From assembly GCA_041937175.2 (NCBI GenBank), contig CP166615.1, positions 3,456,001-3,520,000 of the forward strand: a stretch of 64,000 bases of DNA, in the 5' to 3' direction. The notes under the pieces were generated by a model, which had not been told where the DNA came from, ran no database searches, and saw only the letters and a program-made list of their open reading frames with translations. Position numbers and translations under genes: made by a program. Numbering within the stretch: the stretch's first letter is position 1; each line of letters opens with the position of its first letter. The DNA comes from Limnothrix sp. BL-A-16 (lineage in GTDB: Bacteria; Cyanobacteriota; Cyanobacteriia; CACIAM-69d). Below are positions 1 to 64,000 of this stretch, one piece after another.

Positions 1-1637
1 ATGCCCATTTCCAAGGGTTGGTAGCCCATTTCGCGCATTTTGGCATTCACACCGCCCATGGCTTGCTGCATGGCGATCGCGCAGGCGATCGCCCGTTTGC
101 CATCGTCCGATCGGGTGGTGGGAGCCCCAAACAACACCAAAATTCCATCCCCCATAAACTCATCGATCGTGCCCTGAAAGTCCGTGATCGCATCGGCCAT
201 GGCTTCCAGGTAGAGGTTAATGATTTCGATCACCCTTTCCGGGGGCAACCGTTCGGCGGTGGCCGTGAACCCTCGCAGATCGGAGGTCAAGATGGTGATT
301 TTTCGCCGCTCCCCGCCCATTTTTAGGCCTTCGGGATCTTCCAGCAGGTTGGCCACCACTTCATTGTTCAGATATCGGCCAAAGGTGTTGCGAATCTGGC
401 CGGCGGTGCGGGCCAGGTAAAGGGCCACCATGGTCGCTCCCACCAACCAAGACAGCAGGGGCGGCACAAAGGGAACCCACAGGCCTTGGATCATCGCCCC
501 TTGGCAAATTCCCCACAACAGCAACACCAAGCCGCCGGAACCTCCAATGCCCCAAATGGCAATCCAACGGCGCGAGTCCGGCAGCCGCAACAGCCAAGCC
601 AAGGTGGAACCAACGGCGGCCCAGCCCACAATCCACAACCACTCGATCGGCTCCTGCCAGGTGGTGAGGAGGGGGCGATTGTCGAGGGCGGCGGCAATCA
701 CTTCGCTGGTGAAGTGGGCGTGGATTTCAACCCCGGCCATTCTTTGGGGCAGCTCTAGGGGTTTGCCGCTATAGGGCGTGAGGAAGAGATCGCGGCCGCT
801 TTCGCTGATGTTGCCAATCAGCACCACCCGATCGCGGGCCCAGTTGGCGGGGAGTTTGCCATCCACCAAATCCCGCAAGGAAACGGTTTCAAAGGAGCCA
901 CTCCCGCCACGATAGTTCAGCAGCAGTTGGTTGCCCGCATCGTTGGCATGGATGTAGCCGCCGTCATGGCTCCGAAACCGCCGAAAAATGGCGTTTTTGA
1001 GCTGAAAGGCTCCGGGTTCGGCGGCCACGGATTCGGGTGCGACGTTTTCTGGGTATAGATACAGCAGGGCCAGGTAAAGACCCAAACCGTAGATTTTGTT
1101 GTCTTCTACGTCTTGGGTATCGATTAAAACCCGCCGCACTTTGCCATCCGCATCCACCACAAAATCATTGGTGCCCACTTGCCCTTTAGCGGCCAGGGCA
1201 GGAGGCGCGGCCACCCGATCGGCGGCGGTTTCCCCCCGCACCTTGGCAATGCCCACCAGGTAATCGGTGTTGTTAAACAGGCGCACCAGGTTGGCGTGGC
1301 CGGGTTCCTGGGGCAAGTCGCGGTAAATATCCAACCCGATCGCCCGGGGGCCCATGGCCTTTAACCGTTCGATCGCCTGGGCATAGACCCCATCGGGCAG
1401 GGTTGTGGTGCCAAACCGCTGCAAGTCGGCATCGGTGATCCCCACAATTGCCACGCGCCGATCGGGAGCCTCCGCCGGCCGGGCCTGGAGCATTTGGTCA
1501 TAGGCCAACCATTCCAGCCCTTGCAGCAGACCCAATTCCCGCATTCCCAAAACGAAGCCGGTGGCTGTGGGAACCGCCAGCAGCACGCCTCGCCACTGCC
1601 AGACCCACCGTTTGAGGATCTTGGTCCAGGATTTCAT
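1..1637 (-). CDS. CHASE2-domain class III nucleotide cyclase (Cya2-like, guanylyl-cyclase-type signature), 3' end runs off the window
   Basis: Hand translation from ATG at 1637 gives MKSWTKILKRWVWQWRG...LEWLAYDQML...RVAIVGITDADL...PRAIGLDIYRD (CHASE2), then TM segments, then ITILTSDLRGFT...GTIDEFMGDGILVLFGAP (class III cyclase). Absent from the ORF track because there is no stop codon in the window. Confidence 0.9.
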   Translation of the reverse strand, partial: MKSWTKILKRWVWQWRGVLLAVPTATGFVLGMRELGLLQGLEWLAYDQMLQARPAEAPDRRVAIVGITDADLQRFGTTTLPDGVYAQAIERLKAMGPRAIGLDIYRDLPQEPGHANLVRLFNNTDYLVGIAKVRGETAADRVAAPPALAAKGQVGTNDFVVDADGKVRRVLIDTQDVEDNKIYGLGLYLALLYLYPENVAPESVAAEPGAFQLKNAIFRRFRSHDGGYIHANDAGNQLLLNYRGGSGSFETVSLRDLVDGKLPANWARDRVVLIGNISESGRDLFLTPYSGKPLELPQRMAGVEIHAHFTSEVIAAALDNRPLLTTWQEPIEWLWIVGWAAVGSTLAWLLRLPDSRRWIAIWGIGGSGGLVLLLWGICQGAMIQGLWVPFVPPLLSWLVGATMVALYLARTAGQIRNTFGRYLNNEVVANLLEDPEGLKMGGERRKITILTSDLRGFTATAERLPPERVIEIINLYLEAMADAITDFQGTIDEFMGDGILVLFGAPTTRSDDGKRAIACAIAMQQAMGGVNAKMREMGYQPLEMG

Positions 1638-1693
1638 AACTGCCACTCAACCGGAGAACCTAATTGGGAAATTGGGAAATTGGGATGGGGAAC

Positions 1694-2503
1694 CTAATTC
1701 AGGAGTCGGGCGCTGGCGAGGTTTTGCAGGCCCACGGATTCCAACAGGCTTTGCCATTGATCCGGTTGGGTGGTTTGGAGGGCGATGGCCGTGGCCAAGG
1801 TGTCGTACCAGAGGCGTGCTTCTGCCAGGACTTGGGCCCGTTGGAAGGGATCGCGGGCTGCACTGAGGCGGCGATTAACGCTGTCCGGCAGGGCCACGAG
1901 TTTCACTTCCCCGATCGCGGCCACATCGCTGGCTCGATCGCTGGGGTCACAAACAATCGAAAAAGCCCAATTGTAGGTTTTGCCCGTTTGCAGCGCCTTG
2001 CCAGGGCTGAGGAGGGACATTTTTAAAATCCCCGCCTGACCGGTGAGCGGCACGGCTTGGCGATCGACCAAGTTGCCATCTTGGTCGGCCACCACCAGTT
2101 CTGCGGTTTTGACCACCGTGGAGGGCACGTAAACAAATACTGTTGGGTTAGCGCTGGTGGCTTGACCTGACTGGTTTTGTGGCAATAAAAGGGTCAAATT
2201 GGGCCCCGTGGCCGCAATACATTCACCGCCTCGGGTGCCACCGCCAGTGGTGCGGTTGGGGCCGCCCCGATCTTCCGTTTGGGGAAACCGCAGCCCGGAG
2301 CGAGGTGCCCCAAAGCGAGTGCCACCCCCGATCGTGCGGTTGGGGCCGCCTCGGTTTTCGGTGTTGGGGAAGACGGGCCCGGCGATCGAGGCGGCCTGGG
2401 CAGGGGCCAGGGAGAGGGCAATGCCACCGCATAGCAGCATGGCAACTGCGCTCCGAGTCGCCAAGTGGTTCCGAGTGGGCGTTTTTTTCTGAAGGTTGCT
2501 CAT
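1694..2503 (-). CDS. DUF928-domain secreted protein
   Basis: Signal-peptide-like N-terminus (LLCGGIALSLAPAQA), GGGTRG motif, PTVFVYVP, YNWAFSIVCDPSDRASD, LWYDTL, WQSLLESVGL. GGAG RBS before ATG 2503 (alternative start 2545). Adjacent to a CHASE2 gene, as is typical. Confidence 0.85.
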   Translation of the reverse strand: MSNLQKKTPTRNHLATRSAVAMLLCGGIALSLAPAQAASIAGPVFPNTENRGGPNRTIGGGTRFGAPRSGLRFPQTEDRGGPNRTTGGGTRGGECIAATGPNLTLLLPQNQSGQATSANPTVFVYVPSTVVKTAELVVADQDGNLVDRQAVPLTGQAGILKMSLLSPGKALQTGKTYNWAFSIVCDPSDRASDVAAIGEVKLVALPDSVNRRLSAARDPFQRAQVLAEARLWYDTLATAIALQTTQPDQWQSLLESVGLQNLASARLLN

Positions 2504-2756
2504 GACTGGTTCTCCAGCGTGCGTTGCACTGGCTTGCACCTGCATTGCCTGACGGGTTGATTACACCCTGCGATAGGAGTTTTGGACGAGAGAATGGGGG
2601 CCACAAGTTCCAATGCCGGGATAGGCAAGGGCGAGACCAACCGGGAGCCAACGCCCTGAAATGGGCTGACTGCCCTGGATCTCGCCGCTTCTGGGCAATG
2701 GAAATGGAATCTTGAATGGCTGATTCCAATCTTAGCTGGCTGTTTTCAGTTTGCCC

Positions 2757-3749
2757 CTAGCCACCAATCTGGGACATGGTACGGGCGTAGCGTCCGGTGG
2801 TTCCTGATTCGCGATTTTTGAAGTTGATCTCGGGTTTGGCTTGGATCAGTTGGCTAACTTGGGCCCGCAAATCCTGGAGGTCAACGCCCGATCGCAGTTG
2901 GCTTTTAAGGTCGATTTGGCTCGACTCATTCAGCAGACAGGGGCGCAACCAGCCATCGGCCGAAAGGCGCATTCGATTGCAGCGATCACAGAAGCATTCC
3001 GACATTTGGCTAATGAAGCCGATCGTGCCCTTGGCTCCCGGAATTTGGAACACGTCGGCGGGGCCATTGCCGGTGACCCAACCGGTGGTCAGGCCCCAGC
3101 GCGATCGAATCCGTTGTCGCAACTGCTCTGAATCAATCCAACCCCGATCGGCAAACAGATCTTGATTCCCGATCGGCATGAACTCAATGAACCGCACATG
3201 CCACTGGCGATCGAGCGTCAGGGCGGCCAAGGCTTCCACCTCTTGGTCATTGATGCCCGGGATCACCACCACATTCAGCTTCAGCGGATCGAAACCCACC
3301 CGGTGAGCCGCTTGGATGCCATCCCAAACCTGTTGCCAGCGCGATCGCCCCCGATTCCCAATAATCACATCAAAAGTTTCTGGAATCAGGGAATCCAAGC
3401 TGATATTAATCCGTCGTAATCCTGCGTCGTAGAGCGGTTGGGCCAAATCCTTCAGCAGAAAGGCATTGGTGGTGAGGGACAAGTCCAAGGTTTCTGGAAA
3501 CTGCGCGATCGCCTGGGTAATTTCCACCACCCCCGGCCGCAACAGGGGTTCTCCCCCCGTGAGTCGAAAGCGCCGAAACCCTGCCGGCATCAGCACTTCC
3601 CGCAACAACAGCAGCAACTCCCCATCGGTCAGCAAATCCTGTTGCAACGCAAACTGCAAATCTGTTCCCTCGGGCATACAGTACTGGCAGCGGAAGTTGC
3701 AGCGGTCAATCAAACTGATGCGCAGATAATCAATCGTTTCAGCGGCCAT
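2757..3749 (-). CDS. moaA: GTP 3',8-cyclase MoaA (radical SAM)
   Basis: [42 protein letters not shown]-terminal MSQIGG. Start taken at ATG 3749 (track start 3821). Confidence 0.96.
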
Positions 3750-4334
3750 AAGTGCCCAACCCAGTTCCTGACGAACTTGTTCGTGGCGATGTGGCCAATC
3801 ATTATTCAGGATCTCGACCAAAATCCATGCTTTTTCTTGCCGGGTTCGTTCATACCTAATGGGTTATCCTTAATCGGTTCAATCGGTTCATCCGCTCCAT
3901 GGGTTATCATCGGGGCATTCAAATGGCCATCCATATCAACGGCCATCTAAGTTGGTACACTTTTTTTGGCTCGTTAGCCCTTAAGGGCTGGCTGTGCCCG
4001 CGCTGTTCGCCGTGGACTGAGCCGCCGTCGATCGCCCGCCCGCTTCATTCGGTTTGGTCGATCGCGCTTGGTGTTTTCGTTGCCCGCCAACGACTCGCCA
4101 GCTCAGTGCCTCCCATCCAGCCGCCGCAATTAATAGATTTTTGAGTCAGCTTTTTCGCGCTAATCAGTTTTTTCAGTTTTTAATGACCTAGCATCGGGCC
4201 GCAGCATTTTGCATTGGCAGTCACGGTAACTGACTCGCCCAGCCCGATCGCTCCTATTGATTTCTTCATCAAAATGGCCGCTGGCAGCGAGGCTGTCCGA
4301 TATGCTATTCCGTCTACCTTCTCGCTGACGACCC

Positions 4335-5942
4335 GTGACTACCGAAACCCTATCGCCCACCGTCACCCCCCCCGACTCCCGAGTCAACCGCCAGTTCATC
4401 GCCATTTTGGACTTTGGCTCCCAATATTCCGAACTGATTGCCCGTCGGATTCGCGAAACCCAGGTTTATTCCGAAGTTCTGTCCTATCGCACCTCCGCCG
4501 AGCAACTGCGGCAACTTAGCCCCAAGGGCATCATCCTGTCTGGCGGCCCCAGTTCCGTCTATGCCGATGGTGCGCCCCTGTGCGACCCGGAACTGTGGAA
4601 CCTGGGCGTTCCCGTGCTGGGCGTTTGCTACGGAATGCAGTTGATGGTGCAACAGTTGGGCGGCCTCGTAGAAGCAGCCGATCGGGGCGAATATGGCAAA
4701 GCGGCCCTGTTTGTGGATGACCCCACCGACTTGCTCACCAACGTGGAAGACGGTTCCACCATGTGGATGAGCCACGGCGATTCCTGCACTCAGTTGCCCA
4801 GCGGGTTTGAGGTTTTAGCCCACACGGATAACACCCCCTGCGCCGCGATCGCCGATCACCAACGCAAACTCTACGGCGTGCAATTCCACCCGGAAGTGGT
4901 GCATTCCGTCGGAGGCGCGGCCCTAATTCGCAACTTTGTTTATCACATCTGCCATTGCCACCCCACCTGGACCACGGAAGCCTTTGTGGAAGAAGCCGTG
5001 CGCGAAGTGCGGGCCCGCGTGGGCGATAAGCGGGTGCTGTTGGCCCTGTCGGGTGGGGTCGATTCTTCCACCTTGGCCTTTTTGCTGCACAAGGCGATCG
5101 GGGATAACCTCACCTGCATGTTCATTGACCAGGGCTTCATGCGCAAAGGCGAGCCAGAGCGTCTGTTGAAGCTGTTCCAAGAGGAATTTCACATTCCCGT
5201 GGAATATGTCAACGCCCGTCGCCGCTTCATCAATGCCGTGGATGGAGTTTCCGATCCTGAGCAGAAGCGCAAAATCATTGGCCATGAATTCATTGCCGTC
5301 TTTGAAGAAGAATCCACCCGCTTGGGCCCCTTCGATTACCTGGCCCAGGGAACCCTGTACCCCGACGTGATTGAGTCGGCGGACACCAACATGGATCCCA
5401 AAACCGGCGAGCGCGTGGCTGTCAAAATCAAGAGCCACCACAACGTGGGCGGGTTGCCAGACAACTTGCGCTTCAAGCTGGTGGAACCGCTGCGGAAGCT
5501 GTTCAAGGACGAAGTGCGCAAGGTGGGCCGGGCCTTAGGGTTGCCCGAAGAGATCGTGAAGCGGCAGCCCTTCCCCGGGCCGGGCTTGGCCATTCGGATT
5601 TTGGGCGAAATCACCGATGAGCGGCTGGATATTCTGCGGGATGCGGATTTGATTGTGCGGCAAGAAATTAACCGTGCTGGCCTCTACAACGACGTTTGGC
5701 AGGCGTTTGCGGTGTTGTTGCCCGTGCGTAGTGTGGGGGTGATGGGCGATAAGCGCACCTATGCCTACCCGATCGTGCTGCGGATGGTGACCAGCGAAGA
5801 CGGCATGACCGCCGATTGGGCCAGGGTTCCCTACGATTTGCTGGAGACCATTTCCAACCGGATTGTGAATGAGGTGGAAGGGGTCAACCGGGTGGTCTAT
5901 GATGTGACCTCCAAGCCGCCGGGCACGATCGAATGGGAATAG
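4335..5942 (+). CDS. guaA: GMP synthase (glutamine-hydrolysing)
   Basis: [40 protein letters not shown]-terminal KPPGTIEWE. Confidence 0.99.
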
Positions 5943-6139
5943 GGCTAATTGCGGGGGGACTCGATCGATCTTGATTAATCTCAATTGACCTCGATTTACG
6001 GAGCTTGATCGAGATTCGTTGAGGTCGATCGAACCAAGTGCCCCCAAAAGCTAACCCTCTAGCTTAACGAAATTTCCCCAATTAAACCGATCACCCTCCA
6101 ATTTCCCCGCTCAATTCGTTGATGCGGGGACGGTCATCC

Positions 6140-6190
6140 TGTGGAAAACTAAACATTTTCTGTGGAAAACTCGGCCGCCCTTGTGGAAAA
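6140..6190 (-). promoter_or_regulatory. Three TTTTCCACA (cyanobacterial DnaA-box-like) motifs at 21-bp spacing
   Basis: TGTGGAAAA at 6140, 6161 and 6182, followed by an AT-rich stretch. Confidence 0.45.
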
Positions 6191-6222
6191 CTCAGGATTT
6201 TTAACCGATTATTAAATCTTCT

Positions 6223-7164
6223 TTAAACTTCCTGATGGGTGAGTGAGTCCATGCTGTAGGTCAACTGATCACTCTGATAACCATTGGGTTCCACGTGGAT
6301 GGTCATGCGCACGGGATGGTAGTGATCGCAAAGGGCTGACTCCACCGCTTCCGTGATGTCGTGGGCCCGGCGCACGTCCTCCGCCTCCACCACCAAATGC
6401 ATTTCCATAAAGACTTGCCGCCCTAATACCCCACGCGAGGCGATGTCGTGGCAGTTGACCACACCCGGCACGCTCATCACCAGGCTATGAATTTCTTCGG
6501 GGGGAACGGCCATGGCATCGATCAACCAAGGCAGGTTCGATCGCAACACGTCCCAGCCACTCTTGAACACCAACAGGGCCACGGGGAACGCCAGGGCCAC
6601 ATCCAGCCAGCGCTGGCCCCACCAAACGCCCAATAACCCCCCAATCACTGTCATCGTGATCCACACATCACCCATAGTGTGGCGAGCGTCGGCCATCAGG
6701 ATGTTGCTGTGGAGCTTTTGGCCCCAATGGCGTTCGTAGACAGCCACCAAAATATTGATCCCCAACACCAGAACGGTCAGCCCGATCGCCGGGCCGGAGA
6801 CATTCACGGCCTCGCCCTGGCCGGTTAGTCGCTCGATCGCCCCTTGCATAATTTCAAAACAAGCCACTCCCAAAAATGCAGCGATCCCCAAGGCCCCAAG
6901 GGCTTCATATTTTTGGTGACCGTAGGGATGTTCCCGATCGGGGCGCGGATCGGCTAGCTGGCTGGTAACCAACCCCAGCACGTTGCTGGCGCTGTCCGTC
7001 ACGCTGTGCAAGGCATCGGCCAACAGGCTCAAGGATCCGGTGGCCCAACCCACGAGGGCTTTGATCACCAACACCACAAGATTCAGCAACAGCGTCAGCC
7101 ACAGGATATACCGAATCTTTCGCTGACGTTTATCGGGGCTAAGGAAACTGGTAGAGGCAGACAT
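6223..7164 (-). CDS. Cation diffusion facilitator (FieF-like) metal efflux transporter
   Basis: SLSLLADALHSVTD, HPYGHQKYE, ADARHTMGD; about 6 TM segments plus a C-terminal dimerisation domain (HVEP). Confidence 0.93.
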   Translation of the reverse strand: MSASTSFLSPDKRQRKIRYILWLTLLLNLVVLVIKALVGWATGSLSLLADALHSVTDSASNVLGLVTSQLADPRPDREHPYGHQKYEALGALGIAAFLGVACFEIMQGAIERLTGQGEAVNVSGPAIGLTVLVLGINILVAVYERHWGQKLHSNILMADARHTMGDVWITMTVIGGLLGVWWGQRWLDVALAFPVALLVFKSGWDVLRSNLPWLIDAMAVPPEEIHSLVMSVPGVVNCHDIASRGVLGRQVFMEMHLVVEAEDVRRAHDITEAVESALCDHYHPVRMTIHVEPNGYQSDQLTYSMDSLTHQEV

Positions 7165-7257
7165 GGTGTTAGGCGGTGGTCAAGCCAAGAGACCGCGAGG
7201 GAGGTTGAAAAAGGATCAATGCTTTTGAGCATCGCTTTTGAGCATCGCTTTTGGGCA

Positions 7258-7593
7258 TCAAGACTCATCAGCGTGACTAGATGCATCGAGGGTGGGGCGA
7301 TCGGGAGCAGATTCAACATCCAGCTTCTTCGCCCGTTGCCCTTGGAATTGTTGCCAAATGCCAGCAGACCAAAACGACACCAGGGCGATCGCAAACCAGT
7401 TCACGCGATCGTTAGAAGCGTTCAGGGCCACCGCTGGCCAAACGTAGGGAGCAACGAATTGCAACAGGGCGATCGTGCCAAACAAGCCCCATCCCAGTTG
7501 GCCATAGCGTTGCCAAATCCAGATGCCTGCCAATGCCGCTAGGATGGGCATCCAACCATAAAGGAACTGCAAACCAGCATCGAGCGTTTCCAT
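7258..7593 (-). CDS. Small hypothetical membrane protein
   Basis: 111 aa, ATG start, three hydrophobic Trp-rich segments, co-oriented with its neighbours. Confidence 0.6.
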   Translation of the reverse strand: METLDAGLQFLYGWMPILAALAGIWIWQRYGQLGWGLFGTIALLQFVAPYVWPAVALNASNDRVNWFAIALVSFWSAGIWQQFQGQRAKKLDVESAPDRPTLDASSHADES

Positions 7594-7796
7594 GGGCCTT
7601 GTCAGCGATTAGGGAAATGGGGCGTTTGGCAACTAATACATTGGCCACTGACACATTGGCGACCAATGCATGGGGCACTCATTCACAAACGCCAATTCAC
7701 TAGTTAATTAACTGGCTAATCCTCTGCTGAAGTCACTAGCTTGATTGACCAGATGAACTAACCAGATGAATTAACCAAATTCATCAACCAAATTCA

Positions 7797-8582
7797 TCAA
7801 CCAGAAAACTGATAGGCAAACTGCGTTTTAGTGATCGCCTTTGGGTCATACCAATCAGTGAGGGATTGGAGACCATCGAACAGTTTTTTGGCGCGGAGGG
7901 CGCTGCGAGCGGAAAAGTTTTCCGCATCTTCGCCGTAAGCAAACGAAAACTCAACCACTGAAGGCTGTGCTTGGCGATCGGGATCCACATACCAGGCCGT
8001 GAGGGCCACTTCTGCGTCCTGTTTGCCAAAGTCAATGATCGCCCCGCGTTGCACAAACTCTTTGGCAACAAACTGATTCACAACGGTCAAGGGTTTGCTG
8101 GCCGACAGTTCCAGGGAATCAACCCCCGGGAAGTTGGTGGCCAAATCCCCGATCGTTGTCCAATTTGCCGATTCCACAACGGCACTCGTGGAATGGGAAA
8201 ACTGACTGCGGAAGGGGGGAACAATGTCCTCTTCAAATTTGGTTTCGCCCTTGAGCGTGGGAGTGGAAACATCTGCACCCCAAGCAATGTAGCGATCGGG
8301 CGATCGATACTTCAGCATCACCTTCGTGCGGGCGGGTTTGCCGGCCTTCAGTTCCACTCGACGGCGCACAATGTAGCCGGTGTTGAGCAAGTCATGTTCT
8401 GGTGTGTCCAAAAACACCACTTCCCGCTTCACCAATTCGCTGAGTTCGCCCGTCACCTTCAGACCCAAACCTTCTGCGAGGTTGCGAACAACTAACCAAA
8501 ATCGATCGACTCCAGCCGCCCGATCGGTAAATTGATTCGCCTGCAAAATCACTTTGTATTCACGAGATGCAACACAAGACAT
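7797..8582 (-). CDS. Hypothetical protein, CYTH/triphosphate-tunnel-like
   Basis: N-terminal REYK and FLDTPEHDLLNTGYIVRRR resemble the CYTH ExExK and Y/FxDTxxxxL..G..LRxR motifs; KFEEDI. Confidence 0.6.
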   Translation of the reverse strand: MSCVASREYKVILQANQFTDRAAGVDRFWLVVRNLAEGLGLKVTGELSELVKREVVFLDTPEHDLLNTGYIVRRRVELKAGKPARTKVMLKYRSPDRYIAWGADVSTPTLKGETKFEEDIVPPFRSQFSHSTSAVVESANWTTIGDLATNFPGVDSLELSASKPLTVVNQFVAKEFVQRGAIIDFGKQDAEVALTAWYVDPDRQAQPSVVEFSFAYGEDAENFSARSALRAKKLFDGLQSLTDWYDPKAITKTQFAYQFSG

Positions 8583-9072
8583 GGGCAAGCCTTCTAAACA
8601 GTAATGTCCTGGGGAGAGAAAGCAGTGGGAGCGATCGGGGCCATGGCGGTGATCGTCTGTGGGGTGATCACCCCATCAAAATCGGTACTGATCAATACCT
8701 AAGATGACTGAAAATGCCTCGGTTATTACTCAGCTTACTGCTCCTTATCCTTCATAACCCAAATCCCTTAAAAAGGAAGACTCAAGTTCATGAACTGTCA
8801 CTTATAAGGGCTTGATCCTAGCTTCCATAATTACTTCGTAACTGCCAATAATTGCCGTTTGCGGGCAACCATGATTACGAGTGGTTCGTGACAGCAACAT
8901 GGCAAGGGAAGATTCATAGAAAATCGTTCCTAATCGCAAAACTTAAGCAAGATCTATCGATCGGTTTTGGGCATTGGTAAACGGTGACGCGATCGCCCAA
9001 ATGGCACGATCATTCGCCGGTTCCTGGGTTAATCACCCGCCAAGCACCGCCTCGCTGGCTTGCTATGAATTG

Positions 9073-12000
9073 CTAATTGCTGAAAATAGACATGGCCTCG
9101 GCTTCGTCCGTTTCGCTTCGCGATTGGGGCTTCCGGCCTAAGAGCCAATAGGTGGTCATCATGCCACGTCCTTTAACTTCCAGTTCACCACGCGGCTCTA
9201 ATAGGAATTCTTGGCGCAGGGTTTCGTAAACCGCTTCGGTGACCTGAATTTTGCCGGGTTCTCCCTGGGTTTCCATGCGGCTGGCCACGTTCACCGTGTC
9301 GCCCCACAGGTCGTAGGCGAATTTCTTGATCCCAATCACTCCGGCCACCACGGAACCGGTATTGATCCCAATCCGAATTTGGAAGGGCTGGCCACTGGGG
9401 GTGGTGAATTTGGAGATGGCCGCTTGCATGTCCAAAGCCAGTTGGGCCACGGCTTGCACGTGGTCGGGCTTGGGAACGGGCAAGCCGCCCACGGCCATGT
9501 ATTCGTCCCCGACGGTTTTGATTTTTTCGAGGTCGTGGTTTTCGGCCAGTTGATCAAAGGTGGAGAAGATTTGGTTGAGGAGGTTCACCAGCTCGATCGG
9601 GCGCATTTGGGCGGAAACGGGCGTGAAACCAACCAAATCGGCGAACAGAATGGTTGCTTCGGCATATTGTTCCGCCAAGGATCCTTCGCCCTGTTTGAGG
9701 CGTTCGGCGATCGCCTTGGGCAAAATGTTCAGCAACAGGCGATCGGACTTTTCTTGCTCCATCACCAGGGCTTCTTCCGCCTGTTTGCGCTCGGTGATGT
9801 TTTGGATCGTGCCTTCGTAATACAGCAGTCGCCCATCCCCATCAAAGACCGTGCGGGCATTTTCGGAAACCCAAAAGGTATCGCCATCGCGATCGAACAC
9901 TTGCGACTCAAAGTTATAGATCGTGCCTCGATCAGCAATGACCGTGAGGAAGCTGTCCCATCGTTCTGGATCCACATAGAACCGGCGGGTGCGATTTAAG
10001 CCCATGGGGCCGAGCATTTCCTCGATCGAGTCGAAGCCAAACATTTTGGCCAAAGACTGGTTCCCCCCCAAAAACTGACCATTGGGGGCGCATTGAAAAA
10101 TCCCTTCCACCGCATTTTCCACAATGCTGCGGTAGTTTTCTTCGGCCCGTTGCAGGGCCTCTTCCATTTGCTTGCGATCGGTCACATCCCGGGCCATCGC
10201 CAAGAAAATTTTCTGGCCTTGGGATTCGCGCATTCCCACCCGGGTTTCCACGGGCAAGGTGCGGCCGCTCTTGCAGCGATACATGCCTTCCACGGTCACG
10301 GGCTGCCCCGGCTTCATCATGGCCCAGATTCGATCGTGCTGATCTAAGGAAGCGAGGGTGTCGATCGCCCGCACATTCATTTGCAGCAGTTCCGCCTTGG
10401 AGTAGCCCAACACGGTGCAAACCTGTTGGTTCGCATCCAAAATTTGCCCATGCACGTCATGCACCAACATCAGATCGCCGCTGGCCTGTTCCGTCAGCAT
10501 TCGGAATTGGGCTTGGCTTTCACTGAGGGCCTGTTCTGCCTGTTTGCGCTGGGTGATGTTGTCCGTAATGCAAAGCAGATAGGCTACGCCTCCGTTGGGA
10601 TCAAATAGCGGCACTTTCACCGTGCGCAACACTAGGGATTCATTGGGCCCAGTCACCTGCTCTTCGGGAATTTCTAGCTCGCGCCGCTCTTCCACGGCCT
10701 GCACGTCCTGTTCCAGGATGGTGGTGGCTCGCTTAATGGGAAACAAATCATCGGCGTTTTTGCCCAAGGCCCGATCGCGCGGAATACCAAAGAGCTTTTC
10801 GCTGGCTCGATTCCAGAGCACAAACCGGAAATCCTGCCGCACATCCTTGACATAAACCGCCAACGGAATGTGCTCAATAATGCCGTCAATGAAACGCTTG
10901 GCCCGCAGCACCTCGGCAATCAGTCGCTTGCGCTCGGTGATGTCTCGAATCGCCAGGACGGCACTGGTTTGGTTGTGGTTGGGCGCGCCGTCGGGATCCG
11001 GCAGCGTCACATTAGACCAAGCAATTTCCAGGGAATAGCGATCGCCCGCTGAGTTGTGAAATTCGTAGGCCGTGTTGCCCGAGCCGATTTCCAACGCCCG
11101 GGCGACCGGATGCAGAGACGTGGGCAGTTGTTTGCCACGATGGATCAGAGGCAAGCAGTCGATTAAATCTTGGCCAATGACTTGCTCATGGGACTGCTGG
11201 ACTAACCGCTCAAAGGCAGGATTACACCATTGCACTTTGCCCGCTGGATCTGTCCAAACGAGGGCATCGCGCACGGAGCCAAGAACCGTTTCCAGCTTCT
11301 CCAGGGTCGATCGCAACTCATCGCGGGACACCTCCAACAGCGCCAAGGCCCGCCGCCGCTCCATTTCCTCCAGGCGCTGTTGGGAATAGCGCAGGTCTTC
11401 TTCTAGGCCTTTGTAGTCCGTGATGTCATGAACCACCAACAGGGCACATTCCATCCCGTGGAGATAGAGCAACTCCGCCGACAGCAACACCGTGCGAATA
11501 TCTCGGCCCTTGGTGCGAACCGGAATTTCCTGGTTGCGGATGCTGCTGCCCCGTTGCAGGGTCTGCATCACGGCCAGGCGATCCTCTGCCCGCAGCCAGA
11601 TGTTGAATTCCATGCTGGCAAAGCCCATCATTTCCTCGAAGCTATAGCCAAAAATGTCGAGGAAACTGTCGTTGAAGTCCAAAACGCAACTGTTATCCAG
11701 TTGCATCAGACAAATGCCGCTGGGGCTGGCGTAAAAGATTTTGGAAAACTTGGTTTCGGAGAGGCTGAGGGCGCTGGTTCGTTCACGGATGCGTTCTTGG
11801 AGGGTGTCCCGATCGCGCTCAAAGGCCGCCATGGCCGCCCGCAACTCTCGCATCATCAGCCGCACTTGGCGGGCCGCTTCATCTAGCTCTCGCAGGCCCG
11901 TGGGTTCAATGGGCCCCGTAATGTGACCGCTGGCCATGGTTTGGGCCGTTTGGGCAAACCGAGCCAAGGGCTGCTCAATCAGCCGCAGCAACAACCAGGC

Positions 12001-13056
12001 CACACCCAGGGCACAGCCCACCGAAAGAAAGAGAACAGCAACGGTGAGGGCATTGCTACCCGGATCGCTGAGGCTATCGATCGGGGCGGCCACCAACACC
12101 ACCCAGTTGGGTAAATTCGGATTCTTTAGGGGCTGGGCCCAAAGGCGATAGGTTTGGTTGCCCAGGCGAATCGTGGTCGATCGCTCCCCATCCCACTGTT
12201 CTAAGGGGCCGCTGGCCTGCTGCCAACGCTCCAGCAACAGGGGCCAGCGATCGCGGGCTGGCGGCTGACCGGCCTGGGTCGATCGCTCACTCAGGGCCAA
12301 CAGTCGCCCCGATCGATCCACCACCGCCACATCCACATCCCCCAACTGGGCCAGTTCCACCCCCAACGGTTGCAAAGACACCGCCGACACCGACACCCCC
12401 AAGCGGCGGCCATCGGCCCCCACCACCGGCTCCGCAATCGCCGCGATCGGGGTTGCCGTCTGTTCGCTCAGGGGCCACAGAAACCAAGTAGGCCGGCCCG
12501 CCAAAGTCGCTGCCCGAAACCAAGACTCCCGCTCGATTGCAAAATCGCCCTGGCTGCGCAGCAGACCCGATCGATCCCCTTGGCTATTGGTGTTGTAAAT
12601 GGCCAGCCCCTGATTCGGCTTCGGCGGCGCAGCCCACAGCAGCAAAGATCCCGTTTCCGTGCGTTCCACCGCCGTTAGGGCCCCATTATCCCGGCCAAAA
12701 GCCGCAAATCGCAGGGCCCGCGATCGCTGGGACTGTTGCCACAGCCAACGCTCCAGGTCTTGGGGACTTTGGGCCCACTGGCCCCAGCGGGCCCCATCGC
12801 CCAAGGATTGATTAAGCTGAATTGCACCTTGCAAGTGGCTCACCAGTCGATCGCTAGCCCGGGCCCCCAACACCTGCTGCCATCGCTGGGCCGTGCGATC
12901 GCTTAAATCACGCACCTGCCAGCCATAGATCCCTTGGCTAATGACCAACGCCACCCCCACCGGCAGCACCACCCCCAGCCCCAGCAGCCAACGCAACGAC
13001 AGCCGCCTTGGGCTACCGCCGATGCCATCACCTGTCTGTCCTCCCACCAAACCCAT
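9073..13056 (-). CDS. Membrane adenylate cyclase with Cache-like sensor, HAMP and about 5 PAS domains
   Basis: Two TM regions, repeated DITxRK PAS C-termini, catalytic ILFADLVGFT, EKIKTVGDEYM, YDLWGDTVNVASRME (Lys/Asp signature, ATP-type). AAGGA before ATG 13056 (track start 13086). Confidence 0.93.
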   Translation of the reverse strand: MGLVGGQTGDGIGGSPRRLSLRWLLGLGVVLPVGVALVISQGIYGWQVRDLSDRTAQRWQQVLGARASDRLVSHLQGAIQLNQSLGDGARWGQWAQSPQDLERWLWQQSQRSRALRFAAFGRDNGALTAVERTETGSLLLWAAPPKPNQGLAIYNTNSQGDRSGLLRSQGDFAIERESWFRAATLAGRPTWFLWPLSEQTATPIAAIAEPVVGADGRRLGVSVSAVSLQPLGVELAQLGDVDVAVVDRSGRLLALSERSTQAGQPPARDRWPLLLERWQQASGPLEQWDGERSTTIRLGNQTYRLWAQPLKNPNLPNWVVLVAAPIDSLSDPGSNALTVAVLFLSVGCALGVAWLLLRLIEQPLARFAQTAQTMASGHITGPIEPTGLRELDEAARQVRLMMRELRAAMAAFERDRDTLQERIRERTSALSLSETKFSKIFYASPSGICLMQLDNSCVLDFNDSFLDIFGYSFEEMMGFASMEFNIWLRAEDRLAVMQTLQRGSSIRNQEIPVRTKGRDIRTVLLSAELLYLHGMECALLVVHDITDYKGLEEDLRYSQQRLEEMERRRALALLEVSRDELRSTLEKLETVLGSVRDALVWTDPAGKVQWCNPAFERLVQQSHEQVIGQDLIDCLPLIHRGKQLPTSLHPVARALEIGSGNTAYEFHNSAGDRYSLEIAWSNVTLPDPDGAPNHNQTSAVLAIRDITERKRLIAEVLRAKRFIDGIIEHIPLAVYVKDVRQDFRFVLWNRASEKLFGIPRDRALGKNADDLFPIKRATTILEQDVQAVEERRELEIPEEQVTGPNESLVLRTVKVPLFDPNGGVAYLLCITDNITQRKQAEQALSESQAQFRMLTEQASGDLMLVHDVHGQILDANQQVCTVLGYSKAELLQMNVRAIDTLASLDQHDRIWAMMKPGQPVTVEGMYRCKSGRTLPVETRVGMRESQGQKIFLAMARDVTDRKQMEEALQRAEENYRSIVENAVEGIFQCAPNGQFLGGNQSLAKMFGFDSIEEMLGPMGLNRTRRFYVDPERWDSFLTVIADRGTIYNFESQVFDRDGDTFWVSENARTVFDGDGRLLYYEGTIQNITERKQAEEALVMEQEKSDRLLLNILPKAIAERLKQGEGSLAEQYAEATILFADLVGFTPVSAQMRPIELVNLLNQIFSTFDQLAENHDLEKIKTVGDEYMAVGGLPVPKPDHVQAVAQLALDMQAAISKFTTPSGQPFQIRIGINTGSVVAGVIGIKKFAYDLWGDTVNVASRMETQGEPGKIQVTEAVYETLRQEFLLEPRGELEVKGRGMMTTYWLLGRKPQSRSETDEAEAMSIFSN

Positions 13057-13232
13057 TCGCTTCGTTCCTTTGTGGCCGTTGGGCAACCCGATCGCTCGGC
13101 CCCAACCCCTTTTATCAGGCTTTGGTCAGCCCATCAGCCTCGCTGCGTCCAGTTTGTCCTGCGCTCATGTCCTAGCTTAATCAACAAAATCATCAATCCA
13201 ATATCACCACCTCGATCGCCACCCCGATCGAC

Positions 13233-13264
13233 AAAAAAGGAGGATGTCCCCATGGAACATCCCC
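13233..13264 (-). terminator. Putative intrinsic terminator of prk
   Basis: On the minus strand, an imperfect GGGGATGTT...GACATCCTCC hairpin followed by T6. Confidence 0.55.
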
Positions 13265-13408
13265 ACCATTATCTTCAAATTGTTTCAGATCCCCGGATTT
13301 CAACGAAAAGGATCCAGAAATTGAGTTTCCAAACTCGCTTTGAAGCGGGTTTCTATCTGTTGCCTCAACCGAGTCTCGAACCAGCTTCGAGGTCAGGATT
13401 CAGGACGC

Positions 13409-14410
13409 TTACAGACCCACACCCACCAGCGTCTTTTGGGTCAGACGCTCATAGGCTGCCCGCATCTTCAGACCCGTCAGCACTTGGAACAGACCCGAAC
13501 CATTGTTCGAGCCAGGGTAGTCACGGTGTTTCAGCAACAGCTCCGTCATTTCGCCGTAGTACTTCGCAGAGGTGTTGCTCAGGTGGCTTTCTACGTAGAT
13601 CATCTCTTCGAGATTCTCGAACTGACCATCCACTTCCAGCACCGAAACTTGGTTGCCGTAGTAGGTGTCAGGCCCATAGAACAGCTTCATACCGGGGTAA
13701 GAGCAGGTCAGCTTGCGGCCGCAGGGAGTCCAGTAGATCGTGGAGCCTTCATCAAACAGATACACCGGCTCGAATCCTTCAACACCCGTGCGTTGCATCA
13801 TCCGCACCCGCAGGATCTTGCGCTCTTCGTCGTTGGCGATCAACTGCGTCGGCAGAATTTGCAGCACCACATCAGCGTGGGTCTTTTGCGGGTCAATGTA
13901 AGCCTCAAAGTCCGGACGACGGGCCTCGATCGCGGTCAGCACATCCTCATAGGTGTGACCCCGCTCAGCCATGTCGCGTTGGATCTTCCAAGCGATTTTC
14001 ACCTCATCGCTGATATCGAGGTAGACGCTAAAGTCCAACAGACTGCGAACGCGCTCGTCATAGAGCGGGTGCAAGCCCTCAATCACCACAATGTGGTTGG
14101 GGTGTACCACTTCCGGCGGATCGATCAGGCCGGTTTCGTGGTTGTAGATGGGCTTATTGATGGTTTCGCCATTCTTAAGGGCTTTGATCTGCTCATACAT
14201 CAGATCAAAGTTATTGGCTCTCGGATCCAGAGCCGTCACACCCGCTTCCTTACGTTGCTTGCGGTCTAGACTGTGGTAATCGTCCAGACAGATCACGGTC
14301 ATTAACTCTGCGCCGAACAAGTCTTCTAGGCGACGCAAAAAGGTCGATTTACCGCACCCGGAATCGCCGGCCACACCAATTAAGACGACGCGATCTGGCT
14401 TGCTGGTCAT
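13409..14410 (-). CDS. prk: Phosphoribulokinase
   Basis: IGVAGDSGCGKSTF, CLDDYHSLDR, KIQRDMAERGH, PCGRKLTCSYPG. Confidence 0.99.
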   Translation of the reverse strand: MTSKPDRVVLIGVAGDSGCGKSTFLRRLEDLFGAELMTVICLDDYHSLDRKQRKEAGVTALDPRANNFDLMYEQIKALKNGETINKPIYNHETGLIDPPEVVHPNHIVVIEGLHPLYDERVRSLLDFSVYLDISDEVKIAWKIQRDMAERGHTYEDVLTAIEARRPDFEAYIDPQKTHADVVLQILPTQLIANDEERKILRVRMMQRTGVEGFEPVYLFDEGSTIYWTPCGRKLTCSYPGMKLFYGPDTYYGNQVSVLEVDGQFENLEEMIYVESHLSNTSAKYYGEMTELLLKHRDYPGSNNGSGLFQVLTGLKMRAAYERLTQKTLVGVGL

Positions 14411-15161
14411 AAGTTTCCTCTATATCACTAGACACTTTGGCTGGGATGTGTGGCGTGCTCGACAGCGAACAGCGCCTAAGAAAATCCCTGCAATTATCGC
14501 AGTCAATTGATGCACGATCAAAGCGACTCGATCAAAATCATGCACTACATCGGGTCTGCGCTCTATTTGGCATGAACCCCAGTGGCATGAATTACACCGA
14601 GAACCGTTGCTTTGGGACATGAATCGGCAATTGATGATCTCCAAAGGAGAGGGCAGCAAGTGCTGATTCGAGACCCCAATGAAGCGGCCATTGACCTGTC
14701 GCGATCGCTGCGACCAGCGATGTGCAGGGCCGGGGCCGATCGGGCGTTTCGTCAATCGCTGGGTTGCCGTTGCGAAACAGTGATCGGTCACCAACGCACG
14801 ATCAGAGTCACGTTGCTGAAGGATTGATGAAAACCAGCACTCCCCAAGCAACTTCCGCAAGCGTTAACCGCAACGTTGCAATCGCACAAGTTGTTTAACG
14901 AGCACGTTGTCTAAAATTAATAGTTCGTTAAGTATTTTTACTAAGCGAACCGTCAGTAGCGTATCAGACTGATATCGTTCGTGCAAGTTTAGGTTAATGG
15001 GGGTCTTGCTTGGCCGATCGCCCCATTCTTTACCTGGCCAGCGAGCTGCCATTGCCCCCGCAAGCGCAACCGTTTCTCGAATCCCAGCGAAGGCCTTGCA
15101 TCAGAGGGGCTAAAATCTTTGCAGATCGAAACCCACTCCTAAACGTTGATTAGAGTCATAG

Positions 15162-16394
<1,233 letters not shown>

Positions 16395-16470
16395 ACCTTG
16401 AGGGTTCAGCTTCTACCCCGGTTTTGGGCTGGAATGGCTGAGTTGGTTTAGGAATTGCCATGAAATTGAG

Positions 16471-16499
16471 GGGGCCGTTGCGATCGCGACGGCCCCTTT
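16471..16499 (+). terminator. Hairpin terminator after petH (HIP1 octamer in the stem-loop)
   Basis: GGGGCCGTTGC-GATC-GCGACGGCCCC-TTT. Confidence 0.6.
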
Positions 16500-16609
16500 G
16501 TATTGAGTATTGAGTTTGTATTGGGTATTGAGTTTGATTGGCTTTGGGTTGAATGGGTGTTGCATGGTGAGTGCAAGCTTTACCAATTCAAGTTCTACCA
16601 ATTCAAGTT

Positions 16610-17678
16610 TTACCAATTGTCGTCCCAGTCATCATCGGGGGCCGATCGATCCCAATCGTTGACCTGAGGGGCGGTGGATTGGGGGGCGGGCGGAGTCAGA
16701 ACGCGATATTCCGCATCGGTGACGGAGCGCGATCGCTCGGCGGGCGGCGGCAATTCTGATTCTGGCTTTGAAGATTCTGGCCTCGAAGATTCTGAGTCTT
16801 TGGCCGTTGCGGCGCGATCGGCCTTGGGCGGTGCTGCCGGTCTTGGTGGCGTTGCTGGTTTTTCTGGCTCTTCTGTTACTTTTGGCGCTTCTGCTGCTAG
16901 TTCTTCTAACTCGTCCTCGTCCCGTTGATAGCGAATGGAGTAGCTGGTTCCTTCGCGGCGGGTGGCAGCGGGGCGGGCGGGCGCTTCAAGGGGCTTAGGT
17001 TCTGGTTTTGGGGGGGCGGCCTGAGGAGTTGGGGGGTCGGGCCGGGGCCGGATCGGGGTCAAAGGGGCGATCGATCCGATTGGTCGATCGGGGACGATCC
17101 TGAGGCGACGATGGGTTCGATCGGGGTGGACTCGGCTGGGTTCGGTTGCTGTCGGGAGCCGTTTCTGCCCATTCATCCCACTCCGGATCGTGATTCCAAC
17201 CCTTCTGCGGGCGATCGGGCACAGCCCAATCGGCCAATTCCTGTTCCAGTTCGGCGGCGGTGGCAGAAGGGCGCGGCTCCGCTTGCAAGGAAAACAGGCG
17301 CGATCGCCAAGAGGCATTGCCCGGTTGGCCTTTCGTTTGGCCCTCGGCGGCCGATTCCCCGCTGCCCCACTCATCCTCCAACTCATCGCCTAAGGGCTGA
17401 TTAATCAAACGCTGTCGGGGAGAGCGAGACTGCTCGGATTCGGGGGCTGGCCGGCGATCGATCACCGGACGGCGAGGCGGCCGGCCCAATTGAACCAACA
17501 GGCCAATCAGTCCCATCGTTGCGGCCCCCGCAGCCACCGCACTAGCCAGCCACCACCCCAACGGCAAAACCACCATCGGCCGGCCGAGCACCACCAACGG
17601 CAGCAGGGGCAAAGGGTTTTGAGCTGCCACCAACAGTAACCCCACCACCAACAGTAGCAATCCCAACAGGCGCGCCAT
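16610..17678 (-). pseudogene. Cyanobacterial LapA-like membrane protein with Pro/acidic tail, split by a 1-bp frameshift (real lesion or sequencing error)
   Basis: The N-terminal TM part (xQNP...LPLGWW) is in ORF 16995-17678 and the C-terminal DAEYRVLTPP...DDDWDDNW is in ORF 16610-17386. Removing one G from G6 (17031-17036) or G7 (17010-17016) joins the frames. Confidence 0.65.
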
Positions 17679-17867
17679 TACCCGCTCTCTCTCCTTTTCC
17701 GGACGACCTTAGCTGTTTCGTGACCTGGCCGTTCAACCAACCTAGCTCGGATTGGGGCCGATGGGAGTGCTTCCGCCAGGGGAGGCAGGAGGAGCGGTCT
17801 GGACTTGGGCTTGCAATTGGAAATGCCTGAAAAACGAGAATGGCTGCAAAAAGTTCAACCAGTGGGT

Positions 17868-18584
17868 TTAACCCGGCAAATCTTCGGGCGTTTCGTTGCC
17901 CCCTTGCCAGCGCCGGAGAGGCACACAGTCGATCTCTAGGCGATCGAGCGCCCTGGCCACCACAAAATCCACCAAGTCTTCAATCGATTGCGGTTGATGA
18001 TACCAAGCGGGAATGGCCGGCACGATCGCCGCGCCGGCCTCGGCCAACTGGGTCAGGTTCCGCAGATGAATCAAGCTCCAAGGGGTTTCCCGAGGAACCA
18101 ACACCAGCGGCCGCCCCTCCTTCAGTTGCACATCGGCGGCCCGCTCCAGGAGATCGCTGCTTAAACCCGCTGCCAATTTGCCCACGGTGCTCATGCTGCA
18201 AGGCATCACCACCATGCCCAAGGTGCGATAGGAACCGCTGGCGATGGTGGCTCCCACGTTCCCGAAACGATGGCAGATGAGCCGCCCTCCGGTGGGTACG
18301 CCGGCCTGCGATCGCCAAAACGCTTCCTGGGTTGAGGGTTCCAGGGGCATCTGCACCTGGTTTTCTGACTGCCAAACCATGTGGGCCGCCTTGGAAGCCA
18401 CCAGCTCGATCGCGTAGCCCGCTGTTAACAGCCACTTCAGGGCCCGCACCGCGTAGATCAAGCCCGAAGCCCCCGAAACTCCCAAAATCAACGGTCGCTG
18501 ATCCGCTCGATCGTGCGATTGAGGTTGATCAAGATCCGGGGATATATTGGGGCTAAGTTCCGTGCGCTCAACGCTGTCGGTCAT
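17868..18584 (-). CDS. ubiX: Flavin prenyltransferase UbiX
   Basis: GVSGASG, IASGS, PCSMST, ERAADVQLKEGRPLVLVPRETP. ATG 18584 overlaps the upstream stop (ATGA). Confidence 0.95.
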   Translation of the reverse strand: MTDSVERTELSPNISPDLDQPQSHDRADQRPLILGVSGASGLIYAVRALKWLLTAGYAIELVASKAAHMVWQSENQVQMPLEPSTQEAFWRSQAGVPTGGRLICHRFGNVGATIASGSYRTLGMVVMPCSMSTVGKLAAGLSSDLLERAADVQLKEGRPLVLVPRETPWSLIHLRNLTQLAEAGAAIVPAIPAWYHQPQSIEDLVDFVVARALDRLEIDCVPLRRWQGGNETPEDLPG

Positions 18585-19126
18585 CGACCGGGCCGCCATT
18601 TCACAGAACAACCCACCGCCTCCGTGAAGGCAATCGCGATCGGCTGTTCATCCAAAAAACTGGTGATCGCATCCCGCAAATAAGCCTGCGTGACGACGGA
18701 TGGATCCTGGGGGCTATCATCCACCGCGCCGATATAGCGCATTACGCTGTTGGCATCCACCAAAAAAGCCTGGGGCGTTTTCTTGGCCCCGAAGCAGTCC
18801 GCCACATCCTGGGTGGGATCCCACAGGTAGGGAAAATTCAGCCCCCGCTCCCGAGCAAAGACCTTCATCGCATCAAAGCTATCTTCGGGGAACTGATTGG
18901 CATCATTGGCATTGATCCCGATCAGCGTTACGCCCTGTGGCTCAAATTCCGCTTGCAGAGCCTTCAGCCGATCGAGATACATCCCCACGTAGGGGCAGTG
19001 ATTGCACATGAAAATCACCACCGCCGCTTTGTATTGACCGAGATAGGTCGCAAAGTGGTGTACTTTGCCATCGGCCCCAGGAATTTCAAAATCGGGGGCG
19101 TATTTTCCGATACGTTCCATAAGCAT
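18581..19126 (-). CDS. Thioredoxin-fold AhpC/TSA-family protein
   Basis: APDFEIPG, FMCNHCPYV, FPYLWD.TQ.VA..FGA..TP, VGCSVKW. Confidence 0.9.
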   Translation of the reverse strand: MLMERIGKYAPDFEIPGADGKVHHFATYLGQYKAAVVIFMCNHCPYVGMYLDRLKALQAEFEPQGVTLIGINANDANQFPEDSFDAMKVFARERGLNFPYLWDPTQDVADCFGAKKTPQAFLVDANSVMRYIGAVDDSPQDPSVVTQAYLRDAITSFLDEQPIAIAFTEAVGCSVKWRPGR

Positions 19127-20010
19127 GGGGGTAAGCCAGTTGCGCCGCGCTCAGACGGCTAGTTTGCTGGGGGTCTCAGCGAGGGGGTGCCACTTCGCCA
19201 AGAGCCGTCTATCCGGAAGCACACTTCCATTGATTCTACGAGGATTCGGCCAGATTCGTGCGCTGGAATCATTTAACCTCAAGAACCCTAAGCCGTTTCC
19301 GCCGGAATGAGAATTTATAAACTTGCGATCTTTGGTCGATCGCTGGGTGTGCAATGTTGAAGCGGCCTTGAAGCGGCGTGCGATCGGCTATCGTCGTTGA
19401 GATTCCGGTTTGGGTCAGGATTGACTACGAATTTGCCCTGGATTCATCTGCCACGCGGGCGCGATCGGTTGGTTTTTAGTTCCGAAATCAGCGGCTTAGC
19501 AAGGCTTGGGATTGGCAAGTCATGGATCGGCCGTGCCATTCAAGCCCTGTGCGAGATCTCAATTCTGGATTGCGAGATTGCAGCAGGGGGGTGCAATTCA
19601 GGATGGGATGAACAATTCGCCGGAGTTCGTCGGGATTTGCCGGGCGATCGGGCGCTTTGTCAGACATCTCCGTAAAATTACGTAGTTAATTCACAGATTT
19701 TGGCATTAAATCGCACTCAAAAAAATCGAGCTAAAGGGATGAAGAAAACAGCACCCGATCGCGAATGGCTCAGGAAATTGGGGCGATCGGGGCTTGGGAA
19801 AAATCTGAGGCCATGCTTGAGACCAGAATTTGGGAAAGGCAGTGGGAAAAGCAGCGGCAAAAGGCTATTGGGAAACCCGTTGGGAAACTGGCACAATACC
19901 GAATTGGAGTTCTGAATCCCCGGCATGGCTTGCTCCCGGTTGGTTGGCTGGCTGTTGGCTGAGCCATTGATTCATGACCCAACGCACCCTATTGCACCTT
20001 TGCCACTGCC

Positions 20011-21690
20011 ATGACCATTGCGATCGACTTTGGAACCAGCAACACGGTGGTGACCTATCTCAACCCCGTAACCGGCAATCCCGAAACCCTGGATCTCAGT
20101 GGACTTTCGGTGCGACAGTCCCCCAACCCGCCGCTAATTCCCAGCCTGTTGTATGTGGCCCAGGCGGCCGAAGGTCAGGTGGTGGCCGGCCAAGCAGTGC
20201 GCGATCGGGGGCTGGATCAATTGGCCGATGGGCGCTTATTTCGGGGATTTAAGCGGGGGATCGGAACCGCTGTCCAAGGATTTGTGCCCGAGTTAGACGG
20301 GCGATCGGTGGATTTTGAGCAGGCGGGGCAGTGGTTTTTAGATGCCATTGCCCGCGCCCTGACAGAGCAGCAGTTTTGGGGCGGTGCAGGGGCCGGGTCA
20401 CAACTGATTTTGACCGTGCCGGTGGACAGTTTTGAGCAATACCGCAATTGGTTAACCCGGGCGATCGCCCAGTCGGCCTTGGGGCAAATTGAACAGGTGC
20501 GTTTGCTGGATGAGCCAACGGCAGCGGCTTTGGGCTATGGCGCAGGCGATCGGGACTTGGTGTTGGTGGTGGACTTTGGCGGCGGCACGTTGGATCTGTC
20601 CCTGGTGCGGCTCGATCGCCCCAGTGCCACCAGCGCCGGCCGGCCCTTGGGATTTCTGTTGAAGTGGGGGAACCGCGCCCTTGAGGATTCCCAACAAACC
20701 GTGAAAACCGCCAGGGTTTTGGCCAAAGCAGGCTTAAACCTGGGTGGATCCGATTTGGATAACTGGATTGTGGACTATTGGAGTCAACAGCGAGCTTCGG
20801 TGGATTTGCCAGGCAATACCTTGGGTAATTCCTCGGGCAATCTCGCGGGTCATTCTTTCCAGAAAACTCCAATTCTGCTGCGATTAGCGGAGCGAGTCAA
20901 AATTGCCCTTTCGCATCAGGAAACGGCCCAGGAAGTCTATTTTGATGACGTGACGTTTAATAGTCTAGAGCTAAGCCTTTCGCGCACGGAATTGGAAACT
21001 ATTTTGCGCGATCGGGGTCTGTTTCAACAGCTCGATCGGGCCTTAGATCAAATTTTTCAGCAAGCCCTTCGCCAGGGACTAGAACCCCAGTCGATCGAAG
21101 CGGTGTTATTGGTAGGTGGCACGAGCCAGATTCCTGCCATTCAATCCTGGATTCGTAACTATTTTCCTACCGAAAAAGTCGCCACCGATCGCCCCTTTGA
21201 AGCGATCGCCCAAGGAGCCTTGAAGCTGGCCAGCGGCTTAGAAGTGCGCGATTTTCTCTATCATGGCTACGGAATTCGCTATTGGAACCAACGGGAAAAG
21301 CGCCACAGTTGGCATCCCATCATCCCTAAAGGTCAGCCTTATCCCACCGCCAAGCCCGTTGAATTGCTCTTGGGAGCCTCCATTGAAAATCAACCCCAAA
21401 TTGAACTAATCATTGGAGAATTGGGCGACGAAGAACAACGCACTGAAATCTTTTTTGATGGCGATCGATTGGTCACCAAAACCATCGGCGGCCAAGCCTC
21501 AGTTCAACCGCTGAATGATCGTGATGGCGCACGCAGTTTGGCTCAACTGGATCCGCCTGGAATGCCTGGCATTGACCGAATTCGGGTGGCCTTTGAAGTG
21601 GATGCCGATCGCACCTTGCGAGTCACCGTTGAAGACTTACTGAGCGATCGCACTCTGCTCAACCAATGCCCGATCGCCCAACTGAGTTAA
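20011..21690 (+). CDS. Hsp70/DnaK-like family protein (atypical)
   Basis: AIDFGTSN, LDEPTAAALGY, VDFGGGTLDLS, LGGSDLD, LVGGTSQIP. Confidence 0.92.
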   Translation: MTIAIDFGTSNTVVTYLNPVTGNPETLDLSGLSVRQSPNPPLIPSLLYVAQAAEGQVVAGQAVRDRGLDQLADGRLFRGFKRGIGTAVQGFVPELDGRSVDFEQAGQWFLDAIARALTEQQFWGGAGAGSQLILTVPVDSFEQYRNWLTRAIAQSALGQIEQVRLLDEPTAAALGYGAGDRDLVLVVDFGGGTLDLSLVRLDRPSATSAGRPLGFLLKWGNRALEDSQQTVKTARVLAKAGLNLGGSDLDNWIVDYWSQQRASVDLPGNTLGNSSGNLAGHSFQKTPILLRLAERVKIALSHQETAQEVYFDDVTFNSLELSLSRTELETILRDRGLFQQLDRALDQIFQQALRQGLEPQSIEAVLLVGGTSQIPAIQSWIRNYFPTEKVATDRPFEAIAQGALKLASGLEVRDFLYHGYGIRYWNQREKRHSWHPIIPKGQPYPTAKPVELLLGASIENQPQIELIIGELGDEEQRTEIFFDGDRLVTKTIGGQASVQPLNDRDGARSLAQLDPPGMPGIDRIRVAFEVDADRTLRVTVEDLLSDRTLLNQCPIAQLS

Positions 21691-22749
21691 GTCCTGGTGA
21701 GTCCCGCCATTCCTGAGCTTGCTGTTAATCCCTGGTCACTCCTGAACCAGCGCCAGGCACAGCCCAAGGGGTGTTTCGCCAATTCGTAGCCTCCCCAACC
21801 GAAAGGCCGCATTGGGGCACGATGTGCAAGGGTTGGCGAGTATTGACTCGTATTCGTTAGCATGAGCAAGATAAAACATTCAACTTCAGTCTCGGCTGCA
21901 TTGGGCTGCATTGGGTGCTATTGGGTGCAATAGAACTCCGATGTGGTCTAAGCTCCTATTCTGAATTCACCTGAGTTCGGGATAGTTTGAAACCTCTCAA
22001 CTTCTAATGGGTAAGCTAGATCCCAAAAGGCCGTTAGCAAACCATTAGGTACTTAGGGCGGGCAAGGGTAACTTCAGAAGTTCTAAACCCAACCCAAGAT
22101 CAACAACAATTGATAGTTTCTGCCTATCCCTTGCTCACGTTTTAACTGTTGACTGATCTTCCAATTCCGATCGCCCTGATCCCGATCGTGCGTCCTCGAT
22201 TTTGGATTGGGGAACTGGAATTGTCATGGTTAAACCTAGGATGTCTTTAGGTCTTTCCCGGGGTCTAGTTGTGCCATTTTTTACAATCAATTTCCGATTA
22301 TTGTTTCGATTGTTGCCGCCGCTTGATCCAGCCAACCTGACTTAGTTGAGGAAAATTTGACCTGAAAGTCGATGAAGCAGGATGAAAGATTCAACAAACT
22401 CCACCTGCAACCCGACTGATATCAACCACTAGTGCTTTAGGTCTTAGGAATTTGGGGGGTTAGAAATTTTTCAGCATCGATCACCACTAGTCCTTAGCCC
22501 ATGGATCCCAATCCCAGTGCGCTCATCACCCATCGGAGCTAGTTGTCTCTTGGTGAATATCATTCCTGTCCATTGACCGCGATCGCTTCCGAAACGCGAT
22601 CGATTGCCAAAAATAGTGCTATTCAGGAGTTTGAGTTAGGGGGTAACCAACAGCGCTCTGGAGTGCTGAAGCGGGGTGAATCGCCCCCCTAGTTGCATCA
22701 CTCCAGTGCAGCAGAATCCAGTCGTGCTGAGTGAGGATCACCTGTCAGA

Positions 22750-23874
22750 ATGCGCAATTCGATCACCGCCCGCACCGATGCCAATGTTGCGGCCAGTTAC
22801 CCATCTCTCTCATCCAGTCCTCTCTCCCACCCGATCGCATCGCCAGACATGGAGTCCAGCCGCAAACACTACTCACTGTTGATCGTTGACGACACTCCCG
22901 ACAACGTGGATCTGTTGCGGCGCTACCTGATGCGCTTCAAGAAATTTCGCATTCAAAGTGTTGAAAACGGTCAACTGGCCCTTGAATATCTGCAAAATGT
23001 GCCACCGAAGGATCATCCTGACCTGATTTTGATGGATGTGGTGATGCCAAAGCTGAACGGGTTTGAGACCTATCGTGCTTTGCAAACCCTTTATCCTGAC
23101 TGGGATGTGCCCGTAATCTTCATGACGGGCCTTTCGGACTTGTCCAGCAAGCTTGAAGGGCTGGAACTGGGCGCAGTGGACTACATCATCAAGCCCTTTC
23201 AAAAAGAAGAAGTCTTAGCCCGTATTGAACTGCAATTGCGGCTTTTGGACTTAACTCGGCAGTTACGAGCCAAAAATGAAGAACTGGAGCGGGAGGTGGC
23301 AGAGCGGCAGCGGGTGGAAGCCACGCTGCTGACGGTGAATTTGGAACTGGAGCGCCTGGCCACCAGCGACGGCCTGACGCAGGTGGCAAACCGGCGCTGC
23401 TTTGACACCACGATTAATCGCGAGTGGCAACGCCTGGCCCAGGATCATCGTCCAATGTCGTTGGTGCTCTGTGATGTGGACTACTTCAAGCGCTTCAACG
23501 ACCATTACGGTCATCAAGCGGGAGATGATTGTTTGATTCAAGTGGCCCGCACCTTGCAGGATGGCACACGCCGGGCGACGGATTTGGTGGCTCGCTATGG
23601 GGGGGAAGAGTTCGCGATCCTGTTGCCGGACACGGACTTGACAATGGCCGTGGAGGTGATCGATCGACTGCGACGGGCGATCGAGAATTTAAAAATTCCC
23701 CACGAGCGATCGGAAGCTAGCCCCTGGGTCACAGTCAGTTTGGGCTTAGCCTGTCAGTTTCCCAAAATGGGCAATACTCCCCAAAATCTGATCGCTGCCG
23801 CCGATGCGGCCCTCTACGAAGCCAAACAGCAAGGGCGCAATACCTATTGCAAGCGCTATCTCTTGGAGAGCTAG
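22750..23874 (+). CDS. REC-GGDEF diguanylate cyclase
   Basis: LIVDD, LILMDVVMP, DYIIKPF; DGLTQVANRR, DVDYFKRFND.YGH..GD, RATD I-site, RYGGEEF. Alternative start 22849. Confidence 0.95.
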   Translation: MRNSITARTDANVAASYPSLSSSPLSHPIASPDMESSRKHYSLLIVDDTPDNVDLLRRYLMRFKKFRIQSVENGQLALEYLQNVPPKDHPDLILMDVVMPKLNGFETYRALQTLYPDWDVPVIFMTGLSDLSSKLEGLELGAVDYIIKPFQKEEVLARIELQLRLLDLTRQLRAKNEELEREVAERQRVEATLLTVNLELERLATSDGLTQVANRRCFDTTINREWQRLAQDHRPMSLVLCDVDYFKRFNDHYGHQAGDDCLIQVARTLQDGTRRATDLVARYGGEEFAILLPDTDLTMAVEVIDRLRRAIENLKIPHERSEASPWVTVSLGLACQFPKMGNTPQNLIAAADAALYEAKQQGRNTYCKRYLLES

Positions 23875-24070
23875 GGCCCGCTAACCAGATGCCAAAAGCT
23901 GGATGCTTTGATACTTGGGCATCCATCGCCCAGAATTAACCGCCCAACATCAGCGGCTCAGAATTCGCTGCTCAGAATTAACCGCCCAGCATCAATCGCT
24001 CGCAATTTGCGATCGGTTCTGTTGCCGGTCTGTGGTAGTCTCAGGCCGGTTTTGAGCGATCCCCAGCGCC

Positions 24071-24628
24071 ATGAACGTCACGCCGACCGAGATTCCCGAT
24101 GTTTTGCTGATTGAGCCGAGGGTCTTTGGAGACGATCGCGGCTTTTTTTATGAGAGCTTCAACAGTCGCACCTTTGCGGACAAAACTGGCCTCGATGTGA
24201 CCTTTGTGCAGGACAACCATTCCAAGTCCGTGAAAAATGTGCTGCGCGGCCTCCATTACCAGGTGCAACAGCCCCAGGGCAAATTGGTACGGGCCGGAGC
24301 CGGAGCGCTGTTTGATGTGGCGGTGGATATTCGGCGCGGGTCGCCCACCTTTGGCCAATGGGTGGGCTATGAGCTGAGCGCGGAAAACAAGCGCCAACTC
24401 TGGATTCCGCCGGGATTCGCCCATGGGTTCCTCACCCTGACCGATACGGCGGAATTGCTCTATAAGGCGACGGATTTCTATTGTCCAGCGGGCGATCGAT
24501 CAATTCTCTGGAACGATCCGCAAATCAACATCGCCTGGAACCTGGACGGTGAACCGATCCTGTCGGGCAAAGACCAGGCGGCCAAACCCTTGGCAGAAGC
24601 AGATCTGTTTGAATACGGGCAAATCTAG
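24071..24628 (+). CDS. rfbC: dTDP-4-dehydrorhamnose 3,5-epimerase
   Basis: DDRGFFYESF, VQDNHS, LRGLHYQ, PPGFAHGF. Confidence 0.98.
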   Translation: MNVTPTEIPDVLLIEPRVFGDDRGFFYESFNSRTFADKTGLDVTFVQDNHSKSVKNVLRGLHYQVQQPQGKLVRAGAGALFDVAVDIRRGSPTFGQWVGYELSAENKRQLWIPPGFAHGFLTLTDTAELLYKATDFYCPAGDRSILWNDPQINIAWNLDGEPILSGKDQAAKPLAEADLFEYGQI

Positions 24629-24640
24629 GATCGCGGAACC

Positions 24641-25519
24641 ATGCGGATTTTATTGACGGGCGCACAGGGGCAGTTGGGCGAGGCCCTGCAACCGGTGCTA
24701 GGCGAGATCGGGGAGCTGACGGCGGCCGGGCGCGATCGGGTCAACCTGGCCGACACCGCCACGCTCTACGACGCGGTGATCGCCTTGCAGCCGGATTTGA
24801 TCGTGAACGCCGCCGCCTACACGGCCGTGGACAAGGCGGAAACCGAAGCCGACTTAGCAATGGCCGTCAACGGCACGGCTCCCGGGATTTTGGCCCAGGC
24901 GGCCAAGGATTTGGGCGGGCGGCTGATCCATGTGTCCACGGATTACGTGTTCAACGGGCAGCAGGGGCGACCCTACCGGGAAACCGACCCCACCGATCCA
25001 CTGGGCAGCTACGGGCGATCGAAGCTGGCGGGGGAAACGGCGATTTTGACCACAGCCCCGAACCAGAGCGCGATCGTCCGTACCGCTTGGGTCTATGGCG
25101 CAGGCAAAACCGGCAACTTTGTGAAAACGATGATTCGGCTGGCGACCGATCGCCCGGAACTGCGGGTGGTGGCGGATCAAATCGGTTCGCCCACCTGGAC
25201 GCGGGACTTGGCCGGGGCGATCGGGCAGCTCGCCGGCCGCCTGGATCCCGACACCGCCGGGGTCTACCACTACACCAACAGCGGGGCCGTTAGCTGGTAT
25301 GACTTTGCCGTGGCGATCATCGAAGAGGCCCGCGCCTTGGGATTGGAACTTGCGGTGGAACGGATCGTCCCGATCGCCACGGAGGATTATCCAACTCCGG
25401 CCCAGCGCCCGTCCTATTCGGTGCTGTGGGGCGGCAAGTTGGCGGCGTTGCTCGGCAGTCCGGCTCCCCATTGGCGGGCCAGCCTCCGCAAAATGCTGCC
25501 AGAACTGCTGAACCGCTAG
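24641..25519 (+). CDS. rfbD: dTDP-4-dehydrorhamnose reductase
   Basis: GAQGQLG, NAAAYTAVDKAE, STDYVF, YGRSKLAGE, DQIGSPT. Confidence 0.98.
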   Translation: MRILLTGAQGQLGEALQPVLGEIGELTAAGRDRVNLADTATLYDAVIALQPDLIVNAAAYTAVDKAETEADLAMAVNGTAPGILAQAAKDLGGRLIHVSTDYVFNGQQGRPYRETDPTDPLGSYGRSKLAGETAILTTAPNQSAIVRTAWVYGAGKTGNFVKTMIRLATDRPELRVVADQIGSPTWTRDLAGAIGQLAGRLDPDTAGVYHYTNSGAVSWYDFAVAIIEEARALGLELAVERIVPIATEDYPTPAQRPSYSVLWGGKLAALLGSPAPHWRASLRKMLPELLNR

Positions 25520-25535
25520 GTTACTCCCACAGCAT

Positions 25536-25659
25536 CAGACAAGGGGCTTAAGCCCCTTGCCCCCAACGATTAAACGATTACTCAACCGCTTCACCTCGAC
25601 AATCCCAGACAAGGGGATTAAGCCCCTTGCCCCCAACGATTAAACGATTACTCAACCGC
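25536..25659. repeat. Two 54-bp direct repeats (70-bp period), each containing the 20-bp palindrome
   Basis: CAGACAAGGGG(C/A)TTAAGCCCCTTGCCCCCAACGATTAAACGATTACTCAACCGC at 25536 and 25606. Confidence 0.9.
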
Positions 25660-25679
25660 GATCGCAGCGAGTTAATAAT

Positions 25680-26753
25680 ATGAAAGCCTTGATTCTTTCG
25701 GGTGGCAAAGGAACCCGCCTGCGACCCCTGACCTATACGGGTGCAAAACAGCTCGTGCCGGTGGCCAACAAGCCAATTCTTTGGTATGGCATCGAGCGAA
25801 TTGTGGCGGCAGGCATCACCGATATTGGGATTATTATCAGCCCGGAAACCGGCGACGAAGTGCGCGAAAAAACCGGCGATGGCAGTCGCTTTGGCGCAAA
25901 GATTACCTATATTTTGCAGGAGCATCCGTCGGGATTGGCCCACGCGGTTTCCGTGGGGCAAGAGTTCCTCGGTGACTCGCCATTCATCATGTATTTGGGC
26001 GATAACGTCATCCAAGCGGATTTGGGGCAGTTTATCGACCAATTTAAAAAGCCCGGTGTCGATTCGGTCATTATTCTGCGAGAAGTGCCCGATCCGCGTG
26101 CCTTTGGGGTGGCGGAAGTGGACGCGGCGGGCCGGGTGGTTCGGTTGGTGGAAAAACCGAAAAATCCTCCTTCCAATTTGGCGATGGTGGGGATCTATTT
26201 CTTTCAGCCGGTGATTCACGAGGCGATCGCCCAAATCCAGCCTTCAGCCCGGGGCGAATTGGAAATTGTAGACGCGATCCAAAAGCTGATTGATACGGGC
26301 AAAACCGTTGAGGCTTGCACCCTGGAAGGTTGGTGGTTGGACACCGGTAAAAAGGATGATTTGCTAGAAACCAACCGGATTATTCTTGATACGGATTTGC
26401 AGCCTTGGAACTACGGCGAGGTTGATGAATCGAGCAAAATTATTGGGCGGGTGGAAATTGGTAAAGGCTCAAAAGTGATCAATTCCACGGTGCGCGGCCC
26501 GGCGGTAATTGGTGAAAATTGCACGATCGAGAATTGCTACATTGGCCCCTACAGCAGCATCAGCGATCGCGCCCATTTGGTGGATGTGGATTTGGATCAC
26601 AGCGTGGTCTTGGAAGGGGCGGAAATTGTGGGCGTAACGGAGCGGATTATTGACAGCGTGATCGGTCAACGGGTGAAGCTCCATGTGGGGCCGAAACGCC
26701 CGAAGGCTCTGCGCTTCATGATCGGTGATGATTCCCACATCGAATTGACCTAG
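25680..26753 (+). CDS. rfbA: Glucose-1-phosphate thymidylyltransferase (long form with beta-helix C-terminus)
   Basis: ILSGGKGTRLRPLT, AKQLVPVANKP, YLGDN, VEKP, SARGELEI, WLDTG. Confidence 0.93.
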   Translation: MKALILSGGKGTRLRPLTYTGAKQLVPVANKPILWYGIERIVAAGITDIGIIISPETGDEVREKTGDGSRFGAKITYILQEHPSGLAHAVSVGQEFLGDSPFIMYLGDNVIQADLGQFIDQFKKPGVDSVIILREVPDPRAFGVAEVDAAGRVVRLVEKPKNPPSNLAMVGIYFFQPVIHEAIAQIQPSARGELEIVDAIQKLIDTGKTVEACTLEGWWLDTGKKDDLLETNRIILDTDLQPWNYGEVDESSKIIGRVEIGKGSKVINSTVRGPAVIGENCTIENCYIGPYSSISDRAHLVDVDLDHSVVLEGAEIVGVTERIIDSVIGQRVKLHVGPKRPKALRFMIGDDSHIELT

Positions 26754-26773
26754 GATGATTGCGGCCTCTGGGG

Positions 26774-26835
26774 CAAGGGGCTTAAGCCCCTTGTCTCAAC
26801 CGCTGATAGCCCAAACAAGGGGCTTAAACCCCTTG
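26774..26835. repeat. Pair of REP-like 20-bp palindromes
   Basis: CAAGGGGCTTAAGCCCCTTG at 26774 and a 1-mismatch copy at 26816. Confidence 0.9.
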
Positions 26836-26887
26836 TCTTTGGTTCTTTGATGGTCGGGTGTTTGGGGGTTGATTCTGATAGGGCGAA

Positions 26888-27769
26888 ATGCCGATTTTTT
26901 ATTTCGTTGTTGTGAATTATTGGTGCGGGGAATCGATCGCCCAATTATTACGATCGCTGGCCCAAGATTGCCCCGATCAGGATTACCAAATCCTGATTGT
27001 CAATAATTCACCGGAGGATCGATCGCTCGACTCGTTTCCCACTGAATTCGCCCATTGCACGATCCTAGAAACGGGCGAAAACTTGGGGTTTGGGCGGGCC
27101 TGCAATCGGGCGATCGCCTGGGTGGCTGATCGCGATCCAGGGGCGATCGTTTGGCTAATCAATCCCGATGCTTGGCTACCGGCGGGAACGATCGCGGCGG
27201 CCCGATCGCTCCTGGGCCAAGCCGATTGGGCAATTTTGGGCACGGCGATCGATCAACCCGACGGCCGGCCGGAATTTCGCGGCGGCCGGTTCGATCAGCG
27301 ATCAGGTTTAATCGAGCCGATCGCCCAAGAAATCTCCACCGCTGCCCCAATTCAGCCCACGGATTGGGTGAGTGGTTGCAGTTTGCTGATTCATTTGGTG
27401 GCGTTTCGCGAGCCACCCCAGTTCGATCGCCGCTTCTTTTTGTATTACGAAGATTTCGAGTTTTGCCGCCGCTACGCCCGCCAAGGCTATTCGGTGGCGA
27501 TCGCCCCGAGCCTGCGGGTGATCCATGCCACCTCGACGGTGACGGGCCGCGAACCGGAGCGGAAATTGCGCTGGTCGATCGGGGGCTATCTGTTGGCCCT
27601 GGCCATTCACGGCAGCCCTTGGGCGCTGATCTATCGGTTGGCGCGGATTGTGATTAGCGCGATCGCCCAGTGGCCGCAGCATCCCGCCCGATCGCGCGCC
27701 AAGCTCCAAGGCGCGGTCGATGCTTGGCAAAGTTGGCGATCCACACGCAACGGCTCCGCGCGGCGCTAA
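26888..27769 (+). CDS. Glycosyltransferase family 2 (WbbL/rhamnosyltransferase-like)
   Basis: VVVNY, NLGFGRACN, LINPDA, DWVSGCSL, FDRRFFLYYED; follows the rfb genes. Confidence 0.88.
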   Translation: MPIFYFVVVNYWCGESIAQLLRSLAQDCPDQDYQILIVNNSPEDRSLDSFPTEFAHCTILETGENLGFGRACNRAIAWVADRDPGAIVWLINPDAWLPAGTIAAARSLLGQADWAILGTAIDQPDGRPEFRGGRFDQRSGLIEPIAQEISTAAPIQPTDWVSGCSLLIHLVAFREPPQFDRRFFLYYEDFEFCRRYARQGYSVAIAPSLRVIHATSTVTGREPERKLRWSIGGYLLALAIHGSPWALIYRLARIVISAIAQWPQHPARSRAKLQGAVDAWQSWRSTRNGSARR

Positions 27770-27809
27770 AGTAAAGCTCGACTTGCTTGGCCCACTTTTT
27801 CGGAAACCT

Positions 27810-29699
27810 ATGCTGGACTTGCGCTTAACTCGATCGCTGCCGGAGCCGTTGCGCTCTTGGATGGGGCGGCTGGCGGCTTTGGACGATCGGGGGCGGGGCT
27901 GGCTAGGCCTGGCTTGGGTCTTGTTGGTTTGGGCGATCGCCCTGTTTTGGCACTCGGGCAGCGTGGGGCTGGTGGACGAAACGGAGCCGATGTTTTCGGA
28001 AGCGGCCCGCCAAATGGCCGTCACTGGCGATTGGATCACGCCCTATTTCAACGGAGCCACCCGCTTCGACAAGCCGCCGCTGATCTATTGGCTGACGGCG
28101 ATCGCCTACAAAATCTTGGGTGTGAACGAGTGGGCCGTGCGGTTGCCCTCGGGGTTGGCGGCCTTGGCGACGATCGGCTTTAGCTTTGCGACCCTCTGGC
28201 GGTTTTCTGTAACTGGCGAAGCGCGCCAACAAGCGCCTTGGCGACCCTGGTTAGTTGGGGCGATCGGGGCTGGAACGATCGCCTTTTCGCCCCACATGAT
28301 CATCTGGGGTCGGGTCGGCGTGTCCGATATGTTGCTCACCGGCTGCATCAGCACCGCCCTGCTGGCCTTTTTTTGGGGCTATGCCAGTGATCGCCCTCGG
28401 GTCAAGCGTCTTGGGTATCTCGGGTTTTATGTGGCCCTCGCCTTGGCGGTGCTGACCAAAGGGCCGGTGGGCGTGGTGTTACCGGGCGGGATTGTGCTGG
28501 CCTTTGCGCTCTATGTGGGCGAATTCAAGCAGCTATGGAAGGAAGCGAAGCCGCTGTGGGGCTTGCTGCTGGTGGCGGTGCTGTCGATTCCCTGGTTTGT
28601 GCTGGTGATTTTGGCTAATGGGGATGCCTACGTTGAGTCCTTCTTTGGCTACCACAATATTGATCGGTTCACCCGCGTGGTGAATCAGCATTCGGCTCCT
28701 TGGTTTTTCTATTTCATTGTGGTGGCTTGGGGCTTTGCGCCCTGGTCGGTCTATCTGCCGATCGCCCTGGGCCGGCTAGAAATTTGGCGGCGCAAGTGGT
28801 GGCTGCGGCGATCGCGATCGGAGCGGCTGCCTTTGTTTGCGGGCGCTTGGTTTTTGGGCGTGTTTGGCTTTTTCACGATCGCGGTGACCAAGTTGCCCAG
28901 CTACGTTGTCCCGCTCATGCCGGCCGGTGGGCTACTGGTGGCGTTGCTGTGGCGGGACTTGCTGAGTGGTGATCTGGCTTCCCGCCGATCGATGCCCCGG
29001 CCGGGGTTGAGCGAACCGCCGATCGCCACGGAAGATCAGGTTTCACCGGGATTCCACCGCAGCGCGATCGCGGCGGTGGCTGTGATGGGGATTTTGGCGA
29101 TCGCCCTCAGTGCCCAAAACCTCTGGCTACCGTTGATTAAAGATCCGACCATGCCGCGCATTCGGGAGGTGTTGATCGAATCTGGAGCCATCACGCGAGG
29201 GGCGATCGATTGGGCAATCACCGCTGTCCTCAGTGTGGTGGTGATTTACCGGCGGCGCTATCGCTGGCTGTGGCTGCTCATGTGGGTCGGTGGTGTGCTG
29301 TTTTTTGTGGGCACGATCGTGCCGGTAACCTTCGCCCTCGATTCCCAACGTCAATTGCCCCTGCGGATCCTGTCGGCGGATGTAATTCGGGTACGACAAC
29401 CGGACGAGGAGTTGATGATGGTGGGCTTTGCCAAGCCGAGTGTGGTGTTCTACACCCAGCAAATCGTTAACTTCTCCCAACGGGCGACCCCGTTAATTGA
29501 AGGAGAGCGGGAAGCCCTCAAGATTAATCCCAACCCCAAACCTGCCACGGTGTTGTTGCTGGGCGATCGCAAAAAATTGGCGGAAACCGGTTTAGACCAA
29601 GTGGGTCAACCGATTGCCGCCGCTGGTTCCTATCAATTATTCCGGGTCGATCGGCGTGCCTTTGCGAACCACCAACCGCCCACTGATCCAGACGATTAA
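27810..29699 (+). CDS. ArnT/GT39-83-type integral membrane glycosyltransferase
   Basis: DETEP.F.EAARQM, PYFNG..RFDKPPLIYW, LTKGPVG, TKLPSYV; multiple TM segments. Confidence 0.9.
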   Translation: MLDLRLTRSLPEPLRSWMGRLAALDDRGRGWLGLAWVLLVWAIALFWHSGSVGLVDETEPMFSEAARQMAVTGDWITPYFNGATRFDKPPLIYWLTAIAYKILGVNEWAVRLPSGLAALATIGFSFATLWRFSVTGEARQQAPWRPWLVGAIGAGTIAFSPHMIIWGRVGVSDMLLTGCISTALLAFFWGYASDRPRVKRLGYLGFYVALALAVLTKGPVGVVLPGGIVLAFALYVGEFKQLWKEAKPLWGLLLVAVLSIPWFVLVILANGDAYVESFFGYHNIDRFTRVVNQHSAPWFFYFIVVAWGFAPWSVYLPIALGRLEIWRRKWWLRRSRSERLPLFAGAWFLGVFGFFTIAVTKLPSYVVPLMPAGGLLVALLWRDLLSGDLASRRSMPRPGLSEPPIATEDQVSPGFHRSAIAAVAVMGILAIALSAQNLWLPLIKDPTMPRIREVLIESGAITRGAIDWAITAVLSVVVIYRRRYRWLWLLMWVGGVLFFVGTIVPVTFALDSQRQLPLRILSADVIRVRQPDEELMMVGFAKPSVVFYTQQIVNFSQRATPLIEGEREALKINPNPKPATVLLLGDRKKLAETGLDQVGQPIAAAGSYQLFRVDRRAFANHQPPTDPDD

Positions 29700-29735
29700 C
29701 CTGCAAGGTTCAACGATAGAAAGCGCTTGACGGGG

Positions 29736-29755
29736 CAAGGGGTTGAAACCCCTTG
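29736..29755. repeat. REP-like palindrome (variant)
   Basis: CAAGGGGTTGAAACCCCTTG between convergent genes. Confidence 0.75.
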
Positions 29756-29826
29756 TCTAGATTGGTCTTGGCCCTTGTCTAGATTTGACCTGCCTAGCTT
29801 GGGACAGTCTGGATCTGGATTGTCAC

Positions 29827-31647
29827 CTAATCGCCCGACGGAATCGGCACTTGCTTGATGTCAAAGGGCAGGTTCAAATCATCCGGCAACTGCTGTTGGG
29901 TTTGTTTCAGCCACTTCAGGAATTGTTTGCGCAAGCCCTTGAGGGGCCGATCGGGTGTTGCCGTGTCCGATGGCGTTGGCTCAACGATCGGCTCCGAGAT
30001 CACCGGCTCGATCGACTCAAGCACAATCGGCGGTTTTAATCCAACTTGGGGCGCTGACTTTGGTTCAGACACCGCTGGTTCCGGTTTAGCTTCCGGGGCG
30101 ATCGGCTCCGTTGTGGGAACCTCCGTTGCTGATGCTTCCGGCTTCGTTCCCTCCGCTGGTGCGATCACATCTGGCGTAGCAGTCTCCGGTTCTGGTTCGC
30201 TCACCAACGCTGGCGAAGCAGGCTCTTCACGGTCTTCGCTCAGGGAACTGTTGATTCTCCGGGCCTCTGCTTGAGGCAGGGCTACATCCGGCGGCTCAGG
30301 GCTACCTGACTCAGGGCTAACTGGCTCGGCACTGGGTTCCGGCATCGGTTCAGGTTCCGTCGCCACAGGCGGGTTAGCCGTGGGGGACTCCTCAACAGTT
30401 TCCGAAACTGTTGTCGGTTCTAGGGTTGAGGCGGCAGGCTCCGATGGTGCAACGGCGCTGGGTTTTGGGGCCAGAGTCCCACTTGGAATGCTGACTTCGT
30501 GATCTGCTGTGTCCTTTGGTTCTGGGCTGGCCGTTGCTTCCGGCAGAGCCGCCGGTTCTGGTTCTGGAGTCATTGCCGCCGGTTCTACAGTCTCTGGCTC
30601 TGCGGTTACAGTCGGCAACGCTTGCGGCAATGGTGCGATCGGCTCAGGCGCGGCAACCGGTTCCGGGGCCGGTGGCTCATAGGTTGGGTCAATCAGCGCC
30701 CGGGCTTCCGGTTCCGGCAACGCACCCTTCAGCAGTCGGTCGATCGCGCTCGTCTGGTTGGGGTCAAACTCCACCAGCGCCACCGACTCATTAAACGCAT
30801 TCTCCAGCAGCTCTCCCCGATCGTCGATCAGCTCCAACTTGACCCAGTTTTTACCCCGACGGAATCCCTTCAAATAAATAGACTGCCAATCATCCAGCAA
30901 AAAGCTGTCGCCATTGACCGTCACCCGCACCTTCCAATCCACAATCTCATCATCATCCCGTTCCCGAGCCAGCAGATGTAGCGGGGCATTGGTCAAGTAA
31001 AAGTCCAGCAACACCGGTTCTGTGCCCACCGTCCCGATCGGCTGGTTATAGGTCAGCAACGGCCGGCCCGAGTCGGGAACATGGGTTTGGGTTTTTGCAA
31101 ACACATGGAAAGACACCTGAGCATAGGCCCCATCATTCTTAAAGCTTTCATGCCAGGGACGTTCCGCAAAGGCCCGGAGTGTGTGGGTTCCCGGCGTTAG
31201 GTCGCTAATCGTAATCGGATCCGTGACATCAAAAATCTCTGCCACCGGGCGATCGTCCAACATCAGCTTCAAATGTGGCCCGGCAGCCAGCGCTTCATCC
31301 TTAAATAGCGGCAAATCTTGCACCCGCAACTGCACCGCCACCTGTGTTTGCGTCAGGGTTTCATCGGGTCTTGGCGCAATGATCTGCACCTGGGGTTGAT
31401 AGCGATCCAACTCCCGATTCAATCGCTGCACGATCGATGGTGGTGCCACCTCATCAATGGCCCCCACTACTTTGCCCTGATTGGGTTTGGGCGGCGTGGC
31501 CGTCGCCAGCGGTGGTGGCTCCTTGGCGCATCCCCCGATCGGCAACAGGAGGCATCCCCAGACCAACACCACGCATCCCCAGGCCATTCGCCGCCCTAGC
31601 CCTCGACCCAGCGCCCCGAGCCACCTCATCTCGTTACCTCTTTGCAA
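29827..31647 (-). CDS. Hypothetical probable lipoprotein with long Pro/Glu/Thr-rich C-terminal region
   Basis: Lipobox-like LLLPIGGC; globular part with GPHL.L.LD, PGTHTLRAF..RPWHESFKN, LLDFYLTNAPL; low-complexity tail. Confidence 0.8.
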   Translation of the reverse strand: MQRGNEMRWLGALGRGLGRRMAWGCVVLVWGCLLLPIGGCAKEPPPLATATPPKPNQGKVVGAIDEVAPPSIVQRLNRELDRYQPQVQIIAPRPDETLTQTQVAVQLRVQDLPLFKDEALAAGPHLKLMLDDRPVAEIFDVTDPITISDLTPGTHTLRAFAERPWHESFKNDGAYAQVSFHVFAKTQTHVPDSGRPLLTYNQPIGTVGTEPVLLDFYLTNAPLHLLARERDDDEIVDWKVRVTVNGDSFLLDDWQSIYLKGFRRGKNWVKLELIDDRGELLENAFNESVALVEFDPNQTSAIDRLLKGALPEPEARALIDPTYEPPAPEPVAAPEPIAPLPQALPTVTAEPETVEPAAMTPEPEPAALPEATASPEPKDTADHEVSIPSGTLAPKPSAVAPSEPAASTLEPTTVSETVEESPTANPPVATEPEPMPEPSAEPVSPESGSPEPPDVALPQAEARRINSSLSEDREEPASPALVSEPEPETATPDVIAPAEGTKPEASATEVPTTEPIAPEAKPEPAVSEPKSAPQVGLKPPIVLESIEPVISEPIVEPTPSDTATPDRPLKGLRKQFLKWLKQTQQQLPDDLNLPFDIKQVPIPSGD

Positions 31648-31859
31648 TCTTCAATAATGGGTATAGGAACTGATATGACCTAGGCGATCCTAAGCAAACC
31701 TAGGCAATGCAGAATTTGGAAAACTTGCGAAATCTACGAAATTTGCGATCTGAAGGCAATCTGAAATCGAGTCCAGTGTATCCGAGAACCATAGCCGGGC
31801 CGCGGTTTCCAGCCTTTACCACAAAGAACTACCCAACTCGACCTCAGATGCTTTGCAAT

Positions 31860-32217
31860 TCTTAATCAAACTGTTTGTAAAGTTTATAAACCTAACTTTC
31901 TGGATCTTACTACTGAATAAAAAAGCTCCAATGCCTCATGGGATGAGGCTTTACGGATTTTGAAATATTGTTAACCCCCTCAAGTCCCTTCAAAACCCAC
32001 GTCTATAATCTTCAAGAGAGAAGCCACCCCGGTCGTTCACTGCGAGCTAGATGCGACGGGAATTCCAGGCAATCTGGTTGTGATGCGTGTCTTGATCCCT
32101 GCCATCCAAGCTGCGATCAACACCATCGCTAACCCGCTGTAATCCCCTGCTTGGGGCGCTGCGAAGGCCAGCCGGGTGGATAGTCCTCGTTTCCTGTCTT
32201 GAGAGAGGAGAATCTCG
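31860..32217 (+). promoter_or_regulatory. psaAB promoter and long structured 5' UTR
   Basis: AT-rich upstream region, TATAAT at 32004-32009, complementary CCACCCCGG (32024) and CCGGGTGG (32172) segments, AGGAG RBS. Confidence 0.55.
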
Positions 32218-34476
32218 ATGACGATTAGCCCTCCAGAGCGAGAGGCAAAAGTCAAGGTCTCGGTTGATAAGAATCCGGTTCCGACTTCTTTCGAGAAGTG
32301 GGGCAAGCCGGGTCACTTTGATCGAACTTTGGCTCGGGGTCCCAAGACGACGACTTGGATCTGGAACCTCCACGCTGACGCTCACGATTTTGATAGCCAT
32401 ACCAGCGACTTAGAAGACGTTTCGCGCAAAATTTTTAGCGCTCACTTCGGCCACTTGGCCGTGGTTTTCGTTTGGTTGAGCGGCATGTACTTCCATGGTG
32501 CACGCTTCTCGAACTACGAAGCCTGGTTGAGCGACCCGACTCATATCAAACCCAGCGCCCAAGTGGTTTGGCCGATTGTGGGCCAAGAAATCCTCAATGG
32601 CGACGTGGGCGGTGGATTCCACGGTATTCAAATCACCTCCGGTCTCTTCCAAATGTGGCGGGCCGCCGGTTTCACCAATGGCGATCAACTCTATGTGACC
32701 GCGATCGGTGGGCTGGTGATGGCTGCCCTGATGCTGTTTGCTGGCTGGTTCCACTACCACAAGGCAGCACCCAAGCTGGAATGGTTCCAAAATGTCGAAT
32801 CGGCAATGAACCACCACCTGGCAGGTTTGCTGGGCTTGGGCTGCTTGAGCTGGGCTGGTCACCAAATCCACGTTTCTCTGCCCATCAACCACCTGCTGGA
32901 TTCGGGTGTGGCGCTGAAGGATATTCCGCTGCCCCATGAATTCATCCAAAACAAGGACTTGATGGCGGAGATCTACCCGAGCTTTGCTCAGGGTCTGACC
33001 CCCTTCTTCACGCTGAACTGGGGCGCTTACGCCGATTTCCTCACCTTCAAGGGCGGTCTGAACCCCGTCACGGGTGGTCTGTGGCTGTCGGATACGGCTC
33101 ACCACCACTTGGCTTTGGCGGTGCTCTTCATCGTTTCTGGTCACATGTACCGCACGAACTGGGGCATTGGTCATTCCATGAAGGAAATCCTGGAAGCCCA
33201 CAAGGGCCCTTACACCGGCCAAGGCCACAAGGGTCTCTACGAAATCTTCAATACCTCGTGGCACGCACAACTGGCCGTTAACTTGGCTGTGTTGGGTTCG
33301 CTGACGATCGTGATCGCGCACCACATGTACGCGATGCCTCCTTACCCCTACATTGCGACGGATTACCCGACGCAGATCTCGCTGTTCACCCACCACATGT
33401 GGATTGGCGCGTTCTGCATCGTGGGTGCTGGCGCTCACGCTGCGATCTTCATGGTTCGTGACTACGATCCGGCGAAGAACGTTGATAACTTGCTCGATCG
33501 CGTGATTCGTCACCGCGATGCGATCATCTCGCACCTGAACTGGGTGTGCATTTTCCTGGGCTTCCACAGCTTCGGTCTGTACATCCACAACGACACGATG
33601 CGTGCTTTGGGTCGCCCCCAAGACATGTTCTCGGATACCGGTATTCAGTTGCAGCCGGTGTTTGCGCAGTGGGTGCAAAACCTGCATGCCCTTGCGCCTG
33701 GTAACACGGCTCCTAATGCCTTGGAAATCGTCAGCCACGCTTTTGGCGGCGGCATCGTGGCGGTGGGTGGCAAGGTGGCAATGATGCCGATCACCCTGGG
33801 TACGGCGGACTTCATGGTTCACCATATCCACGCCTTCACGATTCACGTGACGGCGCTGATTCTCCTGAAGGGCGTGCTGTATGCGCGTTCGTCTCGCTTG
33901 ATCCCCGATAAGGCGAACTTGGGCTTCCGGTTCCCTTGCGATGGTCCGGGTCGTGGCGGTACTTGCCAAGTGTCCGGTTGGGATCACGTGTTCCTCGGTC
34001 TGTTCTGGATGTATAACTCGCTGTCGATCGTGATCTTCCACTTCTCCTGGAAGATGCAGTCGGATGTGTGGGGCACGGTGAACCCTGATGGGTCGGTGGC
34101 TCACATCACGGCGGGTAACTTCGCTCAAAGCGCCATTACCATTAATGGTTGGCTGCGTGACTTCCTGTGGGCACAAGCTTCGCAGGTGATCACCTCCTAC
34201 GGTTCGGCTTTGTCGGCCTATGGTCTGCTGTTCCTGGGTGCTCACTTTGTGTGGGCGTTCAGCCTGATGTTCCTGTTCAGCGGTCGCGGCTACTGGCAAG
34301 AACTGATTGAGTCGATCGTGTGGGCGCACAACAAGCTGAAGGTGGCTCCGGCAATCCAACCCCGTGCTCTGAGCATCACTCAGGGTCGTGCGGTGGGTGT
34401 TGCTCACTACCTGCTTGGCGGCATTGTGACCACTTGGTCGTTCTTCCTGGCTCGAATTATTTCGGTCAGCGGCTAA
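32218..34476 (+). CDS. psaA: Photosystem I core protein PsaA
   Basis: [56 protein letters not shown]. Confidence 0.99.
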
Positions 34477-34550
34477 TCCCTTTAGCCCCGGATTGCATCT
34501 GAGGTCGAGACGCGACTTCGGCAACGAGGATTAAGACAAAAACAGGACTT

Positions 34551-36764
34551 ATGGCAACCAAATTCCCAAAATTTAGCCAGGATCTCGCCGCTGATCCCAC
34601 GACGCGGCGGATCTGGTACGGGATTGCCACAGCCCACGACTTTGAAAGCCACGATGGCATGACGGAAGAAAATCTTTATCAAAAGATTTTCGCGTCGCAC
34701 TTCGGTCACCTGGCAATCATCTTCCTGTGGACTTCGGGCAACCTGTTCCATGTGGCCTGGCAAGGCAACTTTGAGCAGTGGGTGAAAGATCCCCTGAACG
34801 TCCGTCCGATCGCCCACGCAATTTGGGATCCGCACTTCGGCCAAGCGGCTGTGGATGCGTTCACCCAAGGTGGTGCTTCGGGCCCCGTGAACATTGCGTT
34901 CTCTGGCGTTTACCACTGGTGGTACACGATCGGGATGCGCACCGTGGGCGACCTGTACCAAGGCGCTGTGTTCCTGCTGGTGTTGGCGGCTTTGATGCTG
35001 TTTGCCGGCTGGCTGCACTTGCAACCCAAGTTCCGCCCCAGCCTCTCCTGGTTTAAGAACGCAGAATCGCGTCTGAACCACCACTTGGCGGGTCTGTTCG
35101 GCGTGTCGTCGCTGGCTTGGACGGGTCACTTGGTGCACGTGGCGATTCCCGAATCGCGCGGCGTGCATGTGGGTTGGGATAACTTCCTGTCGGTGGCTCC
35201 TCACCCGGCTGGTTTGGCTCCCTTCTTCACCGGTAACTGGGGCGTTTATGCCGAGAACCCCGATACGGCTGGCCATGTGTTTGGCACGGCTCAAGGGGCT
35301 GGCTCCGCAATTTTGACCTTCCTGGGCGGTTTCCACCCCCAAACGGAATCCCTGTGGCTGACGGATATTGCCCATCACCATCTGGCGATCGCGGTGATCT
35401 TCATCGTTGCTGGTCACATGTACCGGACCAACTTTGGTATCGGGCACAGCATCAAGGAAATCTTGGAAGCGCACAAGCCGCCTTCGGGCAAGCTGGGCGA
35501 CGCTCACAAGGGTCTGTTTGATACGCTGAACAACTCGCTGCACTTCCAACTGGCTCTGGCCCTGGCTTCGCTGGGTGTTGTGACCTCGTTGGTGGCTCAG
35601 CACATGTATTCGATGCCGTCGTATGCCTTCATTGCGAAGGACTTCACGACCCAGGCTGCCCTGTTTACTCACCACGAGTACATTGCTGGCTTCCTGATGG
35701 TGGGTGCGTTTGCCCACGGCGCAATCTTCCTGGTGCGTGATTACGATCCCGCCCAGAACAAGAACAACGTGCTCGATCGCGTGCTCCAGCATAAAGAAGC
35801 GATCATCTCGCACCTGAGCTGGGTCTCGCTGTTCCTGGGTTTCCACACCCTGGGTCTGTACGTTCACAACGATGTGGTTGTGGCATTCGGTACGCCTGAG
35901 AAGCAAATCCTGATCGAACCCGTTTTCGCTCAATGGATTCAAGCGGCTCACGGCAAACTGCTCTACGGCTTCGATACGCTGCTGTCGAACCCCGATAGCT
36001 TGGCGGCGACGGCTTGGCCGAACCATGGCGATGTGTGGCTGCCCGGTTGGTTGGAAGCCATCAACAGCAACGCTAACTCGCTGTTCCTGACGATCGGCCC
36101 TGGCGACTTCCTGGTTCACCATGCGATCGCTCTGGGTCTGCACACCACCACCTTGATCCTGGTGAAGGGTGCTTTGGATGCCCGTGGCTCCAAGCTGATG
36201 CCCGACAAGAAGGACTTTGGTTACAGCTTCCCTTGCGACGGTCCCGGCCGTGGCGGTACTTGCGACATCTCGGCTTGGGATGCGTTCTACCTGGCCATGT
36301 TCTGGATGCTGAACACGATCGGCTGGATCACCTTCTACTGGCACTGGAAGCACCTGTGCGTGTGGCAAGGCAATGTGGCTCAATTCAATGAGTCCTCGAC
36401 TTACCTGATGGGCTGGTTCCGCGATTACCTGTGGCTAAATTCGTCGCAGTTGATCAACGGCTACAACCCCTATGGCATGAATAACCTCGCTGTTTGGGCT
36501 TGGATGTTCCTGTTCGGTCACCTGATCTGGGCAACGGGCTTCATGTTCCTGATTAGCTGGCGTGGTTACTGGCAAGAATTGATCGAAACCCTGGTTTGGG
36601 CGCATGAGCGCACCCCGCTGGCGAACCTGGTTCGTTGGAAGGACAAGCCGGTGGCCCTGTCGATCGTGCAAGCTCGCTTGGTTGGTTTGGCCCACTTCAC
36701 CGTTGGCTACTTCGTGACCTACGCAGCCTTCTTGATCGCCTCAACTTCGAGCAAGTTCGGCTAA
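34551..36764 (+). CDS. psaB: Photosystem I core protein PsaB
   Basis: [37 protein letters not shown]-terminal ASTSSKFG. Confidence 0.99.
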
Positions 36765-36786
36765 ATCTGATTGCCTCCTAGGTAAC

Positions 36787-36830
36787 TAGCAAAAATCCCC
36801 CGGTCTCGTTGAGATTGGGGGATTTTGCTA
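36787..36830 (+). terminator. psaAB terminator hairpin
   Basis: TAGCAAAAATCCCCCGGTCTC-GTT-GAGATTGGGGGATTTTGCTA, just after the psaB stop. Confidence 0.8.
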
Positions 36831-37056
36831 TTGAAGAATGGGGCGATCGATTCAATTCAATCGATTGAGATTCCACTGGCTCGCTTGGTAGGGCGCTGCA
36901 ATCTCTGGAGACCGAGGGCGATCGATTCAGCATCGCTTGAATGACGCAAGTCCCCATTAATTCAACGGGAGACCCATGCAAAAGCGGGGCGCACAGGTTG
37001 CCCTGCCTTCGCCCCGCTTACTATTGCAGTTCTGAGTGGTTGAAAGAGAATGGAGT

Positions 37057-38595
37057 TTAGCGCACCGTCTCGAAGCTGTCGGCACGTGATTTGAATTGAC
37101 CCAGGAAGATATCCAAAACCGATCGCTTGCGGGTCTTGATCCGCGCCGAAACTGACATCCCGGCTTGAATCTTTAACTCCAAGCCCCGATTGGTTTTCAG
37201 GGTTTGCCGTTCCAGCTCAATCCGAATGGGAAACGTATAGGTGGGGCGCTCTTGGGTGGGTGCCAGAGCATCCGACCCGATCGAGACTAGTTTCCCCTTA
37301 ATGCTGCCAAATTCTAGGGAAGGGAACGTGTCCACACTCACCTCCACCGGCATTCCCACTTCCACGAACCCAATGTCCTTGTTGGTCACATAGACCGATG
37401 CCACCAACTCGCCATCGGGCACGATACTCAGCATGGGTTCCGTGGGGCTAGCCACATAGCCCGGGCCGCTGGCCTTGATATCAAAAACCGTGCCCGCAAT
37501 CGGGGCGCGTAGCTCCTGATAGCGTACCGCTTGCTCTGCTTTCACCAATTGGCTTTGCACTTGGGCAAGCTGACCAACCACGCTGGCATCCTGGCGACGG
37601 TTATCCAGACGGGACTTCGCCAATTGGGTGTCGATATCGGCGATCGCCCGATCGTTGTCCGCAATCCGGTTTTCCAAATCCGCCGCCCAACTGGTTTGGG
37701 TGGTGCGAATTTCCGCCAACTGCGTCCCAATTTCCGCCTGCTTCGTTTGAATGGAAGCCATCAGGCGAGCTTCTTGCTCATTCAAACTGGCGATTTGCCC
37801 CTCCAGGGTCGCCACCGCATCAGCATTCGACAGCACGGCCTGCTGTTGGTTCTTGAATTGCAGTCGGGCAACGGCCCCTTCTTCAACCAGGGGCTGCAAA
37901 TCAGCGATGATTCCCTCATTGATATTCAGGCGCTCTTGGGCTTGCCCCAGTCGAATTTGGATGGCCCGGCGTTGGGCGCGGGTGTTGGCCACGTCACTGC
38001 GTAATTCGTTGATTTGCGAGTTCAGTTCCGACACGCGTGATTGCAGTTGTGACAGTCGAGAAGCTTGGGCTGCTCGATTTTCTGCCAAACGACCGGCTTG
38101 GCCGGCCGGAGCCGCGCGATCGCCCCGCAGCAGCGCCCGCAGGTAGATATTTTCCGCCACCCGCACAGCTCGATTGCGTTGAAGGTCAATGATACTAGCC
38201 TGGCCCTCGCGGGTTAAGCCCAAGCCAGCGGCCTCCGCTCGAATCAGTTGCTTTTGGCGCTCGAGTGAGTCCTGGTTGGCCTTCAGGGATTGCACATCCG
38301 CCGCCTGCCCCGTGGGGTCAAAGGTGGCGAGCAATTGGCCCTTTTCGACCCGTTCGCCGTCTTTGACCACAATTTCCCGCACCACCCCACCGGCCGGTGC
38401 TTTGATCGGCTTTGTGGAATCCTTAGGCTGCAACTTACCGGCCGCCGGAACGGACTGGTCAATCTGGGCCACTGCGGCCCAAGTGATGCCGCCGACCACA
38501 AAGGTCACAATCAACCAAATAAATCCACTGGCGAGCAATGCCGGCCGTTGTAGCAAGACCGGTTGCTCTTCCCGTTCGATAAAGGCCTTTAGCAT
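37057..38595 (-). CDS. HlyD-family type I secretion membrane fusion protein
   Basis: N-terminal TM, IKAPAGGVV..I.VKDGERVEKGQLL, long coiled coil, LRAPIAGTV, DIGFV.VGM, GMSVSARI. Confidence 0.93.
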   Translation of the reverse strand: MLKAFIEREEQPVLLQRPALLASGFIWLIVTFVVGGITWAAVAQIDQSVPAAGKLQPKDSTKPIKAPAGGVVREIVVKDGERVEKGQLLATFDPTGQAADVQSLKANQDSLERQKQLIRAEAAGLGLTREGQASIIDLQRNRAVRVAENIYLRALLRGDRAAPAGQAGRLAENRAAQASRLSQLQSRVSELNSQINELRSDVANTRAQRRAIQIRLGQAQERLNINEGIIADLQPLVEEGAVARLQFKNQQQAVLSNADAVATLEGQIASLNEQEARLMASIQTKQAEIGTQLAEIRTTQTSWAADLENRIADNDRAIADIDTQLAKSRLDNRRQDASVVGQLAQVQSQLVKAEQAVRYQELRAPIAGTVFDIKASGPGYVASPTEPMLSIVPDGELVASVYVTNKDIGFVEVGMPVEVSVDTFPSLEFGSIKGKLVSIGSDALAPTQERPTYTFPIRIELERQTLKTNRGLELKIQAGMSVSARIKTRKRSVLDIFLGQFKSRADSFETVR

Positions 38596-38666
38596 TGAGT
38601 TTCACCAAATTGCAGACTGAAAGGATTGACGGGTCACAAACAAACGGGGTTAGGACTGGGGAAGTG

Positions 38667-41600
38667 CTAGCTAAACGACCCTTCCTGTTGTTGGAACAGA
38701 CAATAGTAGCGACCCTTCATGGCCATCAATTCCTCGTGGGTTCCCTGTTCAACCACTGCCCCCTTATCCATCAGGATGATGGAGTCTGCGTTCAGAACCG
38801 TGTTCAAGCGGTGGGTAATGAAGAACACCGTGCGGTTTCGGAACTCAACGGCCAGGTTATTACAAACCTGTCGTTCTGAGTTGTAGTCCAGGGCGCTGGT
38901 GGCTTCGTCCAAAATCAGGAGCTTGGGTTGTTGCAGAACGGTACGGGCGATCGCAATCCGCTGCCGTTGTCCCCCAGAAAGACCGGTTCCCCGTTCCCCA
39001 ACCACGGTGTTGTAGCCGTTGGGCAACTGCATGATGAAGTCGTGGGCGGCGGCCACCTTGGCGGCGTGAATTACTTCCTCGGTGGTGGCATCCGGGTTCG
39101 CCAGCATGATGTTTTCTTGCACCGTGCCCGTAAACAGGAGGGTGTCTTGTAGCACCATCCCAATTTGTCGGCGCAGGGAGTAGAGTTCCACTTTGCTGAT
39201 GTCGTAGCCATCAATTTGGATGTAGCCAGCGGTGGGATCGTATAGCCGCTGTAGAAGTTTCATCAGGGTGGATTTCCCGGAACCGGATTCCCCCACAATG
39301 CCCACAAAAGTGCCCGGGGCAAAGTCTAGATTGACGTTGGCCAACTGCAAGGGGCCCGTTTCTGCAAAGCGGAAGGAGAGATCGGAGAACTTGACGGAGC
39401 CGACCAATTCCGGCATGGGAATGTTGTCGCGATCGGCATCGCTGGACTCCGGTTGGCTGTCAACAATATCCGCCAGACGTTCCACGGAAATTGAAATTTC
39501 CTGCACCTGTTGCCAAGCACCCACCAGGCTGAGGAGGGAACCCGTGACGTTTCCGGCCAGGATTTTGAAGGCGATCAATTGCCCCAGGGTGATTTGGTTG
39601 CCAATCACCAAATAGGCCCCCGCCCAAAGCAGGGCTAGGGTAGACAGGCTGTTCAGGAAGGAGGTGGCCCCCCCGATCGTGGTGCCGGTCATGATCGTTT
39701 TGAAGTTCGCCTGGATCATGCGGGCGTAGCGCTCTTGCCACTGCCACAGCACCTTGGTTTCGATGTTTTGGGCCTTGACGGTTTGGGCCCCGGAAATCAC
39801 TTCCACCATGTAGGAGTCCACGTCAGCGCGGCGTTCCGCTTGGCGACGAATCAGTTGGCGGATGATCGGGGCAGCGAAGACGATAATCCCGCCCAAGATG
39901 GGTACAACCGCCAAGGCTACCAAGGTAAGCAGCCAACTGTAGACCACCATCACCACGATGTAGATCACCGAGAAGATGGCGTTCAGGAAAACGGTCAGGG
40001 CCGTACCGGTCAGGAAGTTCCGAATGCTGTCGCGCTCATTGACCCGACCCGCCAGTTCACCCACCCGGCGCACGTCAAAGTAGCCCAGGGGCAAGCGCAT
40101 CAGGTGGCTAATGATGGCGGAACCGACGTTCATGTCGATCCGGTTCATGGCATCGACAAACAGGTAAGTCCGCAGGATGTTGAGGATCCCTTCAAAGACA
40201 GCCACACCCAACATGAAGAAGCCGAGGGCATCCATGGTTTCGATGCTGCCTTGGCCCAACACTTTGTCGATGATCACCTGGGTGATGATCGGCTGCACCA
40301 ACCCGAAGGTTTGAACGAAGAAGGACGCGACGACGACTTCGATCAGGGCGCGTTTGTAGGGCAGGATCCAGGGAACGAACCAACTGAGACCGAATTTTTC
40401 CGGCAGTTCTTCGACGGGGGCTTCGAGAAGCAACACCATGCCGCTTTCGCCCCAGCTTTCTAGGAACTGCTGGGGGGTCTTGCGCATCACGCCTTCTTCG
40501 GGGGTGGCCAGGATGATGCGGGTTTCGGAAATGTCGTAGATGACGGCGAAGCTATCTTTCCAGGGGGTGAGGGCGGGTGCTTTCAGCCGATTGATTAGGA
40601 CACCGGAAATTTGGATCAGTTGGGGCCGAAAGCCAATGGTTTGGGCGATCGCCCCGCAAACCTGCATGGAAATTTGCCCGGTGGCCCGCAGTTGATCTTC
40701 CAGGAGCCGCCGAATTCGGTCTTTGCGGAATTGCAACCCGGGCACGAATTCATTCAGCATCTGGAAGCAGGCCAGGGTGCCGTTGACGGGCCCCCGCCCC
40801 CGCACATGGGGATAGGTGGCGGGCTGGGTTAGTAGGGCTTCTCGGGGGAGTTCGGGCGGTTTTTCGGGGGCGAAGGGAATTTCGGGAACGGGAACCGGAG
40901 CTGCGGCCACGGGTGCTGGTTCGGTGACGGGGGCCGCATTGCCGGTGACGATATCAACGGGCGGTGGAGGCGGGGCGATCGCGGCTTCGGTTTGGGGGGT
41001 GCGCTGCCGGAGCCAGTCTTGGGTGAACCCCACGACGCGGGCCGCATGGCCGCCGGTAATGCTAACGGAGCCGCTGCCGGCCCATTGCAGTCGATCACCC
41101 GCGATCAGTTTGCCGCTGACGGTTTCCGCTTGGCCACCGCTCAGGAGCCAGACAAGTTGCGGATCGATCAGCCGCTCAAGGGTGGCCTCATCGACAATCC
41201 CTTCGGGGATGCCCATCACCTGCACTTCATCGAGCATTCGCAGGGTGATGTCTTTTAGGTTGCCGCGCCGATCGGCTTGGCGCTGAAGCTCCTGGCTGAG
41301 CAAACTGAAGAGTTCACAGAGGTTGCAACGCGACTCCCAGGCCTGACGGAAAGTAGCCTCTTCGGCCATCACGGTCAGAAAATCGGCGGCAGGAATGCTG
41401 ATGCAGGTGGTTTCGGTGGAGGCGATCGCCGTTTCGCAGGCCACGCCTCGCAACAGCCCAGCCCAACCGAGAATTTCGCCGGGAGTGGCTAGTTTGAGGC
41501 TGACGGGCCGTTGCGATCGCTCGTCAAACCCCAGAACCCGCACTTGCCCTTGGAACAACACCAGGACTTGGGCCGGCAGGGTTTGGCGATCGAGCAAGGG

Positions 41601-41732
41601 TTGCCCCACCCGGTAGCGCAGTAGCTGGGCCCCCTGGAGTAAGCGTTCCAAACTGGCGGAGCTGAGGCGACTGAACGGATCGATCTCCGCCAGAAACACT
41701 TGAATGGGCTGATGGCTAGCAGCTTGAGTCAT
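38667..41732 (-). CDS. HlyB-like type I secretion ABC transporter (cNMP-binding, C39-like, TMD and NBD domains)
   Basis: GESGSGKST, LSGGQRQRIAIAR, ILDEATSALD; N-terminal cNMP-like domain; GGAG before ATG 41732. Confidence 0.95.
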   Translation of the reverse strand: MTQAASHQPIQVFLAEIDPFSRLSSASLERLLQGAQLLRYRVGQPLLDRQTLPAQVLVLFQGQVRVLGFDERSQRPVSLKLATPGEILGWAGLLRGVACETAIASTETTCISIPAADFLTVMAEEATFRQAWESRCNLCELFSLLSQELQRQADRRGNLKDITLRMLDEVQVMGIPEGIVDEATLERLIDPQLVWLLSGGQAETVSGKLIAGDRLQWAGSGSVSITGGHAARVVGFTQDWLRQRTPQTEAAIAPPPPPVDIVTGNAAPVTEPAPVAAAPVPVPEIPFAPEKPPELPREALLTQPATYPHVRGRGPVNGTLACFQMLNEFVPGLQFRKDRIRRLLEDQLRATGQISMQVCGAIAQTIGFRPQLIQISGVLINRLKAPALTPWKDSFAVIYDISETRIILATPEEGVMRKTPQQFLESWGESGMVLLLEAPVEELPEKFGLSWFVPWILPYKRALIEVVVASFFVQTFGLVQPIITQVIIDKVLGQGSIETMDALGFFMLGVAVFEGILNILRTYLFVDAMNRIDMNVGSAIISHLMRLPLGYFDVRRVGELAGRVNERDSIRNFLTGTALTVFLNAIFSVIYIVVMVVYSWLLTLVALAVVPILGGIIVFAAPIIRQLIRRQAERRADVDSYMVEVISGAQTVKAQNIETKVLWQWQERYARMIQANFKTIMTGTTIGGATSFLNSLSTLALLWAGAYLVIGNQITLGQLIAFKILAGNVTGSLLSLVGAWQQVQEISISVERLADIVDSQPESSDADRDNIPMPELVGSVKFSDLSFRFAETGPLQLANVNLDFAPGTFVGIVGESGSGKSTLMKLLQRLYDPTAGYIQIDGYDISKVELYSLRRQIGMVLQDTLLFTGTVQENIMLANPDATTEEVIHAAKVAAAHDFIMQLPNGYNTVVGERGTGLSGGQRQRIAIARTVLQQPKLLILDEATSALDYNSERQVCNNLAVEFRNRTVFFITHRLNTVLNADSIILMDKGAVVEQGTHEELMAMKGRYYCLFQQQEGSFS

Positions 41733-41955
41733 AACTCCAGGCACGGGCAAAGACGGGTCAAAGCAGTCAGGCGAGGCGATCGGGATTGGGAGGCGATCGG
41801 GGTTGGGAGCCAAATCAGCGCATGGGTTCACGGCTGGCTAACGGTTTCGCAAATTATGGATCGTTTTTATGGATCATTTGCCGAATCAAGCTTGGCCCAA
41901 TGGGTTGACCCAATTAACCGTAGCGGGCGATCGCCCTGGCTCACCCCGATCGCCC

Positions 41956-42708
41956 TCAGCTTCCCGAGTCGGAAGCGGCCCAAAGTAACTGGGGCGAACC
42001 GAGGGCTTGAATTTGTTCGCGCATCCAGTTTTCAAACATTTCATCGATCATTTGTCGGCGCATGGCTTCATCAAGCTGCGACGGCAAAAACTGTTCCAGC
42101 CGCACAATAATAAACCATTCCACTAGGGCGCGCGGGGGCCACAATTGACCCGGTTGGCTCACTTCCAACATGCGGGCAATGAAGGGGTGCGGTTGATTCA
42201 AAGGCACGGGCCCCAAAAGACCATTGGTTTGGGCTTCTGGGCCTTGGGAATAGGTGCGAGCCATGTCTGCAAAGGAAGACTCGCCCTCTTCAATGCGGTA
42301 ATAAATTTCCTGAGCCAGCCCTTCATCCTGCACGCGAATCAGAGAGTAGACCACCTTATCTAGGCGGCTCTTTTGACTGACAAAATAGTTTTCTACCTTG
42401 CGCCCAAACTGGATCTCTTTGAACTTTTCCAGCCGCATGGGCCGGATGGCCAGTTCTTCAAGCCCTTCGATGGAAAGGTTGTTTTCCTGCATCCAACGGG
42501 CAATGTCTGCTTCTTCAATAATCCGATGTTGCTTCCGAAAGTTGATGATGGCCTGTTGCCGTTCTTCTTCGGTAAATTCCACATCGGCGATCGCTCGATC
42601 AATCACCAACCCACGCAAGAATTGCGGCATCAGGTGATAGCGACTGAGCAGCGAGAGCATCTCGTGTGCTTGGATAACATTCGGACCAATTTGGAAGAGA
42701 CCTGCCAT
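41956..42708 (-). CDS. PpiC/parvulin-type peptidyl-prolyl isomerase associated with the T1SS
   Basis: VVYSLIRV, SFADMARTYSQGPEA.TNGLLGP; first gene of the hlyB-hlyD operon. Confidence 0.9.
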   Translation of the reverse strand: MAGLFQIGPNVIQAHEMLSLLSRYHLMPQFLRGLVIDRAIADVEFTEEERQQAIINFRKQHRIIEEADIARWMQENNLSIEGLEELAIRPMRLEKFKEIQFGRKVENYFVSQKSRLDKVVYSLIRVQDEGLAQEIYYRIEEGESSFADMARTYSQGPEAQTNGLLGPVPLNQPHPFIARMLEVSQPGQLWPPRALVEWFIIVRLEQFLPSQLDEAMRRQMIDEMFENWMREQIQALGSPQLLWAASDSGS

Positions 42709-43259
42709 GGTGAATTGATTTGCAGCGATTGCAGGTAAAACGAACGAAAAATATAAACGAAGCGTTAACGACTCATGGGCGATCGGCCAATGGACTTAGC
42801 CAGTCATCCATTAACCATATAAGTCGCGATCGGACAATCATCACAGGGTTTGTGTGGCACTTGGGGGTGCGCATCAGTTTTGTGTTTGGGTTGCCCTGTC
42901 AGTTAAGCCGCTCATTCAATCGTGGCTGAATGGGTTGGAGCATGAATCTTCCAAAGAATACCATCGCGCCTGGAATCAAGCCGGATAGGTTGTTGCGTTG
43001 GAACAACGGGTGCTCAATGCCTTGGGGACAGGACAGAGGGGACAAAAGCCTTGGCCAGAATGCATTGGAGCGCGGGGACAGATTTAGATCATGAATTTGA
43101 TCACCTCAATCACAAGGACGAACTAAGGGTGTGGACGCAGGGCCGCCGGGGGAGGTTCCGTTGATGGAAAGTGGCGGCTGTGGCTTGTGTCGGGCGATCG
43201 GGCGCGATAGCCTAGGGCGGTGATCTGTTCACCCAATCGCTCGCCATCTTCCTGTTCCG

Positions 43260-44978
43260 ATGACTTCTGAACCCGCCGCATCCCTGGCCTACAGCGACAT
43301 TCACAATGCCGATTTGTTGAAACTGCTGCCCGGAGATGCCCGATCGATTGTGGAAGTGGGCTGCTTCACAGGGGCCTTGGGACAGGCCTACAAACGGATT
43401 AACCCCTTTGCCCAATACATCGGTTTAGAACAAGATCCAGCGGCGGCCCAAATTGCGGCGGGTCGGCTCGATCGCGTCTATGTGGGCAATGCGGAAGATC
43501 CCCAACTGGGGGCAGAAATTCCCCCGGAAAGCATGGATTGCCTAGTTTATGGGGATGTGCTGGAGCATTTTATTAATCCTTGGCAAACCCTGACCCACCA
43601 TGCACGCTGGCTGGCTCCCGGCGGCCAAGTAATTGCCTGCATTCCCAATATTCAATATTGGGGAACGATTGTGGATTTGCTGTCGGGCCGTTGGGAATAT
43701 GCGGATTACGGCATTCTCGATCGGGGCCATTTGCGCTTCTTCACCAAGGATTCCATTACCCAGCTTTTTCAGCAGGCGGGCTTAGAAATCGAAGAAATTC
43801 GGGGTCGCAGTCGCCCCGACGAGATGCGCGACAAATTCCAAGAGGCGATCGGGCCGCTGCTGGATCGGTTGGGGGTCGATCGGCAACGATTTAATCAGCA
43901 AAGTGCTTCGGTGCAATACCTGGTGCGAGCCATGCGGCCGGGCGATCGGCCCCAGCGGCACTTCTTTGCCCAAACCCTGGTGATGGAAGCCAAGGTTTGC
44001 AAGCGAGTGCGAGTGACCGAACCGAATGAGTTTTTGAATCGCATTCCCGGAATGCGGGCGATCGCCCAGGATCGCACCGCCACCGCCGGAGCCGTGCAGG
44101 CCCACGAAGAGCCAATCTTTATTTGGCAACGGGCAATTTTGAACCGGGAACAGGATTTGGTGCAGCAACGCAAACTCCTGGCCCGGGGTTATCTGATCAT
44201 CCTGGAAGTGGATGACGACCCCTACCGCTGGGCCCGCACCGAAAAAACTGACTTTTTCGCCTATCGCAGCGTCCACGCCATCCAAACCTCCACGGAACCC
44301 CTGGCCGCCTTCCTGCGCCAAGTGAACCCCTACGTGGCCGTATTTCCCAATCAATTGGCGGAATTGCCCCCACCCGCCGCCATTGATCCACAACGACCGG
44401 TCACCCTCTTTTTTGGGGCCTTGAACCGGGAAAACGATTGGAAACCGCTGATTGATGGCATCAACCGCGTGCTGAATCAACGGGGCGATCGGATCCTGGT
44501 GCATGTGATTCACGATCGCCGCTTTTTTGAAGCCCTGCAAACGCCCCACAAAACCTTCCGCCCCTTCTGTCCCTACGAGGAATATGCGGAACTGTTGCAC
44601 CAAAGCGATGTGGCCCTGTTGCCCCTGGAACGCACCCGCTTCAACGGCATGAAATCGGACTTGAAGTTCATTGAATGCGCCGCCCACAGCACCGCCGCCC
44701 TGGCCAGCCCCGTGGTCTATCAACAAACCCTGATGGATGGTCAAACGGGCTTGCTCTACTACAGCCCAGCGGATTTTGAGCAAAAACTAGCCGCCCTGGT
44801 TGACTACCCCCAATTACGCGAAACCCTAACCCAAAATGCCTATCAGTGGGTGTCCCAAAACCGGCTGATGTGCCAGCACTATCGCCAACGGTATGAGTGG
44901 TATCAATCCCTGCGCGATCGCCTGCCAGAGCTAAACGCGGCCTTGCAGCGCCGAATTCCCGATCTGTTTGCAGGATGA
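43260..44978 (+). CDS. Fusion of class I SAM methyltransferase and glycosyltransferase (GT4-like)
   Basis: [30 protein letters not shown]-terminal [13 protein letters not shown]...KSDLKFIE. Confidence 0.85.
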
Positions 44979-45046
44979 CAGGATATCTGGGAAGTAACTT
45001 GGGGGAATGGCAAGGCACAAGTACTCGTGGGGAGTACTCGTAGGGG

Positions 45047-45066
45047 CAAGGGGCTTAAGCCCCTTG
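45047..45066. repeat. REP-like 20-bp palindrome
   Basis: Perfect CAAGGGGCTTAAGCCCCTTG. Confidence 0.9.
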
Positions 45067-45347
45067 TCTGGCAGTGTTGGTGAGGTGATGATTTTCGGTA
45101 ACTGATCGCTTACGCCGCAAAACTTTTACGGACTAATCATGACTGAATTATGGCCCTACCGAAACCTGATTCGTGATCTGTGAAAATGCTCTGCATGATT
45201 CATAAAAACTCCTGAATCATGAGAAATTAATCTCTAGAATACTGACTAAACTTTGATAAAATTGAAGCCTGAAATCAAAAATCTCTTATTAACTGAACAA
45301 TAAAAATGCGTGATAAAAATCAGATTCATTTTTAAATCAAAATTAAC

Positions 45348-45393
45348 AAAAAGTGCCCTATCGATAGCCAAAGGGTTTCTGATAGGGCACTTT
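45348..45393 (-). terminator. Terminator downstream of ndhO
   Basis: 13-bp inverted repeat AAAGTGCCCTATC/GATAGGGCACTTT with a T-run on the minus strand. Confidence 0.65.
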
Positions 45394-45445
45394 AGGGATT
45401 TCTGGAAATGAAATCAGCCAAGACCAGCTTAAGAAAATTAGAGCA

Positions 45446-45664
45446 TTAACCTGAAAATTCTTCGAGTTGATCCAAGCGGAGCCAAATGTTGGGGGTTGGC
45501 ACTTTGCACCACTTCACCAAGGCATAGTCACCCCGCAGATCGAGTACCTCTCCTTTGCTTTCAAATAGGTAGGAAGAAAAGCGCTGATCGCTGGCGGTTG
45601 CTTCGACGCTATTTTCTAATTTTTCGCGAATGGCACGAACAAAGGAACCTTTTTTGACGGGCAT
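45446..45664 (-). CDS. ndhO: NAD(P)H-quinone oxidoreductase subunit O
   Basis: KKG..VRA.REKLENS.EA.ASD.RF..YLFE..GE...[14 protein letters not shown]. Confidence 0.95.
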
Positions 45665-45751
45665 AGGAGTTAATGGCGCGATCGCACGTAATTGTTAACT
45701 GAGAGCAACCCTTTTTAGGTTGATGCAGATTGTCCCATTTTAAAGCTGAGA

Positions 45752-46702
45752 TCAGACTTTCAGTTGGGCAAAACGTTGGGTTGCCGCCACCAAAGCCCGT
45801 AGAATTCCCGGTTCCGCCATGGAGTGGCCCGCGTCGGGGATGATTTGCAACTCGGCTTCCGGCCAGGCTTGGTGTAATTCCCAGGCGGAAACCACCGGGC
45901 AAACCACGTCATAGCGTCCATGAACAATGACGGCGGGCAAATGTCGGATTCGATCGACCTGTTGCAGCAGTTGATCGGCCGGGTCAAACCAGCCCCCATG
46001 GACAAAGTAGTGGCACTCAATCCGGGCGAAGGCCTCCGCAAAGAAGGGATCGGCAAAGGCCGCCTGCAAATCCGCGTCGGGAATGAGCTTGCTGGTGCTG
46101 GCTTCCCACACGGCCCAAGCCTTGGCCGCTTGTCGTCGCACCGCTGGATTCTTATCGGTCAGGCGACGGTAGTAAGCCCCCATCAGATCCTGTCGTTCGG
46201 CTGGGGGAATTGGCTCTAGGTATTGGGCCCAGGCTTCGGGAAACAAATAGCTGGCTCCCTCTTGATAAAACCAGCGCAGTTCCTGGGGCCGCAGCATGAA
46301 AATTCCCCGCAAGATCAATCCCAAACAGTGATCGGGATGGGTTTCTGCATAGGCCAGGGCGAGGGTGCTGCCCCAACTGCCCCCAAACACCACCCACTGC
46401 TCGATCGCCAAATGCTCCCGCAATCGCTCAATATCCGCCACCAGATCCCAAGTGGTGTTGTGGGTCAAGTCCGCATGGGGCTGGCTGCGGCCACAGCCGC
46501 GTTGGTCAAATTGCACAATTCGCCACTGGGCTGGGTCGCAATATTGCCGATAGCTCGGTTGGCTGCCACCGCCGGGCCCACCATGCAGAATCACAATCGG
46601 CTGGCCGGTGGGATTGCCACTTTCCTCAAAGTAAAGGGTGTGGCGATCGGAAACGGGTAGTGTCCCTTGGCGATAGGGGTCGATCGGCGGAAATAAACTC
46701 AT
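45752..46702 (-). CDS. pip: Prolyl aminopeptidase (proline iminopeptidase)
   Basis: HGGPGGG, DQRGCGRS, VFGGSWGSTL, GRYDVVCP, AGHS. Confidence 0.96.
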   Translation of the reverse strand: MSLFPPIDPYRQGTLPVSDRHTLYFEESGNPTGQPIVILHGGPGGGSQPSYRQYCDPAQWRIVQFDQRGCGRSQPHADLTHNTTWDLVADIERLREHLAIEQWVVFGGSWGSTLALAYAETHPDHCLGLILRGIFMLRPQELRWFYQEGASYLFPEAWAQYLEPIPPAERQDLMGAYYRRLTDKNPAVRRQAAKAWAVWEASTSKLIPDADLQAAFADPFFAEAFARIECHYFVHGGWFDPADQLLQQVDRIRHLPAVIVHGRYDVVCPVVSAWELHQAWPEAELQIIPDAGHSMAEPGILRALVAATQRFAQLKV

Positions 46703-46793
46703 GGCAATCCGTCATGTCAAAATCGTAATGACTATGATATTCTCGTAACAGTTCGTAATTCATCCAAAACAGCGCAACAGGAGACTCACTCCC

Positions 46794-47387
46794 ATGACCG
46801 AAGGTTGCCTCCGTGTGGGCCAAGTTGCCCCTGACTTCACCGCTACGGCCGTTTCTGACCAAGAGTTCAAAGAAATTAAGCTGTCGAACTACCGTGGCAA
46901 GTATGTAGTCCTATTTTTCTATCCCCTGGACTTCACCTTTGTCTGCCCCACGGAAATCACGGCCTTCAGCGATCGCTACGCTGAGTTCTCGCAACTGAAC
47001 GCCGAAGTATTGGGCGTTTCGGTGGACAGCGCCTTCTCGCACCTGGCTTGGATCCAAACCGATCGCAAGTCCGGCGGTGTGGGCGATCTGAGCTACCCGT
47101 TGGTTTCGGATATTAAGAAGGAAATCAGCACCGCTTACAACGTGCTGACCGAAGAAGGCATTGCCCTGCGTGGCCTGTTCATCATTGACAAGGAAGGTGT
47201 GATTCAACACGCCACCATCAACAACCTGGCCTTCGGCCGCAGCGTGGATGAGACCTTGCGCGTGCTGCAAGCGATTCAATACGTGCAAACTCACCCCGAT
47301 GAAGTGTGCCCCGCTGGTTGGCAACCGGGTGAAAAGACGATGAATCCGGATCCTGTGAAGTCGAAGGACTACTTCGCCGCCCTGTAA
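46794..47387 (+). CDS. Typical 2-Cys peroxiredoxin
   Basis: [26 protein letters not shown]-terminal YF. Confidence 0.97.
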
Positions 47388-47609
47388 TTAACGTAAATTT
47401 CGGCGCTCTGGCCGGAATTGGTCGGCTGGTGGCCACCGTTCCGATTGCCCTCAGGCTCGGGTAATGGTGGCCCGAACTCCTCCTTCCTAGGAACCCAACC
47501 CGATCGACCGATGAGCCAAAGCCTCTCGATCGACCGGACAGGGTTAATCAACAGTGATTGATTTACTGTCATTAGCTCACATTCTCTGAAAAATGCGAAT
47601 CCATCCTAG

Positions 47610-48835
47610 GGGCTGTCATACAATGAACAGATGCTACTCGGATTCAAAACTCAACTCAAGCTCAACAACCAACAACGCACCGCGTTAGCTCGCCATGCCG
47701 GTGTTGCGCGTCATGCCTGGAATTGGGGTTTGGGACTGACCAAGGAAATCCTTGACCACAACCAATTACATCCCGAGGAAAAGATCAAGTTTCCATCCGC
47801 TATTGATTTGCATAAGTGGTTGGTAGCCTTGGTCAAGTCTGAACACCCTTGGTACTATGAGGTCTCCAAAAGTTCTCCTCAAAATGCTTTACGTCATTTA
47901 CGGGTAGCTTGGGATCGATGCTTCAAAAAGACTTCAGGCGCTCCTAAATTCAAGAAAAAGGGTCGTCATGACTCCTTTGAACTGGATGGAGCTATTCATA
48001 TCAAGGGTTTGAATAAGATTCAGGTTCCCAAGATTGGCATCCTGAAGACCTATGAAGCATTACCTCAAAATGTTCAACCTAAATCAGTCACCATCAGCCG
48101 CCAAACGAATGATTGGTTTATCTCGTTTCGGATTGAGATCGAACCCGTCATTACGCCTAAATTGGTTGATGTTGTAGGTGTTGACTTGGGTGTCAAGTCC
48201 TTGGCAACTCTCAGCACTGGAGAATTGTTTGAAGGCGCTAAAGCCTACAGACAACTGGAGTCTCGGCTCTCTCGGTTGCAATGGCTGAATCGCCACAAAC
48301 AGCGAGGATCTGAGAACTGGAAAAAGGCTCAATCAAAGATCGCCCAGTTGCATCAGCGGATCGCCAACATCCGTAAAGACACAATTCATAAGCTCACGAC
48401 CTACCTCGCCAAGAACCACGGCATGGTGGTCATTGAGGATCTGAATGTGTCCGGGATGATGGCGAATCACAAGCTGTCCAAGGCGATTCAGGATGTGGGG
48501 TTCTATGAGTTTCGGCGGCAACTGGATTACAAGACGAAGTTGTATGGCTCTGAGCTGGTGATTGTGGATCGCTGGTTTCCATCCAGCAAGACTTGTTCCC
48601 GTTGTGGCAAGAAAAAAGAGACCCTATCCCTGTCAGAGCGGGTGTTTGATTGTGATCACTGTGGATTGCAGATTGATCGCGATTTGAATGCCGCGATTAA
48701 TCTGCAAAGGGCGGCCAGTCCGGTCGTGTCAGCCTGTGGAGCGGATGAAGCCGACTTCGCCGCGATGAAGCAGGAAGCTTCCTGATTGCTGCATTTGCTA
48801 GTCAATTGCAGCAATTGTTAGTGAATTAGTGACGG
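47610..48835 (+). mobile_element. Non-autonomous tnpB-only element (IS607-like ends; left end uncertain)
   Basis: No tnpA or serine recombinase nearby; no full HIP1 site seen in tnpB; 3' segment GCCTGTGGA...GAAGCAGGAA, a hairpin and a terminal ...GACGG. Confidence 0.65.
47631..48785 (+). CDS. tnpB: RNA-guided endonuclease TnpB (IS200/IS605/IS607 superfamily)
   Basis: N-terminal HTH (GVARHAWNWGL), PKFKKKG, RuvC motifs GVDLG / VIEDL / DRDLNAAINL, zinc finger CSRC..CDHC. Confidence 0.96.
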   Translation: MLLGFKTQLKLNNQQRTALARHAGVARHAWNWGLGLTKEILDHNQLHPEEKIKFPSAIDLHKWLVALVKSEHPWYYEVSKSSPQNALRHLRVAWDRCFKKTSGAPKFKKKGRHDSFELDGAIHIKGLNKIQVPKIGILKTYEALPQNVQPKSVTISRQTNDWFISFRIEIEPVITPKLVDVVGVDLGVKSLATLSTGELFEGAKAYRQLESRLSRLQWLNRHKQRGSENWKKAQSKIAQLHQRIANIRKDTIHKLTTYLAKNHGMVVIEDLNVSGMMANHKLSKAIQDVGFYEFRRQLDYKTKLYGSELVIVDRWFPSSKTCSRCGKKKETLSLSERVFDCDHCGLQIDRDLNAAINLQRAASPVVSACGADEADFAAMKQEAS

Positions 48836-48855
48836 TTGAAGATCATTTCGAGGTT
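48700..48855 (+). ncRNA. Putative omegaRNA (reRNA) scaffold plus guide
   Basis: Overlaps the tnpB 3' end as established for TnpB; hairpin ATTGCTGCA/TGCAGCAAT at 48785-48815; boundaries inferred. Confidence 0.55.
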
Positions 48856-48878
48856 GGCTGAACTGACTCCTGAGAGAG

Positions 48879-48912
48879 AGTCGCTATCTTTTGGCAAGAT
48901 GGCGACTTTTTT
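48879..48912 (+). terminator. Intrinsic terminator downstream of the tnpB element
   Basis: AGTCGCTATCTT-TTGGC-AAGATGGCGACT-TTTTT. Confidence 0.75.
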
Positions 48913-48998
48913 GTTGGTGGGGTGTTCAGGATTGGGGTTCGATCGATTAGGTAGACTTTGGGTTGAGTTCTCCTGCTGAATGGTCTCGAAGCTGTCCA

Positions 48999-49427
48999 AT
49001 GAGTCGTCGCCCATCCCCATCATCTGCCGATCGCCCGGAGTCTTCGCCCCAGAAGCCTTTGTCTGAGGAGGCGGAGTTTTCGGCTTTTTTAGCCCAATTG
49101 AGTGATCAGCTAGCGGCGACGGAAACCGCCATGGGACAGGTGCGATCGCGCTTGGAGCAGGTACGGGCCGATCGGGAGCGGCGGGCTAGCTTGGGTCATC
49201 AGGTGGAAGTGGTGCGAGCGGATTTGGCCCGGGCGCGCGATCGGGAAATTCGCAGCGAATTAACGCAAACAATCCAGACCTTGCAGCGGGAGTTGGAAGA
49301 ATTGGACTTGGCCTTGGAAAGTCGCCTATTTGCGGACAGCGGCTTAAAGGAAGTGTTTTGGCAAGCGGTGCGGTTTGGCAGTTTGGGAGTGGTGTTGGGT
49401 TGGTTGCTCAAGCTATGGGCCGGTTAA
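48999..49427 (+). CDS. Hypothetical coiled-coil protein with C-terminal TM
   Basis: ELEELDLALESRLF...FWQAVRFGSLGVVLGWLLK; stop overlaps the next ATG. Confidence 0.8.
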   Translation: MSRRPSPSSADRPESSPQKPLSEEAEFSAFLAQLSDQLAATETAMGQVRSRLEQVRADRERRASLGHQVEVVRADLARARDREIRSELTQTIQTLQRELEELDLALESRLFADSGLKEVFWQAVRFGSLGVVLGWLLKLWAG

Positions 49428-50689
49428 TGGGGACGGGGGCGCTAGTGTGGGCGGTTCTGTTGGGTTTGGGGATTGATCGAGCTGATGCTGATCGGCCGAT
49501 CGAGCCGCCTCAACCCGCGTTGGATCGTCATGCCTTGCTGAAAAACTGGGAACTGCCCTCGCCCCCGGAGCGTCGGCGGCCCCTGTGGCCCCTGACTCCG
49601 CGCCCGCCGGTTTCGCTCGATCGCGCCCGATGGGGGAGTCCTCGGCTGGAATCGCAGTTGCGGCTCTATCGGCAATATTTGGCAACCCACGGCCAGCCGC
49701 CGGATTTGTTGATTGTGGGCAGTTCCCGATCGCTCCAGGGCATTGATCCGACGGTTTTGGCCCGTTCGTTGTCAACAACCCTGCGGCGGCCCGTGCGGGT
49801 GTTTAACTTTGGCATTAACGGCGCAACGGCCCAGGTGGTGCGTTGGTTGCTGATGGATTTGTTCCCGCCGGACTGGTTGCCTCGGGTGGTGGTTTGGGGC
49901 GATGGCTCACGGGCCTTTAACAGTGGTCGGATCGATCGCACCTTTGCCAGCATTGCCGCTTCCGAGGGTTTCCGGCAACTGGCCATGGCTCGCGCCCGGG
50001 GCGGTCACCCTTGGTCTGTGTCGCGGTGGCGGGAATCGCCTTGGGGGCGATCGGTCAGTGGGTTGCCATCCTTGACCCTCAACAGCAGCGCCTATCCCGG
50101 TGCGGCTCTGATGCCCGGCCTGATGCCCGGTGGGCTTCAACAACCACAGCCCTGGCCCCTGCGCCCAGAACCAGAACTCGATCGACTGGGATTTTTGGCT
50201 GATTTGCGCCGTTTTGCGCCCGATCGCTACTATCAACAATTTCCGAAAGTGCCGGGTCGCTATGACGATATGTACAGCGGTTTTCAGTTGGTAGGCGGTG
50301 TTCAAGATCGGGCTGTGCGCCAGTTGATTGCCTTTGCGCGATCGCGCGGGATCCGCCTGAGTTTTGTGAACTTGCCCCTCAGTCAGGATTATTTGGATCC
50401 GGCCCGATTGACCTATGAACGGGAATTCCAGACCTATTTGGCACAACTGCGAGATCAGGGGTTAATCGTTCAAGATTGGTTGCTGCGCTGGCCCGATCGC
50501 CATGACTATTTCGCAGACCCCAGCCACATCAACCGCTATGGAGCCGCCGCGATCGCCCTGGATTTGGCCCAGGATGCCTGGCTACGTTGGAATTTGACCC
50601 CGATCGCCGGTCGGCCTGCACCGGTTTTGCATGAAGCGCCGGATCGGGGGATCAATGGGCGATCGGGGCCACTGCGGCCAGCCCCTTAA
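49427..50689 (+). CDS. SGNH-like hypothetical protein (DUF1574-like)
   Basis: IVGSSRSLQGIDP, FNFGINGATAQ, FADPSHINRYGA (SGNH block I and DxxH); TAATG coupling. Confidence 0.75.
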   Translation: MGTGALVWAVLLGLGIDRADADRPIEPPQPALDRHALLKNWELPSPPERRRPLWPLTPRPPVSLDRARWGSPRLESQLRLYRQYLATHGQPPDLLIVGSSRSLQGIDPTVLARSLSTTLRRPVRVFNFGINGATAQVVRWLLMDLFPPDWLPRVVVWGDGSRAFNSGRIDRTFASIAASEGFRQLAMARARGGHPWSVSRWRESPWGRSVSGLPSLTLNSSAYPGAALMPGLMPGGLQQPQPWPLRPEPELDRLGFLADLRRFAPDRYYQQFPKVPGRYDDMYSGFQLVGGVQDRAVRQLIAFARSRGIRLSFVNLPLSQDYLDPARLTYEREFQTYLAQLRDQGLIVQDWLLRWPDRHDYFADPSHINRYGAAAIALDLAQDAWLRWNLTPIAGRPAPVLHEAPDRGINGRSGPLRPAP

Positions 50690-50993
50690 AGGATTGGCTT
50701 TCGCGTTAGAAATCCGCATGGTTGTGGGCCCGATCATTGGCAATTGCCCTTGGAATCAACCTTTCGATCGCAGGCGAGATCATGAACCGCGATCGGGTAG
50801 GTGAGTGGAACCAGAAGGGGGGCGATCGGCTGAATGAGCCACCGAAGCGATCGGGTCTAAATCCTTATGGAGTCTTGTTTTACGTCCCTTTGTCGAGACA
50901 GTTGGCCGTGAATTAACAAACGGTCTAGTATCTAACAAACGGTGTTAGGATTGCCACAGTAATAGAAAGAATCTCCAAGGATCATCATCATTC

Positions 50994-53150
50994 ATGCAAG
51001 AAATTGACAAGTCAATATCCTTTGATGGAAGGGATATTCGGCTGAAGATCGGTTTGCTCGCACCCCAAGCTGGTGGATCGGTACTGATTGGGTCGGGCGA
51101 TACCGCAGTGTTAGTAACCGCCACCCGTTCCTCAGCGCGCGAGGGCATTGATTTTCTTCCCCTCACTGTTGATTACGAAGAACGGCTGTATGCCGCTGGC
51201 CGCATTCCGGGTAGCTTCCAGCGCCGCGAAGGTCGCCCGCCGGAAAAGGCGATTTTGACCGGTCGTTTGATCGATCGCCCCATGCGCCCGCTGTTTCCGA
51301 ATTGGTTGCGCGACGATATCCAAGTGGTGGCCACCACCGTGTCCCTCGATCCCGACGTGCCGCCGGATGTGCTGGCCGTGACGGGTGCTTCGATCGCCAC
51401 CTTGTTGGCCCAAATTCCCTTCCAGGGGCCGATGGCGGCGGTGCGCGTGGGTTTGGTGGGCGACGAGTTCATCATCAACCCCACCTATGCGGAAATTGAA
51501 AAGGGTGAATTGGATCTGGTGGTTGCCGGATCGCCCGATGGCGTGGTGATGGTGGAAGCGGGGGCAAATCAACTGCCCGAAGCGGACATCATCGAAGCGA
51601 TCGACTTTGGCTATGAAGCCGTGCGTGATCTGATCCAGGCGCAACGGGACATCATCGCTGAATTGGGTCTGGAACTGGTGACGGCGGAACCCCCCGCGAT
51701 CGACACCACCCTCGAAGACTTCATTCGATCGCGCACCACGGACGAAATCAAAGGCATCTTGTCGCAATTTGAGCTGGGCAAAACCCGGCGCGACGCGGCC
51801 TTGGATGCCCTGCAAGCGACCGTGGCCCAGGAAATTGTTGATCGCGCCGACGATGACGCGATTAAAATTGCCGCCACCGCTGACCCCAAGGCCCTGCCCA
51901 AGGTCTTTAAGGCGGTCACCAAGTCCTTGATGCGTCGCCAAATCGTCGAAGATGGCGTGCGCGTCGATGGTCGCAAACTGGATGAAGTGCGCCAGGTCTC
52001 CTGCCGGGCCGGGGTGTTGCCCTCCCGCGTTCACGGTAGTGGTTTGTTCCAACGGGGCTTGACCCAGGTGATGTCCGTGGTGACCCTGGGGACTCCCGGC
52101 GATGCCCAGGAACTGGACGATCTGCACCCGGATGAGCAAAAGCGCTATTTGCACCACTACAACTTCCCGCCCTACTCGGTGGGCGAAACTCGTCCGATGC
52201 GATCGCCCGGTCGCCGGGAAATCGGTCACGGGGCCTTGGCAGAGCGGGCCCTAGTGCCCGTGTTGCCGTCCAAGGAAGCCTTCCCCTACGTGTTGCGCGT
52301 GGTGTCGGAAGTGCTGTCCTCGGATGGTTCCACCTCCATGGGTTCGGTTTGTGGCTCAACCCTGTCCCTGATGGATGCCGGCGTGCCGATCGCCAAGCCC
52401 GTCAGCGGCGCAGCCATGGGCTTGATCAAGGAAGGCGAAGAAATTCGCGTTCTGACGGACATCCAAGGTCTGGAAGACTTCCTGGGTGACATGGACTTCA
52501 AGGTGGCCGGCACCGACAGCGGCATCACCGCCCTACAGATGGACATGAAGATCACCGGGTTGGACATGGGCACGATCGCCAAGGCGATCGAACAGGCCCG
52601 CCCGGCTCGTCTGCACATCCTGGAAAAGATGATGGCGGCGATCGATCAACCGCGTAGCGACCTGTCGAAGTTTGCCCCGCGTCTGCTGACCTTCCGCATC
52701 GACCCGAGCGACATCGGCATGGTGATCGGGCCCGGCGGTAAAACGATCAAGGGCATCGTTGAAGAAACCGGCGCGAAAATCGACATCGAAGACAGCGGCT
52801 TGGTCACCGTGTCTTCAAACGATGGCGAAAAGGCCAAGCGCGCGGCCCAAATTGTCCAAAACATGACTCGCAAGATCGAAGTGGGCAGCGTGTTTGTGGG
52901 CAAAGTCACCCGCACGATTCCGATCGGGGCGTTTGTGGAATTCCTGCCCGGCAAAGAAGGCATGATCCACATTTCCCAACTGGCCGATCGGCGCGTGGGC
53001 AAAGTCGAAGACGTGGTGGCCGTGGGCGATGAGGTGATCATCAAGGTGCGCGAAATCGACAATCGCGGCCGGATTAACCTGACTCGTTTGGGCATCCACC
53101 CCGACGAAGCGGCGGCGGCCCGCGATGCGGCCGAAGCGGCGGCCACCTAA
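50994..53150 (+). CDS. pnp: Polyribonucleotide nucleotidyltransferase
   Basis: [39 protein letters not shown] domain (IGPGGKTIK) and S1 domain. Confidence 0.99.
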
Positions 53151-53252
53151 GTCACTTGGGCCCAAAGGCCCCGCCCCGACCTCCTCCAGCAGTCTAGTGA
53201 CGGGAGGTATGGGGTCGATTCCATGGCTCTTGCACGAGGGCTAACCAACCTG

Positions 53253-53287
53253 AAACCGGAGATCGACTGTTCGATCTCCGGTTTTTT
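53253..53287 (+). terminator. pnp intrinsic terminator
   Basis: AAACCGGAGATCGA-CTGT-TCGATCTCCGGTTTTTT. Confidence 0.85.
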
Positions 53288-53439
53288 GTGGGCATTGTTC
53301 TGAATTGGTTCTGAATTGGTTCTGAATTTTTGGCAGGACGGCGCTCAAAAATTGGAGGCGATCGAACAAAAACGCCGATCGCCCCATGTCATCAGGCCTC
53401 TAGGCAAAAATCACTAGCGAGGTTAACTAGAATCACAGG

Positions 53440-53715
53440 GAATGATGATGGCGATCGCAGGACTCAGCTCCCGAAATCCTTGACCATAACTCCTTAGCAG
53501 AACGGAGGGAATCTTCGTTGTGACGCTTCCCTCCGCTGTTACCAATCTCTCGATGCCTGACCTCATCCTTGTGGAAATGTTCCCCATGGGTGAGGTCAAG
53601 CCTCCATATTAACCAAAGAATTTGCTCAAGCCCGACTTTGCCAGCGCGTGGCCTTTTGGTGGTTGGTATTCGGCTCGAATTGTGGTGAAATGCGGACATG
53701 AGCCGCCTTTCATAG
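53440..53715 (+). ncRNA. Candidate structured RNA or leader (four consecutive hairpins)
   Basis: Hairpins at 53495-53541, 53558-53598, 53629-53675 and 53686-53712; G-U pairs favour the plus strand; TAGAAT at 53428. Confidence 0.35.
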
Positions 53716-53963
53716 CCTTGAAATAAACTTGAAACAAAACCGAAGCCGGTTGAATCTTGGATCTTAAATCTTGATTCAAGATGGAATTCGTATTGAACGC
53801 CTATGGAATTCGGATGGAATTCGGATGGAATTCGGATGGGATCCATGGGTGATTTGGGTTTGGATCAGGGGTGTTTCCTTGCGGTTGGAGCGGCCCTGTT
53901 AAGCTAAGAGCATGAGAAACCCCTGGCCAAGTCGTTTATTCCCACCGGGCGATCGGGCGATCG

Positions 53964-54356
53964 TTGAAGACTTCTCAGATTGAGCTAACGGAGTCCTACC
54001 CTTGTCCCTGTCGGCAACGGGGCACCCTGCGGCCGATCGCACTCATGGATGCATTTGGTTGCGATCGCTGCCAGCAAATTTTTGTGGTGACCGAATCGGG
54101 TGACCAAATTGAGCAGGTGTCTTCTGGGGCAATCTACCGACGGCTGTGGCGATGGACCGGAACGCGCTGGCTCTCCGTGCGTCCACCCTTGCGTGAAAAT
54201 TATTTGCCCATTACCCTTTGGGCTGGATTTGTCTTGGTGTTGGCTTGGTTGCCCCTGATTGTCAAAGGACTGGCAGGCACGGCGGCTTGGCTGTTGCCGG
54301 GATTGCTGGTGATTGGGCTACCGCTATTGTTGTTATGGCTGGCATACCGGCGCTGA
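53964..54356 (+). CDS. Hypothetical Zn-ribbon membrane protein
   Basis: YPCPC..GTL.PI.L.DAFGCDRCQQIF plus two C-terminal TM segments; TTG start. Confidence 0.75.
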   Translation: MKTSQIELTESYPCPCRQRGTLRPIALMDAFGCDRCQQIFVVTESGDQIEQVSSGAIYRRLWRWTGTRWLSVRPPLRENYLPITLWAGFVLVLAWLPLIVKGLAGTAAWLLPGLLVIGLPLLLLWLAYRR

Positions 54357-54360
54357 GATT

Positions 54361-55626
54361 ATGGTTGGAAATCCCCTGGTTAATTCGGGAGCGCTGGATT
54401 TATTTGGGGCATTGGCGGCGGCGGCCCGAGGGCGATCGGCCCTGGTGGCCATGCGGGGTGGTGAGCGATCGCGGGCGCTGAAGGTGATGGCCAAGGCCTT
54501 GCGAGCCGCCCAAAACGAAATTTTGGAAGCCAACACGCTGGATTTGGAAGCCAGCCGCGAAAAGGCCAGCAGTGGCTTGCCGTCCCTGTGGATTAAGTTC
54601 ACGCCCGATCGACTGCAACAGGTGGCCGATATGCTCGATCGGCTGGCGGATTTGCCCGACCCCACCCGGCAGGCCATTCGCGCCACCCACCAAACTCAAT
54701 ATCTACAAAGCTATTGCCAACTGATGCCCCTGGGGACGATCGCCCTGGTGCATGAAGGCCTGCCGGAGCTGGGGGCGATCGCGGCGGGCATGGGCATCAA
54801 AACCGGCAACAGCATGATTTTGTATGGCAGCAGCGACACCAAACACACCAACGCGGCGATCGCGGCGGCCCTCACCGATGGGCTGACGGCTGGGGAATTG
54901 CCGCCCGAATGTGTCACGGCCATTCCGCCCGATCGGGATATTTCCATGCGCGACCTGCTGGCCCAGGAGCGCTACTTGAACCTGATCGTGGCCTATGGCC
55001 GGCCAAAGCTGGTGCAACAGGCCAGTCAGTTTGCCACCGTGCCCATTCTGGGGGCCGCGATCGGCAATTGTTATCTCTACTGGGCCCTGTCCGGCGAGTT
55101 AGACGTGGTGCGCTGGGCCATTTCCGACAGCCACCAGGGCGATCCGGAAGCGGTGAACGCGATCGAAAAGGTGCTGGTTCACGAGCGCCACAATCGATCG
55201 ATGTTGGGGGTACTCTTTGGCTCCTTGCAAACGGACGGGTTTGAAGTGCGGGTCGATGCCCACCTGCAACAGGATTTTCCCGACTTGCCCTTGGCGGCCG
55301 ATGATGAGTGGAATCGGCCCTATTTAACCAAAACCGTTGCGTTTCGCACGGTGGCCAGCGTGGAAGAGGCGATCGCGGTGATTCACACCCAAAGCAGCGG
55401 CCACGCGGACTGCATCGCCACCGAGTCCTATCGAGAAGCCCACCAATTCGCCTCCCGCCTCGACAGCGCCTCCACCTACATCAATGCTTCACCCCGATTC
55501 CAGCGCAATCCCCGGGGCAGTGCTTCGGTGTTTTTGGGCATGTCGAATCAAAAGGGCTACCGACGCGGGGCGATCGGCCTGGACATGTTAACCACCATCA
55601 AGCAAATTGTCCAAGGGGACGGCTAA
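54361..55626 (+). CDS. proA: Gamma-glutamyl phosphate reductase-like protein (divergent ProA paralogue)
   Basis: ILEANTLDL, PLGTIA, KTGN, SSGHADCI, YINASPRF, GMSNQK..RRG.IGL..LTT.K; the CNA motif reads VNA. Confidence 0.8.
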   Translation: MVGNPLVNSGALDLFGALAAAARGRSALVAMRGGERSRALKVMAKALRAAQNEILEANTLDLEASREKASSGLPSLWIKFTPDRLQQVADMLDRLADLPDPTRQAIRATHQTQYLQSYCQLMPLGTIALVHEGLPELGAIAAGMGIKTGNSMILYGSSDTKHTNAAIAAALTDGLTAGELPPECVTAIPPDRDISMRDLLAQERYLNLIVAYGRPKLVQQASQFATVPILGAAIGNCYLYWALSGELDVVRWAISDSHQGDPEAVNAIEKVLVHERHNRSMLGVLFGSLQTDGFEVRVDAHLQQDFPDLPLAADDEWNRPYLTKTVAFRTVASVEEAIAVIHTQSSGHADCIATESYREAHQFASRLDSASTYINASPRFQRNPRGSASVFLGMSNQKGYRRGAIGLDMLTTIKQIVQGDG

Positions 55627-55753
55627 TTTGGCCTCATTTCCAGGGCTAGTGATCTGTGTAATCAAATTCAATTTTGATCACGGATCTGATGGATTTTTGC
55701 AATATTTGCAATAGTTGATTATCCTCGCCCAATTGCCCCCAACAAGGGGCTTA

Positions 55754-55896
55754 GGGCCTGTCGTCATTATTTCGAGGTGATGCTGAAACAGTTGATCTTC
55801 CATGCCCTAGTCGTCGCAACAAGGGGCTTAAGCCCCTTGTCCCCCACGATCCGCTAACGGCAGATCTAGGGTTTCGTGCTCAACGACAACAGGCCC
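55754..55896. mobile_element. 143-bp MITE, copy 1
   Basis: Terminal inverted repeats GGGCCTGTCGTCATT...AACGACAACAGGCCC, flanked by TA; internal palindrome at 55820. Confidence 0.85.
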
Positions 55897-55898
55897 TA

Positions 55899-56041
55899 GG
55901 GCCTGTCGTCATTATTTCGAGGTGATGCTGAAACAGGTGATCTTCCATGCCCTCGTCGTCGCAACAAGGGGCTTAAGCCCCTTGTCCCCCACGATCCGCT
56001 AACGGCAGATCTAGGGTTTCGTGCTCAACGACGACAGGCCC
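55899..56041. mobile_element. 143-bp MITE, copy 2 (tandem)
   Basis: Three substitutions versus copy 1; TA between the copies and TA after; the flanks rebuild CAAGGGGCT-TA-AGCCCCTTG. Confidence 0.85.
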
Positions 56042-56143
56042 TAAGCCCCTTGTCCCTCGACCTCGCCACGGCAGGATCGGAGCCTTGGGGATTGGATGAC
56101 GGCTTCTTCATCGGTTCAGGCTCCTTTTAATTGATTCCCAACC

Positions 56144-56920
56144 ATGCCGGTAAGCACTCGTAAGTGGGCCGCCAAACAACAGGTGGCGATCGAAATTCTC
56201 GATCGCCTGACACTGCTCTATCCCGATGCCACATGCAGCCTGGACTATGAAACGCCCGTGCAATTGTTGGTGGCGACGATTCTGTCGGCCCAATGCACCG
56301 ATGAGCGGGTAAACAAGGTCACGCCGGCCCTGTTTGGGCGGTTTCCCGACGCGGCGGCCCTGGCCGGGGCCGATCTCGCCGAGCTGGAGGAACTGGTGCG
56401 ATCGACCGGCTTCTATCGCAACAAAGCTAAGAATATCCAGGGCGCTTGCCGAATGATCCTGGAACGATTTGGCGGCAACCTGCCCAAGCGGATGGAGGAA
56501 CTGCTGTTGCTGCCGGGGGTGGCGCGCAAAACGGCGAATGTGGTGTTAGCCCACGCCTTTGGCATCAATGCGGGCGTGACGGTGGACACCCACGTCAAAC
56601 GCCTGGCCTATCGCTTGGGCATGACTGAGCATCAGGATCCGGTGCGGATTGAGCGCGATTTGATGCGGCTGTTGCCCCAACCAGACTGGGAAAATTGGTC
56701 GATTCGGCTGATTTATCACGGGCGGGCCGTTTGCGATGCCCGGAAACCGGCTTGCGATCGCTGCCAGTTGGCGGATCTATGTCCCCAAAAGGGACTGGGC
56801 GCAACGACAACCCAGGCCAAATCCCAATCCCCTGCCCGATCGCCCGGTAAAACCAGCGGCAAATCTAATAACAAAGCCAGTTCCAGCACAGCTAAGGGCA
56901 AAACGCCCCCCAAACCCTAG
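56144..56920 (+). CDS. nth: Endonuclease III
   Basis: LLVATILSAQCTD, LPGVARKTANVV, VDTHV, C-x6-C-x2-C-x5-C; low-complexity tail. Confidence 0.97.
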   Translation: MPVSTRKWAAKQQVAIEILDRLTLLYPDATCSLDYETPVQLLVATILSAQCTDERVNKVTPALFGRFPDAAALAGADLAELEELVRSTGFYRNKAKNIQGACRMILERFGGNLPKRMEELLLLPGVARKTANVVLAHAFGINAGVTVDTHVKRLAYRLGMTEHQDPVRIERDLMRLLPQPDWENWSIRLIYHGRAVCDARKPACDRCQLADLCPQKGLGATTTQAKSQSPARSPGKTSGKSNNKASSSTAKGKTPPKP

Positions 56921-57049
56921 CCCCCGTTTAGCGATCGAGTCCTTCGCTTCCGAGCTGGGGCCACAGAGCGTGTCAAATCGTTACCAGTTGCGCTCTCCAA
57001 CCGATCGCCCGTCCTAGAATGAGGGCAGAAGCATTTAGGGATCGAGCGA

Positions 57050-57514
57050 ATGGCTGCAACGGTTGCCGATGTAATGAGCCGCGATCCGATCGTCGTCCGT
57101 CGTGACACCTCCCTGGTTGAGGTCATCAAACTCCTGGCGGAACAGCGCATTAGCGGCGTGCCCGTGGTGGATGAAGCGGGGCAGTTGATTGGGGTTGTGT
57201 CGGAAAGCGATCTGATGTGGCAAGAGACCGGCGTGGATGTGCCGCCGTTCATCACCATCTTGGACAGTGTGATTTATCTCAAAAATCCCCTGCAATTTGA
57301 AAAGGAATTGCACAAGGCCCTGGGCAGTACGGTGGCCGATGTGATGAGCGATCGGGTGAAAACCACTAAACCCGATACATTGCTGCGCGATGCCACGCGG
57401 CACTTGCTGGAAGGTAATATTCACCGAATGCCCGTGGTAGATGATGCGGGGGCGATCGTGGGCATTCTGACTCGGGGCGACATCATCCGAGCCATGGCGG
57501 CCGGGTTGCAGTAG
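57050..57514 (+). CDS. CBS-domain pair protein
   Basis: VADVMS twice, ISGVPVVD..GVVSESDL, MPVVD..GILTRGDI. Confidence 0.92.
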   Translation: MAATVADVMSRDPIVVRRDTSLVEVIKLLAEQRISGVPVVDEAGQLIGVVSESDLMWQETGVDVPPFITILDSVIYLKNPLQFEKELHKALGSTVADVMSDRVKTTKPDTLLRDATRHLLEGNIHRMPVVDDAGAIVGILTRGDIIRAMAAGLQ

Positions 57515-57685
57515 GCGAGCGTTGCGCGGGCTGCCAAGGGACGGCTCAGGCATGATCTGGGACAATTTGGGCCGATCGAGCCGGATTTGAGGGCGATCGC
57601 CCAGCATCAACAGTGGTTAGGGTTCGGCGGCTGTGGCATTTTGGAAGAGGCCGTTGGAATTTGCTGATCGCTGAGGTGGAAGTTC

Positions 57686-58660
57686 ATGACTGCCGATCGC
57701 CCCGTTGCAAATCGTTCTGACTGGCTCGATCGGGCCCTGTTGCCAGCGGGGGCGGCCTGCTTGGCCCTGGCCTATGGGCCACTGTTGGTGCATTGGGTGC
57801 GCGGTTGGCTCACCAAAGACATCAGCATTGAGCATGAATATTTCAGCTACGGCCTGATTGGGCTGCCCTTTGCGGCTTACCTGGCCTGGGAAAAGCGATC
57901 GCGCTGGCAGCAGTTGGCCGATCGATCGCACCCGGTGGGCTGGGGGCTGTTGGGGTTGAGCGTGGCGTTTTATCTGAGCGGCGTGGCCGATTGGGTGAAC
58001 CTGTCGTTCCCGATCGCCCTCTGGGGTCTTTGTGGCATTTGGAAAGGGGCCACCGGTTGGCGGTTGATGGCGGCTCCTTTGATTTTCACCACCCTGGCCA
58101 CACCCAACGAAATTCCCTACCTCATTTCGCCCTACGTGGTGGGGTTGCAGCGGTTCATTGCCGCCATGGCTGGTTTTTTGCTGAACCAAGTGGGACTGGA
58201 AGCGCAAGTGGAGGGCATTTATCTCTACGTGCGCGATCGGGCGGTGGAGGTGGCTCCCCACTGCGCGGGCCTGAAAATGCTCCTAACCTGTTGGTATGTG
58301 GGGCTGATGGCCATCTACTGGTGCGGCACGGTGCGGGGGCGATCGCCCATTGCCCTATTTTTGGTGGGAACCACGGCCATCAGCGTGTTGATGAATGTGT
58401 TTCGGAACACGATTTTGGCCTATTTGCACGGCACGGGTCAGGATGGCCTGTTCGACTTCATGCATGAGGGAACCGGCGGCGACCTCTATTCAGCCGTGAT
58501 GTTGCTGACTGTGGTGTTGTGGTTCCGAGTGATTGAGCGGTTTGTGGGCGACGGACTGGATGCGGCCCCATCGCCCGCCAAGGCTGCGCCCCGATCGAAG
58601 CCTGACCTGATCGCGCCGGAGGATGAGTCGGAAGCCGCAGAACGAGATCCCGATTTCTAG
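57686..58660 (+). CDS. crtB: Cyanoexosortase B (the symbol is unrelated to phytoene synthase crtB)
   Basis: ISIEHEYFS.G, VEVAPHCAGLKML (catalytic Cys), NVFRN (Arg), FMHEG (His); multi-TM. Confidence 0.85.
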   Translation: MTADRPVANRSDWLDRALLPAGAACLALAYGPLLVHWVRGWLTKDISIEHEYFSYGLIGLPFAAYLAWEKRSRWQQLADRSHPVGWGLLGLSVAFYLSGVADWVNLSFPIALWGLCGIWKGATGWRLMAAPLIFTTLATPNEIPYLISPYVVGLQRFIAAMAGFLLNQVGLEAQVEGIYLYVRDRAVEVAPHCAGLKMLLTCWYVGLMAIYWCGTVRGRSPIALFLVGTTAISVLMNVFRNTILAYLHGTGQDGLFDFMHEGTGGDLYSAVMLLTVVLWFRVIERFVGDGLDAAPSPAKAAPRSKPDLIAPEDESEAAERDPDF

Positions 58661-58690
58661 CGATCGGCTCCTGTGTCCTGACCGTCCTTA

Positions 58691-58720
58691 CCACCCTAGA
58701 CAAGGGGCTTCAGCCCCTTG
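58691..58720. repeat. REP-like palindrome with MITE-related flank
   Basis: CAAGGGGCTTCAGCCCCTTG; CCACCCTAGACAAG is the reverse complement of 63777-63790. Confidence 0.8.
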
Positions 58721-58765
58721 CCCCCCGATCGGGATGTGCAAGATCGGGGATTAAGGAATTTGAGC

Positions 58766-59980
58766 TTAGGGCGTGCCGAAGGATTCGATGATTCGCAAAA
58801 ATAACTCCACTCCCATGGCCAGCGCCGTTTCATCAAAATCAAAGCGGGGGTGGTGATGGGGGAACGCTAAACCCCGATCGGGATTGGCTGCCCCCACAAA
58901 GAAATAGCAACCGGGAACTTCCTTCAGGAAAAAGGACATATCCTCACCGCCCATGGTTTGGCAGTTGGGCACAACCCCGATCGGCGTTTCAATCACCGTT
59001 TCGGCCACCCGTCGCACCCGATCGGCTGCGGCCGGATCGTTGACCGTGGCCGGATAGATCGATCGATAGTCCAGTTCGTACCGGGCCCCGTGGGCGGCGC
59101 AAATGCCCGCAATAATCGACTCCACCCGCTCCTGGATCACCCCTTCCAGGGCCGGATTGAAATAGCGCACCGTGCCGGCCAAGCGGGCCTGATCCGCGAT
59201 CACGTTTTTGGCCGTGCCCGCGTGAAATTCGCCCACGGTCACCACCGCTGAATCGATCGGGTCAATGTTGCGAGCCACAATCGTTTGCAGGGCCGTGACA
59301 ATTTGCGCCCCCACCAACACCGAGTCGATCGTTTGGTGGGGCATGGCTCCATGGCCGCCCTTCCCGAACAGGGTGCAAGCAAACAGTTCCACCGCCGCCA
59401 TCAACGGCCCCGGCCGCACGCCCACTGTGCCCAGCGGCAGGTTATTCCACAAATGCAGCCCAAAGATGGCATCCACATCGGGATTGTGCAGCACCCCAGC
59501 TTCGATCATCGGTTTTGCGCCGCCGGGCCCTTCTTCGGCCGGCTGAAAAATCAGCTTGATGGTTCCGGCCAGTTGCGATCGATGCTGGGCCAAATAATAG
59601 GCCGTGCCCAAAGCGATCGCCGTGTGGCCGTCGTGGCCGCAGGCGTGCATTTTGCCCTCGTGGCGAGATCGATAGGGTACTTCGTTTTGCTCTTGTACGG
59701 GCAAGGCATCCATATCGGCCCGCAAGGCAATGGTTGGGCCCGGTTGGCTGCCTTCAATGACCGCCACAATGCCGGTTTTGGCGATGCCCGCTTCGTAATC
59801 AATGCCCCACTCTCGCAGGCGATCGCTCACAAAAGCGGCCGTCAAGGCCTCTTGAAATCCCAACTCTGGGTATTGATGAAACTGTCGCCGCCAAGACACC
59901 AATTGCGGCAACAAATTTCGCACATCTAACCGTAACTTCGATAGGTCAATTCCTGGAGCGGTGGGTAAGGTGGAAATCAC
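58766..59980 (-). CDS. M20D family amidohydrolase
   Basis: HQYPELGFQE, LRADMDALP, MHACGHDGH, FQPAEEG, GGEDMS, HHHPRFDFDE. Confidence 0.95.
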   Translation of the reverse strand: MISTLPTAPGIDLSKLRLDVRNLLPQLVSWRRQFHQYPELGFQEALTAAFVSDRLREWGIDYEAGIAKTGIVAVIEGSQPGPTIALRADMDALPVQEQNEVPYRSRHEGKMHACGHDGHTAIALGTAYYLAQHRSQLAGTIKLIFQPAEEGPGGAKPMIEAGVLHNPDVDAIFGLHLWNNLPLGTVGVRPGPLMAAVELFACTLFGKGGHGAMPHQTIDSVLVGAQIVTALQTIVARNIDPIDSAVVTVGEFHAGTAKNVIADQARLAGTVRYFNPALEGVIQERVESIIAGICAAHGARYELDYRSIYPATVNDPAAADRVRRVAETVIETPIGVVPNCQTMGGEDMSFFLKEVPGCYFFVGAANPDRGLAFPHHHPRFDFDETALAMGVELFLRIIESFGTP

Positions 59981-60320
59981 GGAAGTTCAGATACTTTTTA
60001 GATTTTCCTTAGACCTTAGCTTAGAGTTTTTCCGTTGGGCGATGCACGAATGGCGATCGGGATCGAGATCGCGATCGGGGCGAAATCCCAAACCGCCTGA
60101 TCGCCCTGAAAATGCGAAAAATATTCGGTCTGGAAACCCTGGGATCTGCCACAAATCTTGATGCAATCCCCCCAAGGTGACGGTCAGTGACGACCAATTG
60201 TGGACTTTCATCAATTTCCATCGCGAATTGATCCAGAATTCCCCGATCGCCCTGGCCATTGGCTAGATCGAAAAGAGAATTCAGCGCTAATCACCGGATC
60301 CCAAACCGGAGGGAGCCACC

Positions 60321-60803
60321 ATGCTAAAACCGCCACCACCTCCCCCGATCGCCCCTAAGCAAATGAACCTGCTGCGGGTGGTTGCTGCCATGGCCTGGGC
60401 CGACGGACATTTGGCCGACGAAGAAATTGAAGTGATGCTCGATCGCTTCAGCCAACTGTTTGCCCGCGACGGCCAACAATCGATCGAACTGAAACAAGAC
60501 TTGCGAGAATATTTGGTGCAAAATCTGCCCTTGGCGGAAATTGTGCCCAAGCTCACCAGTGACGCGGACAAAGAATTGGCCCTGGAATTGGCCTATGAAA
60601 CCATCGCTTCCAGCGCCCGCACGCCCGATGAAGCGGTGATTAATGCCGAAGAATCCGCCGCCTATGGTGAATTGGTGCGGCTGTTGGCCCTGTCGCCGGA
60701 CGTGGTGAAACGGATTGAATCGAACAGCAATCAGGCCGGGGCTTCCAAGCAAGACCTAATTGAGTTCTTGGCTCAAAAGCTCGCAGAAACTGACCTGTCC
60801 TAA
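60321..60803 (+). CDS. TerB-like family protein
   Basis: AMAWADGHLADEE TerB-type motif; GGAG RBS. Confidence 0.75.
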   Translation: MLKPPPPPPIAPKQMNLLRVVAAMAWADGHLADEEIEVMLDRFSQLFARDGQQSIELKQDLREYLVQNLPLAEIVPKLTSDADKELALELAYETIASSARTPDEAVINAEESAAYGELVRLLALSPDVVKRIESNSNQAGASKQDLIEFLAQKLAETDLS

Positions 60804-60827
60804 GGCGCGATCGGGAGCAGACCGGCA

Positions 60828-60977
60828 GCAACGATCCGCCACTTGCTCCCCAGATCTGACCCAGGCAAGGGGCTTAAGCCCCTTGTCCCCATGAGCCTTG
60901 GTGCAACGATCCGCCACTTACTCCTCAGATCTGACCCAGACAAGGGGCTTAAGCCCCTTGTCCCCGTGAGCCTTGGC
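60828..60977. repeat. Two 75-bp direct repeats, each with the 20-bp palindrome
   Basis: Units begin GCAACGATCCGCC at 60828 and 60903; palindromes at 60866 and 60941. Confidence 0.9.
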
Positions 60978-61010
60978 GCTTGGTCAGTCTCCCAAAATAC
61001 TGATCAGGCA

Positions 61011-61082
61011 TCTGCTAAAACTTCCGCCAAGATCTCAACAAAAACCTCAGCCAAGACTTCAGCAAAAACTTCAGCTAAGACG
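61011..61082. repeat. Degenerate 12-bp tandem repeat, about 6 copies
   Basis: TCAGC(A/C/T)AA(A/G)ACT-like units overlapping the stop of the aldo/keto reductase gene. Confidence 0.7.
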
Positions 61083-62283
61083 ATTGCGAGAGTCGCTTCA
61101 CCGCCCCGCCCGCCAGTAACTGGTGCGCCTCCGTCAGAATATTCAAGACCCGATCGGGATAGGGACTGCGGGCTAAACAGGGGCGCAAATCCAACTCCGA
61201 CAAGCGATCGCCCCGTTGCCCTGGAAACCAGTGGCCCCCATTGCCCAACAGGTTGTAGCGCATTTTGCCATAGGCCACCATGTCAAAGGCCTTCACCAAA
61301 TTCCAAAGCCACACGATCGTCCGCACACTGATTTCGCCCGGCACTTCTTCCGGCTTCGGCAACCCCTGTTCCCAAGTGCGCAGCCAGGCCTTCCCTTCCC
61401 CAGGGCCAAATTCGCGATCAAACGCCTCGATCGCCGCTTGCTCCAACCGTCGCGTAATCATGGGCAGCAACTGGCCCGGTTGATCCAAAAAGGACAGGGT
61501 TTTCAGATGCTCATCAAAATCGCTAGGCCGAGCGGCCCCCAGGCTCAGGGTATGCACCTGCGGATGGCTTAAACAAAACAAATTGTTAAACACCATCGGA
61601 CTCAGGGGCTTGCAGAGTTCCACCAATTTGGGCGATGGCTCGTAGAGCAGCCCCCCCTTATTGGCTGGACTGATAATAAACACGCCCATATCCAACTGGG
61701 TGGCCGCCTCGATCGCCCGCCAGTTGGTTTGGTTGATGTAATACCAATGCAAATTGACGTAATCAAATTGGTTGGACTGAATCGTCTCCATGATTACGTC
61801 CAAGGGCCCGTGGGTGGAAAATCCAATGAACCGCACTCGCCCCTCCGCCTGCCAGCGTCTGGCCCGATCGAGGCAGCCCCCCGGCCGCAACGTCCAGTCC
61901 AAATGCTCGCGGGTGTTAATCCCGTGAATGCCCAGCAAGTCCACATAGTCGAGCTTGAGGTAGCCCATGGACTGCTCAAAGTCCCGCTCAAAGTCGGCCA
62001 CCTGGGCAGTAGGCCCCACCTTCGTTTGCACAATCAAATCCTGACGGGGATATTGCGGCAGCACCCAACCCAGTTGCATCTCGGAGCTGCCATAGCCCCT
62101 GGCCGTCTCAATGTGGTTAATGCCCACAGCAAGGGCCCGCTCGATCGTGGCGGCCAAATTGGCTTGGCCCGCCGCGTCAATTTGTGTGGGTGAGAGGTCT
62201 TGCCAGGCCTGCTGGTAGCGCATTCCACCACAGGAAAACACCGGCATTGATAGCTCTGTGCGCCCAAACCGTCGATAAAGCAT
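61075..62283 (-). CDS. Aldo/keto reductase family protein
   Basis: MLYRRFGRTEL, GINHIETARGYGSSE, QTKV, IGFSTHG, DYVNLHWY. Confidence 0.92.
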   Translation of the reverse strand: MLYRRFGRTELSMPVFSCGGMRYQQAWQDLSPTQIDAAGQANLAATIERALAVGINHIETARGYGSSEMQLGWVLPQYPRQDLIVQTKVGPTAQVADFERDFEQSMGYLKLDYVDLLGIHGINTREHLDWTLRPGGCLDRARRWQAEGRVRFIGFSTHGPLDVIMETIQSNQFDYVNLHWYYINQTNWRAIEAATQLDMGVFIISPANKGGLLYEPSPKLVELCKPLSPMVFNNLFCLSHPQVHTLSLGAARPSDFDEHLKTLSFLDQPGQLLPMITRRLEQAAIEAFDREFGPGEGKAWLRTWEQGLPKPEEVPGEISVRTIVWLWNLVKAFDMVAYGKMRYNLLGNGGHWFPGQRGDRLSELDLRPCLARSPYPDRVLNILTEAHQLLAGGAVKRLSQSS

Positions 62284-62542
62284 GGGTTTTTGGGATCTGA
62301 GGAATTGTTTTAGAAGCAAGGGAATGCGTGGCAAGGTTCAATAACCCAATGCTAGGCAGCCATACCCAATGCTAGACAGCGATGCTGAATGCCGCGCCGG
62401 ATCGCCAATTCAGCCATGCTTGCTGGGGTGGACTGGATCCGTGGCCCGTAACGCACCGTTGAAGGGAAGCGATAGGATTAAGTCATGTTTAAAATGGCCG
62501 CCCATTTCCTAATCCCCAACCCCTTGTGTTAGGAGTCTTCCC

Positions 62543-63568
62543 ATGGATATCACAGAATTGAATGAACTCGAAAGTTCCGTGCAAGACCTGATTTCGGCAG
62601 CAAAGGTCGAGCTAGAAGCGAAACGCCTAGAAAAGCAGCGAGATGAATACTATCAACATGCCCTTGCGGAAATCGAAGCCCGCTTGAACACGGTGTTAGC
62701 GCAAGTGCAAACCACCCTCAAAGAGTTGCCGGCCGATGAGTTTGGCGACAGCATAACCCGCCGCAAACTCCAAGAAAAGGAAGCGGATATTTTGCAGCAA
62801 CTGGCCGATGCGCCGCGCTTGGCTTCAGAAGCGGCCGATCGGCAGTTGATTTTGCAAGAAGAACGACTGATTGAGGAACGCTTACTGGATCAAACAAATC
62901 GGTGGCGCTATGAGCTAAAGGAAGACCTGCTGGACATGATTCGCGACCAGCAGGATTTTTATAGCGCAACGGACGCAGCCGTGGCGATTCGGGGTTACAT
63001 GCATGACATGAAGGCGATCGATGCCCTCACGGAAGTGCTGGAAGCCTTGATGGATCAAATTAACCAACACAGTGAAGAAGGGCCGGTGGCCAAGCGTCGG
63101 GGCAATGATGAACAGACGTTGATGTTTATTTATGAAAAGGCGATGCAAAATCGGGCGCGGGTGGAGCGCAGTCCCGATGTGCGGCCCCAAACGCGGCATC
63201 GATCGTCGGAGCGCCGCCCTAATCCCTACTCGGAGCTGGCAGGCAAGGTGGTGGTTTTTGGGGGACACGATCGCCTGGAGTCGGCGGTGCGCAATCGCTT
63301 GCGGGAATCGAAGGTGGAATTGGTTTGGTGTACGGCCCAAGCGGGTCTGAACATGGCGCAGCAGGGGGAAAGCCACATCTCTAGCGCGGACTTGGTGATT
63401 ATCGTGACCGGTTATGCCAGCCATTCTTTGACGGAAAAGGCGATTCAGTCGTCCAAGAAAATGGGGATTGCGCCGGAGATGGTGAACACTACGGGGATGA
63501 CCAAGCTGCTGGAGACGATCGAGTTTGGGTTGAAGGCTAAGTTGCTGGCGAAGCGCTTGGGGGGTTAG
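62543..63568 (+). CDS. Coiled-coil protein with C-terminal DUF2325-like domain
   Basis: AGGAG RBS; helical N-terminus; KVVVFGG...ADLVIIVTGYASHSLT. Confidence 0.8.
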   Translation: MDITELNELESSVQDLISAAKVELEAKRLEKQRDEYYQHALAEIEARLNTVLAQVQTTLKELPADEFGDSITRRKLQEKEADILQQLADAPRLASEAADRQLILQEERLIEERLLDQTNRWRYELKEDLLDMIRDQQDFYSATDAAVAIRGYMHDMKAIDALTEVLEALMDQINQHSEEGPVAKRRGNDEQTLMFIYEKAMQNRARVERSPDVRPQTRHRSSERRPNPYSELAGKVVVFGGHDRLESAVRNRLRESKVELVWCTAQAGLNMAQQGESHISSADLVIIVTGYASHSLTEKAIQSSKKMGIAPEMVNTTGMTKLLETIEFGLKAKLLAKRLGG

Positions 63569-63812
63569 GGTTTGTGGCTCAATCGCCTGCAACCCTGATT
63601 CCGCCGTGACGAAATCGTGAGGGGCAAGGGGCTTAGGGCTTGTCGTCAAATCGCTTGAAACCCTGATTCCGCCGTTGGCAGATCTTGGGGGGCAAGGGGC
63701 TTAGAATGTGTCGTCAAATCGCCTGAAACCCTGATTTCGCCGTAACGAAATCGTGGGGGACAAGGGGCTTGAGCATCTTGTCTAGGGTGGTTGGCGTAAT
63801 GACGACAGGCCC
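63568..63812. mobile_element. Nested, degenerate array of the same MITE family (opposite orientation)
   Basis: Three 68-bp units (63568, 63636, 63704), each preceded by TA and running to the palindrome centre; one distal end TAATGACGACAGGCCC is the reverse complement of 55754-55769. Confidence 0.8.
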
Positions 63813-64000
63813 TTGGGTTAAGGATGGGTTGGTTGGCGGGTCGGCTGGCCCGACCGTTGCCCGGCGGTTTAGAATGGATTGCGCATCAGTTTGAAGATTT
63901 GTTGAGTCATGGCGAGATGGTGCGATCGCCTGGGTGGGGAGGATCTAGCCCCTTTCGGTGATCTAAGGCATTTCTTGGGCGTTTCTTGAGAAGTCTTCTT

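Follow-up and report, generated by a model that had tools for sequence, protein, structure and literature searches.

The two 143-bp elements that stand in tandem between two genes of the genome analysed here are, in the explanation that we regard as the best and as probably correct, MITEs with IS427-type ends and a preference for TA, whose internal RAYT-type palindrome is a cargo of three MITE families. The parts are known (REP-targeting IS, MITE and RAYT-type palindrome); their combination, in which a palindrome spreads as a MITE cargo and in turn supplies MITE landing sites, is one that we did not find described.

The window, a stretch of 64 kb, corresponds to C1:3456001-3520000 of the complete 4.56-Mb genome under study (G000). 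Between a gene that we take to be proA-like and one that is presumably endonuclease III (nth)-like, a 20-bp palindrome, CAAGGGGCTTAAGCCCCTTG, is represented by one half on each side of the tandem and by one intact copy inside each 143-bp element (Table 1). The original prediction, made from the sequence alone, had described this two-copy layout with exact coordinates, including the TA before, between and after the copies and the intact palindrome in each. It had also proposed terminal inverted repeats of about 15 bp, and these match at 14 of 15 positions in copy 2 and at 13 of 15 in copy 1, with a 12-bp core, GGGCCTGTCGTC. The copies differ at three of 143 positions (39, 56 and 135) and code for nothing, there being no ORF of 80 or more amino acids inside them. 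Copy 1 is one nucleotide away from another member of its family at C1:3331424, relative to which the two copies have no derived change in common. The window contains 10 matches to the palindrome with at most two mismatches; none of 100 shuffles contains any. A promoter scan at the locus returned no hit and a terminator scan one, both at the level of shuffled sequence.

Table 1. Coordinates of the repeat locus, its neighbouring genes and related remnants in the window
Feature	Position	Strand	Basis or remark
Upstream gene, 437-aa ORF, presumably proA-like	54313..55626	+	
Left host-element remnant	55707..55753	+	possibly an old family-A copy (weak)
Left half of split 20-bp palindrome, CAAGGGGCT	55743..55751	+	sequence
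TA, target duplication 1	55752..55753		sequence; family-wide TA; empty sites
MITE family A, copy 1	55754..55896	+	143-bp young subfamily
Palindrome inside copy 1	55820..55839		centre 76/67 nt from ends
TA between copies	55897..55898		sequence; target matrix
MITE family A, copy 2	55899..56041	+	two private substitutions
Palindrome inside copy 2	55965..55984		palindrome scan
TA, target duplication 3	56042..56043		sequence
Right half of split palindrome, AGCCCCTTG	56044..56052	+	sequence
Right host-element remnant	56044..56110	+	weakly like family-A right arm
Downstream gene, 258-aa ORF, presumably nth-like	56144..56920	+	
Partial family-B MITE bearing the same palindrome	44980..45069	+	
Two family-B remnants	60849..61012	-	palindromes at 60866 and 60941
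Family-A remnants	63569..63801	-	partial copy, then two 68-bp right halves

The sequence to the right of the tandem had been read as an older degenerate copy of the same element, a reading that survives in part. The right flank aligns with the family better than 495 of 500 shuffles, and the left flank together with the palindrome reaches 77% identity to the element across 60 nt. When the palindrome is left out, each flank still aligns to the family model where it should and on the expected strand, though at just 2.7 and 1.8 bits, and in global alignment 461 of 500 shuffles were as good as the left flank. On these comparisons an older degenerate family-A copy is a weak but plausible candidate for the host element at the locus. 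A 9-bp duplication in the left flank (55693-55710) is absent from four public runs of close strains. Elsewhere in the window, an ORF at 60843-61331 reads the palindrome twice as KGLKPLV and contains SAKT repeats; it overlaps the family-B remnants and a gene on the opposite strand and is probably spurious.

Profile searches of G000 recovered 116 full-length copies of the element (family A), mostly of 142-143 bp. The proposed duplication of TA is borne out, since TA stands on both sides of 75 copies (on the left of 90 and on the right of 96) and single TAs are found at empty sites; the 41 copies that have no clean TA on one or both sides are old or mis-bounded. The internal palindrome is present in 115 of the 116 model-defined copies, partly by construction, and is exact in 69, with its centre near the middle of the element (75/67). 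The junction formed by a split palindrome and a family-A end was matched by 66 stretches, 63 of them in Limnothrix redekei and two cyanobacterial MAGs. The rest include Psychrobacter (L043, L044 and L089), where an element some 200 bp long, which has GGGCGTGTCATCA ends and a TA duplication, occupies one shared site; these matches, a similar-ended element beside an unrelated imperfect palindrome, were set aside.

Comparison with a congener (G002) covered 800 kb of its approximately 4.5 Mb, which includes both flanks of 37 of the 268 A, B and C elements (families B and C are described below). The counterpart of the family-A copy at C1:3646614 is an intact single palindrome with one TA, so that the empty single-palindrome allele, which had been expected between proA and nth, was found at another locus. 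Ten further family-A sites were testable: there is a single TA at 2030693 and 1842255 and TG at 1835333, and the remaining sites are empty or altered, too diverged to be read to the base; two keep host remnants. In the opposite direction, one of four G002 family-A copies leads to a G000 site with a single TA. Precisely empty counterparts were seen for eight of 22 testable family-B sites (four shared) and for three of four family-C sites (one shared), and at C1:3331424 G002 has neither the B host nor the A copy nested in it. Since sites filled in G000 are empty and devoid of the palindrome in G002, MITE jumps bring palindromes to sites that lacked them, as the original prediction had proposed. 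At the locus itself G002 has 14 bp between proA and nth in place of the 480 bp (55634-56113) of G000, host element included, and no single-palindrome allele was seen there; in G001 synteny is broken and the two genes lie on different contigs with other neighbours. In four public runs of close strains the flanking contigs run into element ends, and the site seems filled, with one copy or two. Family A therefore has the attributes of a MITE: it is short and non-coding, with terminal inverted repeats, a target-site duplication with empty alleles, dispersed copies and ends in common with an IS.

The empty sites also settle where the element begins and ends. If the true unit were permuted, running from AGCCCCTTG to CAAGGGGCT, the palindrome would be a mere end-to-end junction, which could account for the 68-bp right halves of family A that occur in tandem arrays. 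The empty sites, however, place the ends at GGGCC/GGCCC, 55 of the 116 copies end at these motifs beside unrelated DNA, and the palindrome stands alone in other genomes; the permuted unit is refuted, and we give it practically no credence.

A non-autonomous element had been predicted, with a partner of the IS5 (IS427 group) or IS630 type recognisable by a transposase gene between the same ends. Such a gene was found in a relative (G003), where locus L034 contains an 862-bp element (959-1820) with ends GGGGGTGTCGTCA and GGGGCTGTCGTCA, a TA duplication and two ORFs of 129 and 164 amino acids that overlap at a run of A; these ends match those of the gene-less family-A copies. The L034 proteins score 139.7 and 136.6 bits against NF033580 (cut-off 110) and also match PF13340 and PF01609. 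To our knowledge, NF033580 alone does not separate the groups of the IS5 family. The L034 element is itself inserted in the palindrome of an A-like MITE, which it splits, and contains no palindrome of its own. In the tabulation of PMC3281130 the IS427 group of the IS5 family (e.g. IS1248, ISPpa2) comprises elements of 832-865 bp with 12-21-bp inverted repeats, mostly 2-bp direct repeats and two overlapping ORFs with a frameshift motif, and L034 agrees with the tabulated size, ORF arrangement and 2-bp repeat, and there is a MITE with its ends. Unlike that group, the elements of the window are gene-less, and the preference for a REP-type palindrome and for YTAR (not CTAG) is specific to the lineage. 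Among the transposases found between A-type ends all were of the IS5 family and none of the IS630 type, which leaves the first of the two predicted partners.

In G000 itself a truncated 5' remnant of the IS is kept, in a half palindrome at C1:1150891, and no A-ended pairs of 400-2600 bp with TA were found. Homologues are present at 80 metagenome loci, of which 36 are complete elements of 830-892 bp that agree in end motif and TA; they insert at CTAG in 90% of cases, with G at -4, and the palindrome is present at 0 of the 80 loci. Because G000, G001 and G002 yielded no intact transposase gene with A-type ends, the choice of a mobilising enzyme is based solely on matching ends, and family A is likely to be moved in trans by an IS427-type transposase. 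The IS5-like genes of G000, an intact one at C1:3867261 and those of multicopy elements, were rejected as partners, having other ends.

The proposal that family A targets the centre of the palindrome was confirmed as a strong tendency and not as an obligate rule. Both palindrome halves flank 28 of the 116 copies, against 1.3 expected for random insertion among 35,080 YTAR sites with 391 intact palindrome-like sites, the copies being not fully independent. The right half only is present in 20 copies, the left only in 4, a half and a neighbouring element end in 5, an element end only in 4, and the 55 others touch no half, a distribution that differs from obligate REP targeting (type 1 of PMC1525189). 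At 36 clean non-palindrome targets there is a symmetric bias, with G at -5 to -3, C at -2 and Y at -1. A matrix derived from 32 sites with at least 10 mismatches to the palindrome, at widths of 4-6 bases, assigns 15-20% of its weight to the palindrome (bootstrap 8-31%), compared to 0.33% when flat, and much of the strict share of 24% is therefore accounted for by sequence preference. Of the youngest 29 copies, 15 touch a palindrome half, which exceeds the matrix prediction, so that sequence preference may not be the whole story. As a selected function, the intergenic safe harbour of the original prediction is at most hypothetical.

Could the excess instead reflect survival, with near-random insertion at YTAR, purging of genic copies and a pile-up in intergenic repeats? 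Purging is compatible with the finding that just two of the 116 copies have both flanks in frames of 250 or more codons, which cover 71% of the chromosome. Yet family B is filtered alike (7 of 121 copies in long frames) and is found in no palindrome, although the centre offers TTA/TAA; limiting the targets to the 29% of DNA outside long frames would shift the expectation about 3-fold, against a 20-fold excess; and the non-palindrome targets resemble the palindrome core. As a sole cause survivor bias is thus largely refuted, and we hold it to be very improbable.

Under the same target matrix, the TA junctions between two element ends (including 55897..55898) and between an end and a palindrome half rank among the best 0.5% of TA sites, and there are tandems in which the subfamilies differ, as with A beside subfamily A2 (see below) at C1:4526906/4527048. 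On both grounds a second insertion at the junction TA is the likeliest origin of the tandem at the locus; an early duplication is also compatible.

Clustering of the arms of 424 palindromes yielded three families with unrelated ends. Family B (121 copies, 131 bp, GAGGATGTCTGAAAAG ends) targets TNA, with a 3-bp duplication identical in 81 of the 121, and an IS5-family element with related ends occurs in G013; family C (31 copies) duplicates TA within CTAG. The exact palindrome is found in 66 of the B and 12 of the C copies, near the middle in both families (65/66 and 66/80, respectively), and end pairs devoid of it are few: 11 of 138 for A, 3 of 120 for B and 1 of 17 for C. Nine of the 11 palindrome-less A rows (8 elements) represent a 190-bp subfamily, A2, with an inverted pair of GTAG-type REPs instead, and several A2 copies lie in the palindrome or beside A copies. 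A palindrome variant that has no central TA has spread in family C. Chimeric arms (A/B and A/C) and the 68-bp half elements are laid out as they would be if nesting had been followed by deletion between the repeated palindrome halves. The REPIN-like A2 elements with family-A ends are at C1:214601, 725206, 1215564 and 1350922, with further copies at 1896934, 1980991, 2999887 and 4527048. We also noted a young multicopy IS, roughly 900 bp long, that has AGACCTCTTGCAC ends and 3-bp duplications (C1:280937, 1738963, 2481814, 2693487, 3693781, 1589629, 2766082 and 3232813), one copy of which interrupts a family-C MITE.

These carriers bear on the original idea of a self-targeting element, dedicated to carrying its target, with the result that MITE and palindrome would be amplified jointly, as a coupled system. 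Family A does carry the palindrome and also hits it, and matches to the split-palindrome junction are limited to the Limnothrix lineage, 63 of the 66 stretches lying in three cyanobacterial genomes; moreover, relatives elsewhere use CTAG (C at -1 in 90%), whereas family A takes T at -1 in 40% of its non-palindrome sites, which could reflect adaptation to the palindrome. Carrying and targeting are nevertheless uncoupled, because families B and C carry the palindrome, yet 0 of 121 and 0 of 31 copies sit in one. The 28 palindrome-splitting A copies have B elements as hosts in 12 cases, A elements in 8, free palindromes in 7 and a C element in one, close to the supply of intact sites (126, 155, 91 and 19, respectively), so that insertions of A in A are not in excess of those of A in B. 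In addition, A2, with the same ends, lands in the palindrome while carrying different REPs, and the variant that spread in family C has lost the central TA. Intact palindromes are MITE-borne in 300 of 391 cases (77%), and family A thus exploits a common pool rather than its own copies. Self-specific coupling, as originally proposed, does not hold up against these counts, and we judge a dedicated system to be unlikely.

The preferred explanation, a palindrome carried by three MITE families and exploited by one, can be phrased as a cycle. A transposase that prefers TA within a palindromic G-G-G-C-Y / R-G-C-C-C context would find in the 20-bp palindrome the best match in the genome. Every jump of A, B or C would plant another palindrome in mostly intergenic DNA, and family A and its IS would land in the planted palindromes, whichever element had brought them. 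Each landing would leave TA junctions that stay good targets, giving rise to tandems, and recombination of host half-palindromes with the internal palindrome would trim the nested copies to 68-bp halves and to A/B and A/C chimeras. The palindrome would then be maintained by DDE-driven MITE amplification and not by a RAYT of its own; our preferred guess is that it first entered MITEs through RAYT-mediated insertion into IS ends or young MITEs at a time when the genome still had a RAYT.

Short inverted-repeat elements that contain the palindrome are not limited to G000. They account for 15 of 15 loci in G042 (two end types), 7 of 7 in G210 and 2 of 7 in G272, in tallies read by eye from small samples that were first listed and not random, and were seen at some loci of G187, G294 and G017. 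Carriage by MITEs is not universal, since the palindrome is free-standing at all seven loci in G217 (0 of 7 in such elements) and at five of seven in G272. Across other families it recurs inside at least five further end types. This recurrence, together with the near-middle position in A, B and C, would be expected if the internal palindrome were functional for the MITEs, as a hairpin, cruciform or protein-binding site that brings the two ends together by bending an element of 95-146 bp, or as an RNA hairpin favoured by the host, with the role as a target being a side effect. The element forms a more stable fold than any of 200 shuffles (copy 2, z = -4.0 as DNA and -5.0 as RNA), and among the 37 variants with two mismatches 10 share one symmetric sequence that is still a perfect palindrome. 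These ten are, on the other hand, a single sequence and may go back to a small number of events, the same pattern could result from founder effects, the exact palindrome persists in just the 69 A, 66 B and 12 C copies noted above, and an Rfam search of the element returned no match at E up to 1. A functional core is possible though doubtful; it is compatible with the preferred explanation and does not exclude it.

Several described systems resemble parts of this arrangement. REP-targeting ISs include IS1397, ISKpn1, IS621, ISPpu9/10, ISRm22 and the IS5-family ISNm1106 (PMC1525189, PMC3184786), as well as IS1594 in Anabaena (PMC3184786). Family A likewise inserts at a fixed point of a REP-type palindrome, and its partial association recalls that of ISNm1106, given as 'type 2' (4/7, 7/14) in PMC1525189. 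Those ISs are autonomous, and carriage of the target is not reported in the accounts consulted, whereas family A is non-autonomous, carries its target and is supplied with targets by other MITEs. Nezha, MaeMITE and the Anabaena MITEs are described as 130-200-bp elements with TIRs, a TSD, strong folding, empty and filled sites in relatives and a partner IS in another species only (PMC3184786, PMC3542288), features that recur in family A: a TIR element with a TSD, a strong fold, empty sites and a partner IS in other species. A common REP cargo and a nesting hierarchy distinguish the elements studied here from described cyanobacterial MITEs, in a comparison by description only in which family B or others may overlap with them. 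The closest precedent for REP-cored elements and for A2 comes from Anabaena variabilis, where GTAG-15 REP dimers lie inside long TATAGG...CCTATA palindromes, were never seen outside them and are noted as REPs inserted into target palindromes (PMC3733652). There, too, a REP is found inside a longer inverted-repeat element; the REP is a different one, however, and the portion of that account consulted notes no MITE cargo, IS partner, empty sites or re-targeting. Our literature search yielded no description of a MITE that contains the REP it targets or of unrelated MITEs that have one REP as a common cargo, with overlap with Nezha, Microcystis MITEs and small dispersed repeats being possible, and no mention of the motif GGGGCTTAAGCCCC in the literature searched.

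With 326 exact copies, G000 has the highest palindrome count among 301 sampled genomes of the class; exact copies occur in 59 of these, from 30 of 144 genera, and a reversed control in none. Of the 91 free palindromes in G000, 12 lie in long frames, which cover 71% of the chromosome. A link to RAYT-like proteins emerges in other genomes. In G042 a Type ISP C-terminal ORF includes an in-frame Y1 domain that lies between three palindrome copies, and close homologues (73-83%) in four further genomes are found in the same kind of ORF with 4-5 palindromes around, so that all five of 301 genomes with a close homologue have it bracketed by 3-5 palindromes; none of 17 weaker Y1 loci has the palindrome around. 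Within the Type ISP proteins the palindrome is read as KGLKPLV/RGLSPL, and variant peptides, KGLPPLV and NGLKPVV among them, flank distant Y1 homologues. The best model for the homologues is NF047646, at 54-62 bits compared to a cut-off of 80, and several are named RayT by JGI. A GTAG tag before the stem is conserved neither in 387 G000 copies nor beside the Y1 genes, only the different REPs of A2 having GTAG. Since the scores are under the RAYT cut-off and the tag is missing, we use the terms RAYT-like and REP-type; judged by this genomic context, the palindrome is likely to be the REP of a putative RAYT-like HUH transposase.

With the same query, no close Y1 homologue was found in 54 of the 59 palindrome-positive genomes, G000 included, nor in any of G000-G003; the largest palindrome population of the 301 genomes is thus in a complete genome where a matching RAYT was not found. 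The Y1 gene at C1:1721528 in G000 was rejected as a partner, with no palindrome within 1.5 kb, as was a second at C1:4319933, which is flanked by other, GTAG-type REPs. The latter region (C1:4319700-4320600) and locus L124 of G001 contain classical RAYT-like genes with flanking GTAG-type REPs that are unrelated to the palindrome studied here. REP insertions within tnpA-REP genes are known (subclass 2.4, PMC6006769), and REP/REPIN populations are described as decaying once the RAYT is lost (bioRxiv 10.1101/2021.07.10.451892). As in RAYT/TnpA-REP REPtrons, a Y1 HUH gene is bracketed here by several copies of a short palindrome. In contrast to REPtrons, the palindrome is a perfect one of 20 bp, with no GTAG, and the Y1 domain is in frame inside a Type ISP C-terminal ORF; in contrast to REPINs, a large population is present where no RAYT was found.

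Amplification as MITE cargo would represent a second, testable route of REP proliferation and would join two classes of small repeats that are usually handled apart. We offer only tentatively the broader reading that cyanobacterial MITEs draw generally on RAYT-type palindromes as raw material, having repeatedly captured them between the ends of unrelated DDE ISs (at least eight end types); the palindromes may help to create or mobilise these very short elements and may thereby persist and multiply once their own RAYT is lost, one IS427-type lineage having perhaps shifted its target preference to exploit them. The locus also points to a small and well-defined IS5-family system whose preferred target is a palindrome of 10-12 bp.

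Also of interest is a RAYT-like domain that forms an in-frame part of Type ISP restriction-modification proteins. Loci L140-L144 (e.g. L132, 772-2679, minus strand) have such a Y1 domain in Type ISP C-terminal ORFs, bracketed by in-frame palindromes, and in L108 and L144 a lone palindrome is located at another point of the same kind of gene. Downstream of the Y1 gene of locus L001 in G000, a unit of about 500 bp is repeated in tandem at least twice (2100-3342, corresponding to C1 ~1722130-1723369), and the ORFs upstream of that gene, on the other strand, are presumably cyanobactin biosynthesis-like (protease, prenyltransferase-like).
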